Assembly: GCA_044229845.1 (NCBI GenBank)
Contig: JBGASG010000001.1
Span: forward strand, 832,001 to 896,000
Direction of reading: 5' to 3'
DNA from: Candidatus Obscuribacteraceae bacterium
GTDB taxonomy: Bacteria > Cyanobacteriota > Vampirovibrionia > Obscuribacterales > Obscuribacteraceae
DNA: 64,000 nucleotides
Shown here: positions 1 to 64,000 of the stretch, piece after piece
Position numbering within the stretch: the first letter of the stretch is position 1
How the letters are laid out: every line of letters starts with the position of its first letter
Notes under the pieces: model-generated
What the model was told of the DNA's origin: nothing
Seen by the model: only the letters and a program-made list of their open reading frames with translations
Database searches by the model: none
Made by a program: the position numbers and the translations under genes

Positions 1-1
1 T

Positions 2-922
2 GGCGGCAAAGAATGCACACGCGTAATTGACGGTGAGAAACGCTTTGCCGTGTTCATGCGATTCCAGAAGGACGCCCGCCAGGACCCGGCTCAGTTGCAC
101 AACATTTTGGTGCCGGCCGCCGGGGGGCAGAAGGTGCCGCTTTGCCAGGTTGCTTCCATAACCACTGATGATGGCGCCACCGCCATTTTGCGCGAGAGCA
201 ACGAACGACGCATGGCTGTTAAGGCGAATATTCGGGGACGCGATCTGGGCAGCGCAGTCAAGGAAGCCCAGCAAAAGATTACCAAAGACGTGATATTGCC
301 GCCCGGTTATCGGCTGGTCTACAGCGGTCAATTCGATCGAGCGCAACACGCTCTCGGGCGCCTGGCAGTGGTGGTGCCGGCGACGCTGGCGCTGATCTTC
401 CTGCTTCTCTACATCGCATTCGATTCAACCGCCATCACCGCGACCATTATGTCGGTGGTGCCGTTGGCTGCCGCCGGCGGCATCATGGCGCTGTTTTTGA
501 CCGGCACTCATTTCAGCATCTCGGCCGGTGTGGGCTTCATCGCCCTGTTTGGTGTCTGTATTCAGAACGGCGTGATTCTGGTTTCTAAAATCGGCGAGAA
601 CATCAAGGCCAATATGTCGATGGAAGAGGCGGTATTCGACGGTGCCTTGATGCGCATGCGTCCCGTGCTGGTCGCCACCCTGGTGGCGATGGCAGGGCTG
701 GTGCCGGCGGCGCTGGCAACCGGCATCGGATCGCAGAGCCAACGGCCGTTCGCCATCGTGATTGTCGGCGGATTACTGCCGGCGACGCTCTTAGCTTTAA
801 TGCTGATTCCCGCCCTCTATCTCTGGGTGGGAGCAAAGAAGACAGCTCGTGCTGCGGCATTTGAAGCCGAGTCTCAGCGCGACCAGGTAGCCACAGTTGG
901 GGCAAGTTTAACGGAAGTGTAA
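2..922 (+). CDS. CusA/CzcA-family heavy-metal RND efflux permease (5'-truncated by window edge)
   Basis: Frame is open from position 2. C-terminal RND motifs: GFIALFGVCIQNGVILV, RMRPVLVAT, GIGSQSQRPFAIVIVGG. Confidence 0.92.
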   Translation, partial: GGKECTRVIDGEKRFAVFMRFQKDARQDPAQLHNILVPAAGGQKVPLCQVASITTDDGATAILRESNERRMAVKANIRGRDLGSAVKEAQQKITKDVILPPGYRLVYSGQFDRAQHALGRLAVVVPATLALIFLLLYIAFDSTAITATIMSVVPLAAAGGIMALFLTGTHFSISAGVGFIALFGVCIQNGVILVSKIGENIKANMSMEEAVFDGALMRMRPVLVATLVAMAGLVPAALATGIGSQSQRPFAIVIVGGLLPATLLALMLIPALYLWVGAKKTARAAAFEAESQRDQVATVGASLTEV

Positions 923-924
923 TT

Positions 925-2256
925 ATGAAAACGTCAAGCAACAGATTGATTTTTACACTGGCAACTTTGAGTTTGATGGTTCTGCCTTTGAGCGGTTGCG
1001 GTCATGCCGGAGCGGGCGGCGGCAAGGCGGAAGCGCAGGCGCAGGCGCCGGCGGCAAGACTGGGAGCCTCTCAGGCGGAGACAACGGTGGTCCGCATCAC
1101 CCCCGATGAAGAGGCGACCATGAATATCCAGTTGGAACCCGTAGGGCGCCACACTCTGGATTTCGAGGTGAAAACAACGGGCGAAGTGCTGGCCAACTTG
1201 AATACGTTGACCCACGTCAATTCGCCGGTCACCGGCCGTGCCACCGAAGTGTTGGTATCACCCGGCATGCATGTGAATGCCGGACAACCGCTTCTCTATG
1301 TCAACTCGGCTGAATTGGAAGACGACGAAGCGACCCTGCTGCAGAACAAAGCGCAGGTGAGCGCTGACTTGAAACGTGACCTGGTACAGATCGATGCCGA
1401 CATCGCCCAGGCGCAGGCGGAGCTGAAATTGTCGGACGGTAATTTCAATCGCGTCAAAACGTTGGTTGATGAAAAGATAGCCTCTCAAGCGCAGTATGAA
1501 ACTGCTAAGACGGCATTCGAAAAGGACCAGATTGCTCTGGAGGGCTTGCGGAAGAAACGTGACAACACGCTGAGCCTGTCGGATGAACGCATGCGGCTTC
1601 TCACGCAACCGATCAAAACAAAGCTGAAACTTCTGGGCGTGAATGATGCCACCATCGCGAAGGTGCTGCGTACTAATCAAATAGATCCGGCAGTGCCGAT
1701 TGGTGCACCGGAGTCAGGCACCATTTCGGAACGAAAGATTAACAACGGCGAGCTGATCGACCAGGCGCGCTGTCTGTTTACGATTGGCGATTTCCGCAGT
1801 GTCTGGCTGAAAGCCGATATATACGAAAAGGACATTCCGAAAGTCGCTCAAAACGAGCAATGCGTGCTGCAAGTCGACAGCTTCCCGGGCGAAAAGTTTT
1901 ACGGCAAGATCGACTACATGGCTGATTCAGTTGATCCTGACAGCCGCACTTTGCTTGTGCGCGCCGATGTGTCCAATCCCGGACTGAAGTTGAAGCCTAA
2001 GATGTTCGGTGAAATGCAGATTCTCACCGGCAAGCAATCGATGCTCGCTATACCCAAAACCGCCGTTCAAGAAGCAGGATCGTATCAAGTGGTTTATGTA
2101 TTTTTGAAACCGGGCGCGTACGAAGAGCGCCGCGTCAAACTTGGTGCCGAAGCAGAAAATATGGTGGAAGTGATCGGCGGATTGCAGCCCGGGGAGCGGA
2201 TCGCGACGAACGGTAGTTTTGCACTGCGCGCGCAGGCGCTCAAAGAAGAAGACTAA
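925..2256 (+). CDS. RND efflux periplasmic adaptor (CzcB/CusB-like MFP), probable lipoprotein
   Basis: LSGC lipobox, lipoyl-hairpin and coiled-coil layout, VWLKADIYEKD and LKPKMF motifs; starts 2 nt after the RND gene. Confidence 0.9.
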   Translation: MKTSSNRLIFTLATLSLMVLPLSGCGHAGAGGGKAEAQAQAPAARLGASQAETTVVRITPDEEATMNIQLEPVGRHTLDFEVKTTGEVLANLNTLTHVNSPVTGRATEVLVSPGMHVNAGQPLLYVNSAELEDDEATLLQNKAQVSADLKRDLVQIDADIAQAQAELKLSDGNFNRVKTLVDEKIASQAQYETAKTAFEKDQIALEGLRKKRDNTLSLSDERMRLLTQPIKTKLKLLGVNDATIAKVLRTNQIDPAVPIGAPESGTISERKINNGELIDQARCLFTIGDFRSVWLKADIYEKDIPKVAQNEQCVLQVDSFPGEKFYGKIDYMADSVDPDSRTLLVRADVSNPGLKLKPKMFGEMQILTGKQSMLAIPKTAVQEAGSYQVVYVFLKPGAYEERRVKLGAEAENMVEVIGGLQPGERIATNGSFALRAQALKEED

Positions 2257-2283
2257 GGAATCATTATTGTTGGGCTCTAGAAG

Positions 2284-2324
2284 CGAACCGCCGGAGGAAT
2301 TCACGCGCTCCTCACGGCGGTTCG
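2284..2324 (+). terminator. GC-rich hairpin after the efflux operon (putative terminator)
   Basis: CGAACCGCCG/CGGCGGTTCG stem plus inner GAGGA/TCCTC; weak U-tail. Confidence 0.45.
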
Positions 2325-2441
2325 ATATGTTGGAAATCGAACGTTATCCGAACAAACAAGTTACCAAAGGACTCGCTCCAAGACCAGTGATTGATTCTTC
2401 CAGCGAAGTCAGATCACACAAACGGTGGGGAGGAACCAACA

Positions 2442-2876
2442 GTGAAAGCGCCATTACAGATTCTTCTTGCGGAGGATAGCCCGGAAGCCGCCAGTCTTGT
2501 GAAGGAGGTGCTGATGGAGAGCAAGATTGCACATGTACTGAACGTCGCCGCAGACGGCGAAGAGGCGCTCGCCTTTCTACGGCAGCAACAGCCATTCGAT
2601 TACGCCTTGAGACCCGATGTCGTTTTGCTTGATCTCAACATGCCGAAAGTAGATGGCATGCAGGTCTTGAGCGAAATGAAAAACTCCGACCTCAAAGACA
2701 TTCCAGTCATTGTTTTAACCATGTCGACCAACGAGGAGGACATCGCCAGAGCGCTCGACTTAAAGATGAACTATTACATCCGCAAACCGGTCGACGCCAG
2801 ACGATTGACACCACTTCTGGAGGCAATTGGAGAACTGTGGGAAACATCCGGTTGCGACTACACACGCGACCAGTAA
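2442..2876 (+). CDS. Single-domain response regulator (Rcp1-like receiver)
   Basis: ILLAED, VLLDLNMPKVDG and YIRKP motifs; GTG at 2442 follows a GGAGG RBS. Confidence 0.88.
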   Translation: MKAPLQILLAEDSPEAASLVKEVLMESKIAHVLNVAADGEEALAFLRQQQPFDYALRPDVVLLDLNMPKVDGMQVLSEMKNSDLKDIPVIVLTMSTNEEDIARALDLKMNYYIRKPVDARRLTPLLEAIGELWETSGCDYTRDQ

Positions 2877-2941
2877 CCAGTGAGGAACCAAGCGACACAA
2901 CAATAAGTAGAAAGCATAAGTAAAGAAAAGAGGCGATTACG

Positions 2942-3322
2942 ATGCACGAAGTTCATTACATCTTTGCGGGAAATCCCCACACACCAGAACATGTTCTCTG
3001 CCAACTTTCGAAGCACGACGAAGAACGTGTGCGCCGGCGCGTAGCCGAGAATTCTACGGTTGCAGTGCACGTGCTTCAGAGATTGATGGAGGATCCCAGC
3101 CCTGAAGTGCGCAGTGCAGTGGCAAGCAACCCCAAGTTGCCGCCGGAATGCCTGCTCAGGCTGGCGCAAGATGAAAGTCCTGAAGTCCGCCTGGCAATTG
3201 CCGAGGACCTGACCGCACCACTGCTGGTGCTGAACTACCTGGCTCAGGACGAAAATCCCTATGTCGCGGCGCGTGCGCACGAAACGTTGCGACGGACGCG
3301 AACGACAGTTTACGAACACTAA
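2942..3322 (+). CDS. LRV/HEAT-like repeat protein
   Basis: Repeated LxxDxxxEVRxAVAxN units. Confidence 0.8.
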   Translation: MHEVHYIFAGNPHTPEHVLCQLSKHDEERVRRRVAENSTVAVHVLQRLMEDPSPEVRSAVASNPKLPPECLLRLAQDESPEVRLAIAEDLTAPLLVLNYLAQDENPYVAARAHETLRRTRTTVYEH

Positions 3323-3542
3323 TGCGAAGACTGATAAGGAGGTGATGTGCGCCAAAGAGCGAATCAAGCAAAAGTTCAGAAGGTCTACTAATTGGTCTAC
3401 ATGTACTTAGCAACACACTCACACATGCATGTAGAAAGAACGCTCATAACACACTCGCAACACCCCGCACGAACGGTTGCACACTAAGCCCACAGGAGGA
3501 AATCTATAGAAGCAAACTAGAAATTGCGTTGGACCGCAAGCG

Positions 3543-3574
3543 CGGGCGGGGCTTATGCCCCGCCCGTTTCTTTG
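3543..3574 (+). terminator. Rho-independent terminator
   Basis: CGGGCGGGGC-TTAT-GCCCCGCCCG followed by TTTCTTTG. Confidence 0.8.
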
Positions 3575-3622
3575 TGTGTGACCAGTGCCACTTCTGCCAA
3601 CGCGTTTCTTTCCATTCACAAT

Positions 3623-3682
3623 TCAGGGGTTGCGTTAATCCATCTTTTTGCCTCGAAAATGATGGGTTAACGCAACCCTTGA
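3623..3682. repeat. REP-like 22-bp imperfect inverted repeat
   Basis: TCAGGGGTTGCGTTAATCCATC / GATGGGTTAACGCAACCCTTGA; two mismatches, both G-U compatible. Confidence 0.75.
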
Positions 3683-3699
3683 TAACCGGCTCGAGGCTA

Positions 3700-3758
3700 A
3701 GCCAAAGCGAGATCGAGAGCCAACGCGAGATCGAGAGCCAAAGCGAGATCGAGAGCCA
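3700..3758. repeat. 18-bp tandem repeat, about 3.3 copies
   Basis: AGCCAA(A/C)GCGAGATCGAG at 3700, 3718 and 3736, plus a partial copy. Confidence 0.9.
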
Positions 3759-3814
3759 TGCTCTCTGGCTACATGAGTGCGCTCGCTCGTCTCTCGTGTG
3801 CAAACTTTGGCTGG

Positions 3815-4570
3815 CTAGTTGCGGAAGCCTCCGGAAATGCGCCAGGTCTCACCGGTCACCCAGGACGCTTCGTCCGACGCCAGGAACACCGCCGCGGGGG
3901 CGATATCATCGACCTGCCCGACGCGTCCCAGTGGTGCAGCAGCTTCGTACACTTTGCGAAATTCGGCTTCCTCGCCGGCGATACCAGCTGACTGCACACC
4001 TTCCGTTATCACCATGCCTGGATTGATCGAGTTGACGCGAATCTTCTTGGGACCGAGTTCTGCCGACAATGTGCGTGTAATACTGTCGACAGCGGCCTTG
4101 GTTGCGCTGTACACCGCGGCCGATGGCATGGCCGAGTTGCTGGCTACCGAACTTATATTGATGATCGAGCCGCCCCTCTCGCCGAATTGCTTGGCGGCTT
4201 CTTTTGATGCCAGCAGCAAGCCGAGTACGTTGAGATTGAACATCTTATGGAAGTGTTCTTCACTGACCTCTTCCAGCGGCGAAAACTCGTACACACCGGC
4301 GTTGTTGACGAGGATATCGACGTTGCCCAGAGCTTTCTTCGTATCAGCAAAGAGGCGCGCGACGTCTTGCGGCTTGCTCAGGTCTGCCTGAATTGCCACC
4401 GCTTTGCCACCACCTTTGGTTATTTCTTCCACCACCTTGTCGGCGCCTGCTTTGCTGGAGGAGTAATTGACTGCTACATTGGCACCTTCGGCGGCGAGAT
4501 GTTTCGCAATGGACGCGCCAATTCCTTTGGAGGCTCCTGTGACGAGAGCCACCTTGTTTTTGAGTTTCAT
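3815..4570 (-). CDS. Short-chain dehydrogenase/reductase (FabG/glucose 1-dehydrogenase-like)
   Basis: TGASKGIG, NNAG, YSATK and NSINPG motifs. Confidence 0.93.
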   Translation of the reverse strand: MKLKNKVALVTGASKGIGASIAKHLAAEGANVAVNYSSSKAGADKVVEEITKGGGKAVAIQADLSKPQDVARLFADTKKALGNVDILVNNAGVYEFSPLEEVSEEHFHKMFNLNVLGLLLASKEAAKQFGERGGSIINISSVASNSAMPSAAVYSATKAAVDSITRTLSAELGPKKIRVNSINPGMVITEGVQSAGIAGEEAEFRKVYEAAAPLGRVGQVDDIAPAAVFLASDEASWVTGETWRISGGFRN

Positions 4571-4649
4571 TTGTGTGATTCCTTTCGAGTTGACGAGTTG
4601 GGCTGGGGTTTTGGGCGGGGATTTCCTGGAATTGCAGCGAGCGGGAGCG

Positions 4650-5252
4650 CTACGGCTTTAGCACGTCTTCAAACATCAATTTGATGAAGACTTCCAGGGG
4701 TTCGGTATCTTTAACTGTTTTGGTACGCATCACTGCTCCGGACCAGCCGGAGAGAAATAGTTCGGCCGCGGCATCGGGAGTCCAGGACTTTTTGATCTCG
4801 CCAATTTCCTGCCCTTCGGCTATACATGCCGACACCATGTCGCGCCACTTTCTGACGACCTGCGATAGTTCTTGACGGAGACGTTCACTCTGGTCGGACA
4901 TTTCCTGGCTAAGGCTGCCAATGAAACATCCGTGTCTACACTCTTTGGCAGCTAGTTTTGCCTTGCCGTCTTCGCAGTAGCTGCGCAGGCGCTGAATAGG
5001 AGTTTCTTTGGGATTGCGCATCATGCGCAGCAGTTGGGCTGAATAATGTTGATCGTAGTGACGGATGATCTCGATGGCGTAGGTTTCTTTGCTGTCGAAG
5101 TAATGGTAGAAGGAGCCTTTCGGAACACCAAGTGCATTCAAGATTTCCTGGATGCCGGTGTTTGAATAACCTTTCTGCTGCATGATCTCCAGACCCACTT
5201 CCAGGAGGGCTGTGCGGGTCTCTTGCTTAGGGGCAGTCTTTGTCGTGCTCAT
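4650..5252 (-). CDS. TetR-family regulator, NemR-like
   Basis: HTH GIQEILNALGVPKGSFYHYF and GCFIG motif. Likely start is ATG 5252, downstream of the promoter at 5299-5327. Confidence 0.88.
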   Translation of the reverse strand: MSTTKTAPKQETRTALLEVGLEIMQQKGYSNTGIQEILNALGVPKGSFYHYFDSKETYAIEIIRHYDQHYSAQLLRMMRNPKETPIQRLRSYCEDGKAKLAAKECRHGCFIGSLSQEMSDQSERLRQELSQVVRKWRDMVSACIAEGQEIGEIKKSWTPDAAAELFLSGWSGAVMRTKTVKDTEPLEVFIKLMFEDVLKP

Positions 5253-5298
5253 ATCGGTGGAATCCGTCTGCTGAGTTGTATGCGTGGACTCTATTAAT

Positions 5299-5327
5299 AG
5301 AATAGACCGGTCGGTCATATGTGTCAA
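5299..5327 (-). promoter_or_regulatory. Sigma70-type promoter with NemR-type operator in the spacer
   Basis: Minus strand TTGACA-N17-TATTCT; operator TAGACCGGTCGGTCAT at 5303-5318. Confidence 0.8.
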
Positions 5328-5399
5328 CGGCCGCTGGGGTCGGTTGGTGGCGTGGGCGCTGCTGGTCTCATACTTCAAAGTATCCACTGGTGCCATGTT

Positions 5400-5672
5400 C
5401 TAGGCTCCGATCGCTTCTTGTTCTCTGTGCAGGAGAATAGACCGGTCGTCTCTAATTAGGCCGTTAAATTTGGCGTTGAGAGCCAGTTCTAGCGGATGTC
5501 TGCGGATCTGTTCTTTTGTCACTCTGTCTTGTTCGTTCACCAGGTGACCGGTCCAGACAGCGCGTAGCTGTTCCTGGTTCTGATGCTGTTTTTCTGGGGT
5601 TTCCGGTTGGTCTTCGTATTCGGGGTACGTTTCGATGCCGAACGTATAGGTGGTTTCTTCTGTGTCAAACAT
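5400..5672 (-). CDS. Small acidic hypothetical protein (90 aa)
   Basis: ATG with a GAGG RBS directly downstream of the promoter at 5709-5737; no recognisable domain. Confidence 0.55.
   Translation of the reverse strand: MFDTEETTYTFGIETYPEYEDQPETPEKQHQNQEQLRAVWTGHLVNEQDRVTKEQIRRHPLELALNAKFNGLIRDDRSILLHREQEAIGA
5438..5453. promoter_or_regulatory. Degenerate third operator copy, intragenic
   Basis: AGAA-TAGACCGGTCGTCTCT matches the other two copies over the left part. Confidence 0.6.
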
Positions 5673-5708
5673 TGTTCTGAACCTCGGCGGTGTTGCTTTA
5701 ATACATCT

Positions 5709-5737
5709 AGAATAGACCGGTCGGTCTAATGCGTCAA
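5709..5737 (-). promoter_or_regulatory. Sigma70-type promoter with perfect NemR-type operator
   Basis: Minus strand TTGACG-N17-TATTCT; TAGACC-GGTC-GGTCTA at 5713-5728. Confidence 0.8.
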
Positions 5738-5851
5738 GTCGCCCAAAAATGAACAGTTAACTCAACTGTAAGGCAAATAGGGTATGGCATATAGCCATTT
5801 TGAGTTCTTTAAGCAGATGCTTTAACTCGCGCGCCGCGCCACTTTATCAGC

Positions 5852-5955
5852 TTGCGTCAGTTTTGATGCAAGCAAGGCAAAATCTGCTTGCGAGATGGCT
5901 CCATAGAGGTGATCGGCAAGCAAAAAACCGGGTTCCTGCATCAAAACTGACGCAA
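5852..5955. repeat. 104-bp element closed by a perfect 19-bp inverted repeat
   Basis: TTGCGTCAGTTTTGATGCA (5852-5870) / TGCATCAAAACTGACGCAA (5937-5955). Confidence 0.8.
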
Positions 5956-6179
5956 TGGTCTTGAATCCCAGGGCGCAACGGACTTTGGAACGCGTACATC
6001 TATATAAAAGGAAGGCGACACGCCGCGGCTGCTGCGCCGAATATATGTCGGCGCCTGGCTCTGGAGGCGACAATGCGTGAGATGACTTCTTCGGGGCACC
6101 GCGTGTGGTGCGCAGGTAAAATCGGTGATACGCTGGCGAAGGTCTACAGAAGCCAATCCCGGAGTGTTGCGCTTTCGTT

Positions 6180-6353
6180 GCAATTGTCCAACACGCGTGT
6201 TGGATGTACAGGATAACCCCGAAAACACTGGGGTTTTGCAAGCAAAGATTCACTTGCAAACCCGCCCCAAATCGGCTTGCAGGGGCTAGATTAGTATGTG
6301 AACCGTCAATGGTTTTGCTCGTTTTCTCCCACTTTCCCGTGTTGAACAATTGC
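6180..6353. other. Structured intergenic element (candidate ncRNA or leader)
   Basis: 16-bp IR with one mismatch (6180-6195/6338-6353) enclosing several hairpins; perfect 18-bp palindrome at 6187-6204. Confidence 0.45.
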
Positions 6354-6447
6354 TAGATCAGTCTGGGCGGGTGTACCGGGCAGATGGTTCGAAAAGGAAT
6401 CCCCATCAGGGGCGCAAGCTGGTTGCGCTCACTTCGAGGAGCGGTAA

Positions 6448-6858
6448 ATGACGCAGACCACTTCTGAAACGGTGCAAAGATCGCGGTTGCTTCTCGCAGA
6501 GTACGCAGAAACATCCGCGGAACTTTTGTCCGTGTTGGCGAGAGATCCTATAAGTGAGGTTCGACTCGCGGTGGCAGAAAACCCTGCCACGCCACACTCT
6601 CTCCTGGAGTTGCTGGCACTTGATGAAGATCCGGATGTCCGTTGGGCAATGGCTTCTAATCCGCAGCTTCCACCCGGTATCTTAGTCCTGCTGGCGCAGG
6701 ACGATAACCCATATGTCGCGCATCGCGCATCGCGCACGATGTCCAAGTTAGCTGCAGCAACTGAAAACCGCGTGGCCAGATTTCCCGATCGCTGGACTCA
6801 AGATCGAGATCGCACGCAACAACTCGCTGCAATCGGACCGAGGGCGGCACTGGGCTAG
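6448..6858 (+). CDS. LRV/HEAT-like repeat protein (paralogue of 2942-3322)
   Basis: EVRLAVAENP, DVRWAMASNP and LAQDDNPYVA repeats; GAGGAG RBS. Confidence 0.8.
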   Translation: MTQTTSETVQRSRLLLAEYAETSAELLSVLARDPISEVRLAVAENPATPHSLLELLALDEDPDVRWAMASNPQLPPGILVLLAQDDNPYVAHRASRTMSKLAAATENRVARFPDRWTQDRDRTQQLAAIGPRAALG

Positions 6859-6906
6859 GCGGGACCCAGGAGATGTTTACAGACTCACCTTGAGCAGGAA
6901 ACATCT

Positions 6907-7899
6907 ATGAACACTGCATATAACAACTCAATAGATGAACGCAAAAACGATGCGGACTATCTCGCGTCGGCGATCACAATCAGCGATGAAGAAACGTTTC
7001 TGCAACTGGTCAAGGAACTGGCTCAGGGTGCGGAAGCCCTGACCAGTGAAGCCGAGCAACCGGCGCAGCCGACACTTGCGCAATCTCTTCTTCAGTCGCG
7101 CAAAAACACCGGCTCTCTCTTGGGCAGCAGCTCAACTTGTGATGATGATATTGCCTGGCCAGAAGATCCGGTGAAACAACCTGTTGTCGAAAGCCCTCAG
7201 GTTACCTCCGGGCGCCGTCGTCTGCGCTACATGCAAGCGGACGAACCTTGCAATCACGAACTTTGCGAAATCACCACGCGCACCACGTTCAAAGAATACT
7301 GTGCCCGCATGGGCGTGCGCCTGGTATCGCGTTGCCTGGGCAGAGAAGACGTTCACTTGCCGCCCTATCTCGATGTGGTGGCAGAAGCGTACTATCGGCG
7401 CAAGCTCTTCGATCAAGCGGAACAAATCCACATGCGGTCGCTGGCTTTGCGTCGGTTTCATCTGGGACGTCTGCATGAAGACTGCGCCCTCAATCTGGAA
7501 GGGCTGGCGCGCATCAAGCGTGATACAGGCAAGTGTGGAATTGCTGCGCGCCACTTCAAAGAAGCCATCGAAGTGCGCGCTAAGTGTGTGCGCAAGTTGA
7601 TGTTTTTTGACATCAACGGACTTTGCGAAGATAAGGCAACGGCCAGGTCGATTGTCGCTCTACTTGGCACAGTCAACGAACTGGCAATGATGTACTGCTC
7701 CGAAGGGAAATATGAGGAGAGCCAGAAACAGTTCGAGCATGCTCTGGCTGTCTGGAACAGCCTGCCTCTGATTTGCTCGGAGGCGTTGCTTGTTCTCCTG
7801 CGATCCATTTTGCTCAACTACAAATACTTGCTGGTGCGAATGGATCGCTATGAAGAAGCCGAAGCGATCGAGCGCCGCCGACGCTATCTATATGACTGA
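6907..7899 (+). CDS. Tetratricopeptide repeat protein
   Basis: Kinesin-light-chain-type TPRs (AEQIHMRSLAL, NELAMMYCSEGKYEE). Confidence 0.75.
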   Translation: MNTAYNNSIDERKNDADYLASAITISDEETFLQLVKELAQGAEALTSEAEQPAQPTLAQSLLQSRKNTGSLLGSSSTCDDDIAWPEDPVKQPVVESPQVTSGRRRLRYMQADEPCNHELCEITTRTTFKEYCARMGVRLVSRCLGREDVHLPPYLDVVAEAYYRRKLFDQAEQIHMRSLALRRFHLGRLHEDCALNLEGLARIKRDTGKCGIAARHFKEAIEVRAKCVRKLMFFDINGLCEDKATARSIVALLGTVNELAMMYCSEGKYEESQKQFEHALAVWNSLPLICSEALLVLLRSILLNYKYLLVRMDRYEEAEAIERRRRYLYD

Positions 7900-7952
7900 A
7901 TTTTCTTCCGTCCGTAACTAATGGTTCCTGCACACAGGCCTCGTGGCCTGCG

Positions 7953-7992
7953 AATCTGCTGCTGCTTCCCTTCTGGAGGGCAGCAGCAGGTT
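7953..7992 (+). terminator. Hairpin after the TPR gene (putative terminator)
   Basis: AATCTGCTGCTG / CAGCAGCAGGTT stem with inner CCCTT/GAGGG. Confidence 0.4.
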
Positions 7993-8123
7993 GTGTTGGG
8001 CGTTCTGAGATCTCTTGCCAAGTGAGACCTTGAACGTGTGTCCTTGGATTGTATACAATTTTCGACTCGGCAACCTTTGTCTCGCGCACAGCGCCGCAAT
8101 ATATCGCCCTGGAGAATCCGCAC

Positions 8124-8558
8124 ATGAAACTCAAAGTTGTAGTTCCCGTGGTGTCCATCATCGTTCTGGTGGCGGTCGCCGCCTGCGGCTGGGCGTACAT
8201 GAACGCCCAGAACCAACAGGCTGATGCAGAGCGCGAATCGAACATGTCGGTGCTGGATGGCGGTCGAAGGAACCCGAACACCACCATTGTCAAAGCTGCC
8301 AAGGACATTCATAAAGGGCAGACGATTGCCCCGGACGACCTGGAAGAAAGTTCAATTCCTATCTCAAAGGTTCCTGAGAGCGCGCTGGGCTCGTCGTCTA
8401 TGGCGGGTGGCAGAGTTGCAGCTGTGGACATAGCCCAGGGGACGGTACTTCTTTCTGGACACCTGGTAGCACAGATCGCACCATCAGCCTCACAAGAGTC
8501 TAGGAGCAGCGACGCCACTGCAGCCAAGCCTCATAAGAAACACGGAAAACACAAGTAG
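8124..8558 (+). CDS. Membrane-anchored SAF-domain protein (CpaB-like)
   Basis: N-terminal TM helix; IVKAAKDIHKGQTI...GRVAAVDIAQG SAF motif; GGAG RBS before ATG 8124. Confidence 0.78.
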   Translation: MKLKVVVPVVSIIVLVAVAACGWAYMNAQNQQADAERESNMSVLDGGRRNPNTTIVKAAKDIHKGQTIAPDDLEESSIPISKVPESALGSSSMAGGRVAAVDIAQGTVLLSGHLVAQIAPSASQESRSSDATAAKPHKKHGKHK

Positions 8559-8578
8559 CTGCGCGCGGAGGATTCGTT

Positions 8579-8722
8579 GTGAAACCAAAAGTTGTTGTCG
8601 CTGTCGTATCGGTGATCGTTCTAGTCGCAATCGCTGCTTGTGCATGGGCATACATGAGGGCCCAGAGTGAGAAGGCCGAGCAGGACGCGAAAGCAAACAT
8701 GAGTGTAATTGACGGACCTTAG
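8579..8722 (+). CDS. 47-aa truncated paralogue of the upstream SAF protein (TM segment only); small protein or pseudogene
   Basis: GGAGGA RBS, GTG start. MKPKVVVAVVSVIVLVAIAACAWAYMRAQSEKAEQDAKANMSVIDGP aligns with the N-terminus of 8124-8558. Confidence 0.7.
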   Translation: MKPKVVVAVVSVIVLVAIAACAWAYMRAQSEKAEQDAKANMSVIDGP

Positions 8723-8757
8723 ATGGATAGCGGATGCGCACCAGGAGTAGTGGCACT

Positions 8758-9186
8758 GTGAAAAATGACAAGGTGATGAAGCGGGTTTCGGTAATCGTTG
8801 GCGTGATCGTCCTGGTGGCAACCGGAGCCTGTGCCTGGGCGTATTTTAGCCATGGTACCGGTGGAGGTGCCGAATTCGAAGACGGGGCTAACCTACGGCG
8901 GTCGTCGGAAAGCGTGGACAAAGGCATGGTTGTGCGCGCGACCAAAGACATCCCAGAAGGATCGTTGATTGACCCGAGTTATTTGGAAGAATTGTCCATC
9001 GACCAAAGCAAAATTCCAGAATCGGCCATAAGCTCACCGGCGCTGGCCGCTGGTTTGTATGCCTCAGTGCCTATTGCCCAGGGTACAGTTATCCTCCAGG
9101 GGCACTTGAAGCACATATCGCCGCCGCAAGCTAAAACCGAACCTGCCACCAAACCAAAGTCCGGTGCCAAAAAGAAGCACGGCTAG
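8758..9186 (+). CDS. Membrane-anchored SAF-domain protein
   Basis: TM helix, VVRATKDIPEGSLI...PIAQG; AGGAG RBS before GTG 8758. Confidence 0.75.
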   Translation: MKNDKVMKRVSVIVGVIVLVATGACAWAYFSHGTGGGAEFEDGANLRRSSESVDKGMVVRATKDIPEGSLIDPSYLEELSIDQSKIPESAISSPALAAGLYASVPIAQGTVILQGHLKHISPPQAKTEPATKPKSGAKKKHG

Positions 9187-9332
9187 GCGGTAGTATCACA
9201 TCTGGTGCTTAAGCTCTCTCTGACTCCGACGGATTTCAGCGAAGAGCCATACATACATCCGGGGCGTAATGGAGGCATTCCTGCGGCATAATGACCTGGG
9301 AACTGCATATATAAGTATTCGGAGATGTATAT

Positions 9333-10196
9333 ATGGCACCGAGAGCAATCTGGAGCGGCGTTTTAACCTTCGGAATGGTCAGCATTCCAATCAAGCTGTA
9401 CACCGCGACGGAGAACAAAGACATCTCCTTCAACCAGCTGCACAGGGATTGCATGGCGCGTATCAAGCAACAGCGCGTCTGCTCAGCCTGCGAAAAGCAA
9501 CTGGAGTCGGACGATATTGAAAAGGGCTATGAGTACGGCAAAGGTCAATACGTGCTGGTGTCGGACGAAGACCTTGAGAAACTGCCGCTGCCGAACAAGG
9601 GTGCCATTGAGATTTCGACCTTTGTGAAAGCTGAAGAAATCGATCCTGTCTATTACGACAAGAGCTACTACGTAGAACCTGATGAGGCTGCGAAGAAACC
9701 CTTCAAGCTCTTCATGCAGTCGATGCTGAACAAAAACATGACCGCTGTGGCGTCGGTTGCGATCCGCAACAAACAGCGACTCTGCGCGTTGCGCCCATTG
9801 GACGGCACTTTGATGATGAGCACTTTGCTCTACCCGGATGAAATTCGCGTTGAGAAGGGCAAGGCACTCCCGAGCGTTGAGGTGTCCGATAAAGAGCTGG
9901 GCATGGCTGATTCGCTGATCGACATGATGACCGAGCCATTCGATGCCACCGCTTACAAAGATCATTATCGCGAGGCGTTGCTCTCCATTATCGAAGCAAA
10001 ACTGGACGGCAAAGAAGTGGTGGCAGCTCCTGCAGCACCGACCGGCAAGGTGGTCGATTTGATGGAAGCGCTGCAAGCATCTATGGAATCGCTCAAGAAC
10101 AAGAAGAAGACAGACGCCGAGCAACCCAAAGAACCGGTGGCCGCCGCGACGGCGACTGCTGCTTCCAAACGCAGCAAGAAAGCAGCCACAGGCTAG
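9333..10196 (+). CDS. ku: Non-homologous end-joining protein Ku
   Basis: RAIWSGVLTFGMVSIPIKLY, KGYE and VVDLMEAL motifs; basic C-terminal tail. Confidence 0.96.
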   Translation: MAPRAIWSGVLTFGMVSIPIKLYTATENKDISFNQLHRDCMARIKQQRVCSACEKQLESDDIEKGYEYGKGQYVLVSDEDLEKLPLPNKGAIEISTFVKAEEIDPVYYDKSYYVEPDEAAKKPFKLFMQSMLNKNMTAVASVAIRNKQRLCALRPLDGTLMMSTLLYPDEIRVEKGKALPSVEVSDKELGMADSLIDMMTEPFDATAYKDHYREALLSIIEAKLDGKEVVAAPAAPTGKVVDLMEALQASMESLKNKKKTDAEQPKEPVAAATATAASKRSKKAATG

Positions 10197-10222
10197 AGTT
10201 TCCTGGCTACAATCAATAGATT

Positions 10223-12427
10223 ATGAGCCGCTTGCAAATTGCTGAGCTTGAGAGCGCGCGTAAAGCGCTGTTTCCGTCCGCGATTACGCCGATGCTGGCC
10301 AGCCCGACGGAAAAGCCGTTCGCTTCCGACACCTGGATATTCGAGCCCAAGCTGGACGGTATTCGCTGTCTGGCGGCCGTACAAAACGGCAAGGTGACTT
10401 TGCTGTCACGGCGCGGGCTCAACATGACTCATCAGTATCCGGCGCTGGTGGCCAGCCTGGAGAAATCCGTCGATGTCGATATCATCTTGGACGGCGAGAT
10501 CATTGCGTTGGACGAAGACTGCCGACCCTCGTTCCAGCTTTTGCAGCAGCGGATAAACTTGACGAAACGGACGGACATCGATCGTGCCGATGCACGCATT
10601 CCCGCATACTTTTTTGTATTTGACGTGCCCTTCGCCGATGGACATTCGCTGGCGGCGGTTCCGCTCATGCAGCGCAAGGAAGTGCTGAAGGCGTTCGTGT
10701 CGCCATCCGATCATGTGCGTGTTCTCGATCACTTTGAGCGTGAAGGTGTAGCAGCTTATACAGCGTGCATCGATAGCGGTTTTGAAGGCATCGTCGCCAA
10801 ACGGCGCGACAGTCGCTATGAGATGGGGCGAAGATCGCCGGCATGGCTCAAATTGAAAGCTCAACAGACAGGCGACTTCATCATCGTCGGCTATGCGGCG
10901 GGACAGGGGTGGCGGAGCACCACATTCGGCTCTCTGCTCCTGGCTTACTACGATGATGGCGGCAAGCTAATCTATGCAGGCAGCGTCGGCACAGGATTCG
11001 ACGACAAGCTGATTCGCGAACTCGTAACCCGCTTCGATCCTCTGATTACCAAGAAAAAGAACTTTGCCAAGCCGCCGGAAGGCAAAGAGGCGATCACGTG
11101 GTTGATACCGGAATTGGTGGCAGAGATAAAGTTCATGGACTGGACTCACGGGCTGCATCTGCGTTCGCCCGTGTTTTTGCGTTTGCGTGATGACAAGGCG
11201 GCGACCGACATAACGTATCAGGCTACGTTCGGATCGGTGAAGGTTATGGAAGTCGCCGAAGCATCTACTCCAACGTACGTCGCTGTCAGTGCCGGCACGG
11301 CAGGGACGGCAGCTGACGCGGAAGTGCCCCGGGTGGCGGAATTGCAATTGGAACGCCGCGGGGATGACCGAATCTCTTCGATCATCGAGCAGCTAGGAAA
11401 TAAGAAAGAAACTTTCAGTCTGTTCGTCGGCACCGAAACCATTTCATTGACGACCCTCAAAAAGGAATTCTGGCCGGCTGGCGAGGCATCACCGGTGGTG
11501 ACGAAGCGTGACTACCTGATCTACCTGGCGACCATCTCGCCATACCTGCTGCCCCATCTGGCGGGGCGACCATTGACCGTGGTGCGAGCCCCGAACGGGG
11601 TATTGAAGAAACCGTTTTTTCAGAAACACTGGTTCGACCTGCCGGAGTTTTTCGAGACCACCGGAAAAGTCGATGTGGACGGCGAAGACCAGGAGTTTCT
11701 CCTGTGCAATAACCTGGCCACTCTGTTGTACCTGGGTCAGCACAGTGCGCTGGAGTTGCATACGATGGGTGCGCGTGTGCATGGATTCCAGCCTGGCGAG
11801 GGACCGGCTGGCGAAGCTACTTCCAGGACGGAACCCGGCGAGATAACTAATGAACTGCTCGAGTATCCGGATTTTCTGGTGCTCGATCTCGATGTGCATG
11901 AAGAAGGGCATAAATCCAAGCCTGCGACCACCGCGCGTGAGGCGGAGTTTGGCTGGGTTTGCGAGGTTGCCCAGGCGCTCAGAGAACCGCTGCGAGCAAT
12001 AGGCGCCGATCCCTTCGTAAAAGTCTCGGGCAAGGGCGGCTTGCACCTCTATGTTCCGATTCAGAGAAACCTGGATTACGACCACGCGCGGGTGATCAGT
12101 GAGACGCTCGGGCAGCATGCGACGAAACTGAAACCGCACCTGGCAACCACCGCGTTCAAAGTGGAGGCGCGAGTCGGAAAGGTATATGTCGATACCAGTT
12201 CGAATATACATCGGAAGACAATGATTGCTCCTTACTCGCCGAGGCTCACTGCTCTGGGCACCGTCTCGATGCCGGTTAAATGGAATGAACTTGATGCCGG
12301 CAAGTGGATTCCCTGCCGTATGTCCGACGCTGTGCAGCGTCTGAAAACGCAAGGGGATCTCTGGGAGAATATTCTCAAGTCGCGGGTCGACATGCACCGC
12401 AGTATATCCGGCGCAAATAAATCGTAG
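10223..12427 (+). CDS. ligD: DNA ligase D (ATP-dependent ligase plus AEP polymerase domain, no phosphoesterase domain)
   Basis: EPKLDGIR, LDGEI, EGIVAK and WLKLK ligase motifs; VLDLD, SGKGGLH and APYSPR polymerase motifs. Confidence 0.94.
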   Translation: MSRLQIAELESARKALFPSAITPMLASPTEKPFASDTWIFEPKLDGIRCLAAVQNGKVTLLSRRGLNMTHQYPALVASLEKSVDVDIILDGEIIALDEDCRPSFQLLQQRINLTKRTDIDRADARIPAYFFVFDVPFADGHSLAAVPLMQRKEVLKAFVSPSDHVRVLDHFEREGVAAYTACIDSGFEGIVAKRRDSRYEMGRRSPAWLKLKAQQTGDFIIVGYAAGQGWRSTTFGSLLLAYYDDGGKLIYAGSVGTGFDDKLIRELVTRFDPLITKKKNFAKPPEGKEAITWLIPELVAEIKFMDWTHGLHLRSPVFLRLRDDKAATDITYQATFGSVKVMEVAEASTPTYVAVSAGTAGTAADAEVPRVAELQLERRGDDRISSIIEQLGNKKETFSLFVGTETISLTTLKKEFWPAGEASPVVTKRDYLIYLATISPYLLPHLAGRPLTVVRAPNGVLKKPFFQKHWFDLPEFFETTGKVDVDGEDQEFLLCNNLATLLYLGQHSALELHTMGARVHGFQPGEGPAGEATSRTEPGEITNELLEYPDFLVLDLDVHEEGHKSKPATTAREAEFGWVCEVAQALREPLRAIGADPFVKVSGKGGLHLYVPIQRNLDYDHARVISETLGQHATKLKPHLATTAFKVEARVGKVYVDTSSNIHRKTMIAPYSPRLTALGTVSMPVKWNELDAGKWIPCRMSDAVQRLKTQGDLWENILKSRVDMHRSISGANKS

Positions 12428-12496
12428 ACGCCGAGCGCATAGCATCATCATGCGCAATGCCTAACATGCATAACGAATGGCTTCGCAAGCCGCTCG

Positions 12497-12525
12497 TTGA
12501 CCGGTTTGTATGCACGATCTACTAT
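12497..12525 (+). promoter_or_regulatory. Sigma70-type promoter of the retron
   Basis: TTGACC (12497-12502), 17-nt spacer, TACTAT (12520-12525); lies 12 nt before the ncRNA repeat. Confidence 0.75.
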
Positions 12526-12537
12526 GACCGGCATCGT

Positions 12538-12694
12538 AGAAGAGTACGTTCTGGATCCGCAATTAGCGGGTGATGGTTGATGTTTCGTCAACCGAGGTGT
12601 GGATAACACCGCCAGACGGAGAAATCGCGCTTTCGCGCCATTCTCCTTGCACCAGGTACTCAAGCAACGTTCTTCAGGCAGAACGTACTCTTCT
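12538..12694 (+). ncRNA. Retron msr-msd ncRNA
   Basis: Perfect 16-bp IR AGAAGAGTACGTTCTG (12538-12553) / CAGAACGTACTCTTCT (12679-12694). Unpaired G12554 follows the 5' arm. Three short hairpins and a longer GGAGAA...TTCTCC hairpin; directly upstream of the RT. Confidence 0.85.
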
Positions 12695-12730
12695 CAAATT
12701 TCCTCCAAACTTCCGTAGGCGGTCGTAACT

Positions 12731-13621
12731 GTGCAAGCGAAAAGCGGCGTTCATGCATTGCAGATGGATCTGGCGTGCATCTCTGTTCATACCGGCGTCT
12801 CACTGATTGAGCTCTACCAGTTTGTCCGGCAGGGCGACCGTCATTACCGGACGTTTCGCATCCCGAAAAAGTCGGGCGGCTTTCGCAAGATACAGGCTCC
12901 CAGTGTTTCCTTGAAAATCGTGCAGCGCTGGATCGGTGCAACCTTGCTGGGCAGCCTGCCGCTTGCCGATGCCTGCACCGGCTATCGCAAAGGTCAATCA
13001 ATCGTCTCAAATGCCGCTCCCCATGCGGGTTCCGACTTTGTGTTCAATGTAGACATCGAACGTTTCTTCCCATCTATTACTGCGCCGCGTGTCAAAGAGC
13101 TCTTCGAGTCGCTCGGGTACAACAGCAAAACGGCCGGGCAACTGACTGCCTTAACTACCGTCAATGGCGTTTTGCCTCAAGGCGCGCCTTCGTCGCCGCA
13201 GATCGCCAATTTGATCTGTGCCCGTCTCGATGAGCGTTTAGAAGAATTTGCCGCGCGCCATGGTTTTGCATTCACTCGCTACTGTGATGACATCACCATT
13301 TCCGGTAAAGGTAGTTTCCGCCGCCGGCAGCGCACCGTATTCGATATCATCGAATCAGAAGGTTTTGCCGTCAATCACAGCAAGGTTCGCCTCGCCTATC
13401 GCGGGCAGCGGCAGGAGGTAACCGGACTGGTAGTCAATTCGTTCGTCAATTTGCCGCGTGAGCGCCGCCGCTTGATACGGGCGATGGTGCACCGTTTCGG
13501 AGCCGGCGAATGTGAGCGGTGGGACGATATGATGCTTTCGACGCAAATGCATGGGCAACTCAGTTATCTGAAGATGGTGCGTCCGGCTGACCGCCTTCTG
13601 AATACAGCCAACGGTCAGTGA
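12731..13621 (+). CDS. Retron-type reverse transcriptase
   Basis: IPKKSGGFRKIQAP, region X NAAPH, DIERFFPSI, LPQGAPSSP, catalytic YCDD and region Y VTG. Alternative start is ATG 12764. Confidence 0.93.
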   Translation: MQAKSGVHALQMDLACISVHTGVSLIELYQFVRQGDRHYRTFRIPKKSGGFRKIQAPSVSLKIVQRWIGATLLGSLPLADACTGYRKGQSIVSNAAPHAGSDFVFNVDIERFFPSITAPRVKELFESLGYNSKTAGQLTALTTVNGVLPQGAPSSPQIANLICARLDERLEEFAARHGFAFTRYCDDITISGKGSFRRRQRTVFDIIESEGFAVNHSKVRLAYRGQRQEVTGLVVNSFVNLPRERRRLIRAMVHRFGAGECERWDDMMLSTQMHGQLSYLKMVRPADRLLNTANGQ

Positions 13622-14082
13622 ACAGCCGCCTTTCTAAATTCATCAACAACTGGACGTTCACTCGCTCTTTGAGTTTGGATTTGCTGCGTTCACTGGGAGA
13701 TGACCAGCTCGACTGGAGTCCTGGACCAGGCGTAGGCACCTTTGCCAAGCAGTTTCGCCATATCGGACGCGTGCAGGAAAATTACATGGCTGCACTTGAT
13801 ACGGGCGTCATTCAATTTTCGACAGCCAACACCAGCTATGGTGGCGGCAGCGATATCGATGCACTGTGCAATTATCTGGCGCAGCTGGATAATCGTCTGC
13901 GTGCCAGGCTCGAAACCATAGACGACGGCATGACGATCGATTGGTTTGGTGAGCAGGTTTCGCTGTGGGAGCATCTCGCCCGCATGGACAGCCACGAGAC
14001 TTTGCACCACGGGCAGTGGATTGTGTACTGTCAGTTGCTGGGTAAACCCTTTCCACCCAGCTGGTCTGTCTGGGGGCTCTGA
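13618..14082 (+). CDS. DinB/YfiT-superfamily protein (candidate retron partner)
   Basis: LDWSP...QFRHI and HETLHHGQ give a His-triad pattern; GTGA start/stop overlap with the RT. Confidence 0.82.
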   Translation: MNSRLSKFINNWTFTRSLSLDLLRSLGDDQLDWSPGPGVGTFAKQFRHIGRVQENYMAALDTGVIQFSTANTSYGGGSDIDALCNYLAQLDNRLRARLETIDDGMTIDWFGEQVSLWEHLARMDSHETLHHGQWIVYCQLLGKPFPPSWSVWGL

Positions 14083-14098
14083 TCAGAAAGCCGGCGAG

Positions 14099-14851
14099 TC
14101 AATCGACCCGCGAGTCATCGATCTTGTCGAAGAAACCATCCAGCTGCCAGATCAAGAGTGACTCCGCATCGGCGGGTCTGGCGATTACCTGCGGCACCAA
14201 TGCATGTCCGGTGGTGACGCGGGGCGGCTGATTGCCGCCCGACAATGATTGCGGCTTCTCCAGCGGGTCCATGCGCCAGAATTCATAGACCACCTCGCCA
14301 AAGATTTTGCCGCCTTTGGCAAATGTTTTGACCGTGATCTGCAATTCAGCCGAATCCGCCCCGACTGCTGCCTGGGGGAGCAGATCGATGTCGTGCACCT
14401 CGAACAGTTTGTTGATGCGAATGCGCACGCCGGGCTGGTTAGGTTCCCACAGCGATCCTGGAGCTGCCTTCAGCATCAGGTGCACTTTCTTGATTCCGTA
14501 ATATGGATCAGTCAACGTATAGTCTGGATCGGAGCGCAGTTTCTTCAGGTTGGTCTGCGCTTCGTCGATGTATACCTGGTTTTTCGCTTCGCGTGCCGCC
14601 TTCAGGAAGTGGCGGGCGGCATCGATGCGCGTGATCTTCAGTTTTTCGTCGAGAGCCAGCCCCTTGTGGTAAAGGTCGGCAGCCTGCGCCCACATGTGGC
14701 GCTGAAACTGATCCTCCGCCTTTGTGAACGTGTCCCATGATTCGTCGATGCCGGCCGACGGGGAACTTGCCGCAGACGGGCGTGCGCAGATAGACAGCAG
14801 ACAGAGAAGCGCTGTCATTGTTATTGCCGGCAATCGGTGCCACGGGGTCAT
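14099..14851 (-). CDS. Exported hypothetical protein
   Basis: Signal-peptide-like N-terminus and a helical TPR-like segment. Confidence 0.65.
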   Translation of the reverse strand: MTPWHRLPAITMTALLCLLSICARPSAASSPSAGIDESWDTFTKAEDQFQRHMWAQAADLYHKGLALDEKLKITRIDAARHFLKAAREAKNQVYIDEAQTNLKKLRSDPDYTLTDPYYGIKKVHLMLKAAPGSLWEPNQPGVRIRINKLFEVHDIDLLPQAAVGADSAELQITVKTFAKGGKIFGEVVYEFWRMDPLEKPQSLSGGNQPPRVTTGHALVPQVIARPADAESLLIWQLDGFFDKIDDSRVD

Positions 14852-14999
14852 AGGTGATGTTTCTCCAAGAGTTCAATACCCGCTGGGCGCTTAAAACGAG
14901 CTTGCGCTAACTGTTGCAATCGCGGGTCTTCGTGCTTTCCCGATTGCCCGCCTGTCTGGTCTGTCTAATAATGTCAACCAGGCTGGAAAGCGAGACGAC

Positions 15000-16004
15000 A
15001 TGTCCGATTTCATGGACCGCTATTTGTCTTTGGAAGCCAAAGACCTGAAACCTAACGCCCCCGTCCTCGCTGACTGGAACGCACCAGTCGAGCGAACTCA
15101 GGGACGCGACCGCACTGCCCGACCGATCAACGACGCGCTGGGGCAGGCGCACAACGTGTCTTATTACGATCAGGCGCTGGACGCTAAGTTGGGGCAGTGC
15201 ACCCAGCCGACCCTGCGCATTCTCGACTTGCCGAAAGACGTCGGTGTTGGTTTCTGGAAGGACGAGAAGGGCTACTACTTCTTCTTCAAGAATGGACAGG
15301 ACAAGAACAAACCGCACTACATTCCGCCCGTGGTCAACAAAATCGAGGTGATACAGAACGGGAAGTCGTTCACTCAAGACCTCGCGCAAGTCAAGCCGGG
15401 CGTCGATCAAGCAGTGGCAGCCGCCGCCAGACCGACCGCGCCCCCGACTCCCGATGCCGGCAGAACCGGCGTTCCCGGTAAAGCCCCTGATGTTGTTGCC
15501 GGCGGACGCCCACCAGCAGGTCGAGGACTGGGCGGCGGCGTGCCCGATGCCGGAGCTGGGCCTCAGGCAGGCGGCACTTCCAAACTCGATGAGTACAACG
15601 GCAAGGGCTGGCACCAGCCTGGAAAAGTTAAGGACACCGGCGACGTCGGCACCGCGACTGCCATGGGCTTCAACCGCTGGGCGCAGCGTGGTGCCTCGGT
15701 AGGCTCTGAGTATTACTTCGGCAAGATGGCGCTGGCGAAGTCGGTCGGCATGGGCACCACAGACGCCGCCGCTCTGCTGGCAAAACGCAACGGTATCGTC
15801 GGCACATTTGCCGCCGGTGAAGTCGGCAAATATGCAATGGACAGCGTGTTCTTCCCGAACGCCAATCCTTCGCTGCGCACTTATCTGATTGACGGCGCCG
15901 CACCAGCTGTGGTGCTGACCGCCCTGCCCTGGTACGGCAAAGTGGGGGTTGTTTTGGGCGCACACCTGACGGCTCGCCTCTGGGACAAGAGCGAAGGCAG
16001 ATAG
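15000..16004 (+). CDS. Hypothetical protein with Gly/Pro linker and hydrophobic C-terminal helices
   Basis: 334-aa ORF with strong GC3 bias; no family recognised. Confidence 0.7.
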   Translation: MSDFMDRYLSLEAKDLKPNAPVLADWNAPVERTQGRDRTARPINDALGQAHNVSYYDQALDAKLGQCTQPTLRILDLPKDVGVGFWKDEKGYYFFFKNGQDKNKPHYIPPVVNKIEVIQNGKSFTQDLAQVKPGVDQAVAAAARPTAPPTPDAGRTGVPGKAPDVVAGGRPPAGRGLGGGVPDAGAGPQAGGTSKLDEYNGKGWHQPGKVKDTGDVGTATAMGFNRWAQRGASVGSEYYFGKMALAKSVGMGTTDAAALLAKRNGIVGTFAAGEVGKYAMDSVFFPNANPSLRTYLIDGAAPAVVLTALPWYGKVGVVLGAHLTARLWDKSEGR

Positions 16005-16066
16005 CGTCAGCGGTGCATCGCCGAACGCAGCATGATCATCAGACCTTGCTTGGCGATTGACTTGCC

Positions 16067-17062
16067 CTAGCGTTTGACTTGCTGCTGCACCGGATGCGCG
16101 CGCGGGTCGTTGCCTATAAAAGCCTCACGTTTCTTATTGGCGCCCTCCGGTATTTGACCGTCGGCCGTGCGAATGTCTTCGTGCTTGTCGTAAAACGGCT
16201 TTCCGTAATCAGAGAATTTGGCGACGTCGAAGTCGTCGTAGGCTATAAACGGCCGCAGCGCCATGCGTTCGTGCATGATCACGTCGGTTGTCTTCACTGC
16301 TCGGGGCGGCGCCTTTTTGGCGCTGGGATCTATCGCATGCGGATCGTAGAACACATCTGTGTTGTAGAGGCGGTGCGCAATTTCGTACTGAATGTCAAAG
16401 CCCTGCATGCGGCTGCGGTTGCGTTCGGCTTTGGTGTGCTGGTTGAGGTGAGCCAACTGCAATTCGCGAAACTTGGCGTCTTTCTCCGCCCTCGACAGAT
16501 TTGGGTCGATCCAGACCTCATTGAGTTGTTCGGCCAGCCCGAATTCGTTAACCAGGTCCTGCGCGTGCCAGTATCCGGGCAAGCACGTCAACACTGTGCC
16601 GTCGGCAGCCAGGATGAAGACTTGAATGTTATGCGGTCCGGCACCGTTGGTGGTGTCAATGGCGTTGCCATCCACCTGATGTTTTCCTGACGCGCCTGCG
16701 TAGCGCTTGCCGGCGATGTTGCGGTAGCCGCAGATAAACTTGTTTTTGAGACTGCTGAAGGCTGGTTCTGAGGAGAGCGACACGGCTCTCAGGCTATTGC
16801 CGGCACTTCAGGTGGCGCCGTCTATCTTGCCGACCATGTGAACCCAGAGAATCAACTTGTTTTGCTCGGCGGCCGACTTTTCAGCCTTCTTGAGATTGGT
16901 GTACCAGTCGATTTCGGTGGTCAGCTTGTGGACATTAGCCTCACAGACTTCGCCCTGCAATAGCTCTTTGGCTGCAAAGGCGGGTGAGTCCGGCGCCAAT
17001 ATGGCGGTAGCCATAACTAGGAAAAGTGCAGCAAATATGGAGAGAGGTGATTTTCTAGGCAT
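16067..17062 (-). CDS. Putative exported thioredoxin-fold selenoprotein (SelN-like), 331 aa with in-frame TGA at 16810-16808
   Basis: The 84-aa and 238-aa ORFs share one frame joined by ...GKIDGAT-TGA-SAGNSLRAVSLSS...; signal peptide; hairpin 18 nt after the TGA. Confidence 0.72.
16773..16790 (-). promoter_or_regulatory. Candidate bacterial SECIS hairpin
   Basis: GAGAGC-CGUGUC-GCUCUC at +18 to +35 from the UGA, with G at loop position 2. Confidence 0.5.
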
Positions 17063-17205
17063 TGCGCCATTAAACCAGAGAAGTGTGAGGGAGGCGTAGG
17101 GATGTCAACTGCAGTTTATATTAAGGGTTGGCGTCTCTCTACGCAAGCCCATCCGGAAACGCCTGGTTTTGGCATATCCTGTGTACTCGGCTTTTGAGAA
17201 GAGAT

Positions 17206-17703
17206 ATGCGGCAAGCAAAGAGAACTGTTTTTGGTGGGATTGTATTAGCCATGATTTTATCGATGAGTTCGGCGCCCGACGTTGCGGTCGGCAAAGACCA
17301 GCCCTCTAAGAATCCCGGCGCACATGACGGCGTCGTCGCGTTGCTCGCAATGCAGAGCGACGCCTGGAATCAGGGAGACCTGCAGAAGTTTCTCACTGGC
17401 TATCTTGACTCGGATGAAATCAGTTTTGTCTCCGCAGGCACCGAACTGCGCGGCAACAAAGCATTGCGCGAGCGCTACGAAAAACGATACGGCAAGAGCC
17501 GTGACACGATGGGCAAGTTGAGTTTCTCTGGTCTGGAGGTCGCTGACCTGGGACGAAACAACGCCATGTGCATCGGACACTTCCTGGTCGAACGCGACAA
17601 GCAGCCGCCTCTGACCGGCATGTTCACGCTGGTCTTGACGCGCACCAAATCAGGCTGGCGCATCATCCACGACCACACATCGGTGCCGGAAGCCAAAAGC
17701 TGA
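17206..17703 (+). CDS. Exported NTF2-like (DUF4440/SnoaL) protein
   Basis: AWNQGDL...FTLVL...GWRIIHDHTS motifs; signal peptide. Confidence 0.85.
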   Translation: MRQAKRTVFGGIVLAMILSMSSAPDVAVGKDQPSKNPGAHDGVVALLAMQSDAWNQGDLQKFLTGYLDSDEISFVSAGTELRGNKALRERYEKRYGKSRDTMGKLSFSGLEVADLGRNNAMCIGHFLVERDKQPPLTGMFTLVLTRTKSGWRIIHDHTSVPEAKS

Positions 17704-18717
17704 TTATTCGTGCATCCAGAATAAGAACGGCACTTCGGCGATTACATGCGTCAGCGAAACAATCACGTAGATTTCGATTGTCGTGTAATAATCGAACTTG
17801 AAGCCCAGCCAGAATGCGGGAATGGCGAGCGTCGCCACGCCGACGGCAGTGCAGAGGAGCATGCGCAACCGCGACCGGTCGCGTACGACGGATAGGCGAT
17901 TAATGTTCCACTTTTGCCAGCTGCGAGTGGCAATCGGAATGGCAAATACCCAGACTCCGTAATGCACCATCTGCAAAAAGCCGTATATCGCCACGAACAT
18001 GATCGGCGATGCGCCCGGGAAAAACGATACGCCGAGATTGCTCAACGTGAGCAATCGCAAGGCAGCGGGATCGCTGGTCGAGCCATGCAGGCAGAGAGCC
18101 AGTGCCAACACCACAACCGGCACGGCTAGCAGACAACGATGGTATGTCGCCAGCCAGCCTTTGCGGCTGCGACGTAACTCGCGTTCGAGGATCCAGAGAC
18201 CGAGAAGCGGATGCAGATAGGTCAGTACAACGGTGAACATTGGTGCAGACAGGCAGTTGGACGCTGTGGTCACGAAAGCCAAAACAATATTGAGAGCAAT
18301 TGCACCACGGGTAATATCACGATATCGCAGCACCGAGAGGGACAGAATCCAGAGAATCAAAGTTTCGTTCCAGCACCACAGAAGACTTCTGGATAAGGGC
18401 GGTTGCAACCAACCGCGATCGACGGAGATAGCCAGCGCCGCTTCCGCGCAGAATAGCAGTGACACCCCTACGAACGAGGTCATGAAGAACGGCTTCAGAG
18501 GACCGAAGCGCGACGGCAGCTTAGCGAGAAAATAGCGAAACTCGGCGTAGTTGTGCGGGACGCCGAAGATAATTACGGTCCAGATGGAGAAAACCGAGGG
18601 CAATCCGGCTGCCAAAAGCGCCGAAACCGCCACCAGCAAGAGCCAGGCGCCCGCGAAGATTTGCCGTTGCGGGAGAGCGGCAGATAGGAACTTCGACTGA
18701 TACGAAACGTTTTGCAA
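17704..18717 (-). CDS. Polytopic membrane protein of unknown function
   Basis: Multiple TM helices with His motifs (GVPHNYAE, YLHP, MVHY, THVIAE). Confidence 0.7.
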   Translation of the reverse strand: MQNVSYQSKFLSAALPQRQIFAGAWLLLVAVSALLAAGLPSVFSIWTVIIFGVPHNYAEFRYFLAKLPSRFGPLKPFFMTSFVGVSLLFCAEAALAISVDRGWLQPPLSRSLLWCWNETLILWILSLSVLRYRDITRGAIALNIVLAFVTTASNCLSAPMFTVVLTYLHPLLGLWILERELRRSRKGWLATYHRCLLAVPVVVLALALCLHGSTSDPAALRLLTLSNLGVSFFPGASPIMFVAIYGFLQMVHYGVWVFAIPIATRSWQKWNINRLSVVRDRSRLRMLLCTAVGVATLAIPAFWLGFKFDYYTTIEIYVIVSLTHVIAEVPFLFWMHE

Positions 18718-18773
18718 GAGGCTAGAATACCTGCTTTCAAGCGCGCGAACATTAGAAGTCGAGGAAGTGGAAA

Positions 18774-19184
18774 ATGCCCAAACGCACTACCAGGAACATT
18801 GTCATCGCTGTAGTTGCAGGAGTTTTTGTTCTGGCGCTGGGCGCCGGTGCCTTCATTCTCAGCAGTGTCACGGTCATGGACGGCTCGCTGCGCGGGCGTG
18901 ACAGCGAGCGCATGCAAGAGTTAGAAGCGCGGATGGAGGCGGCAAGAGAGCAGAAGCAGGTTCTGTTTGTGGTCAGAGACATCCAAAAAGGGACGGCGAT
19001 CCAGATGGTAGATCTTGAAACGCGTTCGGTGCCGGCGGGAAAAGTTGTTTCCGGAGCATTGACGGAGCCCGAGCAAGCTGTCGGTCGACATGCCAAAGTC
19101 AATATTGCACAGGGCGAAAACCTGATCGAGGACCAACTGGAATCGCCCAAGACTCCGCCTGCAAAGAAAAATGCAAAGGATTAA
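18774..19184 (+). CDS. Membrane-anchored SAF-domain protein
   Basis: TM helix, VLFVVRDIQKGTAI...AVGRHAKVNIAQGE. Confidence 0.78.
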   Translation: MPKRTTRNIVIAVVAGVFVLALGAGAFILSSVTVMDGSLRGRDSERMQELEARMEAAREQKQVLFVVRDIQKGTAIQMVDLETRSVPAGKVVSGALTEPEQAVGRHAKVNIAQGENLIEDQLESPKTPPAKKNAKD

Positions 19185-19243
19185 TGTGCGATGACTCGGC
19201 TCTTTGTACTCTCTCACAAGGTGATTCGAACTGAGGAGGCCAT

Positions 19244-20341
19244 ATGCCCGAAGCTGTCGTTCAAAGTGGCTTAGAAGGCATCGTAGTTGCGGAAACCGAG
19301 ATTTCCGAGGTAGACGGCGAAGGCGGACGGCTGATTATTCGAGGCTTCGAGGCAGAAACGCTCGCTGAGACCTTGTCATTTGAAGAGTCTTGCTACTTGC
19401 TGTGGACAGGAAACGTTCCGGATGACGCTGCCAAGAACGAGCTTTACGAAAAGTTCGGCAACGCGCGCGCGGCGGCTTTCGACAGATTGACTCAGTTTCA
19501 AAAATTACCGGCCCAGCCGAAGGCGATGGATGCTCTGCGTACGTTCATCAGCACCTTTCCCGGCACTGCCGATAACAACATCGATGAATACATTTCATTG
19601 ACGGCTGCCACCGCGGTTTTTCTGGGCAACTGGATCAATCTGAAAGACGGACGCCCGCTGGTCGCGCCGGACGTCAAGCTGCACGGTGCAGCCGATGTTC
19701 TCAGAATGATGACCGGCAAGAAGCAAAGGGACGACTTTGCCAAAGCCCTGGATACTTACCTCACCGTCGTGTCCGACCACGGTATGAATGCTTCCACTTT
19801 CACGGCACGCGTGGTGGCATCGACCGCCTCGGACAATGTCAGCTGCGTGGTGGCGGCTATCGGTGCATTGAAAGGGCCGCTGCATGGTGGTGCGCCGGGA
19901 CCGGTTTTGAAAATGCTCTCCGCCATCGGCACTCCGGAAAAAGCCGAAGAATGGTTGTTGTCCGAACTCAAGTCGGGCCGCCGGATTATGGGAATGGGAC
20001 ATCGCATTTATCGCGTGCGCGATCCGCGTTCGTCGATTTTCGAGTCTGTGGTGGCAAAGTTGGAAAAATCCGGCACACCCGCTCCGCGTCTGGCTCTGGC
20101 TCGCGCCGTCGAGAAAACGGCTGAACGCATACTGGCTGAGCGCCATCCGGAGCGACCGCTCAAGGCCAACGTCGAGTTCTTCACAGCGGTGCTGCTCGAC
20201 ACGATCGGCATTCCTGACGACCTCTTTTCGCCGGCTTTCGCCGCCGGTCGCGTGGCGGGATGGTGCGCCCATATCAAAGAACAGCGTGCTCTCAATCGCC
20301 TGATTCGCCCCGGTTCCAAATACGTCGGCGGCTATCGCTGA
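19244..20341 (+). CDS. Citrate synthase / 2-methylcitrate synthase
   Basis: GLEGIV, DHGMNASTF, GPLHGGA, MGMGHRIY and ANVEF motifs. Confidence 0.93.
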   Translation: MPEAVVQSGLEGIVVAETEISEVDGEGGRLIIRGFEAETLAETLSFEESCYLLWTGNVPDDAAKNELYEKFGNARAAAFDRLTQFQKLPAQPKAMDALRTFISTFPGTADNNIDEYISLTAATAVFLGNWINLKDGRPLVAPDVKLHGAADVLRMMTGKKQRDDFAKALDTYLTVVSDHGMNASTFTARVVASTASDNVSCVVAAIGALKGPLHGGAPGPVLKMLSAIGTPEKAEEWLLSELKSGRRIMGMGHRIYRVRDPRSSIFESVVAKLEKSGTPAPRLALARAVEKTAERILAERHPERPLKANVEFFTAVLLDTIGIPDDLFSPAFAAGRVAGWCAHIKEQRALNRLIRPGSKYVGGYR

Positions 20342-20348
20342 ACAGCCA

Positions 20349-21929
20349 ATGAACATATCGCGGCGGCAGTTTCTCAAAACAGGTGTGCTGGGGCTGTCGC
20401 TCCTATCCGCGTGCAGACGCACATTCGCGGCACCGGGAACAACAAAGAGCGCGGCGGCTCAGCCTCCGACAGAGTTGAAGATTAAAGGCGCGGTGGTCTC
20501 TCCCGGGTCGCCTCTGTACAACGAGGCGCGTCTCAACTACAACTCGCGCTTCGAGATCAAGCCGAAATCGATTGTCTATTGCCAGAGCGAAGATGACGTC
20601 AGGCAGGCGGTCAAATGGGCACGTGCCAACAAGGTACCGGTGGCGGTGCGCAGCGGCGGGCACAGCTACGAAGCATTTTCTCTCACCGGCGACGGAGCAG
20701 TGATCGACGTCAGCAATCTGGACGGCATCACAGTCAACGCTACTAAAAAGACTGCCAGGGTGCAGTCCGGCGTGCGATTGATGGAGCTGTACGAAACTCT
20801 CTGGGCGAAACGCTGTGTCGTTCCTGCCGGTTCATGTGCGACTGTCGGAGTGGCAGGACTGGCTCTCGGTGGTGGATTCGGGCTGCTGGCGCGGCGCTTC
20901 GGCTTGACCTGCGATAACCTGACCGCGTTGCGCATGGTCGATGCGAAAGGCAATGTCGTCGAGGCGAACGCCGGCAAAAACTCAGATCTGTTCTGGGCAT
21001 GCCGTGGCGGTGGCGGAGGAAACTTCGGCATCGTCACCGAGTTTACGTTTCGTTTGCAGCCGATTGGCAATGTCACCGTGTTCAGACTGAGCTGGGATTG
21101 GAAGGAAATGCCGGCCGTCATAGAAGCCTGGCAGAAATGGGCGCCCTTCACCGATGATCGCATCACCTCGGTGCTCACGCTTACTTCGAAGATGGCTTAC
21201 AGCCTGTCATGCATTGGTGTTTTTGTTGGCGGGCGCCAGGAGGCGGAGCGCTTACTCAGGCCGCTCTACACTGCCGTCAAGCCGACGCACATCTCTTATT
21301 CCGTGGTGCCTTTCATAGATGCTGCGCGTCGCTTCTCCGGATTTAAGCGCCGGCCGAACAAGCCGACAGCTCAAGCAACGGGGCAAGCGACAAAGCCGGC
21401 GGAAGAAACGGCGCCTGCGGTGCCGCCGCCCGCACCACAGACGGTGCACATTCATCCGGAGTCGCATACGCGTTTTAAGAACACATCAGACTACGTTGCG
21501 AAACCGTTGGATAAGGCTGCCATAGAGACAATAGTCAGTTTCCTCTCAGAGAGCCCCATCGACAGCAGCTGTCTGCAGCTGGACGGATATGGCGGAGCCA
21601 TCAATCGCGTGCCGGCGAGTGCCACGGCATTTTGCCATCGCGGTGACACGATGTTTTGCATGCACTATCAAGTGAGTTGGAACCATAAGTCGGACGACGA
21701 GCGCAGCATTCACTGGGTCAACGGCTTTCGCAAAGCCATGCAACCGCATGTATCAGGATTTGCGTACGTCAGTTATTGCGATCGTGAAGTCGAAGACTGG
21801 GCGCACGCTTACTACGGAGCAAACCTGTCCAGGCTGGTGTCGGTGAAGAAAAAATATGATCCCGACAATTTTTTCCACTTCGAGCAGAGCGTGCCCGTAG
21901 AGCTGCCGCCAACCGGAGTTTCGAAGTAG
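20349..21929 (+). CDS. Tat-exported FAD-linked oxidoreductase (berberine bridge enzyme family)
   Basis: SRRQFLK Tat motif; RSGGHSYE, GSCATVG and KKKYDPDNFF motifs. Confidence 0.92.
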   Translation: MNISRRQFLKTGVLGLSLLSACRRTFAAPGTTKSAAAQPPTELKIKGAVVSPGSPLYNEARLNYNSRFEIKPKSIVYCQSEDDVRQAVKWARANKVPVAVRSGGHSYEAFSLTGDGAVIDVSNLDGITVNATKKTARVQSGVRLMELYETLWAKRCVVPAGSCATVGVAGLALGGGFGLLARRFGLTCDNLTALRMVDAKGNVVEANAGKNSDLFWACRGGGGGNFGIVTEFTFRLQPIGNVTVFRLSWDWKEMPAVIEAWQKWAPFTDDRITSVLTLTSKMAYSLSCIGVFVGGRQEAERLLRPLYTAVKPTHISYSVVPFIDAARRFSGFKRRPNKPTAQATGQATKPAEETAPAVPPPAPQTVHIHPESHTRFKNTSDYVAKPLDKAAIETIVSFLSESPIDSSCLQLDGYGGAINRVPASATAFCHRGDTMFCMHYQVSWNHKSDDERSIHWVNGFRKAMQPHVSGFAYVSYCDREVEDWAHAYYGANLSRLVSVKKKYDPDNFFHFEQSVPVELPPTGVSK

Positions 21930-21972
21930 CGCCTGAATGGGCATAAGATTATCAGCCGAGCCGGATTAGCCT

Positions 21973-24030
21973 GTGAGCGTTGAAGAAGACAGACTCGACG
22001 GACGACCAGAAGATGCGCTGGTGGGAACTTTGTTCGCCGGTTGCTATGAGATTGTCTCGGTGCTTGGGCGCGGCGGCATGAGTGTCGTCTACAAAGCTGT
22101 TTACGTGCCGCTCAATCAGTTGGTAGCGGTAAAGGTCATGCACACCCATGTGGATGACGGAGCGGCGCTGCAGCGACTGAAACGGGAAGCCCAACTGATC
22201 TCGACCCTCGACCATCCCAACATTCTGCGCGTGCTGCGCCTGCAAGTGTCTGACGAGGGCTATCCATACCTGGTCGCCGATCTGGTTGAGGGTCGGACGA
22301 TACAGAAGGTGGTGCAAGAAGATGGAACTTTCGACGAAGCCACATTTGTGCATGTCTTCACGCAGGTGATGGACGCACTCGAGCATGCACACTCACGTAG
22401 CATCGTGCACCGCGACATCAAGCCGAGCAATCTCATGCTTACCCGTGAGGAAGACGGCGAACTGCGCGTGAAAGTCGTGGACTTCGGTATTTCCAAATTG
22501 CTGATTGACTCCGCCGGTGGTGCACAGGATGTTAGCCGCGCGACATCGAGCTTTTTCGGAACTCCTGCTTACATGAGTCCTGAGCAGTGTGCAGGACGCA
22601 GCGCCGACTATCGCAGCGACATCTATTCGCTGGCTTGCGTCATGTATGAGACGCTCACCGGTGTGCCTGCGGTAAGCGGCGAGACTGCTCTCGACATTAT
22701 GTATCACCAGGTGCACGACATGCCTCGCCCGTTTAGCGATGTGCGCCCCGACCTGAAGCTGTCTCCACACATCGAGCAAGCGATTTTCACGGCGCTCAGG
22801 AAAGGTCGTAATGATCGCCCGCAGTCGATTCACGAGTTTCGCACCATGCTCAGTGGACACCTGCCGGTTGAACGTGCCATCTATCACGGACGCATGCGAC
22901 GCCTATCAAACTGGGCAGTAATAGTCGTTGGTATGGTTCTATTGATGATAGCGATAGTGTTGGGTGTGCCTTTCACTATGATGATGTCGAATGAAGCTAT
23001 GTCCTCCAGGGATTCCACGGTTCCTGTGGTTCCCAGGCTGCCTTCCACAGCTGAAGAGTGCTACAACGAAGGAATGCGCGCTCAGGTGGCGCGCGATAAC
23101 GACCTGGTGATCAGGTGTTTGCAGAGAGCCGACGAACTGGTCAAACTCGAGAAAGACAACACAAAACTGACTCCGCAGCATCAGTACGAAGTCAAAATGG
23201 TTCTTGCCCTCGCGTACCGCACGCGTCGCGACCACGCGATGGCAGATAAGTATTACGCCGATGCAGAGAAGCTTCTCAAGAATACGAAGGTAGCGGGAAT
23301 AGGCTGGCACTGGCGCGAACGCAGTGATTTTGAAGCCGAGAAGAAACAGTATCCGAAAGCAGTCGAGTATGCCAAAAAAGGTGTGGAGGCTTACGAGCAG
23401 GCTTATGCTGTCGAAGGTCATTACGAACGCGAGCAGACAGACTTGACTCAGGCATACCAAAGGCTTGGAGAGGCTTACCAAAACAACGGACAGTTTCAAG
23501 AGAGCAATACTGCGTGGCGCAAGGCTGTACAGATTGCGGACCCGATGGCGTGGGCTGGTCCCAAGTTAGAAATGAGAAGGCTGTGGTCGGAGTCGTTGAT
23601 GACTCAAAAGCGCTTCGCCGATGCGAAGAAGACGATGGACGAGTACATGAAAATTGCTCAAGGCACGTCGAAAGTCAATCTGAAATCGGAAGATGAGCTG
23701 ACGAGGGGCTATCAGACCTATGGAAGGGTGCTTGAGAAGGCAGTCAATCCTCAGTCCGCCAGACAATATTTCGCAAAAGCGGTGACGCTGGCGCGCGCCC
23801 GCTCGATGAGCAATTTTACCGAGGGTTGGTATGCACAGCTGGCAGAGGCGCTGAGCGTCCAGGCGGTCAATCTGTTTGACTGCGATCAGATTCCCGAAGC
23901 CGAGCGCGCGGCTAACGAAGCGAAAGAGTGCTGGAAGAAGTCGAATGCGACTGCAAATGAGAAGGTCAGTCTCGCTGCGATGGAGTTTGCGCGGCAGCGG
24001 GCGCTGAAGCGCGCGGCGGCGGCGCACTGA
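21973..24030 (+). CDS. Hanks-type Ser/Thr kinase with TM helix and C-terminal TPRs
   Basis: LGRGGMS, VAVK, HRDIKPSN, DFG and YMSPEQ motifs. Confidence 0.93.
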   Translation: MSVEEDRLDGRPEDALVGTLFAGCYEIVSVLGRGGMSVVYKAVYVPLNQLVAVKVMHTHVDDGAALQRLKREAQLISTLDHPNILRVLRLQVSDEGYPYLVADLVEGRTIQKVVQEDGTFDEATFVHVFTQVMDALEHAHSRSIVHRDIKPSNLMLTREEDGELRVKVVDFGISKLLIDSAGGAQDVSRATSSFFGTPAYMSPEQCAGRSADYRSDIYSLACVMYETLTGVPAVSGETALDIMYHQVHDMPRPFSDVRPDLKLSPHIEQAIFTALRKGRNDRPQSIHEFRTMLSGHLPVERAIYHGRMRRLSNWAVIVVGMVLLMIAIVLGVPFTMMMSNEAMSSRDSTVPVVPRLPSTAEECYNEGMRAQVARDNDLVIRCLQRADELVKLEKDNTKLTPQHQYEVKMVLALAYRTRRDHAMADKYYADAEKLLKNTKVAGIGWHWRERSDFEAEKKQYPKAVEYAKKGVEAYEQAYAVEGHYEREQTDLTQAYQRLGEAYQNNGQFQESNTAWRKAVQIADPMAWAGPKLEMRRLWSESLMTQKRFADAKKTMDEYMKIAQGTSKVNLKSEDELTRGYQTYGRVLEKAVNPQSARQYFAKAVTLARARSMSNFTEGWYAQLAEALSVQAVNLFDCDQIPEAERAANEAKECWKKSNATANEKVSLAAMEFARQRALKRAAAAH

Positions 24031-24039
24031 ATCTTTAAA

Positions 24040-24936
24040 TCAAGCTTTGATCGGCTCGCTCACTTTTAGGCCGCTTATCCGGCGCAGGAAGTTGTCGCTG
24101 ACTTTCAATCTAGTAGCGGCGGCATCGAATGAAGCATGCGTCCCTTTCCAGCGCAGTTCGTCGATGTCTTCGAAAACCGGTACGTCGAGGCGCAGCGTCG
24201 CGAGTTTGCGAAAGAGCAGCGCATCTTCGTAAGAGCCAAACAGTGTCGCTGCCAGTTTGGCGGCACCGCGAATCGAGGAGGGCCATTGTTTTGAGTCTTG
24301 CTGTATGTTTTCCAGGTGCTCGTAGTGTGAGAGTACTGAAGCCGTAGCCTTAGCGCCCCAGCCCGGCAATCCCGGATAACCATCGGCGGTATCACCGACC
24401 AGTGCAAGATAGTCTGGTATGGAAGCTGGTTTGACTCCGAATTTTTCGATCACCCCCGCTTCATCGCGGGTGGTATCACGCCTGCGATCCAGCTGCACGA
24501 CGCGCGTGCCGACGACACATTGGCTCAGGTCTTTGTCGGGAGTGCAGATCACAACCCGATCCACTCTGTTGTTAAGGGCAGCCTTGGCGGCTGCTGCAGC
24601 CAGGGCATCGTCTGCCTCGAATTCCACCATCGGCCACACTAAGACACCCATTGCTTGCAGGGCCTCTTCCAGAATTGGGAACTGCGACTTCAACTCATGC
24701 TCGATGCCATCGCCGGTTTTGTAGTATGGATACAGGTCGTTGCGGAACGACTCGATGACATGATCTGTGGCTACTGCGATGTGAGTGGCACCCTGCTCCA
24801 GCATCGTCAGCACGGACGTGAGCACGCCGCGCACGGCGCTAATTTCTTCGCCGGCAGCGTTGGTGGCACCGGGAACTGCAAAGTAGTGCCGAAATAATTC
24901 ATAGGTCCCGTCGACTAAATATACGTCCATGCCCAA
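24040..24936 (-). CDS. Stand-alone 5'-3' exonuclease / flap endonuclease
   Basis: YLVDGT, FRNDLY, EADD, DKDL and LVGDTADG motifs. Confidence 0.92.
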   Translation of the reverse strand: MGMDVYLVDGTYELFRHYFAVPGATNAAGEEISAVRGVLTSVLTMLEQGATHIAVATDHVIESFRNDLYPYYKTGDGIEHELKSQFPILEEALQAMGVLVWPMVEFEADDALAAAAAKAALNNRVDRVVICTPDKDLSQCVVGTRVVQLDRRRDTTRDEAGVIEKFGVKPASIPDYLALVGDTADGYPGLPGWGAKATASVLSHYEHLENIQQDSKQWPSSIRGAAKLAATLFGSYEDALLFRKLATLRLDVPVFEDIDELRWKGTHASFDAAATRLKVSDNFLRRISGLKVSEPIKA

Positions 24937-24981
24937 GTCTTCTCAATAAGTGCTCGGGGGATCGTACACCATCAGCACCCA

Positions 24982-25464
24982 TCAGTCATCGGGCGGCTCA
25001 TGCCTGTCATCGGGCCCGCGGCGGCGGCCGCCTTCCAGACCCAGGAAGTGCTTGATTGCCTTCATTCGCATTGCTTTGCGTTGCACCGGTGACAGGACTT
25101 CCGCGAACGAGATGACGCGCTCGAGAAACTCATCTCCTGCCTGAATCTTCAGAGCTTGAATCTGCTTGCCAATCTCTTTGATTTTTGCTTTATCGAGCTG
25201 TTCTTTGCTCAGTTCTTTGACTATGTCCTTCATCAACGCACCCATGGACAGTTTCATCTGCAGATGTTGCGCCATGCCTGACATTTTTAATTCAGCAATT
25301 TTTTCCAGTTGCTCATCGTTCAAGTTGAGGTCGCGCAGCATGCCGCCGGGTCCTCCGAATCGGTGCATCATCCTGGCGAACGGAGGCGGACCAAACCCAC
25401 CGCCGCCAAAGCCACCCGGTCCACTGCCGCCCCGCTTGTCGCAGCCGCCGCCAAATCCAAACAT
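24982..25464 (-). CDS. Spy/CpxP-like (LTXXQ) helical protein
   Basis: LNLNDEQ and VLSPVQR motifs; Gly-rich N-terminus. Confidence 0.72.
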   Translation of the reverse strand: MFGFGGGCDKRGGSGPGGFGGGGFGPPPFARMMHRFGGPGGMLRDLNLNDEQLEKIAELKMSGMAQHLQMKLSMGALMKDIVKELSKEQLDKAKIKEIGKQIQALKIQAGDEFLERVISFAEVLSPVQRKAMRMKAIKHFLGLEGGRRRGPDDRHEPPDD

Positions 25465-25648
25465 CTAGTAGTCCCCCGTGGTGCACCGCGTCGTTCCTTC
25501 TAATCTATACGTTTGATGCCGCAAAAAAGTTCAATTCTGCGGAAGGATTTAATCTATTCAGAAGATTCGAGTTTGAGCGCAACAATCGGAGTTTCTTCCA
25601 CTGTGCCTGGAAGTAAAATGGCGCTATTGAAACAACGGAGAAGACAAC

Positions 25649-26383
25649 GTGGGCGCCCCGGCGAAACCTGTCCAATTATCAATCGCGCAACGATTAGCTA
25701 ACATCAACTGGCAGCAGATGTACCAGAATCTGGATGCCGACGGATTTGCTACGACATGCACGCTTTTGCAAATCGATGAATGCCGTGCACTGTCCCAGCT
25801 CTACTCTAATGACGATTTGTTTCGCAGTCGAGTTGTGATGGCACGTCACGGGTACGGACGCGGCGAATACAAATATTTCGCCTATCCATTGCCGCAGATC
25901 ATCGAGAGCCTGCGAACTGCCGCATACCCGCATCTAGTGCCGATAGCCAATCGCTGGATGGAAGAAATGAACTCACCGGTCAGATTTCCTGCGACGCACG
26001 CTGAATTCATAGAACGATGTCACCAGGCTGGACAGCAGCGGCCGACACCATTGTTGTTGCAGTACGAAAAGGGTGATTTCAATTGCCTGCATCAGGACCT
26101 CTACGGCGAGCATGTTTTTCCATTGCAGCTGGCGATTTTGCTGGCGCAACCGGAGTGCGATTTTACGGGCGGCGAGTTCGTGCTCACCGAACAGCGTCCT
26201 CGCATGCAGTCGCGACCGATGGTGGTGCCCCTGGAACAGGGCGATGCCGTTGTTTTCGCCGTGCACCAGCGCCCCGTGCAGGGCACGCGCGGGAGCTACC
26301 GCGTCAACATGCGCCATGGAGTCAGTCGAGTGCGCGGCGGACTTCGCCACACCGCCGGGATTATTTTTCACGACGCCAAATGA
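25649..26383 (+). CDS. 2OG-Fe(II) oxygenase (DUF2086 / prolyl-hydroxylase-like)
   Basis: LHQDLYG, EQRPRMQSR, MRHGVS and GIIFHDA motifs. Confidence 0.88.
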   Translation: MGAPAKPVQLSIAQRLANINWQQMYQNLDADGFATTCTLLQIDECRALSQLYSNDDLFRSRVVMARHGYGRGEYKYFAYPLPQIIESLRTAAYPHLVPIANRWMEEMNSPVRFPATHAEFIERCHQAGQQRPTPLLLQYEKGDFNCLHQDLYGEHVFPLQLAILLAQPECDFTGGEFVLTEQRPRMQSRPMVVPLEQGDAVVFAVHQRPVQGTRGSYRVNMRHGVSRVRGGLRHTAGIIFHDAK

Positions 26384-26438
26384 GTTTGGTTCCAACCTAT
26401 TCTTGGAATTACACAACCAGAGTACTTGGGCTTTTGAC

Positions 26439-27629
26439 GTGCTGGAAATTTTCAAATCTCACGTGTTGAAGAGTTTGCTGGTCGCCTGTGCTTTTTTGGC
26501 AGCGTCTGTGGTTGGTCTTCAGACAGAAGTGGTGGCCGCGATCTCGAAGACGGTGCAGGAGCTGACTCTGGTGATCAGAAAACCCAACGTCGGCTCCAAA
26601 GCTCGTACCGTGGAAGTGACAGGATTGGATGGCGCGACCGTCACAGTGGTTGCCGAAGAAGGTCCTGCGGCCACCGATAACGACTTGAAGATTGACGCGG
26701 TGTTTCTCGCGCACGCGCTGGTTTCTGATGCGCCGGATCAGGTCGGAAATGTAAAAGTGGTGTTCTTGCAAACCGGCAAAAACAGCCGCTCTGTGACCGT
26801 GGACAAGACTCAGATCAGAGAATATGAGAAGGGCGCGCTTTCAGGTAAAGACCTGGTGGACTCCCTTGAGCTTAAATTCGAGGCGGCCCGCCAGGAAAGA
26901 GCACTGGAACCGGGACCGGAGCTGGAGCGCCGCACTCAAATCTCCAAGAGAATCGACAAGCTGCGAGTCCAACAAGTCGGGGTGCGCCCATTCGTGAACG
27001 CGCTCAATGAAATCGAAGCGTTGGTAAAGCAGAAAAGCCCCGACATTGACCAGCGGGTCAGCATTTTGGAAGGGCAGCTCGCTGACCAGGAAGCTATTTT
27101 GAGGAAACGGCTGAAGGCCAGTGCTGCGGCTGCGAAAGCCTCAATAAGTGGCGGTGGAACCGGCGGATCTGCCTCGTCGCCGGCGACCGGACAGGTTAAG
27201 TCAGCAGCGGCAGGCTACGTTCCCCCCGAAGGGGCTCATTTGAAAGCTGTATTTCAACGAGATGCAGATAATCTGATACGCTCCGTCCAACAGAAAAATC
27301 CTCAAGTCGGATCTCATTTGCGGGACATCAAGAAAACAATTGATGCTGCTTTCGCCTCCGGGCGGGATCCGGAGGCATTTCAGACGCTGCACGAGTTCCA
27401 GATTTTGGTTCAGCAGACTATAAATGTCGACATGTTCGCACCGGGCGGGCAGCAAGGCGGAGGTTCCATGGGCGGAGGCGGTCAAGGCGGCGGCCCCATG
27501 GGTGGCGGTCAAGGCGGCGGCCCCATGGGCGGTGGACAGGGTGGCGGTCAAGGCGGCGGCCCCATGGGTGGCGGTTTTCCGGGCGGAGGACCACCTGGTG
27601 GCGGTCCTCCCGGCGGTGGTCCTCCATAA
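26439..27629 (+). CDS. Exported hypothetical protein with Gly/Pro-rich tail
   Basis: Signal-like segment after GTG 26439 (start uncertain); coiled-coil middle region. Confidence 0.65.
   Translation: MLEIFKSHVLKSLLVACAFLAASVVGLQTEVVAAISKTVQELTLVIRKPNVGSKARTVEVTGLDGATVTVVAEEGPAATDNDLKIDAVFLAHALVSDAPDQVGNVKVVFLQTGKNSRSVTVDKTQIREYEKGALSGKDLVDSLELKFEAARQERALEPGPELERRTQISKRIDKLRVQQVGVRPFVNALNEIEALVKQKSPDIDQRVSILEGQLADQEAILRKRLKASAAAAKASISGGGTGGSASSPATGQVKSAAAGYVPPEGAHLKAVFQRDADNLIRSVQQKNPQVGSHLRDIKKTIDAAFASGRDPEAFQTLHEFQILVQQTINVDMFAPGGQQGGGSMGGGGQGGGPMGGGQGGGPMGGGQGGGQGGGPMGGGFPGGGPPGGGPPGGGPP
27447..27626 (+). repeat. Coding low-complexity repeats (GGGQGGGPM)n then (GGGPP)n
   Basis: Repeated ggcggtcaaggcggcggccccatggg units. 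Confidence 0.85.
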
Positions 27630-27673
27630 TTCATCGAAGCCGTTGCCTGCAGTCTGCACTGGGCATATAGTCC

Positions 27674-29209
27674 ATGTCTGGTGGGCGTGCGCAGGTACCG
27701 GCGTTGAACGGCGATCTTTACGTAAGTCAAGCTGGAACCAGGAGTGATGAACTCCCTGATCCTCTCGTGGGCATGAAACTGGACGGCCGATTTGAAATCG
27801 AGTCGGTGCTCGGATCTGGTGGCATGAGTGTCGTTTATAAAGCCAAGCAGATCAACGTCAATCGCTATGTCGCCATCAAAACGATCAGAATGCAGTTGGG
27901 AAGAAACTCTACTGCGCGCGACCGTTTTCAGCGCGAAGTGAACACACTTTGCGCTATGAATCATCCTCACGTTGTCACAGTCTATGACTGCTTGTTCGGT
28001 GAGGACGGTGCACCATTTGTGGTGATGGATTATTTGCGCGGGCGCAGCTTGGATTTCTTGATCGCGCAGGACGGACCATTCACGATGGATCGTTTTCTCA
28101 ACATCACTCTGCAAGTTCTCAGTGCGCTCGACCACGCGCATGCCAACGGTGTCGTACACCGCGATATGAAACCAGGGAACATCGTGTTGCTCGATGATCA
28201 AACCGATTTCGTCAAGGTCGTTGACTTCGGTCTGGCTAAAGTCGAGGAAGAGAATCGCAAACTGACGCAGTCCGGTGAAATCCTTGGCAGTCCGCCCTAC
28301 ATGAGCCCCGAGCAGTGTCTCGGCAAACCTGGCGACATCCGCTCTGACGTTTACTCGCTGGGCGTCGTCATGTACGAGATGCTCACCGGCATGGATCCGT
28401 TCAATTATGTGAGCAGCGTCTTCGAGATGCTGCAGTGTCACACGTCCAGTATTCCTCCTTCGATGAAGGACAAAAATCCTGATGTGTCGGTGCCACCAGA
28501 GGTGGAGGCAGTGATTTTCAAGGCGATGGAGAAGGACCCAAGCAAACGCTATCAAACTATTCGTGAGCTGCAAGACGCGCTGGTGTCTGCCTGCGCCGGA
28601 CCCGTGTCCAAGACTTCCGGCGATGTCGCTCTGCGTGCCGCTGCTACCGCTGCCAGTCGGGCTACGTCAGGAAACCCGGCTGCTGCCGCCCCACCGTCAC
28701 CGCCGGCCCGCGGCGGCGAATTCAATCGAGCCAGATACGCCACCATCAGCGATGGACAGGCTGAGCAAAAATCATCATTGGGGATGGGTGTTTTGATTGG
28801 GGCTGTTTGCGCTATCGTTCTGCTGGCGGGTTTGGGTTTCTTCTTGCTGCCCAGACTGACTGTCACCAACCCACCGACACAGCCGGCGGTCGCGCCAACA
28901 ACACCAACAACACCAACAACACCAACAACACCAACAACACCGGCGCCTTCATCGACGGCGACAAGCCCGACAACTTCACCGCAACCAGCTACGGCGCCCC
29001 CAGCGGCAGAGAGCCCCGAGACAGTGACGCCCAAGTCGACTAGTGCAGTCAAGCCGCCGACTCCGCCTGCAAAGAAAGTTGCCAAGCCTGTCAGGCATGC
29101 TACAGTTGCACCCGCGCCTGTCCCAAAACCAGCGAAACCAGCAGCCAAACCGGCTGCCAAGCCGAAGCAGTTCGGGCAGGACTTGCAGAATTTGAGAAGC
29201 AGCCACTGA
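27674..29209 (+). CDS. Hanks-type Ser/Thr kinase with TM helix and Pro/Thr-rich tail
   Basis: LGSGGMS, VAIK, HRDMKPGN, DFG and YMSPEQ motifs. Confidence 0.93.
   Translation: MSGGRAQVPALNGDLYVSQAGTRSDELPDPLVGMKLDGRFEIESVLGSGGMSVVYKAKQINVNRYVAIKTIRMQLGRNSTARDRFQREVNTLCAMNHPHVVTVYDCLFGEDGAPFVVMDYLRGRSLDFLIAQDGPFTMDRFLNITLQVLSALDHAHANGVVHRDMKPGNIVLLDDQTDFVKVVDFGLAKVEEENRKLTQSGEILGSPPYMSPEQCLGKPGDIRSDVYSLGVVMYEMLTGMDPFNYVSSVFEMLQCHTSSIPPSMKDKNPDVSVPPEVEAVIFKAMEKDPSKRYQTIRELQDALVSACAGPVSKTSGDVALRAAATAASRATSGNPAAAAPPSPPARGGEFNRARYATISDGQAEQKSSLGMGVLIGAVCAIVLLAGLGFFLLPRLTVTNPPTQPAVAPTTPTTPTTPTTPTTPAPSSTATSPTTSPQPATAPPAAESPETVTPKSTSAVKPPTPPAKKVAKPVRHATVAPAPVPKPAKPAAKPAAKPKQFGQDLQNLRSSH
28895..28939 (+). 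repeat. Perfect 9-bp tandem repeat x5 encoding (PTT)5
   Basis: CCAACAACA five times. Confidence 0.95.
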
Positions 29210-29234
29210 GAGTGGGAACAATCGGCGAGTGTGA

Positions 29235-30479
29235 ATGAGCTGGTTTGAGAAACTGAAATCTGCGCCGACAACTGTTCTGTGTGTGGTGTCGTTTGCGTTG
29301 TTCGTGGAGGAGTTGCTCTACGGGCTGGTCGTGCCATTGACGCCGGTATCGCCGGCGCACATCCAGGACGAGCACATGCTGAGCACCTTATACGGTGCCT
29401 ACGCGGTTGGATTGATCCTGGCGACACCAGTTTTGGGAGTGCTCACTGAGAGAATCGGCAGACGCAAGCCGATGGTACTGGGCGTGGTGCTGCTTTTGAT
29501 CTCCGCGTTCCTGATGTGGTACGGCACGTCGACGGAATACTGGATCGTGGCACGCGTATTGCAGGGTGCGGGCGCCGCCTGCACATGGACTGCCGGACTG
29601 GCACTGGTAGCCGGTTATTACATTCAAAATCGCGTCAAAGGAATGGGTTTCGCCATGCTGGGCGCCACCACGGGATCGATAGTTGGACCTGTGATGGGCG
29701 GCGAACTTTACGATTGGGTAGGCTACGACCCGGCATTTGGATTTGCCGTCGGTGCACTGATTCTCAATGCGATTCTGATATTTGTATTGACGCCAACTAC
29801 CAAGGGACCGAGGAACAATCCGCCCTGGGATGAGTGGTTCAGGGAGCTGCGCGGCATCGTCACGGATAAAAGCGTGCTTGCCGCGGGGTTTGCAGTTTCT
29901 CTGGCGGCCGCCAGCTGGGCTTTGATGGAGCCGCTCTTTCCGATGCAAATCGGGCGTATCGCCAAAGATGCTTCACCCACTGCCATCGGTGTTTTGTTCA
30001 CGATTTCCAACGTGCTGTATGCGTTTCTTGCGCCGATCGTCGCCAAGGTCTCTGATCGTATTGGTATCAGACAGACGACAGCAGCCGGACTTGTCATGAC
30101 TGCGATCACCATGCCGCTCCTGGCGTTGTCGCCAACGATGGTGCTAGCCGGTATCGTGTTGTGCTTGATCACTATCGGCTATGCGTTCACGATCAATCCC
30201 ACATCGGCAGAACTCGGTGACGCCGTGGATCGACGCGGCTCTAAGTCGTACGCAGTTGCGTATGCGGTCTATAATCTGTCTTACTCGGTGGGAATGATCT
30301 CTGCCGACTCTTTCGTCGAAGTGGCAACAGACTCGGCACACCACATGCCGATTTTGCAGATACTGATGATCATGAGTGCTCTGTTCGTTACCTGCGTTCC
30401 ACTGTTCCTCTTCAAACCGCGTGTTGTAGCCGATGCTACAGTTTCATCGCCTGTGCCTGAAAACTCTGGGAAACAATAA
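29235..30479 (+). CDS. MFS transporter (DHA1 / vesicular amine transporter-like)
   Basis: About 12 TM helices; ERIGRRK and ARVLQG motifs. Confidence 0.88.
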   Translation: MSWFEKLKSAPTTVLCVVSFALFVEELLYGLVVPLTPVSPAHIQDEHMLSTLYGAYAVGLILATPVLGVLTERIGRRKPMVLGVVLLLISAFLMWYGTSTEYWIVARVLQGAGAACTWTAGLALVAGYYIQNRVKGMGFAMLGATTGSIVGPVMGGELYDWVGYDPAFGFAVGALILNAILIFVLTPTTKGPRNNPPWDEWFRELRGIVTDKSVLAAGFAVSLAAASWALMEPLFPMQIGRIAKDASPTAIGVLFTISNVLYAFLAPIVAKVSDRIGIRQTTAAGLVMTAITMPLLALSPTMVLAGIVLCLITIGYAFTINPTSAELGDAVDRRGSKSYAVAYAVYNLSYSVGMISADSFVEVATDSAHHMPILQILMIMSALFVTCVPLFLFKPRVVADATVSSPVPENSGKQ

Positions 30480-31961
30480 ATGTCACGCTCATTCATTGGA
30501 AGGTTAGCTCAAAAATTCGTTTCCAAGGAGGAGCGAATTTCGCGTCGCGAGATGCTGCAGGGCATGATGGCAACAGCCGCCAGCTTGATGGTCAGCTCTC
30601 AGTTTCTGGAGGGCGCGCGGGCGGCGACGAAAAACGATCATCGTATTGTCGTGATTGGCGGCGGGTTCGCCGGATTGGCGGCAGCATTCGAATTATCGCA
30701 GGCGGGCTACACCGTCACGGTTCTGGAAGCTCGCGATCGTCTCGGTGGACGTGTGCACACCCTCACCGATTTCATTCCTGGACGCACAGTGGAAGCTGGT
30801 GCCGAGTTGATTGGTGCCAATCATCCGACATGGCAAGCTTATGCCAAGCGCTTCAAGTTGCAAATGCTGGACCGCTCTGAATATCCGGACAGTGAGCGAC
30901 CTTGCTATTTCCACGGAAAGCTTCTCGAACCGAAAGAAGCACAAGCATTATGGGAAGACGTAGATCACTACTTGTCGCTCTACAACAAGCTAGCGGTGCC
31001 GGTCGACGCCGACCAACCGTGGAAGAGCCCCAACGCCAAAGTAATGGATGGCACCACCGTCAACAGTTGGATTGATGGATTGGAGTGTTCGGACCTTTGC
31101 AAGTTGGCGATTCGCTTGTCGGAAGCATCAGATGCTAACGATCCCGGCTGGCAAAGTCTGCTGGGGCGATTGGCCGTGGTCAAAGGCGGTGGACTGGAGA
31201 AGTACTGGACTGAGTCGGAAATCTATCGCTGTAAGGGCGGCAACCAGCAGCTCGCCGATCATCTGGCCGACGCCATCGGTCGCGATCACATCCAACTGGA
31301 GACTCCGGTCACCGAAGTGGAGGTCAAAGACAAATATGTGGAGGTGACGCTGGCTAATGAGCAGGTTTTGCAATGCGACGACGTCATCGTGGCTGTGCCG
31401 CCGGGAACCTGGAAGCGCATCATGTTTACGCCACCATTTCCGCCGTCGCTTTCGCCGCAGATGGCCAATCAAGTGAAGTTTCTTTCCGAGGTGCGTGAGC
31501 GCTTCTGGGAAAAGGATCACATGTCGCCCAATTCTCTGAGCGACGGCATCGCCGCGGAAACCTGGGATGCCACCGAACATCAGGCAGGACCTGGTCATGC
31601 TTGTTTGACAGTGTTCGCGGGAGGAAACATGGCAGACGTCGGGCGCGCCTGGCCTTCAGACCAGCGAATGGCACATTACGCGTTGGCAATCGAAAAGATC
31701 TATCCGCGCTACTCCGACAACTTCGTCAAGGGCAAGTTCATCGACTGGCCGTCTGATCCCTGGTCGCAGGCCGGTTATTCGGCGCCGGCACCCGGTCAGA
31801 TCATGACCCTTGGTCCCATTCTTTATGACGGCATCGGACGGCTGCATTTCGCCGGCGAGCACACAAGTTTTGCTTTCCAGGGTTACATGGAAGGTGGACT
31901 GCGATCTGGTGCGCTGCTGGCCAAACGAATTGCTATTCGCGACAAGTTGATCAAGTCGTAG
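30480..31961 (+). CDS. Flavin monoamine oxidase-family protein
   Basis: GGGFAGL, EARDRLGGR, FAGEHT and GYMEG motifs; SRREML Tat-like motif. Confidence 0.9.
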   Translation: MSRSFIGRLAQKFVSKEERISRREMLQGMMATAASLMVSSQFLEGARAATKNDHRIVVIGGGFAGLAAAFELSQAGYTVTVLEARDRLGGRVHTLTDFIPGRTVEAGAELIGANHPTWQAYAKRFKLQMLDRSEYPDSERPCYFHGKLLEPKEAQALWEDVDHYLSLYNKLAVPVDADQPWKSPNAKVMDGTTVNSWIDGLECSDLCKLAIRLSEASDANDPGWQSLLGRLAVVKGGGLEKYWTESEIYRCKGGNQQLADHLADAIGRDHIQLETPVTEVEVKDKYVEVTLANEQVLQCDDVIVAVPPGTWKRIMFTPPFPPSLSPQMANQVKFLSEVRERFWEKDHMSPNSLSDGIAAETWDATEHQAGPGHACLTVFAGGNMADVGRAWPSDQRMAHYALAIEKIYPRYSDNFVKGKFIDWPSDPWSQAGYSAPAPGQIMTLGPILYDGIGRLHFAGEHTSFAFQGYMEGGLRSGALLAKRIAIRDKLIKS

Positions 31962-33123
31962 CTGCCTGTCGGCGCGCTCCCAGTGCCAGCACTATCGGCA
32001 GCATGAAAAATGGTGCCAGGGTGGAAATGGCCAGTCCATAATGCAGGTTTGAAACATCAGCAATCGTGCCGACTACCCACGGCATGAAAATTCCGCCGGC
32101 ATTACCAAATGCCGCCAGCGCACCGAACATAGTGGCGCCGCCGTTCGGATATCTGTCTGCCGTGATTGCCAGCATGGTCGGCCACAAGCAGCTGCCTGTC
32201 AATCCTGCCAGTATGCAGGCGATCAAAGCCAAAATGGCGATCGGACAGAACGAACCGATCAGGAAAAGCAAAACCGAGATGCCGCATCCCCATGCCATGA
32301 TCGTGTAGCTGTCGACGCGAGCGCTGAGAGCACCGATACCCATGCGGCCGATGGCCATGCAGATGGAGAAGAGAAACAACCCGACGCCGCCCACCCATTG
32401 GGGATATTTCAAGGAAATTTCGGCGTATGCCGGCAGCCATTGAGCCATTCCCAGCTCGGTGGCGCCGCCTAAAAAAATCGCGGTCAGCGCGCCGACGAAC
32501 CAGTAGTCTTTGATCAACTGGCGCAGCGGAGTTCGCTCACCACCCTCGGTGACCAGCTGAGGAAACTTCACCGCACCGAGCGCAAAAATTAGTATCAGAG
32601 GCAAAGGAATCAGAAACAGACTGGAGACGCGCCAGGAGATGCCTGCCTGCAGAGCAAGAGTCCCTGCTATCACGGTCAAAGTTGCTCCCACGCAGTAGAA
32701 AGAATGCAACCAGTTCATTGAGCCGGTGCGTGTCTCCGGGTTGAGCGCCGACACGACCGGGCTGAGCACCATGTCGAGAGTTCCGGCACCGAAGCCGAGC
32801 AAAAAGTTGGCGCAAAGCAATACTGTGTAGTCGGGCGACCAGTAAGTGACGATCAATCCGGCGACCAGAAGAGCATTGCCCAGGAGCGCAAATACCTTGG
32901 CACCAAATCGATCAGCCAGTGGACCGGTGGTCAAAATTGCCAGCACCAGACCAATGAATGTCACGGCACCGAGGCGACCCAACTGCTCTTGTGTAAGGGC
33001 ACCACCATCAGCACCCGGAAAAGAGTGTTGAATCGACACCAGAAAAATCGGCAAAAGATTGACGCCGATCGCCAGACTCATCATGGCGGCATAGCAAAGC
33101 AGCGTCAGTAGTTTTGGGCGCAA
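31951..33123 (-). CDS. MFS sugar transporter (FucP/TsgA-like)
   Basis: LADRFG and NWLHSFY motifs; about 12 TM helices. Likely start is TTG 33123, just after the HAD gene stop. Confidence 0.82.
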   Translation of the reverse strand: MRPKLLTLLCYAAMMSLAIGVNLLPIFLVSIQHSFPGADGGALTQEQLGRLGAVTFIGLVLAILTTGPLADRFGAKVFALLGNALLVAGLIVTYWSPDYTVLLCANFLLGFGAGTLDMVLSPVVSALNPETRTGSMNWLHSFYCVGATLTVIAGTLALQAGISWRVSSLFLIPLPLILIFALGAVKFPQLVTEGGERTPLRQLIKDYWFVGALTAIFLGGATELGMAQWLPAYAEISLKYPQWVGGVGLFLFSICMAIGRMGIGALSARVDSYTIMAWGCGISVLLFLIGSFCPIAILALIACILAGLTGSCLWPTMLAITADRYPNGGATMFGALAAFGNAGGIFMPWVVGTIADVSNLHYGLAISTLAPFFMLPIVLALGARRQAATT

Positions 33124-33127
33124 GCGA

Positions 33128-33814
33128 TCACTTCGCGGCCTGTGTTGCAGGCTGTGGACAGCCCTGGGCCAGCCAGTTGCGTACGTCGTGCAGCGACGAG
33201 AACACGCCTTCGGCAATTTGGCGTGATTCATCCGATGCGGGAAGCAAGTCAGGCACCAGGCACGAACGCATGCCGCCTGCACGAGCTGCCAACAGCCCGC
33301 TATGCGCATCTTCCAGGATCAAACAACGAGCAGGTTCGACTCCCAATGCTTCCTGTGCTTTCAAGAAGATGTCGGGATTCGGCTTGCCGCGCTCTACCAT
33401 GTCACCACCGATGATGACTGTGAAGTACTGGCGAATGTTGTGGTGCTCAAGGCGTTCGCTCGCTTCAGCCTGCACAGTGGAAGTGCCGACGGCGCAAGGA
33501 ATGTTGTTTTCCTTAGCCCAGACGAGCAATTCTTTTACCCCTGGTTTTAAGGGCAGTCCTTCGCGTTCGTGCATTTCCTTATATAGGGATGCCGCGCGAG
33601 TGCGGAAGGTTTCCAGCGGAAACGCCGCACCGAATGAGTCGCACAAAACGCGTTCGCAATCGGCGATGGTGATACCGATCAGTTTTAGATAGAGGGCATC
33701 AGTGAGGTCGAAACCCGATTCTTTTGCCGCCTGTGTCCAGGCCCGTTTGTACAGACCTTCGGTATCGAGAAGCAGCCCGTCCATGTCGAAGATGAGGGCT
33801 TGCGGAGTGCGCAT
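33128..33814 (-). CDS. HAD-superfamily phosphatase
   Basis: FDMDGLLLDTE, GKPNPD and LEDAHSG motifs. Confidence 0.92.
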   Translation of the reverse strand: MRTPQALIFDMDGLLLDTEGLYKRAWTQAAKESGFDLTDALYLKLIGITIADCERVLCDSFGAAFPLETFRTRAASLYKEMHEREGLPLKPGVKELLVWAKENNIPCAVGTSTVQAEASERLEHHNIRQYFTVIIGGDMVERGKPNPDIFLKAQEALGVEPARCLILEDAHSGLLAARAGGMRSCLVPDLLPASDESRQIAEGVFSSLHDVRNWLAQGCPQPATQAAK

Positions 33815-33830
33815 AATCAGTCCCCTTATA

Positions 33831-34391
33831 TTAGTTGGGCAGTGCCGCCGGTTCGTCGGCTTCCGGCGCCTGGAAGATATCAATCTGCTTGTTGGCGAAG
33901 ACGTTGTCGGTTTCTTCATTGCAGAAGGTGCTGACTTCGCCGATTAAAGCTTCGCCGCCCACCGGCACAAACTCGTGCCAGATGCCCGGTGTCAGCGTTA
34001 TGCGGCTGCCGGCCTTCAGTTGGAAAGGCACACCCGACTCACGCTTTTCCATGGTGCGATCGATTTTTACTTCGACCGCACCATTTGGTTTGCCTTCGCT
34101 GGGGTTCGAAGACCACAACGTGATCTGCAAAGTGCCCTGACGGCAAATGATGTCTTCTTTCTTTTCATAGTGCGTGTGTGCCGGCGTCACCATGCCTTCC
34201 TGCGCGTACATGATCTTTTCGCAGTATTCAGGCTCGTTGGCGAGCAGTACCTCGACCAGACCGACCGTTTTATAGTCGCCCAGTCCGAAATCGCAAGCCG
34301 ACCATTCGGCCTTTGGCGGTAATACCCAGTGATGTTTCTTCAGGCACTCTGCCGCCTCGCGGCAGAGTTTGTTGATTTCGCTTTGCTTCAT
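33831..34391 (-). CDS. D-lyxose/D-mannose-family sugar isomerase (cupin)
   Basis: MKQSEIN, YCEK, PAHTH..KKEDII, PGIWHEF and GEVS..N..TDN motifs. Confidence 0.88.
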   Translation of the reverse strand: MKQSEINKLCREAAECLKKHHWVLPPKAEWSACDFGLGDYKTVGLVEVLLANEPEYCEKIMYAQEGMVTPAHTHYEKKEDIICRQGTLQITLWSSNPSEGKPNGAVEVKIDRTMEKRESGVPFQLKAGSRITLTPGIWHEFVPVGGEALIGEVSTFCNEETDNVFANKQIDIFQAPEADEPAALPN

Positions 34392-34404
34392 GACGTTCCT
34401 TTAC

Positions 34405-35253
34405 TTACACTTTCGAAAGTTCTTTTTCTTCAATGTGTCTGAGCGCATCTTTGGCTGATTCGCCATTATGCAGAACGGCTTGCAGAGCCTTAGTCATGCC
34501 CTTAGGATTCTTGTGCTGGATGACATTGCGACCGTAAATAAATCCGGCAACGCCTTCAGCCACCAATTTTTCTGTGTGTTCGAGAACTTCTTTGTCTGAA
34601 GCGCGACTGCCGCCTCGTACGCAGACCGGCACGCCCGATGCAGCTTCGATGACGCGATCGAATTCGCTCTCCGGTTCGGTCGAATCGGTTTTGATCAAAT
34701 CGGCGCCCAGTTCGGCCGCCATGCGAGCCAATGTGGCAACGCGAGCAGGATTGCCGTCGCCCACCAGACCGTCTTTGGTTTTCTTGAACGACAGAGGCTC
34801 GATGCCCAGGGGCATGCCGTAGCGATCGCATTCATTCTTGATTTTCAAGATATTGCGAACGCATTGATTGAGCATCTCCGGGAAGTCGTCAACTTGCAAC
34901 AGATTCAACAAGATGCACGCCGCATCGAGGCGAACCGCTACTTCGACCGCGCCTTCGTAGGCTTCGCAGAAAAGTTTGGAGGTCGGAACGACGTCGTTGT
35001 AAAAGTTGGCTGTGTCGGCGCGCAGCATCAAAGCCGGTTTGTTGCGTCCGGGCACGCGTTGCAGATGCGGAGCCTCACCGGGTGACAGAAGCACGCCGTC
35101 GGGATTGGCGTCGGCCAGGGTTGTCACTGTTTTTTCCATGTTCTCGATGCCTTCCAGGAAGGCACTGTTGTTGAAGAGAGCGTGGTCAACCGCGACTACG
35201 AGAGTGCGCTTGGACGTTGGGTGAAACAGACGATTCAATCGATAAAGCATCAC
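34405..35253 (-). CDS. Class I aldolase (DhnA/LsrF family)
   Basis: VAVDH, AAELGADLIKT, RGG and YGRNVIQ motifs. Confidence 0.9.
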   Translation of the reverse strand: MMLYRLNRLFHPTSKRTLVVAVDHALFNNSAFLEGIENMEKTVTTLADANPDGVLLSPGEAPHLQRVPGRNKPALMLRADTANFYNDVVPTSKLFCEAYEGAVEVAVRLDAACILLNLLQVDDFPEMLNQCVRNILKIKNECDRYGMPLGIEPLSFKKTKDGLVGDGNPARVATLARMAAELGADLIKTDSTEPESEFDRVIEAASGVPVCVRGGSRASDKEVLEHTEKLVAEGVAGFIYGRNVIQHKNPKGMTKALQAVLHNGESAKDALRHIEEKELSKV

Positions 35254-35493
35254 TGGTACCTGCGGTGAGTTTTCAACAGTTCCGGCAGCGGGGACGCGCG
35301 GATAAGTTGGCTGATTTTAACATATGCATTGCTTATACAAGGGTGCTCATGGCGACTGCAATTGCGTAGCGAGCGGTGTCGGGTGTTGCCACCAATTGCG
35401 GTACTACACACAGGCATGAGCAAGGGAAAGGAGCGAGGCCGGCAAGAGCAGACCTCGCGTCGTCTATTTTGGTTGATCAATCAATGCGCAGCG

Positions 35494-35988
35494 TTACTTC
35501 AGAAGGTTTTCCAGTCCCTTGGTGCCGCCGACGCCTTGTTTAACGCCCTGTTTCATCAGTTCGTTGACGCCTTTTTGCATGCCTTGTTTAACCAAGCCCT
35601 TCATCATGTCGCCGGCAACGCCGGTGGGGACCAGTGAGTTAGTCGTGGCTTGTGTAGGCGGTGCACCGGCTGCGGCAGTGGCTGCCGGAGCGACGGCCGG
35701 CGTGGTTGCGGCGGTGGCTGGAGTGGCAGGTGTGCCGGGCGTTGCCGGGGTTGCGCTGCCGGCAATTTTCACTTCCAGTCCCTCAGGGGACGGACCAAGA
35801 ATCATGTTGCCTTTTTGCGTCACTGTCAGCGAGTACGACTTATGCGAGATCTGCTCGGTGACGTAGTACTGACCGGCAGGCATGGTTGTTGTGCCGACTT
35901 CCTGTGGTCCCGTGATAGGCGCTGTGTCAGCGGCTGCCGGGAGCATCGCCGAGAGAGCGATTGTTAGTGCAAGCATTACGTGTCGCAT
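35494..35988 (-). CDS. Exported hypothetical protein with Ala/Pro/Thr linker
   Basis: Signal peptide; GAGG RBS. Confidence 0.72.
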   Translation of the reverse strand: MRHVMLALTIALSAMLPAAADTAPITGPQEVGTTTMPAGQYYVTEQISHKSYSLTVTQKGNMILGPSPEGLEVKIAGSATPATPGTPATPATAATTPAVAPAATAAAGAPPTQATTNSLVPTGVAGDMMKGLVKQGMQKGVNELMKQGVKQGVGGTKGLENLLK

Positions 35989-36333
35989 GTAAATACCTCG
36001 GTGTTTTCAGGACTTTTTTTGGTTCTCCGCACACTCTTACTACCCACTCAGTCGAAGAACTACATTAAATGCGAGAGGCTGTCGATTTAGAGTGTCTGCT
36101 TGGCTTCTGGGGCGATCTGGTGAACTCCAGAATGCCGGCCGGCGGGTGTAGTAGCGGTATCACAGACGGTAGTGCAGGTGGTGCTGGAACCCCTCACCAG
36201 TGCTGACGGTGAAGTGTCACTGGCAGAGGCTGTCAGGGCACGACAATGACTCGAAATACCAGGTTTTTCCCATGCGAAAATGATCGAAAAACAGTTATCA
36301 TGAGGATAGGAAAACAACTCCTGTCGTGCCGCG

Positions 36334-37965
36334 ATGCTCTCACATCGATGCGCGGCTGATTCGTGTTGTCTGTATGAGGATGATTACATGGTCAATATTA
36401 CGAAGTCCGCAGGTGGTATCACATTCAGTGTCGATGATGTGGAGCCGGCGACAGCCGCGCTCAATTGTCGCGACCTGGGATACGGGCTGAGCACATTGTT
36501 GCCCGGCGGTGTGCGACTCAATTCGTGGTCCGACTACAATTCCAAAGTCGTGAGCGACGTCGAGTTTCATCCGCTGATCGCCGCAGTGCACCTGGCATTC
36601 GCCGATCACCGTCCCCTGGTCATTTCGCCTGACATGATCTGGGTGACGATACTGCAAGGTTTTTCGCAGCACGTGCGCAACAATGCGGAAGCACTGCGTC
36701 ACAAGCTGGTCAAACACGCCGAAGGAAAAGTGGAGATCGGCATCGCGATGGATGACCTCTTTCTTGAATCTCCAGAAAGTGCCTGGCACGAAGCGATTGA
36801 GATGCTGGCATTTGCTTTGCGCAATGAGATTGGCGATATCTTCGATAACTTGATGTGCGACTTCAGCACCACAGGGCCAGTCGAACGCACAGTAAGTCGA
36901 ATCACGCTTCTCGATATCTATGAACCATTTTTCGATTACGTGATCTTAGCTGGATGCGGAATTCCCTCCATTACCCTGGAGGGGACCAGTGCAGATTGGT
37001 TGAAGATGCGCAACAAGCTCGATGTACTCACCGACTTCGGTCTGGACTTCTGGCTTGTTCACGTACGGCCGATTCTGGAGCAGTTTTACAGAGCTTCGCG
37101 TGGCGACATCGATCTCAATCATTGGCAGAGCATCTACAAGCAACAGACCCATTACGGAGTAGCGCGAATCAATGGCTGGATAGCCAAGTTGATTCCATAC
37201 CTGAAAGGGCGCTCTGAGAAATTCGATGATGTAAATCCGCTGCTGCTGCCGTCGTCTGATCCTCGCTCTGAGGATGCCGAAGTGTTTTCCTCATTGCTTC
37301 CAATGGGTACGGCGCTGGTTCCATTTCTGTTAATCGACAAAACGACTGAGCCGACTCGCTCATTCAGTATGGAAATCGTCGGCGGCTTTGTGGGCGTCGA
37401 TCAAGATGAAGAAACACTGGCGCTGCGCCCGAAGCTTGGATGGGCAGTGCGGCAGGCGGCGATTGCGGCCTACTTCAACTACGACATTCCGCAGACTTGG
37501 ACGATTGAGCCGCCTTTGGGCGCAGAGGAGCAGTTGCCGTTGCTCGATTTGTTGCATCTGCGTGCTCTTTATGGCGTTGACGCCAACAGCTTGACCGCGT
37601 TCTACCGGGACTGCAATGGTATTGTGTTCTCTGATACTGTCAGTGGTGTTGGTGCCCGCATCAGACCACTGGCGGAACTCACTTTCGAGCACGAACCGGT
37701 TGTCGACGAGAGCCGTTTCTGGGACCGCACCATCTGGGTGACTATTGCCGACCTGGCCGACGGCGGGCAGGCTTATTTGTGCATCGGCAATGACGACCCC
37801 GCCATCTGGAAAACCGCTCCAGGCTGCGAGGAAAAACTTCCGGTCGCTTATCGCTTTGTGCAATTCGTCAGGGCGTTTGTGAGAAACGAGGGCAACGTCC
37901 CTGTGCTGCCGCCAATGAGTAATGAAGAAAGGAGGAAACTCTGGTTCGGGTTTGCAGAAAACTAA
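36334..37965 (+). CDS. DUF4419-domain protein with C-terminal SMI1/KNR4-like domain
   Basis: AFADHRPLVISPDMIW, FSTT, CGIPSITLEGT..DW and INGWI motifs; tail has FYRDCNG. Start may be ATG 36388. Confidence 0.78.
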   Translation: MLSHRCAADSCCLYEDDYMVNITKSAGGITFSVDDVEPATAALNCRDLGYGLSTLLPGGVRLNSWSDYNSKVVSDVEFHPLIAAVHLAFADHRPLVISPDMIWVTILQGFSQHVRNNAEALRHKLVKHAEGKVEIGIAMDDLFLESPESAWHEAIEMLAFALRNEIGDIFDNLMCDFSTTGPVERTVSRITLLDIYEPFFDYVILAGCGIPSITLEGTSADWLKMRNKLDVLTDFGLDFWLVHVRPILEQFYRASRGDIDLNHWQSIYKQQTHYGVARINGWIAKLIPYLKGRSEKFDDVNPLLLPSSDPRSEDAEVFSSLLPMGTALVPFLLIDKTTEPTRSFSMEIVGGFVGVDQDEETLALRPKLGWAVRQAAIAAYFNYDIPQTWTIEPPLGAEEQLPLLDLLHLRALYGVDANSLTAFYRDCNGIVFSDTVSGVGARIRPLAELTFEHEPVVDESRFWDRTIWVTIADLADGGQAYLCIGNDDPAIWKTAPGCEEKLPVAYRFVQFVRAFVRNEGNVPVLPPMSNEERRKLWFGFAEN

Positions 37966-37999
37966 GCATTCTTTCTGGGGTAGGTGGCTCCTGATTCGG

Positions 38000-38038
38000 C
38001 CTTGGGGAAATCAACAGAAGTGTTGATTTCCCCTAAGG
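38000..38038. terminator. Long hairpin between convergent genes
   Basis: GGGGAAATCAACA-GAAG-TGTTGATTTCCCC, a 13-bp perfect stem extendable by CCTT/AAGG. Confidence 0.6.
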
Positions 38039-38088
38039 GGTTAGTAGCACCCCCAACGGATTCTTCTTCCCCGTCAGGTCGGGTCGGG

Positions 38089-39198
38089 TCAGGGCACGAC
38101 GACCCAGACGGACGGAAAGCTTTTTTGAAAGTCGGCGACTGACAGCTTGAACGCACCATCAGGGACTCCGTCTCTCGGTTGTCCGTCGGGGGTGACCGGT
38201 TCACTGTTGCCGCCGGGAGACCAGCCCCACGGGTTGCGCACGCTCACTTGCCGGTCACGCGGGTCGTACTTGGCTGTGTACAGGTGCGTGAAAAACACAC
38301 CGCGCTCATCCATGTCCTTGTCGGTGTTAATTGGCTTGGAACCGGCGCACATAGGCAATCCCCACTGCGCCGTCACTTCTAGTTTTTGCCTGAAGTTGCG
38401 GTCTGTTGGATCGAGCCGCGCATACTGCTCGCCGGTCAACAGGCTCAGTGCCACGCCGCAGTCGCCGCCGTGCAATGCAGCGATGTCGTGCTTGGCGGGA
38501 TACGGCGAATTACGGTTGAACAACTGAGCTGCCGCTTTCTCCAGAACTGCCACCCATGATCCGTGTTTATCGGAGCGCGCGAAGAGCGCCATCTCCATCG
38601 CGGTTGGTGCATCGACTGTGACTGGATATTTCGGTGCGCCAGGGAATGTTACCGTGAACTTGCCATCGGGTTCTTCCTTGATCATGCGGGCGATGGTTTC
38701 AGGCATGGTGTCTGCTACCGCTGCTACCGAGCCAAGAAACCAGCAGTCGCCGACCGAGCCCTGTCCTACGGCATCCGACTTGATTGCGTCGACAGGCTTC
38801 TTGAACTCGCCCCACAGTTTTTGATTGATGTTGTCGGTGCGCGAGCCGGCGATCAGCATAGCCAGTTTGAGCTTTTCCGCGAGGTCGCCATTGGGATCGT
38901 CTTTCAGTTTTTTGCTCATCGCTTGCACATCTTTTTCTGAGATGCCGCTGTCTTTCTTGTCTTGTCCGTCAATCAGTTCGAATCCGTAGAGCATACCAAT
39001 CACCATACCCGCATCATGACTGGTGAACTTTTTGTTGGAGACGGTTTCGAACAGCTCCGCAACTTCAACCCTGCCATTGTGATTGGTGTCAAGCTCTTCG
39101 CGGTGAGCCTTGAACCACGGCTCAATATCAGCCACCGTAGGTGGTTGCGCTTGCTTGACCGGCGCCGGTGCTTCCTTTTCGATAATCAAGTCTGCCAT
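38089..39198 (-). CDS. Calpain-like (peptidase C2) cysteine protease with N-terminal EF-hand
   Basis: DTNHNGRVEVAE EF loop; QGSVGDCWFL, LEKA, THLY and RNPWG catalytic motifs. Confidence 0.88.
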   Translation of the reverse strand: MADLIIEKEAPAPVKQAQPPTVADIEPWFKAHREELDTNHNGRVEVAELFETVSNKKFTSHDAGMVIGMLYGFELIDGQDKKDSGISEKDVQAMSKKLKDDPNGDLAEKLKLAMLIAGSRTDNINQKLWGEFKKPVDAIKSDAVGQGSVGDCWFLGSVAAVADTMPETIARMIKEEPDGKFTVTFPGAPKYPVTVDAPTAMEMALFARSDKHGSWVAVLEKAAAQLFNRNSPYPAKHDIAALHGGDCGVALSLLTGEQYARLDPTDRNFRQKLEVTAQWGLPMCAGSKPINTDKDMDERGVFFTHLYTAKYDPRDRQVSVRNPWGWSPGGNSEPVTPDGQPRDGVPDGAFKLSVADFQKSFPSVWVVVP

Positions 39199-41700
39199 TT
39201 ACTTCTTGCCGCTCAGAGGTGGAATGTACAGTTCGACTTTTGGTCCGGGACTTTGGAGATACCACTGGCGCACTTGCTTGGGTGTACTCGGTGCATTTAT
39301 CTCGTCGAGAAGCTCATCTATCTTTTCCAACGCTTGCATGGTCACCGGTACTTCATCTAAGACGCGGCGTTGCCCGTTGAGGAAGGGAGTTGTCTTTGCC
39401 CAGGGCACGTAAGACTGACCGGGCATGATACGCAAGACGGCTCCGCCGGCGGCTGAGAATAGCGAATCGCCAAAGACATCTTTTCCGTAGTCGGATGCCA
39501 GGTCGAATCCTGATGAATAAGATCCGTCGAATGCCTTGGGTGCGTACTGGCGTCCGCGGGCGATGGCGGATGTGGTGGCACCGGCGGCCAGGTCGGCGAG
39601 TACGACGTTGCGCGCGCCGACTCGACCCATACTGGCGACGGCGCCCACTGCTTCGCGATAGGCGGGGTTGCCGACGAGAGGCAATCTCGAATACCAGGGG
39701 AGACCTGCACGCATACTCTTCAGTCCGGTGTATGCCAGTTCGCGTGCTGTCTCGAAACGTTGGGCGCCTTGCAAGCCTTCCAGCAGCGCAGTGTCGGCGG
39801 AGACGGCGCTCATGGCGCGCTCTGCGGAAGTCAGTGCCCGGGCGCTGCCGTTCAATCCACTCAATGCGGCACGGCGCACTAGAACGCCGGCACCACCGCT
39901 GAGACCATCGACGCCGCCAATTAGCGGGTCGTACCATTTTACTTCGCCTTCGCACATATATTTGAGACCGGTGCGCGTGGCTGATCCGGCGGCGAATCCG
40001 GCTGCTAACGCAGCGGGTCCGCTCCAACCCGTAGCCACCACTACCAGAGCACCGGCGGCGATGGCGGCTGCTGTGTATCCGAGCTCTTTCAGCAGATGCT
40101 TGATGAACGACTCTTCCTTCTCGATAGCCTGCGGCATGGTGGCAAATTTCCGCAGCTCTTCCAGTTGTGTTGCTGCACTTTTCGCGTACTCCGGGTCAAT
40201 CTTCTCGATTTCATCGAAGATTGCCAGGGCGTCGCCTTGCTTCTTGTTGCACAGTGCAAACACGCCTTCCATCAGTCTCGTGTATGCGGGAGCATGTGCC
40301 AGCAGTTCCAGCCCTTTCAGTCCTTCCTTTGCTTCTTCCAACTCGCGCGCCAGTTTTTGTTTGTCGGCGTCCGATGTCGCGATCGCCAGGTCTGCCTCTA
40401 GTTTCTTTGCCTTCTCGTCTTGTGACTGGCGCAATTTTTCGATTGCGTCGGCAGGAAGTTTCTTCACCTCTTCCTGAGCCAGAGCCAGCTCGCGCTGGGC
40501 AGCTTCTGCATCGAACGATTTGGGGCTCAAGTGACGTTGAAACTGCACAAGGTGATTGTGGAACTCGAAGACTGATTGCTCCTTACCTTCAGTTCTGGTG
40601 TAGAGCAAGGTGTTGAGATACATGCCGTGATTTTCGCTGACAAATTCTGGATCGATTTTCGCTGCGCTTTCGACCAGGTTGGTGGCTTCCGCAAAACTTC
40701 CCTGGCTGACCGCCAGTTTCACGCGACCGAACCGCACCGCCGCTGATGCATGCAGCAGTTCTTCGGTAGCCCGTTTTTCCAACTGCAAATCTGCTTGGTG
40801 TTCTTGAGTTGCTTTGCCGGCGGACAGCTCGTCGTCTACCGACTTGAGGCGAGTGCGCAGCGCTGCGTAGTTCAAGCCATCGGCAGCGGCCGTGGCCCGG
40901 TCAAAGTAGCCTGCCGCTTCGCCGCTGTTGTGAAAACTCAATGCACGGCTGCCCATTCTCGCCAGTTCGAGCGGATCGACTCCGCCCGCGATCGCCTGGC
41001 GTTTCAAACGCAGCGCGACGTCATCGCGAATATTCGCGCTTTCCGGTCCGCCGCCGCCATAGAGCATCGATTCGGTCAGGACCTTCTGGGCGCCGGTGAG
41101 GTCCCCGGTCTCAGCAAGAAACGCCGCATGCATTTCGCGAATTGCTCGCGGCGCAGTGATCACTTGCTCCAGACGATTCTTGAGAATAAGCAGTTCTTGC
41201 GGCGTGAATTTTTCCAGATCGAGTTTGCCGTCTGCACGCATTCTGCCTTCCAGATCTAGTTTGGCGGCTGCACCGGGAGTAGGAAGCCGCAACGCCAGGC
41301 TGTTTTGTCCCAGACGCTGCTGGCGCAGCAGCAATTCCTGCTGCACATCATTGAGGACTTGCGCAGCCTTCATGAAGTCGGCGCCGTCGGCGATGTCTTC
41401 TGCGCGCTTGAATTGGCGATTGATCTGCTCAGGCAAACGAGCCACGCGCTCGCCAACTGTGGATTTGACAGTCTTATCGCCATCTCTAAATTCGGTGGTC
41501 TGATCGCGACGCACTCCGGCATAGCCGTTGAGTTCTTCAATCAGAAAACTTGCTTCTGCGAAAGCCAACATCGGGTCCGTTTCGGCAGTCTTTGCCTTAC
41601 CGACTCCGCGCCGCGCGTCTAGAAGCAAGTCGAATCCCGACAAAACCTCCGGGTGCGGAGATGTATCGGCTGGGGGAAGCAGCGTGATTTTATCGCCCAA
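39199..41700 (-). CDS. Large helical/TPR-like protein with Gly/Ala-rich hydrophobic C-terminal region
   Basis: 833-aa ORF abutting the protease gene; no family recognised. Confidence 0.72.
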   Translation of the reverse strand: MGDKITLLPPADTSPHPEVLSGFDLLLDARRGVGKAKTAETDPMLAFAEASFLIEELNGYAGVRRDQTTEFRDGDKTVKSTVGERVARLPEQINRQFKRAEDIADGADFMKAAQVLNDVQQELLLRQQRLGQNSLALRLPTPGAAAKLDLEGRMRADGKLDLEKFTPQELLILKNRLEQVITAPRAIREMHAAFLAETGDLTGAQKVLTESMLYGGGGPESANIRDDVALRLKRQAIAGGVDPLELARMGSRALSFHNSGEAAGYFDRATAAADGLNYAALRTRLKSVDDELSAGKATQEHQADLQLEKRATEELLHASAAVRFGRVKLAVSQGSFAEATNLVESAAKIDPEFVSENHGMYLNTLLYTRTEGKEQSVFEFHNHLVQFQRHLSPKSFDAEAAQRELALAQEEVKKLPADAIEKLRQSQDEKAKKLEADLAIATSDADKQKLARELEEAKEGLKGLELLAHAPAYTRLMEGVFALCNKKQGDALAIFDEIEKIDPEYAKSAATQLEELRKFATMPQAIEKEESFIKHLLKELGYTAAAIAAGALVVVATGWSGPAALAAGFAAGSATRTGLKYMCEGEVKWYDPLIGGVDGLSGGAGVLVRRAALSGLNGSARALTSAERAMSAVSADTALLEGLQGAQRFETARELAYTGLKSMRAGLPWYSRLPLVGNPAYREAVGAVASMGRVGARNVVLADLAAGATTSAIARGRQYAPKAFDGSYSSGFDLASDYGKDVFGDSLFSAAGGAVLRIMPGQSYVPWAKTTPFLNGQRRVLDEVPVTMQALEKIDELLDEINAPSTPKQVRQWYLQSPGPKVELYIPPLSGKK

Positions 41701-41833
41701 TGGGTTATCTCTGGAAACGGTGGGGATGTTTCCGGATAGCCTGCCCTGGCTCTATATATACGGCCGCGCCCAGTTCTGGACAACGTGGAATTAGGCAACG
41801 GCGGACTGCATATTTATGTATCTGGCCGGAATC

Positions 41834-41910
41834 AGTACAGATTCCGTGCAGAATCAGTGCAGATTCTGTGCAGATTCACCGCAGCATCGGTACAGATTCA
41901 GTACACGTAT
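41834..41910. repeat. 11-bp degenerate tandem array (6-7 units)
   Basis: AGTACAGATTC CGTGCAGAATC AGTGCAGATTC TGTGCAGATTC ACCGCAGCATC GGTACAGATTC AGTACACGTAT. Confidence 0.85.
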
Positions 41911-41915
41911 ACTAC

Positions 41916-42560
41916 TTAGTCGTCCCGTGGCATTGTGGTGCCGAACGCGCCATCTTTCTGGACGAAGTACACAGTATCGTAATTAGTGCGATTCATCTCA
42001 GACCGCATCTGCGATTCGGTGACTTCGTGTACCCAGAGCTCCAACAGCTTGTATCTGGAACCGTCTGCCTCGAGCGCCTTATAGCTCATATCTTCATACA
42101 AAACTTCAGTTGCGCGTCGCACCAGACCGTCGACACCGGGACCGTGATAAGTACCGGGAGCCTTCACCCAAAATTTCCACTCGCGAGAAGGCGCCGCAAA
42201 GCCCGACGGGAAGATCAAAGTGTCTTGGCAAGTCACTTCCAGAATCAACGTGTATTTGTAGTCGCCAGTCACCTGCAGCACGATCAATCGCGCGAAGTTC
42301 ATAGCCGAAAACGGCATTTGCGCATCGTCCGGTTCAATATGCGCTTCGATGCCTTCGGTCAACCAATGCTCGTAGAGTTCGGTGGCGGAGTATGTGTAGC
42401 CCGATGCTCGATGCAAGTCGAACAGATTGTTCATCACTGTTTCCGCAGCCGCTGTCAGTGCATCGTTGTGCACCGCGAACTCACCGATGGCGGTGCGCCC
42501 GTCAGCGTCACCGACTGAGCGCAGATTTGAGTAGACATTGATGACATCCGTTTGCAACAT
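41916..42560 (-). CDS. Hypothetical protein
   Basis: 214-aa ORF with plausible composition. Confidence 0.65.
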   Translation of the reverse strand: MLQTDVINVYSNLRSVGDADGRTAIGEFAVHNDALTAAAETVMNNLFDLHRASGYTYSATELYEHWLTEGIEAHIEPDDAQMPFSAMNFARLIVLQVTGDYKYTLILEVTCQDTLIFPSGFAAPSREWKFWVKAPGTYHGPGVDGLVRRATEVLYEDMSYKALEADGSRYKLLELWVHEVTESQMRSEMNRTNYDTVYFVQKDGAFGTTMPRDD

Positions 42561-42669
42561 GCTCTTTCCGCCGGGAATGACCCGACAACGTTACCGCAAA
42601 ACAGATGTAATGGGCTAGCCGTGCTCAGAACCTGCGGCGCGCGTGCCGAACTCTGTGCTCTTTTCGTGC

Positions 42670-42975
42670 CTAAGCGGCTTTCTTCTTGGACGAAGTCTTT
42701 TTCTTGGTTTTGCCGCCGGCTTGTGTTCCGCGGCGCTTTCTTGTTGCTGCTGCTTTTTTCGCGGCTTCGCTGCGTGATGCTTTCTTGGCGGATTCGGATT
42801 TTTTGGTACCAGAGCCGCCTTTCTTCTCGCCGCCACCTGATTCTTTATTGACGGTTGCCCAGCCACGCGACTTAGCTTCCTTTTCGCTTACGCCTTTCTC
42901 TTCATAGCTCTCGGCAATATGCTCAGCTTGACGCTTTTGTTTGGCGGTGTATTTTTCTTTGCTGCCTCTAGGCAT
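42670..42975 (-). CDS. Small basic stress-associated protein (often annotated 'plasmid stabilization protein')
   Basis: MPRGSKEKYTAKQKRQAEHI..SY...A..WATVNK; AGGAG RBS. Confidence 0.82.
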   Translation of the reverse strand: MPRGSKEKYTAKQKRQAEHIAESYEEKGVSEKEAKSRGWATVNKESGGGEKKGGSGTKKSESAKKASRSEAAKKAAATRKRRGTQAGGKTKKKTSSKKKAA

Positions 42976-43171
42976 TGTTGAGCTCCTTCTCCTACTATGA
43001 CTTTCAACGGCGACGACGAGCCGCTCGCTTCGTTCCACGGTCGAAATTCATCGCGTGCAGGATGCTCATCCGGACCTGCGATTTTGGGTATTGAACAAAA
43101 CTGCTCGTTTCACCACTCCGAGATGAGCAGTTTTGTTCAATCAGATTCGCAGCAGCAGCGCACACCGAAAT

Positions 43172-44236
43172 CTAATCGAGCTGGAGACACTGCATCAGTT
43201 CGAGCAGGTCCTTATCCATCTGGAAGATCTCAGATTTGATGTCGAGCAGCATGTCTGCCTGGTCGTTGAAAGTGTCGATATTGACCGTGCCGTTATGCCT
43301 GGTGTTAGACAGAATGCCTATGCGTTTCTGCGCTTCCGGTCCTTTCAAGTTGACTGGGATGACTTTGAATCGCTGCCACCGTTCAATCAAAAGTTGCAAT
43401 CTGGTTTTGGTTTCTCCAACCGGAGCGCGGTTGAGATAATTCCAGACCACTGCTGTATAGGTGGATTCTCTGTCTGCCTGGAAGTTGAAAATCTCGGTCA
43501 GCATGTTGGGTTTGATGCTGACGCGCTGCTTGGCACCCGTTTGCTGACGCAACGCCCAGGCACCTAAGCCGATAGTGGCAGCTCCCGCCACCAGTCCGAT
43601 CACCTCGCCGGGCACTTCATTTCTGAAAAGGCTGCCAGCCTGCGCAACCTCTCCCATGGCACCACTTGCTGCCACGTTCTCCATCGAGTTGAGTTTGATC
43701 GCTCGATCGCGTTTATCTTCGAGCACGCCACGCATACGATTGATCATTGCCAGTTCGCGTTCGATACGAGCGGTGGCATCGCGAACTTGCAACGCTGCGA
43801 CGAACAATTTGGAATGCAGTCGTTGTTTGAGTTTGAGCAATTCGATCTCGTCGCGAAGATCGAGTGAAGATCGAGCCTGATATGCAGCAATTTGCTCGAG
43901 CAAAGGCATCAAATCTAGTTGCTGAGCGATATCACGAGCAGTGGGTGTCAGATTGAGCCCCCGATTTTGTGTGCTCGGTGCCGGAGAAGCCACTGGCGCA
44001 CCGGACGCGGCAGCCCCCGACTGCGCGGGTTGTCCAGGCTGCACCGCGGCCAATGCACGGCGTACGGGGGGTGGTGGTGCCACCGTGCTTGATTGTGCGG
44101 AAGCGACCGAAATTGTTTGCGTCATGCACATCGCCAATGCAATGACGGCGGATGCGACTCGACGACTGATGTTACACGTCGCGTCCAGGGTCGTCATGGG
44201 GAGCAGTCTCCGTCGGTGGCGGCTACATTGTCCCAT
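43172..44236 (-). CDS. Exported helical hypothetical protein
   Basis: Signal-like segment and coiled coils; start uncertain. Confidence 0.68.
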   Translation of the reverse strand: MGQCSRHRRRLLPMTTLDATCNISRRVASAVIALAMCMTQTISVASAQSSTVAPPPPVRRALAAVQPGQPAQSGAAASGAPVASPAPSTQNRGLNLTPTARDIAQQLDLMPLLEQIAAYQARSSLDLRDEIELLKLKQRLHSKLFVAALQVRDATARIERELAMINRMRGVLEDKRDRAIKLNSMENVAASGAMGEVAQAGSLFRNEVPGEVIGLVAGAATIGLGAWALRQQTGAKQRVSIKPNMLTEIFNFQADRESTYTAVVWNYLNRAPVGETKTRLQLLIERWQRFKVIPVNLKGPEAQKRIGILSNTRHNGTVNIDTFNDQADMLLDIKSEIFQMDKDLLELMQCLQLD

Positions 44237-44317
44237 ACGCTTTTATTGGAACTCACACCGCCTCATTGCCGTCTCGGCATTCATTGTTGTCAAGCCGGGG
44301 TGAGCTGCGTCGTGAAA

Positions 44318-45331
44318 ATGTGTTCGTTCCTCACCCTGTTTATCGGCGCTGTCATTGCAGTTAAATCCCCAGCCGGCAACCCGTGCCCGACTCTCAATTC
44401 GGTGGCGGTTCCTTCAAGCTCAGCCGTAGCGATGGAGGCGGTGCCGCCGGTGGCTGTGCCGGCGATTGAGCCGATGCCTGAAAATGAGTATGAGCGCGAG
44501 TACTTGAAGGTCTGGGAATTCGTGCAGCGCAACTACATTTTTTCCGACAAGATGGCTTCCTGGCGCGAGTGGCGAGATCGCTATCGCGGACGCCTGCAGA
44601 ATGAGGAGCAAACGCGCGCTGCTGTAGAACTTATGCTTGCGTCACTGCACGACGACTTCACTTACTTAAAGAAACTGCCGGTACCACCACCGGAGGCTGC
44701 AGGCGCTATAGTGCAGTGGAAGAAACTGAGTGGCAACGTCGGCTACATTCGCATCAGGGCTTTCAACAATGATGCGGTGGAAGCGCGCACGTTGCAGGCG
44801 CTTACGGAGCTCAGAAACAGTAAGGGATACATTCTCGATCTGCGCGGCAACAAGGGCGGTTATATATCACTGACATCGCGGGTGTATTCCATGTTTGTGG
44901 ATCGGGCGCCGTTTCTGCGCATGGTGGAGAGAAACGGCACGGCCGAGAAAGTCGAAGAACTTGTCGTCGACGCGGATTCTATTAAGTCTGGCTTCGAGAG
45001 TCACTGGGATTTGCAGCCCCGTCACAAAAATCTGACTGCGCGCAAGCCGGTGGTAATTCTCGTTGATCGTAAAACCAGATCGTCAGGTGAGATGTTGGCT
45101 GGTGCTTTGCGCGACACGCGTGGTGCGGTGCTCATAGGTGAACGCACGTTCGGCAAGGGCGTGGCACAGGATGTTGTCGAACTGCCCGGAGCGGTGGCGA
45201 AAGTGGTGACCGCCCGTGTGTTTCTGCCCAGCAATGAATGCATGCACGGCAGCGGATTGACGCCGTCTCACTGTCTTGACTGTGAAGCGCAACCCGACAG
45301 CTGGCTCCAGGCTGCTGCGGAACTCATCTAG
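44318..45331 (+). CDS. S41-family carboxyl-terminal protease (CtpA-like), no PDZ domain
   Basis: GYIRI, ILDLRGNKGG, TRSSGE and RTFGKG motifs. Confidence 0.85.
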   Translation: MCSFLTLFIGAVIAVKSPAGNPCPTLNSVAVPSSSAVAMEAVPPVAVPAIEPMPENEYEREYLKVWEFVQRNYIFSDKMASWREWRDRYRGRLQNEEQTRAAVELMLASLHDDFTYLKKLPVPPPEAAGAIVQWKKLSGNVGYIRIRAFNNDAVEARTLQALTELRNSKGYILDLRGNKGGYISLTSRVYSMFVDRAPFLRMVERNGTAEKVEELVVDADSIKSGFESHWDLQPRHKNLTARKPVVILVDRKTRSSGEMLAGALRDTRGAVLIGERTFGKGVAQDVVELPGAVAKVVTARVFLPSNECMHGSGLTPSHCLDCEAQPDSWLQAAAELI

Positions 45332-46574
45332 CTTGAGATTGTGCAGCTCTGATCATCTGCGCACGCGCTTCCAATTTTGCTGCCTCTTGCGGGCGATTAG
45401 TTTTGCGCAACAGTTTTGCGTAGCTTTCCAGATCGGCGATCAGTCCCGGTTGGTTAGGACCATGACTTTCGTCGATCTCCAGTCCCCGCTTGTACAGCGG
45501 TTCCGCAGCCGCATAATTTCCCTGACCGTAATAGAGGTCGGCGAGATTTTCGAGAGTGGTGGCAACGTGTGGATGGTTGGCACCGAGTGTCTTTTCCTCG
45601 ATGGCTAACGCCTGTTTGTACAAACGCTCGGCATCGCCCAATTGCTTGCCTTGTGCTTGATACATGAGAGCCAGGTTCTGCAAATTGATGGCAACGCGCG
45701 GATGATCGGGACCGAGCTTGCGCTCGTTTATGGCGAGAGCGCGCTGATAAAGAGGTTCTGCTTGCGCAAACATCCTCTGGTCACGATTCAGTTCAGCCAG
45801 GTTGTTGAGTACGGTGGCAACCTCTAGATGATCCGGACCGAGAACTTTCTCGTTGATGGAAAGCGCCTTCTCATAGAAGGTCTTCGCTTGCGCGTATTTT
45901 CGCTGCTGATGAAACAGTTCTCCCAGGTTATTCAGCCCCGTGGAAACGGTTATGTGATTGATACCAAAACACTGCTCATGAATTTTCAGGGCACGCCAAT
46001 AAAACTTCTCTGCATCGGCATAGCGACCTTCCTCTTTGTATAGCGCGGCCAGATTGTTGAGCACAGCTCCCACATTTGGATGATTCGGTCCATAAGCTCG
46101 CTCATCGACCGTTAGAGCCCCCTCATAGAGAGGCTCCGCTTGTTCGTATTTGCCCTGCCTGAAGTAGAGCCCCGCCAGATTATTGAGCACCGGCGCTACT
46201 CGTGGATCAAGCTGTCCGTACGCCTTTTGCTGGATTTTATATACTTGTTTGTATAACGTTTCGGCGTCGGCATAGTGTCCTTGCGCGGTCGCCAGCGCTG
46301 CCAGATTGTTGAGGCTTTTCTGATAAGGCTCGCTGGTCGGCCCGGATTTTTCCGCTTCGCTCATAGCCGCCGTCAACAGTTTGGTGGCATCGGCATAATT
46401 GGCATTGCTCAATGCGTTCATGCCGGCGTTCGTATATTGCGTCCATGCTGCGCTTTGTGCGCGTGCTGCCGGCACCACATTCCATCCCTGGACCACATGC
46501 GCACTCGGCACCACATTCGCCATCGCCACCAATGTAACGATCGCGAGCAGATAACTTCTTTTATCCTGGTGCAT
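45324..46574 (-). CDS. Exported TPR protein (kinesin light chain-type 42-aa repeats)
   Basis: Repeated LNNLAxLY..QG.Y..AEPLY.RAL.I.E..LGP.HP units. Confidence 0.92.
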   Translation of the reverse strand: MHQDKRSYLLAIVTLVAMANVVPSAHVVQGWNVVPAARAQSAAWTQYTNAGMNALSNANYADATKLLTAAMSEAEKSGPTSEPYQKSLNNLAALATAQGHYADAETLYKQVYKIQQKAYGQLDPRVAPVLNNLAGLYFRQGKYEQAEPLYEGALTVDERAYGPNHPNVGAVLNNLAALYKEEGRYADAEKFYWRALKIHEQCFGINHITVSTGLNNLGELFHQQRKYAQAKTFYEKALSINEKVLGPDHLEVATVLNNLAELNRDQRMFAQAEPLYQRALAINERKLGPDHPRVAINLQNLALMYQAQGKQLGDAERLYKQALAIEEKTLGANHPHVATTLENLADLYYGQGNYAAAEPLYKRGLEIDESHGPNQPGLIADLESYAKLLRKTNRPQEAAKLEARAQMIRAAQSQAR

Positions 46575-46680
46575 TCGATGCAGCCTGTCCGGGTTTAGGA
46601 ATGTCCGTATGCACAAGTGTACACGCTCAAACGGGCACTTCCAAGGTACAATTACCTGGACTGAGTGAGGCAACATCCCC

Positions 46681-47577
46681 GTGTTCCTGGCTGTACTCGC
46701 GCTCCTGCTATCGATCATCTCGCTCTGCGTGGGCTCCACGTACGCGAAGATGCTTTTCGCGCAACTGGGTCCGGAAGGAGCCACAGTCATGCGGGTCGGG
46801 TTTGCCGCGCTCATGTTGCTGGCTGTCTGGCGTCCGTGGCGGTTGTCGCTGTCGCGCCGGCAGGCGGGATTGATTGTGCTCTACGGGCTGATTCTCGGTG
46901 CCATGAACCTGTTGTTCTACAAAGGCATCGAGACGATACCTATCGGAGTGGCCATCGCCATCGAGTTTATCGGTCCACTCGCGCTAGCTGTGTGCACGTC
47001 GAGGCGCGCGCTGGACTTTGTGTGGATTGCCTTCGCGGCTGTCGGCATGTTTTTGCTTTCTCCATTTGCCACCGGCGGTGTCAGCAGTCTGGATCCGGTC
47101 GGCGTCACATACATATTGGTAGCTGCAGTACTCTGGGCGCTCTACATCGTGATCGGCAAAGAAGTCGGCCGTGGGCACTCCGGACAGGTCACTTCGCTGG
47201 GAATGACAGCCGCCGGTTTGGTGGTGCTGCCATTTGGTATCACGCATCTCTCGGGCGCGATTGCAGAACCGTCGCTGCTCCTTGCCGGTGTTGTGGTGGC
47301 TGTGATGTCCAGCGCCATTCCTTTTACGCTGGAGTTGTACGCGCTCAAGAGAATGCCGAAACAGACATTCGGCATCTTGCTCAGCATGGAACCAGTTGCC
47401 GGTGCTCTCACCGGATTGTTCATGCTCAATGAGGTGTTGACGCCGTTGCAGTGGTTAGCGATTACGGCAATCATAACTGCGTCCGTCGGATGCACAGTTG
47501 GCCTTCGTAAGCAGGAAGACGTGCCGCTCAGCGATGCCGATGGCATTGCCCTGACGCAGCTCGACCCCGCAGACTAA
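46681..47577 (+). CDS. EamA/DMT transporter, RhtA-like
   Basis: IPIGVAIAIEFIGPL, SSAIPFTLE and LSMEP motifs. Confidence 0.88.
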   Translation: MFLAVLALLLSIISLCVGSTYAKMLFAQLGPEGATVMRVGFAALMLLAVWRPWRLSLSRRQAGLIVLYGLILGAMNLLFYKGIETIPIGVAIAIEFIGPLALAVCTSRRALDFVWIAFAAVGMFLLSPFATGGVSSLDPVGVTYILVAAVLWALYIVIGKEVGRGHSGQVTSLGMTAAGLVVLPFGITHLSGAIAEPSLLLAGVVVAVMSSAIPFTLELYALKRMPKQTFGILLSMEPVAGALTGLFMLNEVLTPLQWLAITAIITASVGCTVGLRKQEDVPLSDADGIALTQLDPAD

Positions 47578-48305
47578 TCGATTGCGTTGACGAGAAATAT
47601 CATCTCTTCCGATGCAGCGCTGTCGAAGGCGTGGCTGCTCCAGTCACCGAAGATATCGTTCGCTTTGAGACCGCATGCGGCGAGCAGCCGTTCAATTGTT
47701 TCTTTTGATGAGAAACGCAGCGTGCTTTCAGAAACGAGAACTTGCCCGTCGGGAAACTGATACCGCAGGTCGAACTGCATAATGCCGTCCGTCATGCTGA
47801 TCAAGTGTCTCGATTCTCGTACGATACCAACGGAGGTGGCAAGTTTCATCTCGTAGTTCCAACGTGATGACCATTCGATGTCGGGGTTGCGTGACTCGAA
47901 AACGAGCATGCCACCATCACGCAAATGGTGTTTCATCGCAGTAAAAGCGGCGAGAATATCTTGCTCGGTGAGCAGCACTTGGAACGCATGACCAGTCATG
48001 ATGATCAGGTCGAATCGTTTGTCGGACTGAAATGTCTGCGCGGCGGATTGCACCCAATCGATGCTCGCACCATAAGGTTTGCGCCGGGCTACATCGAGCA
48101 TCGCCGGGGACGGATCCGCTCCGGTCACGTGGTGTCCCTTTTCTGCGTAGGCGTTGCATAACAGACCGGTTCCGCAGCCCATGTCGAGAATGTGCTGCCC
48201 TGCCGTTGTCGGTAGAGCCAGGTAAAAATCGCGGTCTTCCGACCATCCGCTATCGAGGTCGTAAATCTGCGCGAGCCGCGGATCTTCATAATGCGCATCA
48301 GGCAT
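47574..48305 (-). CDS. Class I SAM-dependent methyltransferase
   Basis: LDMGCGTG, GADPSPAML and MTGHAFQ motifs. Confidence 0.9.
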   Translation of the reverse strand: MPDAHYEDPRLAQIYDLDSGWSEDRDFYLALPTTAGQHILDMGCGTGLLCNAYAEKGHHVTGADPSPAMLDVARRKPYGASIDWVQSAAQTFQSDKRFDLIIMTGHAFQVLLTEQDILAAFTAMKHHLRDGGMLVFESRNPDIEWSSRWNYEMKLATSVGIVRESRHLISMTDGIMQFDLRYQFPDGQVLVSESTLRFSSKETIERLLAACGLKANDIFGDWSSHAFDSAASEEMIFLVNAID

Positions 48306-48421
48306 TCCAGCGACTCCGTTGCAATCCTTAATCGAACACCCTGTCCTCGCCACCGAGAACTCGAGCCCGATGCTAGCATGGGACTGGGGAAGAAACAATT
48401 ACAAGCATCGAGGCGGGCGCT

Positions 48422-49057
48422 ATGGATGATCCGGTCCCGGCTGTGTGCAGCAAGAAAACCTACGTATGGGCGATTCTGGCGGCATTGTGCATCAGTGTTT
48501 GCCTGCTTTCGCTCCGAATACACATGAACTGGGACGGGACGGCATGGCAGCTTCCCACTCCTGTGGTTACTTCAGACGATGTTCGATGGCGGGAAGCAAA
48601 TCAGCTTTATGATTCCGCGTTATTGCTGCGCATAGCTCACGTAGTCTTCGATCCCAATTCCACCTTTTTGCTTATGCCCTTCGTGCTCTGTCTCATGGTT
48701 GCTCATGCCGCGGTGATTAATCCAACGCGCTCGCTCTGGCGTTTCGTGATGAGCTTTCTGCGCCACTATGCAATCGTTTTTTTTGGCATGTTCATGTTAA
48801 TCGCACTGTTGGGGCGCAGCGTTCAGAGCATAGATGCTGGATTGATGTCACTGACCGTCTTTTCGTTCGTTTCGATCATGCCTCTTTGTGTGGTGCTGGC
48901 GGCTTTTGCTCCATTCGAGTGGACGGCCGAGCGCAGGAAATCCGATGATGACGAGACAAAGCCGGAGTTCAAACTCGAGATTAGACCCGCGAGCAAGGCT
49001 CAAGAAGGGCAGTACATCAAAGTGCGCATCAGAGAAAAGGCGGAAATTACCGGCTGA
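48422..49057 (+). CDS. Membrane hypothetical protein
   Basis: About four hydrophobic helices. Confidence 0.6.
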   Translation: MDDPVPAVCSKKTYVWAILAALCISVCLLSLRIHMNWDGTAWQLPTPVVTSDDVRWREANQLYDSALLLRIAHVVFDPNSTFLLMPFVLCLMVAHAAVINPTRSLWRFVMSFLRHYAIVFFGMFMLIALLGRSVQSIDAGLMSLTVFSFVSIMPLCVVLAAFAPFEWTAERRKSDDDETKPEFKLEIRPASKAQEGQYIKVRIREKAEITG

Positions 49058-49119
49058 TTTCGAAATACAATTTGCCGCAAAGGACGCGCGAGGGGGCTCA
49101 CATCAGCCGCTTAGAAAAA

Positions 49120-49253
49120 TGTTGATCTATATGATAACAGCGAGAGTCGACGCTTTCGACAGAGGCTGTAGGCGAAAGCCAATAGGGATGGGCTTTCTCG
49201 GTCGCTGCCAGACACTCTTGAGCCGGGTGAGCCTATTATCGTATAGATCAACA
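49120..49253. ncRNA. Candidate structured ncRNA between convergent genes
   Basis: 18-bp IR (one G-U) enclosing CAGCGA/TCGCTG, GTCGA/TCGAC and GAAAGCC/GGCTTTC stems. Confidence 0.45.
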
Positions 49254-49350
49254 ATTTCCCAGGCGCTATTGGAGACACTCACGTTCCGTTACGCAGGGAT
49301 ATTTTCCCAAGTTATGTTGCAATCAAAGGCGGTGCGGTGCGTCACTTAAC

Positions 49351-50556
49351 CTAGTCGGTGGAGGCGCTCGGTTCTGTGCCCGACGTCGGGGATTGCGGCG
49401 AGTTAGGAGCACTGGGTGCACCGGACGAACTGGATGCGGTTATGCGCTTGCTCCAGTTTTTCGCGTAGTCGATCGTGTTTTTCGACATGCGAATCGGCGA
49501 GTAATGTTCGATGCTGGTTTTCAGCCAGGATGAGGCAACCGGCTTAGCGCTCTCAGCCTCGGTGGCACCGGCAACCAGCGCGTTGTCCTCGGCCGTCACC
49601 TTGGGAGCAGTAGCCAGCCAATCATCGACGATGCCGACGACTCCCATGTCGACGTCTTGCGACTCGAGCATTAAGTGTCCCTTGTTGGGCAATTCGTGGA
49701 TGCTGACATTATCGCTGCCGATACGCTTCGCCCATTTATTGATGGCTGAGGTCTTGAACACGGCATCCTCATCGCCCGCGACAATCATGATTGGTCTGTC
49801 GGAAGGAATGTTCTTCACCTTTTGAATCGATTCTTTATTCGTCAGCGCGACTTTGATCAATTCGATGGGCGAGAGTTCCTTGCAGATCAGCGGGTCCTTC
49901 AAACAAGTTTGAGTCACTTGTCTGTCGTTCGAGAGGTAGGGAGTGATGTACGGCTCCAGGTTCATCGGCTTCTTCGGATGTCTTAGTCCGTGGAAGAAAT
50001 CTACCACCATGCGCGGTTGCGGATGGATGCGAGTCTTGACGCCGGGCGCGAAAACAACGGCTCCGTCGAAGAGCTGTCCGCCTTCTTCCGACATAGACCA
50101 GAGGGCATAGTTGGCACCCAGGCTCTCGCCCAAAACAATCATTCGCGAGTCGGGATTCTCTGCTCGCAGTTTCTTCGCCAGGCGAGTCAGGTCGTCTTTG
50201 CTCTGCGTGAAGTGCACTTGATCGTCGCCGCCGAATTTCGCGTAATCGGTCTTCCAGCGCCCGAAGCCACGCAGATCGCAAGCGTAGAATTTGAACCCTT
50301 CTGAAGCAAGGTGTCTCGCCAGTTTGTCGTAAGCATCGGCATAAAACGTCAGTCCATGAATGGCGACGATGATTCCTCTTTGCGGAACGCTGGTGTCAAC
50401 CCATTCATAGACCGGCAGATTCAGTTCTTCGCCGACTTTGCTGTCGACGTAGCAGACCGGTTCTGCCGAGGCGCCGGTCGTCGAAATCGAGACCGTGGCG
50501 CTAAGCGCCGAGAATATTGCCAATGCCATGACGGCGCTATTGAAGAGCTTACGCAT
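49351..50556 (-). CDS. Exported alpha/beta hydrolase (lysophospholipase-like)
   Basis: IHGL, DLRGFG, GESLG nucleophile, GDED and GH motifs. Confidence 0.9.
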   Translation of the reverse strand: MRKLFNSAVMALAIFSALSATVSISTTGASAEPVCYVDSKVGEELNLPVYEWVDTSVPQRGIIVAIHGLTFYADAYDKLARHLASEGFKFYACDLRGFGRWKTDYAKFGGDDQVHFTQSKDDLTRLAKKLRAENPDSRMIVLGESLGANYALWSMSEEGGQLFDGAVVFAPGVKTRIHPQPRMVVDFFHGLRHPKKPMNLEPYITPYLSNDRQVTQTCLKDPLICKELSPIELIKVALTNKESIQKVKNIPSDRPIMIVAGDEDAVFKTSAINKWAKRIGSDNVSIHELPNKGHLMLESQDVDMGVVGIVDDWLATAPKVTAEDNALVAGATEAESAKPVASSWLKTSIEHYSPIRMSKNTIDYAKNWSKRITASSSSGAPSAPNSPQSPTSGTEPSASTD

Positions 50557-50690
50557 TTTGTCTTTTAGCGGAGAAGGGGTACTTGTCGAGCATAACCCTT
50601 GTTATACCCACCGTCAATCGCTCCCAGGGTCTGCAGGGTGCATTGTTGCGTTATTGCAGCCACTTGGCTAGCGGCGGGATTCGAGGTTCG

Positions 50691-51515
50691 TCAGCTATCT
50701 TGTGACAACCGGCGGAAGACACGACGAGCCTTTTCCGCATCTTCCTTATCTTCTGGACGCATCAGCGTTTCCAGCACTTGCAAAACATTGGTTCTGATAT
50801 CGGCAGCAGGTGCGCGTTGAAATGCTGTCTCCAGAAGTAAGAGCGCTCGGTCCATGCTGAACTTGCGTGCCTGCAGCGCCAGTTCGAATAAAACGTCTGC
50901 GTCGGCATGATGCGCGTAGCGGTCGCACCACATATCGAGCCGCTCTGGGTAGTGTTCGCACAGATACCTGATCGCGACCATTGCCTTGTTGTTCGAGTAG
51001 TCGGCAGCGTTGCGTTCGAGAATGTCGCAAGCCAGATCGCGCACGGCATCTTGGCGCTCCAGCCGATATAGCGTGCCGATGTTGTCTTCATCGATCAATT
51101 GCTGGCGCTCGGACAGCGAGATGGAAGCAACGTGCCGCAGAACATCCGCAAATCTGCACGCGTCGGCGGCTCCCAGTTGCAATTCGCTCTTCAAACGCAA
51201 TTTGATAGCCAGTCTTGACTCGATCCAGACTTCCATCTTGTCGTGCGCGAAGTAGTATCCATTTTTGTCTTTTTCCCACTCATCGCGTGTTGGCCGTTTC
51301 TCCAGCCCACCGGGGACCAGGACTTTACTCAGGTCGGTCAGGGCGTCGGCAAGCTGTATTGCTTCCTCTGGCGCCAGGTCATGGACTTCATCGGCGTTGT
51401 CATCAGAAGCTGAAAACACTTCGTCGGCCAGCCGCAAACAAATAGTCGAATGCGCGACCCACGCATCGATCTTGTTTCCGATGCAGACGGTGGCTTTGTC
51501 TTGCTGGCGACTCAT
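50691..51515 (-). CDS. Hypothetical protein
   Basis: 274-aa ORF with helical C-terminus. Confidence 0.6.
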   Translation of the reverse strand: MSRQQDKATVCIGNKIDAWVAHSTICLRLADEVFSASDDNADEVHDLAPEEAIQLADALTDLSKVLVPGGLEKRPTRDEWEKDKNGYYFAHDKMEVWIESRLAIKLRLKSELQLGAADACRFADVLRHVASISLSERQQLIDEDNIGTLYRLERQDAVRDLACDILERNAADYSNNKAMVAIRYLCEHYPERLDMWCDRYAHHADADVLFELALQARKFSMDRALLLLETAFQRAPAADIRTNVLQVLETLMRPEDKEDAEKARRVFRRLSQDS

Positions 51516-51539
51516 GCCTTGAGCCTATCAGATTTTGAA

Positions 51540-52529
51540 TTACTTGGGCGACTTTGTCGGTCTGAAGGTTACCGAAGTCCAGTCAAAGGGTGGAATCAAA
51601 AGCCCGTCATTGCGACGAATTTCTTCGAGCACCAGTCGATCTCTTGCCGGGCAAGAAACGTCACTTTGCTGTGCCTTCGGCGGCGTTGCCTCGCTCGGAA
51701 GCGGTGGCAGTCCGGCGATGCAGAAACTGCCGGGCGCGGAGCGCACGTGAGTGTATGTAATGGTAAAAGGTTTTTCGCGCTCCTGTTTAAGAAACGAACG
51801 CACGTCTTCGACCGGGCGGTAATACGAGATGCTGACACCATCGCGCGATGCGATATCGGCAACGCCGATCACTTTGCCCTCGCTGTTGAGCAGCGGTCCG
51901 CCGGAGTTGCCGCGCTCGACGTGCACATCGCCTTCGATGACTTTGCCGGACAGCGCTTTCAGCCAGTTGTCTTTCTCCAGACTGTTGGCGGATTTGAATT
52001 TGGCGGCGATGGCGTTCTTGTCCACGAGGTCGTAGATCGTTACGTGTGCGTTGTAATCGCCGGGAGAGAGGTACGCTGTGCTGAATCCTTTCGGATAGCC
52101 GATTGAGTACACAGGCTGATCGGGAGCCATTTTAGAATCGTCGGCGAGCTTGAGATAAGGTTGCTTGCTGCCGTCGAATTCTTCAAGTTGCAGGCGCGCC
52201 AGGTCGGTGGTATCAGAGATGTCGACGATGCGGGCGCGGTAAGCTTTGCCGTTCATGGTGACGGCGAAGGTTTCTCTAGCGTTGAGCACCACATGCGCGG
52301 CGGTGAGAATTTCGCCATGGTCGTTGATGAAGAAACCAGAGCCGGTGCCTTTATCTGTCTTTAGTTGAACGACCGCCGGATTCACATCTTCATACATTTT
52401 GCGCAGAGCGGCATCCTGTACTTGCGCCGCCGCATCTGGTGGCGAAAGCGGTACATCTTTGCTGAGTAGTGGAATTCGTGTCTGGTCGGACATGGCGGTA
52501 AGTGCTCTCTTCTGTGTTGTGTCTTCCAT
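51540..52529 (-). CDS. Trypsin-like serine protease (HtrA-like, no PDZ)
   Basis: GSGF, TAAHV, DLA and GNSGGP motifs. Confidence 0.9.
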   Translation of the reverse strand: MEDTTQKRALTAMSDQTRIPLLSKDVPLSPPDAAAQVQDAALRKMYEDVNPAVVQLKTDKGTGSGFFINDHGEILTAAHVVLNARETFAVTMNGKAYRARIVDISDTTDLARLQLEEFDGSKQPYLKLADDSKMAPDQPVYSIGYPKGFSTAYLSPGDYNAHVTIYDLVDKNAIAAKFKSANSLEKDNWLKALSGKVIEGDVHVERGNSGGPLLNSEGKVIGVADIASRDGVSISYYRPVEDVRSFLKQEREKPFTITYTHVRSAPGSFCIAGLPPLPSEATPPKAQQSDVSCPARDRLVLEEIRRNDGLLIPPFDWTSVTFRPTKSPK

Positions 52530-52580
52530 GGAGGCGAGGCGTGCCCGCAGGCACGCCCACTCTCCATGTTCAACCGAACC

Positions 52581-53681
52581 CTATTTTGTGGGAGCGGCAG
52601 GTTGCGGCACTTCGCCCGGTCTCGGTACATTGATGAACGGAATGGGAGTGCCACCACCCTGGTAGACGGGCACTTTGCCATCCCATTTTTCGATGGCGTT
52701 GAGATCAATCAATGCCGGGTTCACCTTCAGTGCTTCGGCGCGGCGACGGATTGCTTCGGCTTCCGCCTTGCTGCGCACTTCGGTGGCATAGGCTTCGCCG
52801 TCGGCTTTCGCCTTCATGGCTTCACGCAAGCCTTCGGCTTCGGTGATTCGTTGTTTCTTCTCTGACTCGGCGCGCAGTGCATCTTGCGCTGCCTTCACTT
52901 TTAGCTCGATGCTCTTATTGTATTCATCGGAGAATTTGAAGTCGGTGATGGCGATCACACCAATTGAGAGTGCGTTCTCCAGTCCGCGTTCTTTGAGTGC
53001 GGTGGCGATGTACTCCTTCAGTGCTTGCTCAACTTCTTCCTTCACGTGTTGGCGTTTGGTGATCAGTTCTTCCGCCGTGTAGCGGGCGCAGACTGCCTTC
53101 AGGCACTCCAGAACACCAGGATTGATGACGACGGCTTCCACTTTTTCCAGAGTGCCGATCTTCTGGAATACTTGCGGACCATGTCCGGCATTCATGTGGA
53201 ACGGCACCGTTACCTGGGTCGTAACCTGTTGCAAGTCGTGCGAACCAGCCTGCGCACGAACGGTATTGGCAATCAGGTTAGTCGGCATCATATAAACATG
53301 TTGCCACGGCCATTTTGCATGCAGTCCGGGCTCCAACGCATCCTTATATACGTGCCCAAACGAGGTCAGCACGCCTTCGCCTTGTGCCGGGATTTTTGCT
53401 GCCACCACGGCGTTGTAACCGCCGACTTCAATCTCTGCCGGGTGCAGGTTGTCTTGTCCTTGCTGCGGATCATTTACCAGGGTCAGCCCCGGTACATTGT
53501 CCGTGGTACCGGCAGCGGTGGCGGTCATCGCCGTCCAGGCATCTCTCTGCTCGGTTGCGGACGTGCCGGCGAATTGATTGTGCAGGGGTTGGGGCTGCTC
53601 CGCCGCACGTTCTTCGAGATCTTTGGCGATCATGTCCATGATGCTGGGTTGTGCCGGTGCTTGTGTGATAACTTCTGTCAT
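52581..53681 (-). CDS. SPFH/prohibitin-family protein
   Basis: PGLH..WP, DLQQV, YTAEELITKR and IEKWDG motifs; GGAGG RBS before ATG 53681. Confidence 0.88.
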   Translation of the reverse strand: MTEVITQAPAQPSIMDMIAKDLEERAAEQPQPLHNQFAGTSATEQRDAWTAMTATAAGTTDNVPGLTLVNDPQQGQDNLHPAEIEVGGYNAVVAAKIPAQGEGVLTSFGHVYKDALEPGLHAKWPWQHVYMMPTNLIANTVRAQAGSHDLQQVTTQVTVPFHMNAGHGPQVFQKIGTLEKVEAVVINPGVLECLKAVCARYTAEELITKRQHVKEEVEQALKEYIATALKERGLENALSIGVIAITDFKFSDEYNKSIELKVKAAQDALRAESEKKQRITEAEGLREAMKAKADGEAYATEVRSKAEAEAIRRRAEALKVNPALIDLNAIEKWDGKVPVYQGGGTPIPFINVPRPGEVPQPAAPTK

Positions 53682-54207
53682 GATTGATTCCTCCCGGTTG
53701 CAGCACAAGGTGCCGCTAAGTAAGAGCGGTGAATAGGTGGTGGTGACTGCCGTGCGAATGCTTGCCATGCGAGCTCCGGCATGGCATGAGGTTATTGACG
53801 CGTGCAACATCGCAAGCCGGAGAGACGCAGCCGACTTCGCGCAACGGCGGCAGGCAGCGGTAAGCTGCAAGCATCGCGTTGCACCGGAAGCTCTGCAGGC
53901 TACCGTGCTTTTGATTTATTCCGCATCAGGACGCAGTGACAGGCACCCTTCAGGGTGTCTTAGTTGATTGGGTTGATGGAGAGTTATTCAGGTCAATGAT
54001 GGTGGCAATGAGCCACCGACGACATAAGGTGGCGAGATTTTACTCGTCTTCGCTCGGACAGGTTGAACGAATTTGCTGGGACATAGCACCCCCTAAACCG
54101 ACAACGCCAGTTGTGATCATTTATGAGCCGGACCCAGTTAACAGCCGATAGTAATTGAACATATACGAGTCGCCGTTTCTTTTGACAAACTAATCATGAA
54201 ATCCGCT

Positions 54208-56745
54208 TTACTTCCAGTCGAGTGTTTGCGAGCAGCATATATCGCGGCTCGACGCACCAAACGCGATTTCGTACTTGCCGGCGGGCGACACCCACTGGTG
54301 CGCTTTCGCATCATATATAGAGAACGATTCGGCATTCAGAGGCAGCGTCACTGTTTTGGTTTCTCCAGGAGCCAGCACCACGCGAGCGAATCCTTTGAGT
54401 TCTTGATTCGGTCTGTCTACGGTGCTGCCGATTGGGCGCACGTACATCTGCACCACTTCGGCGCCGGGGCGCGCACCGGTATTGGTGACGTCAACCGACG
54501 CGGTCATGGGCTGCCCTGTTTCGTGACTGAGCTTCGCGTTGTTCATTGCGAATGTCGTGTACGACAAGCCGTAGCCAAACGGATACAGAGGTTCGATGTG
54601 CTTCTTATCGTAGTGCCGGTAGCCGACGTAGATGCCCTCGGCGTATTTGAGTGTGCCACCGTCCGCGGGGTCGCCGGGATAGTTGCCGAATGCGGGCGAG
54701 TCTTCCCATCTGCGCTCGAAGGTGTCCGGCAACCGGCCGCTTGGATTGAGGTCGCCGAATATGGTTTCGGCGACGGCGGTGTAGCCGTGTTGTCCGGGAT
54801 ACCAGGCATGGAGCAGAGCCGGAACCTTGTCCGCGCTGCCCTGCATGAGTACATTGCCGCCGGCATTGATTACCGCTACGGTGCGGGGATTGAGTTGAGA
54901 AACTTGCTTGAGCAACTCCTGTTGGTCCGCCGGCAAGTCGAGCGAGCGGTCGAATCCTTCGGACTCCAGTGCTGCGTTGAAACCAACAGCTGCCACCACA
55001 ACGTCGGCTGCTTCGATAGCTTTCTTTTGTTCCGGCGAAAAGTCTTTTGTGCATTTGTTGAAAGCAAACTGCATCACCGCTTGCTCCGCCGAGTCGTGCT
55101 TGTATTCGATGACGACAGTACGAGTCTCGCCCGCTTTCATTGAGAGGCTCTGAATCAAGCGCTTGGCGTTCGGGCTATAACCTAGATTGAAGTATGGCTG
55201 ACCTTCCACTGCAATGCGGGCGTTATCGCTGGCAAATGCCAGGTCGTACTCGTCGGTTTGCGGCGCCTTGATTTTGAATGTCCAGCGAGCCGAGAACGGT
55301 TTCTTCAACGGCAGCGGTTTTGGCTGCCACTCCGCCCATTGATGATCGATGATAGTTTCGTAGTCGGTCAAGACCGGCGGTCCTGCCAGCGAATTATTGG
55401 CGAAGTACTCGACTTTGGCCGCTGACAATCCGTTTTCCGGCAGCGGTTCAAATGGTATCTTATTGATGGCGAGATTCAGTGCTTTTGTCGGATCGGGACC
55501 GACCCACGTCGGAATGTACACGACTTCGGTGTTAGGTCCGGCGATGTCCTTCAACGCAAATTGCAATCCCACGCTTTTGAAAGGTTGCGTGTAACTGCTG
55601 CCACCACCGCTTATTACAGGCGGCCAGACGTTGGGACCGAGCACCACCAGTTTGCGGATTTTGATTTTATCGAGAGGCAGGAAGTTGTTTTGATTTTTCA
55701 GCAGCACCAATCCTTCGCGTGCCACTTGCAGAGCCACCGCATCACTTGTCGGGTCATCGAGCGGGATCGATTTGTCTTCCTGCTTGTTGTCGAACCACCC
55801 CATGGCGACCGAAGGGCGCAGCACATTGCTGACCCTCTCGTCGAGAACAGCTTCCGATAATTTTCCGTCACGCAAGAAACCTTTAATCGTGTCGTACTTG
55901 TAGAACTCACGCGTGCCCATCTCCAGATCGGTGCCCGCGGTGAGCGGTCCCAGTGCGTCATGCACCGCGCCCCAGTCTGAGATCATGGTGCCCTTGAAAC
56001 CCCACTGCTTGCGCAGCACGTCGTCGAGCAAGTACTTGTTGGCGGTGCACCAATCGCCGTTCACTTTATTGTATGCAGCCATCAGCGTCCACGAATTGGC
56101 GTCTTGCACGGCCGCTTTGAATGGTGGCAGGCAGATTTCGTGCAGGCGGCGTTCGTCTATGATTGTGTTGATGCTGCCGCGCTGGATTTCCTGATCGTTG
56201 GCGGCGTAGTGTTTGACGCATGCGGCGACGCGCTCGCCCTGGCATCCCTTGATCCAGGCTGACGTGATTGCGGCCGACAGGAAAGGGTCCTCGCCGAAGT
56301 ATTCGAAGTTTCTTCCACACTGTGCGACGCGATAAAGATCGCAACCGGGTCCCAGCAGAATATGCACGCCGCGCGCCCGGCAATCTCGGCCCAGCGCTTT
56401 GCCGACGGCGCGTGCGGTATCAGTGTTCCACGTTGCGGCGAGCATGGCGCCAGCCGGATAGGCGGTGGACTTGCCCCACACGCGCACCCCGACGGGACCA
56501 TCACTGAACTTGAGTTGAGGTATCCCCAATCGCTCGATACCGGGCACTCCCATTTCGTCGCTGGTGCCTGAGAGTAAAAGTATCTTTTCGTCGACTGTCA
56601 TTTGCTTGACCAGGTTTTTCACCTGAGCTTCGACCTTGTCGTCGTCATAGGTGCTCTTCGCAGTAGCATCGTCGAGACAAGCGCCGGCAATCACAACGAT
56701 GCATGCAGAAATCAGCGCCGGCAGTTTGCGAAGCGAGTACGCCAT
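54208..56745 (-). CDS. GH3 beta-glucosidase with PA14 insertion and Fn3-like domain
   Basis: DGPVGVR, GRNFEYFGEDP, KHY, SDW, YVGYRHY and PFGYGLSYT motifs. Confidence 0.94.
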   Translation of the reverse strand: MAYSLRKLPALISACIVVIAGACLDDATAKSTYDDDKVEAQVKNLVKQMTVDEKILLLSGTSDEMGVPGIERLGIPQLKFSDGPVGVRVWGKSTAYPAGAMLAATWNTDTARAVGKALGRDCRARGVHILLGPGCDLYRVAQCGRNFEYFGEDPFLSAAITSAWIKGCQGERVAACVKHYAANDQEIQRGSINTIIDERRLHEICLPPFKAAVQDANSWTLMAAYNKVNGDWCTANKYLLDDVLRKQWGFKGTMISDWGAVHDALGPLTAGTDLEMGTREFYKYDTIKGFLRDGKLSEAVLDERVSNVLRPSVAMGWFDNKQEDKSIPLDDPTSDAVALQVAREGLVLLKNQNNFLPLDKIKIRKLVVLGPNVWPPVISGGGSSYTQPFKSVGLQFALKDIAGPNTEVVYIPTWVGPDPTKALNLAINKIPFEPLPENGLSAAKVEYFANNSLAGPPVLTDYETIIDHQWAEWQPKPLPLKKPFSARWTFKIKAPQTDEYDLAFASDNARIAVEGQPYFNLGYSPNAKRLIQSLSMKAGETRTVVIEYKHDSAEQAVMQFAFNKCTKDFSPEQKKAIEAADVVVAAVGFNAALESEGFDRSLDLPADQQELLKQVSQLNPRTVAVINAGGNVLMQGSADKVPALLHAWYPGQHGYTAVAETIFGDLNPSGRLPDTFERRWEDSPAFGNYPGDPADGGTLKYAEGIYVGYRHYDKKHIEPLYPFGYGLSYTTFAMNNAKLSHETGQPMTASVDVTNTGARPGAEVVQMYVRPIGSTVDRPNQELKGFARVVLAPGETKTVTLPLNAESFSIYDAKAHQWVSPAGKYEIAFGASSRDICCSQTLDWK

Positions 56746-56813
56746 AGTTTCATCCCCAGCTCAAACAACGTGTGCGTCGCATATTGTAGAGGAAACGGCT
56801 GCCAACAGATGCG

Positions 56814-57554
56814 CTATAGAGGTGTCATCTCGAAGATGGTGACCAGGGATGGTAGCGCCTGAATCACGAATCCGGTGATAAACAAAATGATGCCGGCGGT
56901 ACCGAATGTTTTTGGTGGCAGGTTGTCGGAATACCATTCGATGACCGGGCTGACTGATGTGACTACCAGGATCATGGTTGCGAAGGTGAGGCAGAACTTG
57001 ATCACCAGGAGCAATGTCTTCTGGTCGGCATGGGTGATACTGGCGCCGAACAGACCGGAGGCGAGAGCGAGACTGCCGAGGAACACCACCAGCAAAAGTT
57101 GTTTCCAGTGGAACTGAGGTTTTTTGCCTGACTGATAGACGAGTGTCGGCGATATTTTGACTTTGGGCAAAACGTAGGACATCGTGCACACCAGGCAGCC
57201 CATCAAGATGGCGAGCAGCGGCGATGCGAGCGGCCAGAGTGCGGCGGCCATTGCAACGCCTCGCACCATACCGGTACACATCAGAAACGCGTTGCTGTCA
57301 GGAACATTGCGTCCCGCTCTGTCCAGGTGCAGACCCAGCGGAATTCCAAATCCGAAACCGACGATCAGTGCAAATCTGAAACCCATCGGGACCAGGAAAA
57401 GCAAAACGATCAGAACGCTGTAGTTGATAATCTTGGTCAGGCGAGCAAGCGGACCATTCTCGCCGCCCAGCAAATCGTATGCCAGGTAGAGACCGCCCAT
57501 GACGTCGCACGTCATGCCGATGATCGTCACTATCGCCGAGAGATTGTTATCCAT
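56814..57554 (-). CDS. Polytopic membrane hypothetical protein
   Basis: About eight TM segments; likely start is ATG 57554 after AGGA. Confidence 0.7.
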   Translation of the reverse strand: MDNNLSAIVTIIGMTCDVMGGLYLAYDLLGGENGPLARLTKIINYSVLIVLLFLVPMGFRFALIVGFGFGIPLGLHLDRAGRNVPDSNAFLMCTGMVRGVAMAAALWPLASPLLAILMGCLVCTMSYVLPKVKISPTLVYQSGKKPQFHWKQLLLVVFLGSLALASGLFGASITHADQKTLLLVIKFCLTFATMILVVTSVSPVIEWYSDNLPPKTFGTAGIILFITGFVIQALPSLVTIFEMTPL

Positions 57555-57698
57555 TCCTACTGTTGACTTCGCCGCTTGCCTGGCGCCGCGCCTTTCGCTC
57601 CTATGGTAACCGACCTGTCGACTGTCGACTGATGAGGAAGTCATGAGTTCCATCTTCTATAATGTCGCAATTGTCTAGGTAGGCGGAGCGAACCGGAA

Positions 57699-59570
57699 AT
57701 GCGATCCAACAAAAAGAGTCGACTGGCACAGATGGTGGTGGCGGTAGCTGTCCTCAGTCTGCTGTGTGGTGCACCAGTGGTGGCGGCCGAGCAGACCGAT
57801 TTTGAGCGCACCATGGCTGGTATCGCTGCGGGCACCGCGACCGACAGCAAGTCCGAGCACGGTCGCCTCTGGAAGATCTTCGATGCTTGCTGGTCCTACA
57901 AAATGCACGAAAGTCCCGACTGGGCAACCGCTGTTGGCTATCCTGGACAAAACGGCAAGTGGACCGATGACTCGCTGACCGCCATCGAAAGACGCAAGCG
58001 CGAATTGGAAGCCCCGATGAAGGCGCTCAAGAGCATTGACAGGACGAAACTATCCAAGGCTGACCAGCTCAATTACGACATGTTCGAATATGGATTGTCC
58101 CTCGAATTGGAGGGGCGGCAGTTTCCCGACGAGCTGATGCCGTTGAATCAATTGAATGGACCGCAGGAAAGTCCTGCCAACACTATTGCGCAAAATCCGA
58201 CCACATCGGTCAAGGATTACGAAGACATTATTTCGCGGTTGAAAGGCGTTCCGACCGTCATCGATCAGCAGATCGATTTGATGAAGGCTGGATTGAAAGC
58301 CGGACTCACGCCGCCGAAGGTGACGCTCAAGGATGTTCCGCAGCAGATCAAGGATCAAATTGTCGACGACCCGATGGCCAGCCCGCTCCTCGAACCGTTC
58401 AAAAAGTTTCCTGCCGAAATAGGCGAAGCAGACCGCAAACGCTTGAAGGAATCGGCAGCCACCATATACACCACCAGTATCAAGCCCTCTTATCAGAAGC
58501 TGTACACCTTCTTCACCGAGGAGTACTATCCGAAGACGCGCGAAACGCTGGCATTGAGCGACCTGCCCAACGGCAAAGCCTGGTACGCGTATAACCTGCG
58601 TTCCAACACGACGACCAACCTTTCGGCAGCGGAGATCCACCAGCGCGGTCTCGATGAAGTGAAGCGCATTCGCGGCGAAATGGATAAGCTGATTGCCGAG
58701 ACTGGATTCAAAGGCAATCTGCAGGATTTCTCCAAATACCTGCGCACCGACCCGAAGTTCTTCTATTCCAACTCGGATGAACTGGTGGCAGCTTATCGTG
58801 ATATCGCCAAGCGTATCGATCCTCAGCTCATGAAACAGTTCGGTAAGTTGCCGCGTTTGCAATATGGAGTGCAAGCGGTGCCTGCATTTTCTGAGCGCGC
58901 GCAACCGACAGCATACTATCGTCCGGGCTCGGTGGAGGCCGGGCGCGCTGGTGTGTTTTTTGCCAACACATACAACTTGAAGACGCGACCGAAGTGGGAG
59001 ATGGAAGCGCTGACATTGCACGAAGCCGTGCCCGGGCACCACTTGCAGATCTCGCTTGCCGAAGAAATGGAGGGCGTACCCGACTTTCGCCGCCATGAAG
59101 GCTATAACGCGTTTGGCGAAGGATGGGGTCTGTACGCCGAAAGCCTTGGTGGCGACCTGGACATGTACAAAGATCCGTACTCCCGATACGGTCAGCTGAC
59201 CTACGAAATGTGGCGTGCAATCAGATTGGTGCTGGACACCGGCATCCATTCGATGGGCTGGACGCGTCAGCAGGCGGTCGATTATTTTAGAGAAAACTCC
59301 AGCAAGACAGAACACGACATCAACGTCGAGGTCGATAGATACATAGTTTGGCCGGGGCAGGCGACTGCGTACAAGATCGGTCAGATGACGATTAAGGAGC
59401 TGCGCCAGCAGGCTAAGAAAGAATTGGGCGACCAGTTTGATGTGCGGGAGTTTCACGATGCGGTATTGGCGAATGGAACTGTGCCGCTCGATGTGTTGCG
59501 GGCGCAGATTGCCCTATGGATCGCATCGAAGCGCCAGCAATCCAGCAACACTCCAGCAGCAATTAAGTAA
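57699..59570 (+). CDS. DUF885-family exported putative metallopeptidase
   Basis: HEAVPGHHLQ, EGWGLYAE, RLVLDTGIH and PGQATAYKIG motifs. Confidence 0.93.
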   Translation: MRSNKKSRLAQMVVAVAVLSLLCGAPVVAAEQTDFERTMAGIAAGTATDSKSEHGRLWKIFDACWSYKMHESPDWATAVGYPGQNGKWTDDSLTAIERRKRELEAPMKALKSIDRTKLSKADQLNYDMFEYGLSLELEGRQFPDELMPLNQLNGPQESPANTIAQNPTTSVKDYEDIISRLKGVPTVIDQQIDLMKAGLKAGLTPPKVTLKDVPQQIKDQIVDDPMASPLLEPFKKFPAEIGEADRKRLKESAATIYTTSIKPSYQKLYTFFTEEYYPKTRETLALSDLPNGKAWYAYNLRSNTTTNLSAAEIHQRGLDEVKRIRGEMDKLIAETGFKGNLQDFSKYLRTDPKFFYSNSDELVAAYRDIAKRIDPQLMKQFGKLPRLQYGVQAVPAFSERAQPTAYYRPGSVEAGRAGVFFANTYNLKTRPKWEMEALTLHEAVPGHHLQISLAEEMEGVPDFRRHEGYNAFGEGWGLYAESLGGDLDMYKDPYSRYGQLTYEMWRAIRLVLDTGIHSMGWTRQQAVDYFRENSSKTEHDINVEVDRYIVWPGQATAYKIGQMTIKELRQQAKKELGDQFDVREFHDAVLANGTVPLDVLRAQIALWIASKRQQSSNTPAAIK

Positions 59571-59576
59571 GCTGCT

Positions 59577-60605
59577 ATGAAGAAACGCGAACACGGTGCC
59601 GCGCATAAGTCGTGCTTGTCAAATGTAGTCGAGGCGTTCGAAACTCAGAAGGTGCATCTGTCGCCGCCGGTATCTGTTGACGCTCTCGCCGCCTACGAGA
59701 GCGAGCTGGGACTGACACTGCCGGCGGAGCTGGTCGATCTACTTGTTTGTGCCGATGGAGCGACCGGGGTCGGTGGCGAAGAATTGCTCTGGTCGCTGGA
59801 ACGCATCCGTGCCACCAATCACGAAATGCGCAACGACGGAAAGCTGCAAGCGGGATGTATGCCGTTCCAGCATTTGCTGTTTTTCGCATCGTGCCCAAAT
59901 GGCAATTTACTCGGGTTTAGAGTTTTACCGTTCGAGATCGATCAGCAAGTTGTGCAGTGGTGCCGGAAGTCCGATAACCGCGAAGTGCTGGCAGTATGTC
60001 TGGGCAGCTATTTCGAGCGAGTCCTGGCGACCTCGAAGGCGGCCCGCCAAACGAGTTGGGTTTTCGATGCCGAGGCCGTTTTCAATCGCTGCCCGGTCAA
60101 AGCGGTCGACGACATCGCAGGCAAACTCAAGCAATTCTTCGACATTCGCGAAGGAGTGACTGAAAAGCAAATTGCCGACTTCGAGAAAGAAACTGGTTTG
60201 CAGCTGCCACCAGAAGCGAAAGCCATCTATTTATTTAGCGACGGCATTCAGGACGGATGGTGGACGGTGTTTCCTCTGGAGAAACTGTTCGAATTGAACG
60301 CGGCGCAACGTTTGCGGGCTGCGCACCACAAAAACGAAGGCTTTTATCTGCCGTTTGAATCGATGTACTTTTTCGGTGAAGAGGGCAACGGCGATCTCTA
60401 TGGATTTCCAATCGTCGATGGGCAAATCGGCGGACGTGTCTATCGCTGGGATCACGAAACTGACAACCGCGAATTCGTGGGCGCCGACCTTCTATCATTC
60501 TTGCAGTATCAAATCGAATTCAAAGAAGAAGAGGCGCAGGAAGATGCCATTGAGGATCACTGTCATTCTTCCAACGCTTGCGAAATCTATGAGGAGGAGA
60601 GTTAA
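59577..60605 (+). CDS. Tandem SMI1/KNR4 (SUKH) domain protein
   Basis: Two units of E.E.GL.LP....L....DG...F....NGDL.G....V..W.HE.D. Confidence 0.85.
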   Translation: MKKREHGAAHKSCLSNVVEAFETQKVHLSPPVSVDALAAYESELGLTLPAELVDLLVCADGATGVGGEELLWSLERIRATNHEMRNDGKLQAGCMPFQHLLFFASCPNGNLLGFRVLPFEIDQQVVQWCRKSDNREVLAVCLGSYFERVLATSKAARQTSWVFDAEAVFNRCPVKAVDDIAGKLKQFFDIREGVTEKQIADFEKETGLQLPPEAKAIYLFSDGIQDGWWTVFPLEKLFELNAAQRLRAAHHKNEGFYLPFESMYFFGEEGNGDLYGFPIVDGQIGGRVYRWDHETDNREFVGADLLSFLQYQIEFKEEEAQEDAIEDHCHSSNACEIYEEES

Positions 60606-60612
60606 TTGACGC

Positions 60613-61521
60613 ATGCCTGAGTTGCCCGACATCGCAGCCTACATGCATGCGCTCGAGCCGCGCATTGTCGGCAAGCCGCTCGAACAGGTGCGGTTGGCTA
60701 GCGTGTTTTTACTCAGGACCGCCGAACCACCGATTGAGAAAGCGGAAGGACGAGTGGTGCGTGAACTGCGCCGCATTGGTAAGCGCATTGCCATCGGGCT
60801 GGACGGCGATTATTGGTTGGTGCTGCATCTGATGATCGCGGGGCGGCTGCATTGGAGAAGCAAAGGCGCGGCGCTTGGCGGTCGGCAGAACCTGGCGGCG
60901 TTCGACTTCCCCGATGGGTCGCTCGTATTTACGGAGGCTGGGTCGAAACACCGGGCGTCTCTGCATTTCTTCCATGGACAGGATGCGTTGACGGCAATCG
61001 ATCCTGGCGGCATCGATGTGTTTGCCTGCGATTTGCCGGCGTTTCGTGCGGCGCTCTCCGTAGAGAATCGCACCTTGAAGCGCGCGCTCACCGATCCGCG
61101 TATCATCAGCGGCATCGGTAATGCTTACTCAGACGAAATTCTCCATGCGGCGAAGTTGTCCCCGATTGCGCGTACGCACAAATTGACGGACGAAGAGTGG
61201 CAGCGACTCTACGACACATGCAAATCATCGCTGCAGATGTGGATGGATAGATTGTGCGCCGAGGCGGAAAAGAAGTTTCCCGAAAAGGTGACGGCGTTTC
61301 GTCCCGACATGGCGGCGCATGGCAAGTATCAAAAGCCGTGTCCTGTTTGCGGCGAATCCATACAACGTATTCGCTATGCCGATAACGAAACCAACTACTG
61401 CCCGCGGTGCCAAACTGACGGCGTGCTCCTTGCCGATCGCAGCTTGTCGCGCATCCTCAAATCGGACTGGCCGCGCACACTCGACGAACTCGAAGCGCTC
61501 AAGCGCCGCGAAAGCTCGTAA
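60613..61521 (+). CDS. Fpg/Nei-family DNA glycosylase
   Basis: [21 protein letters not shown] and CPVC...CPRC zinc finger. Confidence 0.92.
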
Positions 61522-61533
61522 ACGGGTAGAGCG

Positions 61534-62085
61534 TCAGCCGCCTGGCGAGAACATATAGTTTTTGTAGTAGCAGAGGTAATAGCGTTTGCTCGCTGGGTGC
61601 GACAGCAGCACTGCCGTCGTTTCGCACTGCTGCGCGTAGGAGAAACAGCATAATCCCTGCACCTCCGAAGCCGGGATGACCTCGATGACTGCTTTCTCGT
61701 CTGCGAATGCGTCAATGAGATCGTGCTTGCATCGCGCGATCGCGTCTCCCTCAGTTTTCACATCTCCTCGCATGATGTTTTGCAAGCCAGGCTGCTCCCA
61801 ACTGCGAGAATCCATCTTCAAATCATTGGCTGGTTTCAATCCGCCGGGGCTATCACCAGAAAACGCAATAAAGTAGCGGCTGTACAGCCCCAGAGCACCG
61901 CCCGAGGTGCCTGCCGCCTTTACCTGGGAGAAGTTGGAGTCCTCACCCAAATTCGATGCGAGCAGTTTGTGCGCCGAGAGCTGCGCAGGCGTTCCGAAAA
62001 TACACCAGGCGACCACTGCCATACCTACCAGGATGCAGGTGAGGAAGATGGCGAGCTGTTTGTTTCTCTTCTTGCTTGTGCTCAT
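61534..62085 (-). CDS. Membrane-anchored hypothetical protein
   Basis: Basic N-terminus followed by one TM helix. Confidence 0.62.
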   Translation of the reverse strand: MSTSKKRNKQLAIFLTCILVGMAVVAWCIFGTPAQLSAHKLLASNLGEDSNFSQVKAAGTSGGALGLYSRYFIAFSGDSPGGLKPANDLKMDSRSWEQPGLQNIMRGDVKTEGDAIARCKHDLIDAFADEKAVIEVIPASEVQGLCCFSYAQQCETTAVLLSHPASKRYYLCYYKNYMFSPGG

Positions 62086-62159
62086 TTATATCGAGCGCTC
62101 CAGGCATGCTGTACTCACATCATCGTAACATAGGCATGTGTCGACATTTCGTCAGCGCT

Positions 62160-63998
62160 CTACCTGGAGGTGTACAGCGACCGGACGTAAGTCGCCAGGT
62201 CTGCGCGTTCTTGTTGTGTGAGGCGCAACGACCAGGGTGGCATCGATGTTCCCGGGACACCGTTGGCAATCACCTGCTCGGCGTATTCCTGCGTTGGTCG
62301 ATCAGTGAGGAAACTCGGAGGACGGCGCGGCAGCGTGGCGGCAGCCGGACCGTTGCCGTCGCCTCTCACTCCATGACACGACACGCAGTTTTGTGCGAAC
62401 AGCCTTCCACCTGAAATGTTCATAGCGACGTTGGGCGACGAACCATCCGGAGACGCGTGCTTTGCCGGCGACAAAGTCTGCACAAAAGCAATCAGATCCT
62501 CGATTTGACCTGGTGGCAGATCGCGCCATGCTGGCATCGCGGTTCCAGGCACGCCATTGAGTATGGCGTTGCCGATGCGGTCGTGCGAGAGGTTTTTGGC
62601 GGCGAGATCGGCGGGCTTGGGCAAAAGCAGTGCTGCGGCATCGCCATTTCCCTCGCCGGAGTATCCGTGGCAGGATGCGCAGTTCTGTTTGAAGAGAGTG
62701 CCGCCTCGACCAGTGTCGGGTGCGCCGGTACCGGTCGGCGGCGTGTATGTGACATTGTTGATTGCCATGTTGGCATTTGTATTGAGCGGAACGTCGGGAC
62801 TCTCGAGGTCTCGCACCTCATCCGGGCAGTTGCAGCCAGGTAGGGGACCGGCATTTGCATTACCAGACATAATGCGAGCGCGTCCGAGGGTTTTTACATA
62901 TGCCAGCAACGCTTGCCCATCTTTATTCGGCAAGGCGGCCGAGCCATCGAACAACCAGGGATAGCGGGGCATGTTCGATTGCGCCACCACCAGCCGCGGA
63001 TTGAATAGATGGACTCGCTGCCAGTCATCGCTGCGCACCGAACCTTCACGTGCCAGGTCCGGTCCTATCCGTCTGGTGCCCCAGAGTTGCGGGTAGTCGA
63101 AGGTTGTTTCCCAGGCGCGCGTTGGGGCACCAAATCGTTTGGCGTCCGCCAGGACGAAACGCACCTGTTGCGTGTGACAGTAGGCACAGCCCTCGCGGGC
63201 GTAAATGTTTCTTCCATGTTCTTCCTGCGCAGTCAGCGGCACCATGTCAGGTGGCTTGGTGAGTTTGATTTGCTGCGCCAACGCAAGACCGGGAGCGATA
63301 CCGAGCAAGGCAAAAGAAAACACGAACAACCCAAAGCCGGCTGCGAAGGCGCTGAGATACGCCATGCGTAACCAGGGGTGAGTTGACTGCGGAGGAGGTG
63401 TTTCCGATGCGGTGAAGATTGCGTCGCTCGCCCGTTCAGCACCTTCGTCAACTTCAGTTTTGTTGCCGGTGAAAAACGAGGCGAATAGCAGAACAAATCC
63501 GGCAATCAGAGGCACTGCCGACCAGGTGCGCCACACCCAGTATTGTCTGGATGCGCGCAGAGATTCCAGCCACGGCAGTCCGTCCTGCCAGAGTTGTGCC
63601 TGCGCCACGCCGGCGATGCTGAGGTCGACTACCATCCAGAGCAAGCCGACCAGCAACAGCCAATAGCAGTATTTGAATACTCGCGAATTGAACTTCATCT
63701 GCGGAGTCGCTTGCCACACGTAAGCCATGCCACCGATGGTGGTGAATGTGGCGAATCCCAGCATGGCCAGATGCGAGTGTCCAATGACCCAATCTGAGAA
63801 GTGCAGCAATTTGTTGACCGGCATCAAGGCTTGCATTGAGCCTTGCAGGCTGACGATCAGATAGGCGATGGTTCCGGTTTTTACAAACAGAAGCGGCAGG
63901 CTGCCGCGTATTTCAGCTTTGCGCATCGAGAGGAGCAGGTTGGACACGACGATAATCACGTCGATGCCGAGAATGACCGAGGCGATGATGGCACCTGT
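62160..63998 (-). CDS. Fused cbb3-type oxidase: CcoN C-terminus + CcoO + two cytochrome c domains (5'-truncated)
   Basis: DWVIGHSH; EGCAYCHTQQVR, WGTRRIGPDL and SNMP; CASCH; CVSCH. Frame is open to the window edge. Confidence 0.85.
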   Translation of the reverse strand, partial: TGAIIASVILGIDVIIVVSNLLLSMRKAEIRGSLPLLFVKTGTIAYLIVSLQGSMQALMPVNKLLHFSDWVIGHSHLAMLGFATFTTIGGMAYVWQATPQMKFNSRVFKYCYWLLLVGLLWMVVDLSIAGVAQAQLWQDGLPWLESLRASRQYWVWRTWSAVPLIAGFVLLFASFFTGNKTEVDEGAERASDAIFTASETPPPQSTHPWLRMAYLSAFAAGFGLFVFSFALLGIAPGLALAQQIKLTKPPDMVPLTAQEEHGRNIYAREGCAYCHTQQVRFVLADAKRFGAPTRAWETTFDYPQLWGTRRIGPDLAREGSVRSDDWQRVHLFNPRLVVAQSNMPRYPWLFDGSAALPNKDGQALLAYVKTLGRARIMSGNANAGPLPGCNCPDEVRDLESPDVPLNTNANMAINNVTYTPPTGTGAPDTGRGGTLFKQNCASCHGYSGEGNGDAAALLLPKPADLAAKNLSHDRIGNAILNGVPGTAMPAWRDLPPGQIEDLIAFVQTLSPAKHASPDGSSPNVAMNISGGRLFAQNCVSCHGVRGDGNGPAAATLPRRPPSFLTDRPTQEYAEQVIANGVPGTSMPPWSLRLTQQERADLATYVRSLYTSR

Positions 63999-64000
63999 CT

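Follow-up and report, generated by a model that had tools for sequence, protein, structure and literature searches.

A predicted two-part retron at the 3′ end of a second Ku–LigD operon in Candidatus Obscuribacteraceae

The window analyzed here, a stretch of 64,000 nt from a Candidatus Obscuribacteraceae bacterium (GCA_044229845.1, contig JBGASG010000001.1, positions 832,001–896,000, forward strand), contains a retron whose ncRNA and reverse transcriptase (RT) directly follow a paralogous Ku–LigD operon. On balance, we favor the reading that this is a genuine and probably active two-part retron, that it is an old 3′ appendage of the Ku–LigD operon, and that the DinB gene behind the RT is a genus-specific neighbor. 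The locus was compared with 107 genomes of the order Obscuribacterales, among which G000 is the genome of the window. GC content is flat across the Ku–LigD–ncRNA–RT block (about 0.54–0.57), and composition and tRNA scans of the locus reveal no island signature.

The ncRNA and the reverse transcriptase

The ncRNA, whose a1 arm starts 110 nt after the end of LigD, is closed by an inverted repeat on the plus strand. The two 16-nt arms, a1 (12538–12553) and a2 (12679–12694), are perfectly complementary and separated by 125 nt; the preliminary description had recognized this repeat, and the position of a2 is corrected here. The predicted fold of 12530–12700 has a free energy of −68.2 kcal/mol (z = −5.7), and none of 200 shuffled sequences is as stable. 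In this fold, G12554, the candidate branching nucleotide of the preliminary description, is unpaired and immediately follows a1, where it is predicted to provide the 2′-OH primer. The msr core (12555–12593) comprises hairpin 1 (12555–12571) and hairpin 2 (12575–12593), and is followed by hairpins at 12596–12610 and 12618–12646, which together with the linker to a2 make up the presumed msd template (12596–12678). All four hairpins had been described before; hairpin 1, previously placed at 12557–12569, is longer than it then appeared.

A sigma-70-like promoter candidate, also noted earlier, lies upstream on the same strand (12497–12525, TTGACC-17-TACTAT) and agrees with the consensus at 9 of 12 positions. 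The candidate is weak by itself, because two such sites per 2 kb are found where 0.9 are expected. Inspection by eye finds TTGACA-17-TAGATT at a comparable place in genus g181. Transcription from the window site would begin a few bases 5′ of a1.

Comparison among genera indicates that the ncRNA is maintained. The sequences of a1 and a2 change from genus to genus with their complementarity kept, and all 11 aligned ncRNAs have the CTG at the end of a1 followed by G-A, which includes the branching G. In hairpin 2, all eight base pairs are formed in each of the 11 sequences, and two of them are changed on both sides. A covariance model of the msr core has 34 matches, distributed over 27 of the 107 genomes, with a single copy in G000; by coordinate comparison, 31 of the 34 are about 130–270 nt upstream of an RT match. 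The region 12596–12678 is little conserved between genera, and the msd is poorly conserved as a rule. Rfam assigns no family to the ncRNA, the sole match being a chance match to mir-21 (E = 6). The element has the features of a retron ncRNA: it precedes the RT in the same orientation, is closed by a1 and a2, has a G directly after a1, and shows covariation linked to the RT.

The RT (12731–13621, plus strand, 296 residues) contains the NAAPH, YCDD, and VTG motifs, with YCDD at the active site in place of YADD, in agreement with the minimal RT described earlier. It matches Pfam RVT_1 (3.6e-21), the PADLOC retron RT models (up to 2e-87), and NCBIfam retron_St85_RT (242.8 bits; cut-off, 235). RTs of this lineage are very small (281–300 residues), and YCDD and all other catalytic motifs are invariant among 34 aligned relatives. 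The retron call of the preliminary description is upheld by the ncRNA, the branching G, and an RT of the retron clade, and the comparative data strengthen it.

These data also bear on the possibility that the locus is a decaying or inert relic, in which RT and ncRNA are functionless now and are retained by linkage to Ku–LigD. In several species this site has lost the retron or shows it in decay, which, like the negative effector search described below, would fit such a relic. Against it, the RT is intact across six genera at 44–52% identity with invariant catalytic motifs, compensatory changes maintain the msr hairpins, and a1/a2 complementarity is renewed genus by genus, indicating purifying selection. 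We therefore regard a relic as very improbable.

Contigs from RNA libraries, at least 99% identical to the window, cover 12554–12707, 12681–12831, 13209–13314, 13311–13526, and parts of Ku and LigD. They are a weak hint of expression, as DNA carry-over is possible. Depth is 2–5, and no contig covers DinB or 13554–15200, which at such depth is uninformative on DinB expression. One contig starts exactly at G12554, which we take as a coincidence.

In a tree of 139 rows (FastTree), the RT falls in a clade that unites the 34 Obscuribacterales RT rows of the tree with two type II-A RTs (local support, 99). Each of the 60 best database matches checked is closest to RTs of the order Obscuribacterales. 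On the PADLOC RT models, the scores of the window RT and of 14 relatives range from 219 to 320 bits and are spread over types XIII, II-A, III-A, and XI, whereas true members score 347–651 bits on their own models. On sequence grounds, the RT and ncRNA belong to a family restricted to Obscuribacteraceae, whose RTs are nearest to type II-A/St85 RTs and do not clearly fit any PADLOC type.

The nearest typed RTs are those of type II-A (St85/Sen2, Ec86/Eco1 family). The two RTs in the support-99 clade score 529–563 bits on PADLOC RT_II-A, and the window retron is laid out as in type II-A, with a same-strand ncRNA that immediately precedes the RT, an a1/a2 repeat, and a G behind a1. In contrast, the window RT scores 276.5 bits on RT_II-A, similar to its scores for XIII and III-A, and has YCDD where YADD stands; in addition, the window lineage is inherited vertically at a fixed chromosomal site. 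Type II-A is defined by a nucleoside deoxyribosyltransferase-like effector, and Pfam and PADLOC find none among the neighbors of the window retron.

The best PADLOC model for the window RT is RT_XIII (292 bits). However, type XIII members score 432–651 bits over the full 469-position profile, whereas the window RT matches the RT core only and lies outside the type XIII clade in the tree. Mestre et al. 2020 (PMC7736814) define type XIII by a winged-helix/SWIM protein, often accompanied by a HEAT/ARM protein, and report moderate vertical inheritance for it, a feature that the window lineage shares. No domains of these kinds were found in the 18 ORFs neighboring the window retron. The sequence features therefore do not place the window retron in type XIII.

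The Ku–LigD operon upstream of the retron

The block opens with Ku (paralogue A, Ku-A; 9333–10196, plus strand, 287 residues), followed by LigD (paralogue A, LigD-A; 10223–12427, plus strand, 734 residues), which has ligase and primase-polymerase domains. Ku-A matches Pfam Ku (8.6e-55) and TIGR02772 (1e-92). LigD-A matches Pfam DNA_ligase_A_M, DNA_ligase_A_C, and LigD_Prim-Pol, and scores 457 bits on NCBIfam DNA ligase D (cut-off, 373). Both proteins are thus full-length by Pfam and NCBIfam, as in a bacterial NHEJ operon. The operon differs from the usual one in being the second copy of the genome, with a retron at its 3′ end: another Ku, 51% identical, is encoded on contig C18 of G000, also as part of a Ku–LigD pair.

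Of the 107 genomes, 26 encode a Ku-A homologue that is at least 59% identical, and in 16 of these, from six genera, an intact RT lies 3′ of LigD-A. In 15 genomes, the RT directly follows a LigD-A homologue, and in one more a single gene intervenes; the only insertion between LigD and the retron is a DUF900 gene in G418. Ku-A and LigD-A are always on the same strand as the ncRNA and 110–270 nt from it, and they are the only neighbors kept across the six genera. Outside the interval from Ku to RT, the flanks match within genera and give no tblastx match between genera (E 1e-8).

One interpretation of this arrangement is that Ku, LigD, and the retron form one functional module, in which the msDNA–RT regulates, feeds, or is sensed by the end-joining pair, as a stand-in for an effector or in repair. 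The retention of Ku-A and LigD-A amid scrambled flanks argues for it, as do three further observations: each of the 16 RTs in the LigD-linked groups sits at LigD-A, Ku-A and LigD-A are extra to the pair on C18, and at least five different genes are found 3′ of the RT versus a single insertion on the LigD side. However, all examples are confined to one family, and common descent with tight linkage therefore suffices to explain the synteny without function. Ku–LigD is intact in nine genomes in which the RT is lost or decayed (G443, G445, G446, G449, G450, G416, G419, G469, and G470); RT fragments and the msr remain in G445, and an msr remnant in G443 and G450. Conversely, Ku-A has internal stops in G459 and G462 despite an intact RT. 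The sequences thus argue against an obligate coupling. In addition, sister groups that share the msr core reside elsewhere, next to unrelated housekeeping genes (one such site is 3′ of gcvP), and no fusion of an RT with Ku, LigD, or DinB_2 domains is found among the best 120 of 1292 longer homologues. A tblastn search around 77 RT loci from other phyla finds no Ku, LigD, or DinB, and the same holds for 29 RT loci of the phylum sample.

We found no literature that ties retrons to Ku, LigD, or NHEJ in its titles or the opening lines of its abstracts, and none on retrons in Melainabacteria; the main text of the SPIRE retron survey (PMC13712802) lacks the terms that we looked for. We regard a functional module as unlikely. 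In the reading that we favor, the retron of G000 would have been passed down vertically with the second Ku–LigD operon, some species having since lost it or let it decay.

The DinB gene and the search for an effector

The gene behind the RT (13618–14082, plus strand) encodes a 154-residue protein of the DinB_2 family. Its GTG start and the TGA stop of the RT share 4 nt, an overlap that G472 has as well. The overlap is compatible with translational coupling and may reflect selection, and DinB is probably co-transcribed with the RT. The protein scores 56.8 bits on Pfam DinB_2 (PF12867; cut-off, 24.8) and also matches Pfam DinB. As in DinB/YfiT metalloenzymes, it has three histidines (H48, H126, and H130), which are invariant in 22 homologues. 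The preliminary description of a His-triad DinB-like gene overlapping the RT stop is therefore accurate; the thiol-transferase role that it mentioned is presumably one attributed to relatives within the DinB/YfiT superfamily.

The preliminary description further proposed that DinB is the third component of a new retron type. The ncRNA and the RT bear out the retron call, whereas the linkage of RT to DinB is not conserved across divergent members, an outcome that the description itself had named as refuting its proposal. A DinB homologue is present in 30 of the 107 genomes and is beside an RT in only two, G000 and G472, which belong to one genus. Because the two pairs are 95% (RT) and 92% (DinB) identical, they count as one evolutionary event. 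Elsewhere in the order, 28 further DinB loci show no RT within about 1.5 kb, and DinB is likewise missing from 28 further RT loci. The tblastn searches at RT loci outside the order are a weak test for DinB outside the family, because DinB is divergent. The window protein is the sole copy of its subfamily in G000. In four other genera, the usual slot of DinB is between two genes that are 134 bp apart, without DinB, in G000. DinB occurs in at least three different contexts within the family, indicating that it relocates readily.

Some data extend beyond these genomes. A metagenomic RT (87% identical) and a metagenomic DinB (82% identical) have the same longest contig of 10,013 bp, suggesting that the pair probably extends slightly beyond the two genomes. 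RT relatives at 62–68% identity are outside the 107-genome set, and the pairing may reach deeper than the count shows; the sizes of their listed contigs do not match those of the DinB relatives at 61–77% identity.

DinB might have been recruited recently in this genus as a third component, either an effector or a stress-linked partner. The retained overlap in G472, the relocation of DinB singly rather than inside a block, the probable sharing of one metagenomic contig, and an intact DinB with its His triad are consistent with recruitment. Against recruitment, the pair represents one event in 2 of 107 genomes, the gene is the only copy of the genome and is held apart from RTs in 28 other genomes, DinB relocates readily, and the slot 3′ of the RT is variable. 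In addition, DinB-fold enzymes are not known to act as toxins. Prediction of an RT–DinB complex gave a score of 0.00, that is, no answer, and counts neither for nor against. Recruitment is accordingly quite unlikely in our assessment. We prefer to see DinB as an ordinary single-copy family gene that would have moved recently, in one genus, from its usual slot to the variable position behind the RT.

The preliminary description did not count DinB among the described retron partners, and this agrees with PADLOC, which gives no match for the DinB ORF, and with Mestre et al. 2020 (PMC7736814), whose main text has neither the word DinB nor the word ligase, although the supplementary tables may differ. 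In the one retron paper examined for DinB, the name denotes a gene of the Dionysus system.

The gene 3′ of the RT varies between genera and even inside one genus, where an OPT transporter, MscS, or TonB-TPR gene occupies the position. Around the retron, over about 10 kb, Pfam identifies the 18 ORFs as housekeeping or leaves them unassigned, with no known effector among them, and PADLOC matches neither a 250-residue ORF nor the other neighbors. A tblastn search of G000 with the extra, non-RT domains of fused relatives, a weak test, found nothing. By these Pfam, PADLOC, and tblastn searches, the sequence presents no conserved adjacent effector of the kind that accompanies tripartite defense retrons.

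Proposed mechanism and significance

In the favored reading, the promoter just 5′ of a1 would yield an ncRNA of about 160 nt, in which the a1/a2 stem would offer G12554 as the priming 2′-OH. The 296-residue RT would bind the two conserved msr hairpins and copy the variable 3′ part, presumably within 12596–12678. The predicted product is an msDNA of roughly 60–80 nt. As a working view, the target of this msDNA may be a factor encoded elsewhere, Ku–LigD being the sole positional candidate. A point against this reading is that retrons lacking an effector are not known to have a way of acting.

In most descriptions, retrons are defense systems of three parts that spread horizontally. The lineage described here departs from that picture as a compact ncRNA–RT pair with no recognized effector, and it would provide very small RTs (281–300 residues) with a well-defined msr for the production of single-stranded DNA. 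The present evidence gives no ground for listing DinB among retron effectors, which corrects the earlier suggestion.

A stronger statement is that this lineage of retrons is functionally tied to DNA end-joining, so that the msDNA–RT controls, or is read by, the second Ku–LigD as a stand-in for an effector. We consider this statement unlikely. If true, no earlier retron would have had repair machinery as its partner, msDNA and NHEJ would be connected for the first time, and a functional link to Ku–LigD would give msDNA a new role. For the non-photosynthetic Melainabacteria of the family Obscuribacteraceae, the comparison points to a retron long kept by selection at fixed chromosomal sites within one family, of which one branch stayed with a spare Ku–LigD operon amid reshuffled surroundings. 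Even if the link is not functional, the lineage would still be a clean natural case of vertically inherited, effector-less retrons.

Retron anatomy and the conserved RNA core

The features named in the preliminary description, namely a promoter-like site, an inverted repeat, G12554, hairpins, RT motifs and an overlapping DinB gene, are all present in the window. The promoter-like sequence TTGACC-17-TACTAT (12497-12525, forward strand) is weak by itself, because 9 of its 12 positions match and two sites of such quality are found versus 0.9 expected. The a1 (12538-12553) and a2 (12679-12694) arms, on the forward strand, form a perfect 16-nt inverted repeat. The 171-nt ncRNA stretch folds with -68.2 kcal/mol (z = -5.7), a stability equalled in none of 200 shuffles, and in the predicted fold a1 and a2 form a stem, G12554 is left unpaired, and hairpins occupy 12555-12571, 12575-12593, 12596-12610, and 12618-12646. 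The RT ORF (12731-13621, forward strand) encodes 296 residues with the motifs NAAPH, YCDD, and VTG. We infer that G12554 serves as the branched priming site and that an msDNA of ~60-80 nt would be copied from a template at roughly 12596-12678.

In four runs, metatranscriptomic contigs of at least 99% identity partly cover Ku and LigD, the ncRNA (at 12554-12707), and the RT. These RNA-library contigs hint weakly at expression of the locus, because they may reflect DNA carry-over and bear no strand or end information. A single contig from one RNA-library run (X16, 154 nt, depth 3.5) has its first base at G12554, the predicted branching residue, and ends 13 nt beyond a2; as it is one contig, this start is treated as coincidental.

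The retron anatomy is conserved, with covariation. Among LigD-linked loci the a1 arms differ (AGAAGAGTACGTTCTG, TGGATATCTCTG, GTGGCATTTCTG, AGCTCCTCTG, and GCATCTCTG); at all of these loci, each a1 is complementary to its own a2 except for, at most, a single mismatch or G-U pair, and has CTG at its end followed by G-A. The 40 nt after a1 are conserved and contain hairpin 1 (ACCGC...GCGGT) and hairpin 2 (GGTTGATG-NTT-CGTCAACC). In hairpin 2, all 88 of 88 cells are paired and two of eight pairs show two-sided change; the hairpin has T-A to C-G in genus g174 and G-C to A-T in genome G421. A covariance model of the msr core gives 34 hits, distributed over 27 of the 107 Obscuribacterales genomes. 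By coordinate comparison, 31 of them are followed 130-270 nt downstream by an RT match; the remaining three are a relic in genome G445 and two contig ends.

Two other conserved sites also have RTs with the msr core in front. RTs of a sister group (loci L044, L049-L053, L056, L058, L060, and L061; RT at about 1400-2400 in each; 43-46% identity) lie 3' of gcvP, the gene for glycine dehydrogenase, always with a convergent zinc-ribbon gene of about 235-250 aa behind; the msr core is seen in at least genera g191 and g173. In G000, the genome holding the window, gcvP and the zinc-ribbon gene are direct neighbours without a retron between them (C1:244246-245937). The third RT group (L045-L048, L051, and L093; 46-47% identity) has the same msr core and lies behind a conserved ORF on its own strand, about 318-353 aa long and without a Pfam match; the G000 homologue of this ORF (C18:234950-235678) is far from any RT.

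Classification and spread of the RT

The window RT matches RVT_1 (Pfam), NCBIfam retron_St85_RT (242.8 bits, above the cut-off of 235), and many PADLOC retron RT models, the best being RT_XIII (2.1e-87), with RT_II-A at 6.2e-83. Scores on the PADLOC RT models are 219-320 bits for the window RT and 14 family members, several types lying within ~30 bits of each other; typed RTs of other phyla reach 347-651 bits with the model of their own type. In a FastTree of 139 RTs, 34 Obscuribacterales RT rows and two RT_II-A members group in a single clade with local support 99. The tree omits L028, which has an internal stop, L091 and L188, which duplicate genomes already represented, and copies of the window itself. 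Because it was built quickly and its branches are long, it is used for coarse placement only. LigD-linked RTs require two changes on this tree, despite which they may have one origin. Eight RTs from Planctomycetota, Verrucomicrobiota, and Armatimonadota (L098, L102, L108, L117, L124, L143, L145, and L148; mostly small, 293-414 aa as called) form a well-supported clade; their best PADLOC RT model gives them only 263-280 bits, and they therefore look unclassified too.

Of the 107 genomes, 49 contain an RT match with an E-value of 1e-20 or lower. Close relatives with named records are Candidatus Melainabacteria/Obscuribacterales MAGs, and each of the best 60 matches in a large protein collection is nearest to an RT of these 107 genomes; one carries the source label cyanobacterium, yet matches the RT of genome G482 at 100% identity. 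A 400-genome phylum sample has no RT of >45% identity, and the best 77 RT loci of other phyla are 33-45% identical to the window RT. Among the best 120 of 1292 longer homologues, no RT fusion involves DinB, Ku, or LigD. A tblastn search of G000 with the portions of fused relatives outside the RT gives no match.

The DinB gene behind the RT

The DinB ORF (13618-14082, forward strand; 154 aa) starts with a GTG that overlaps the RT stop, and is probably co-transcribed with the retron. The protein matches the DinB_2 profile, has no PADLOC match, and carries H48, H126, and H130, which are invariant among 22 homologues. Convergent to DinB lies a 250-aa ORF (14099-14851, reverse strand) with a signal-peptide-like start and no match in Pfam, NCBIfam, or PADLOC.

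A new retron type with a DinB/YfiT-superfamily partner had been proposed, but the link to DinB is not conserved. DinB homologues occur in 30 of the 107 genomes, as a single copy in G000, and adjoin an RT only in G000 and G472, two genomes of one genus. In G472 the RT is 95% and DinB 92% identical and the stop/start overlap is kept; the convergent 250-aa ORF, at 98.6%, is more conserved than either. None of 28 other DinB loci (four shortened by contig ends) has an RT within ~1.5 kb on each side, and none of 28 other RT loci of the order has DinB. A metagenomic RT (87% identical) and DinB (82%) have a common longest contig of 10,013 bp; therefore, the pair is probably present in one further close relative.

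Genera g174, g183, g191, and g173 have DinB flanked by two genes; the counterparts of these in G000 (C1:143574-144677 and C1:144811-145272, outside the window) directly adjoin, 134 bp apart, indicating that this DinB slot is empty in G000. The empty spacer (C1:144677-144811) further indicates that DinB relocated by itself, as one gene. DinB adjoins a different gene in three more genera. Given these several contexts, DinB moved more than once and reached the 3' side of the RT in this genus. Recruitment of DinB by the retron in this genus alone, where the overlap is kept, appears very unlikely.

The Ku-LigD block upstream of the retron

Directly upstream of the retron lie Ku (9333-10196) and LigD (10223-12427), both on the forward strand and both with Pfam and NCBIfam matches. 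This link is conserved, within one family. At 10 of the 29 RT loci first compared, the LigD primase-polymerase end terminates 110-270 nt 5' of the ncRNA; coordinates and further regions add five more LigD-RT cases. In one additional case a DUF900 hydrolase gene intervenes, the only gene found inside the block. There (L188 of genome G418, 4863-6110), this gene, coding for a 415-aa DUF900 alpha/beta-hydrolase, overlaps with the stop of LigD and precedes the ncRNA and RT.

The Ku search is bimodal, with the retron-linked paralogue A at 59-100% identity in 26 genomes and a second Ku at 41-57% beside a longer LigD in many genomes, including G000. The second G000 pair (C18:59103-63720, outside the window) comprises a 51% identical Ku and a LigD with a 973-aa open frame (40% identical), making the pair beside the retron an extra copy.

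Behind LigD of paralogue A, the RT is intact in 16 of the 26 genomes, from six genera. G468 has the msr core at a contig end with the RT unseen, G445 has RT fragments and msr, G443 and G450 have an msr remnant only, G446, G449, and G416 have no trace by motif search, and in G419, G469, and G470 the RT is elsewhere or absent. Set against this mixture, a single functional module of Ku-LigD and retron is unlikely. The G445 relic (L175, about 5200-5800) has RT fragments in two frames and an intact msr core; in the G443 and G450 relics (L171 and L172, about 5090), hairpin 2 has decayed. Ku-A has four internal stops in G459 (C224:108048-108893) and two in G462 (C6:65746-66576), reflecting either a pseudogene or assembly errors; the downstream RT is intact in both.

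Flanks beyond Ku...RT give tblastx matches within genera and none between genera, and the gene 3' of the RT varies (DinB, OPT transporter, MscS, TonB-TPR, TPR-aspartyl protease, ADP-ribosylglycohydrolase, or unknown ORF). The 18 ORFs neighbouring the window locus encode housekeeping or unknown products; the block is uniform in GC content, and a search within 30 kb finds no tRNA.

The words 'ligase' and 'DinB' are absent from the main text of Mestre et al. 2020 (PMC7736814), and the main text of a 2026 SPIRE retron survey (PMC13712802) has none of the topic terms checked; literature on retrons with LigD, DinB, NHEJ, or Melainabacteria, mostly at the level of titles and abstracts, yields nothing relevant. 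On balance, the locus is likely a retron with an incidental DinB, inherited vertically together with Ku-LigD.

Follow-up and report, generated by a model that had tools for sequence, protein, structure and literature searches.

A probable exported selenoprotein family of Obscuribacterales distantly related to the catalytic domain of SELENON

Does an in-frame UGA in a genome assigned to Candidatus Obscuribacteraceae end a gene, or does it encode selenocysteine (Sec) in a protein that annotation has divided in two? The question is raised by a locus on the minus strand of a 64,000-nucleotide stretch of that genome (the window), for which an earlier note, made from the letters alone, had joined two open reading frames and proposed an exported thioredoxin-fold selenoprotein resembling eukaryotic SELENON. 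The lineage lacks the usual selenoproteins and sits under a phylum that, in the available text of a 2022 review, is said to have appeared to be without Sec in an early survey (PMC9312934). Here, we conclude from sequence comparisons that the locus almost certainly represents a real, uncatalogued family of exported selenoproteins that is a distant bacterial relative of SELENON. The family would add a widespread selenoprotein that is split by annotation in almost every record, and it would make a bacterial protein, small and soluble, available as a model of the catalytic domain in SELENON, a human muscle-disease protein; the chemistry of that domain is poorly understood.

RESULTS AND DISCUSSION

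One reading frame with a single internal UGA

The table-11 ORFs at 17062-16808 (84 aa) and 16783-16067 (238 aa) form one frame, as the earlier note had claimed; the only internal stop between 17062 and 16067 is the TGA at 16810-16808, read here as U85, and both the length of 331 aa and the motifs quoted previously were recovered from the sequence (Table 1). This TGA is not an assembly error, as no alternative letter was found in the covering contigs of four of four runs, three of which are possibly the source of the window DNA. The codon that ends the frame varied among the four runs compared, being TAG in three and CAG in one, and a 96%-identical relative from a Candidatus Obscuribacterales MAG continues for 20 residues past the TAG of the window frame. 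The usual family length is taken to be 351 aa because of that CAG and the longer relative; the terminal TAG is a premature allele, and the source strain's copy is 20 residues short. Since the lost C-terminal tail is variable in the family and missing from two distant members, the shortened form probably folds.

Export by means of a signal peptide is predicted, and this part of the original proposal was upheld by a hydrophobic N-terminal stretch in 52 of 56 distinct homologues. The suspicion that standard annotation splits the gene was also borne out: 118 of the 120 top database matches begin after the UGA and so lack the N-terminal part, and 21 of 150 database representatives stop at residue 84. 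Longer fused forms numbered 0 among 8000 candidates, which is weak evidence. RNA contigs from one run covered positions 16066-16819 piecewise, with DNA carry-over as a possible source, and a promoter and terminator scan of the gene's strand gave nothing exceeding shuffles.

Table 1. Features of the selenoprotein locus, in window coordinates
Feature	Position	Strand	Remarks
Selenoprotein coding frame	16067..17062	-	331 aa in source strain; 351 aa with CAG allele
Signal peptide (predicted), residues 1-30, ending A-F-A	16973..17062	-	By eye and by hydrophobicity prediction; pLDDT low at 1-31
Thioredoxin-fold domain (modelled), residues 37-185	16508..16954	-	Homologous to SELENON C-terminal domain
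In-frame UGA, selenocysteine 85 (predicted)	16808..16810	-	Motif G-x-x-D-G-x-T-U-S-A-[GA]-N-S-L-R
Bacterial SECIS hairpin (candidate)	16773..16790	-	6-bp stem GAGAGC/GCTCTC, loop CGUGUC at 16784-16779; from conservation and published model
Near-invariant loop T-x-N-G-A-G-P-H-N-x-Q, residues 137-147	16622..16654	-	Occupies the cis-Pro loop position of thioredoxins; probable substrate site
Helical C-terminal domain, residues 186-305	16148..16507	-	Conserved; confident model, no clear fold match
Premature TAG	16067..16069	-	CAG in relatives and in 1 of 4 runs
Lost C-terminal tail (19 codons plus the stop usual in the family)	16007..16066	-	Basic, hydrophobic, variable within family

Conservation of the UGA column and of the hairpin beyond it

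Homologues had been expected to carry either Cys or TGA at the column of U85. The 61 alignments that cover this column (out of 73 loci, some of them duplicated, with 56 distinct coding sequences) gave 60 TGA codons and one TGC, while the normal stops of the same genes were TAA in 32, TAG in 19, and TGA in 8, with one gene at a contig end. The TGA is retained in homologues with as little as 44% identity and outside the phylum, and MAGs under the titles Bryobacterales and Fimbriimonas/Fimbriimonadales likewise contain TGA forms. Among the 10 full-length rows without TGA, the expectation held for six with Cys (P0015, P0131, P0167, P0170, P0276, and P0285, two of the Cys forms coming from Planctomycetota) and did not hold for one with Ser (P0122) or for three with other residues (P0208, P0217, and P0223). 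Because some relatives have neither Cys nor Sec at the column, the thioredoxin fold can persist without redox chemistry; P0122, a close family member, sits on a long branch inside the Sec clade and is possibly noncatalytic. Two database proteins, P0097 and P0139, show Trp at the column. P0097 differs at 4 of 330 positions from locus L036, and the Trp is a gene caller's reading of TGA, since this near-identical locus has TGA there. In every TGA row (42/42), U is preceded by Thr and followed by Ser, in agreement with the TU motif that had been proposed.

The hairpin begins at the 18th base past the UGA (17 nt between), which confirms the position given in the earlier note, and its loop lies 23 nt from the UGA. 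Its predicted energy (−8.1 to −8.9 kcal/mol) is by itself within chance (z of −1.4 to +0.2), and 791 TGA sites in the genome pass a loose SECIS filter. The synonymous codons are more informative: at A93, V94, S95, and L96, codon entropy was 0, 0, 0.31, and 0 bits, compared with a mean of 1.69 and a minimum of 0.99 bits across 44 further conserved sites of four- or six-fold degeneracy, and R92 is encoded by AGA or AGG only. Across 49 distinct segments, 290 of 294 stem cells were paired, against 43 to 69% in a slid-partner control. The stem is invariant within the family, with no two-sided (covarying) change. As judged from these codon and pairing data, the hairpin is under selection, and with its CGUGUC loop, 23-nt distance, and energy of −8.1 it fits the bacterial SECIS model as laid out in the available text of PMC13188914.

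A second Sec paralogue in the genome (L043; G000:C1:426070-426960, plus strand) is 44% identical and has the same hairpin, with loop CGGGUC; its C terminus is longer and appears TPR-like by eye. For L010 and L040, record titles and content are at odds: L010 is titled Proteobacteria and yet matches the order member G068, and a fragment lies on a short Flavobacterium MAG contig and is probably misbinned.

Selenocysteine machinery in the host genome and in the order

The machinery that the earlier note had proposed to look for is complete in the host genome, which contains selA, a tRNA-Sec gene (selC) scoring 66.9 bits against an Rfam cutoff of 47, a SelB wing domain within a 652-codon frame, and a Cys-type selD. 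TGA is also an ordinary stop in this genome, terminating 338 of 955 open frames of at least 500 codons. Together, the conserved TGA, the Cys homologues, the selected hairpin, and the full selA, selB, selC, and selD set support the recoding that had been proposed, and decoding of the UGA as selenocysteine, which we infer from conservation and the established bacterial pathway, is close to certain. The arrangement resembles known bacterial Sec recoding (UGA, in-frame SECIS, SelA/B/C/D) in that all the genes are present and the hairpin satisfies the limits published for its loop, the position of the G, the distance, and the energy; it differs in that the usual carriers, Fdh-alpha and SelD, are nearly all not selenoproteins in Obscuribacterales. 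Fdh-alpha-like matches were found in 83 of 107 order genomes, none with an internal stop; TGA occurred in 1 of 92 SelD matches from the order genomes; and the AhpC/TSA and molybdopterin matches of the host had no internal stop.

The family was matched in 91 of 107 genomes of Obscuribacterales, which are nonphotosynthetic Cyanobacteriota, often in two to four copies, a count in which weak matches include the sister family with a CU motif described below. Among the family matches listed from these genomes, outside which a further 95 matches fall, all but one show one TGA, and the exception starts at residue 88. Twenty-one order genomes had no selA match; 10 of them also had no family match, and of the 11 with a family match, ten are at most 86% complete and one is 93% complete. 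Six order genomes have selA and no family match. Co-occurrence of selA and the family gave a Fisher p of 4e-5, a value on which we do not rely because related genomes are not independent samples and weak sister-family matches enter the family count. Elsewhere in the phylum, selA was found in 19 of 400 sampled genomes and in 0 of 46 genomes of the family that holds most of the Cys relatives.

A coding-plus-hairpin screen of the 791 TGA sites, which is blind to Sec near protein ends, ranked the two Sec paralogues first and third. The second rank went to a zinc-finger and membrane protein with a CxxU motif (L135:553-1059, minus strand; G000:C1:810152-810658), which has TGA in the same column in six of six aligned loci, a hairpin with a G-rich loop, and no Pfam or NCBIfam match. 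The idea that the family is the genome's sole selenoprotein was rejected in view of this second candidate and the six genomes with selA and no family match. Five order genomes (G041, G056, G104, G105, and G106) have selA and are matched by none of the family, its CU sister family, and the zinc-finger candidate, and it is therefore likely that they hold further, unknown selenoproteins.

Domain structure and active site

An AlphaFold2 model built from a 52-sequence alignment (pLDDT of 87) supports the thioredoxin fold that had been proposed. The best structural match was a DsbD-type thioredoxin domain (3f9u; Z of 9.6, rmsd of 2.6 over 110 residues), followed by 2lst (Z of 8.5), the DUF255-type 3ira (Z of 8.2), and AGR3 (Z of 7.6), and Foldseek agrees on the fold at E values of 0.004 and above. 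These matches are modest (Z of 8 to 9.6), and a common fold in a model is not evidence of function. A sequence search of the PDB gave 0 matches, and searches of the ESM Atlas with a Cys homologue and a paralogue as queries returned only unnamed clusters and thioredoxin leads below 0.9.

In the model, U85 occupies the attacking-Cys site of the thioredoxin fold, just before the helix at 86-95, and in alignments with thioredoxins of the same genome it falls on the first Cys of CxxC. Position +3 after U is Gly or Ala (UxxG or UxxA) and position −1 is Thr, so the motif holds no resolving Cys; C111 and C160 are common in the family and missing from most Cys forms. Judged by alignment, the thioredoxin cis-Pro is replaced by Asn, Asn145 being aligned with a Pro of SELENON. 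Residues 165-305 folded alone reached a pLDDT of 93, and the C-terminal domain alone gave a best Z of 4.8 and no Foldseek match under an E of 1.5, which does not show a new fold.

A distant sister family of SELENON

The claim that the protein resembles SELENON proved correct for the catalytic domain, and homology there is real as far as profile comparisons can tell. A eukaryote-only profile of the SELENON C-terminal domain matches the protein (P0001) at an E of 1.7e-6. When the host genome was searched as 39,371 six-frame pieces, the SELENON profile ranked the three paralogues at the top (E of 2.5e-6, 0.0013, and 0.18; the next was 1.5), even though the genome has 11 Thioredoxin_7 matches. Conversely, most SELENON proteins reach E values of 2e-8 to 1e-3 against the profile of the family, with the best of 10 control thioredoxins at 6.3; some partial or divergent SELENON entries did no better than the controls. 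Profile-profile comparison of the family with SELENON gave a probability of 95.8% and an E of 7e-9 over 113 columns, with U on U, against 68% and 26% for the controls. A metagenome motif scan yielded 30 loci, of which 11 transcript-like ones were aligned; as they were selected by motif, they are unusable for motif conservation. One of these transcript-like loci was confirmed as SELENON by 44 to 53% identity to named animal proteins.

The resemblance stops short of membership. In a tree of 56 domains, from which two controls were left out, the Sec clade was supported at 99/98, with the Cys form P0015 and the Ser form P0122 nested inside, and SELENON and a bacterial locus, L108, formed a long 100/99 branch that excludes the family; the deeper order among the groups, including which bacterial group is nearest SELENON, was not resolved. 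According to the available text of PMC7474598, a membrane anchor and an EF-hand are SELENON hallmarks, and the available part of PMC12839072 gives the SCUG motif as another. Because anchor, EF-hand (no Pfam match in P0001), and SCUG motif are all absent, the family is not a SELENON member; on sequence criteria it is distantly related, as a sister family and not as an orthologue. The two share a homologous thioredoxin domain with Sec in the same column on the lumenal or periplasmic side of a membrane, G-x-[LI]-D before Sec and U-x-x-G-x-x-L-R after it, and a stem-loop past the UGA on nearly the same axis. They differ in that the family has TU instead of CU, lacks the central region of SELENON, has Asn where the F-P-V loop has Pro, and carries an extra helical C-terminal domain. 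It also has a cleavable-type signal peptide, with the thioredoxin domain starting at residue 37 and only 84 residues before U; in SELENON the region before the thioredoxin domain exceeds 400 residues in transcript-like loci and is 296 residues long in L108. The active-site spacing of SELENON, which the earlier note had taken to be the same, is the same after Sec and one residue shorter in the family before it. PDB searches found no structure for SELENON.

Comparison with other known families

No Pfam or NCBIfam model scored over its cutoff for P0001, for the full-length Cys homologues, or, going by the best E values listed, for the 52 aligned members. The VPGUxxT selenoproteins (NF041382 and NF041383), which are likewise thioredoxin-like, were the only selenoprotein-family models to score at all, but the best score was 16.4 bits against a cutoff of 275, 3 and 1 of 52 members reached an E of 1 or less, and the VPGU motif is absent. 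The Thioredoxin_7, DUF255, DsbD C-terminal, and AGR/ERp18 families share the fold subtype and an N-terminal W...A...A...K helix, whereas the family has no CxxC and, by alignment, no cis-Pro; P0001 has no Pfam match among them, and their scores against the family profile are far below those of SELENON. A match to SenA over 28 residues (E of 0.05 to 0.07) was rejected.

A table of 119 prokaryotic selenoprotein families in a 2026 review includes none with the family's motif, and the text of that review mentions neither SELENON nor Cyanobacteria (PMC13188914). The available parts of deep-Sep and BSepDB likewise hold no mention of SELENON or of Cyanobacteria, and the available BSepDB genome list has 18 Vampirovibrionia rows, none named Obscuribacter. 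No description of the family or of Sec in Obscuribacterales was found in the literature, mostly open-access papers.

Proposed function and alternatives

We favor, with a little more confidence than doubt, a single-selenol periplasmic reductase that acts on a specific partner and is rereduced from outside. SelB with Sec-tRNA would bind the hairpin (16790-16773) and thereby place selenocysteine at the UGA, and the product would be exported by its predicted signal peptide. Sec85, which the model puts at the head of the active-site helix, the place of the attacking Cys in thioredoxins, would attack an oxidized sulfur group on a specific partner gripped by the 137-147 loop and the helical domain; a mixed Se-S bond would form, and an outside reductant such as a DsbD-type system would then release the protein. 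The available text of PMC7474598 describes the Sec of SELENON as the attacking residue of a reductase. Single-selenol action is most likely because the motif offers no partner Cys (UxxG, with Thr before U). By our own reading, the host genome has a DsbD-like frame (L111). No neighboring gene is conserved across the family, and the gene neighborhood gave no pathway pointer.

The same lone Sec without a resolving Cys would also suit an enzyme acting on small molecules, for instance in reductive dehalogenation or S- or N-oxide reduction, in a closed pocket built by the loop and the helical domain. Its T-U dipeptide recalls deiodinases, and the strongly conserved polar residues N139, Q147, R216, D223, H264, and R266 lie away from Sec and resemble a defined pocket. 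We nevertheless consider this rather unlikely: the deiodinase family was unmatched among the 52 members in Pfam and NCBIfam, and the closest homologous family, SELENON, acts on proteins according to the available part of PMC7474598.

A one-Sec periplasmic peroxidase is a weaker candidate again. Sec at a thioredoxin active site and the invariant Asn, Gln, and Trp, of kinds also employed by glutathione peroxidases, are in keeping with such an enzyme, but there was no AhpC, redoxin, or GPx family match, the fold neighbors are of DsbD, DUF255, and AGR/ERp18 types and not peroxiredoxins, and no TxxU or UxxT motif is present.

It is improbable that the UGA serves mainly as a selenium-dependent switch, with a short exported peptide or a separately started downstream ORF as the functional product and the full-length protein secondary. 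Translation of the downstream part could begin from an in-frame GTG (codon 94), which is how gene callers report the 118 of 120 top matches; however, a stop at the UGA would leave the thioredoxin domain with its first strand alone, the GTG in question forms the SECIS loop, and the Cys homologues are single chains. Marginally less probable still is true orthology with SELENON, with calcium sensing and control of an ion pump as the role, as the homologous catalytic domain and common UxxG...LR motif would allow, given that EF-hand match, anchor, and central region are lacking, TU stands for CU, and SELENON groups with L108 at 100/99 with the family outside. Finally, the view that the locus is a pseudogene, that the TGA is a sequencing error, or that it is translated as Trp, to which the Trp residues of P0097 and P0139 and the separate nonsense allele near the end of this copy could point, was ruled out by TGA conservation to 44% identity and across phyla, the codon entropy, the four runs, the comparison of P0097 with L036, and the use of TGA as a stop in 338 of 955 long frames.

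A wider superfamily and a possible origin of the hairpin

Relatives with a CU motif form a sister family (L044/L142, at G000:C1:709199-710044 on the minus strand, and L144-L166) with the motif G-x-L-D-x-x-x-C-U-T-N-A-R, a second uncatalogued selenoprotein family. It is present in 43 of 107 order genomes, and 25 loci read had C-TGA in 23 and C-TGC in 2; the host copy, the Cys paralogue L044, has switched to Cys and retained the hairpin. The sister-family hairpin has the same register and loop start, with 138 of 138 cells paired, and a compensatory change from G-C to A-U at one pair in 23 of 23. A bacterial-looking, full-length SELENON homologue with the SCUG motif, known from a single record (L108:1170-2396, minus strand; a 409-codon frame of 58% G+C), has a lipoprotein-like start and a bacterial-looking neighbor, is followed by pilin-like frames, and carries the same six stem pairs as the family hairpin. 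The best explanation of these sequence relationships is that the TU family, the CU sister family, and true bacterial SELENON homologues make up one SELENON-type superfamily.

In eukaryote-type segments, the dominant post-UGA stem lies on axis 50 or 51 in 21 of 22 distinct sequences, the exception being cut by an intron, and in family segments it lies on axis 51 in 42 of 49. By this comparison, the recoding stem-loop of animal SELENON shares the axis of the family hairpin to within 1 nt; we take the eukaryotic stem to be the SRE described in the available text of PMC8704476, from its position. Cells paired on axis 51 numbered 91 of 132 in eukaryotic sequences and 27 of 54 in Cys relatives, and nine Cys-only relatives from other parts of the phylum had no such stem axis. 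The shared register is open to overreading, as SelB geometry limits where a hairpin can be placed and the codons of L-R-x-x-x-L favor pairing. What appears to be new here is that the CU sister family and bacterial SELENON share the hairpin register and that the animal stem-loop lies within 1 nt of its axis.

For SPS genes, Mariotti and colleagues proposed that SREs derive from bacterial SECIS elements (PMC4561486, available text). The shared register would make SELENON a second gene, after SelD/SPS, for that speculated descent. Tentatively, and with more doubt than confidence, we suggest that SELENON-type ancestors were exported bacterial selenoproteins with one ancestral in-frame SECIS, which persists near-identically in the TU family, the CU sister family, and bacterial SELENON, that the animal SRE, a site of disease mutations, may be its relic, and that these uncatalogued families, not formate dehydrogenase or SelD, may mainly keep the Sec system in Obscuribacterales. 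A further set of exported relatives (L122-L131) is Cys-only, with frames of 390 to 525 codons; among 400 genomes sampled elsewhere in the phylum, 22 contain them, mostly in the family without a selA match.

Other observations in the window

On the plus strand, a reverse transcriptase at 12731-14082 (PF00078, 296 aa) overlaps a DinB-family gene by 4 bases and could represent a retron-like or other defense unit. A gene pair at 9333-12427 (plus strand) appears Ku-like and LigD-like from its translations. Three short SAF-domain-like proteins, each with an N-terminal membrane helix and a basic tail, are encoded on the plus strand at 8049-9186 and 18774-19184, and Pfam confirms one of them.
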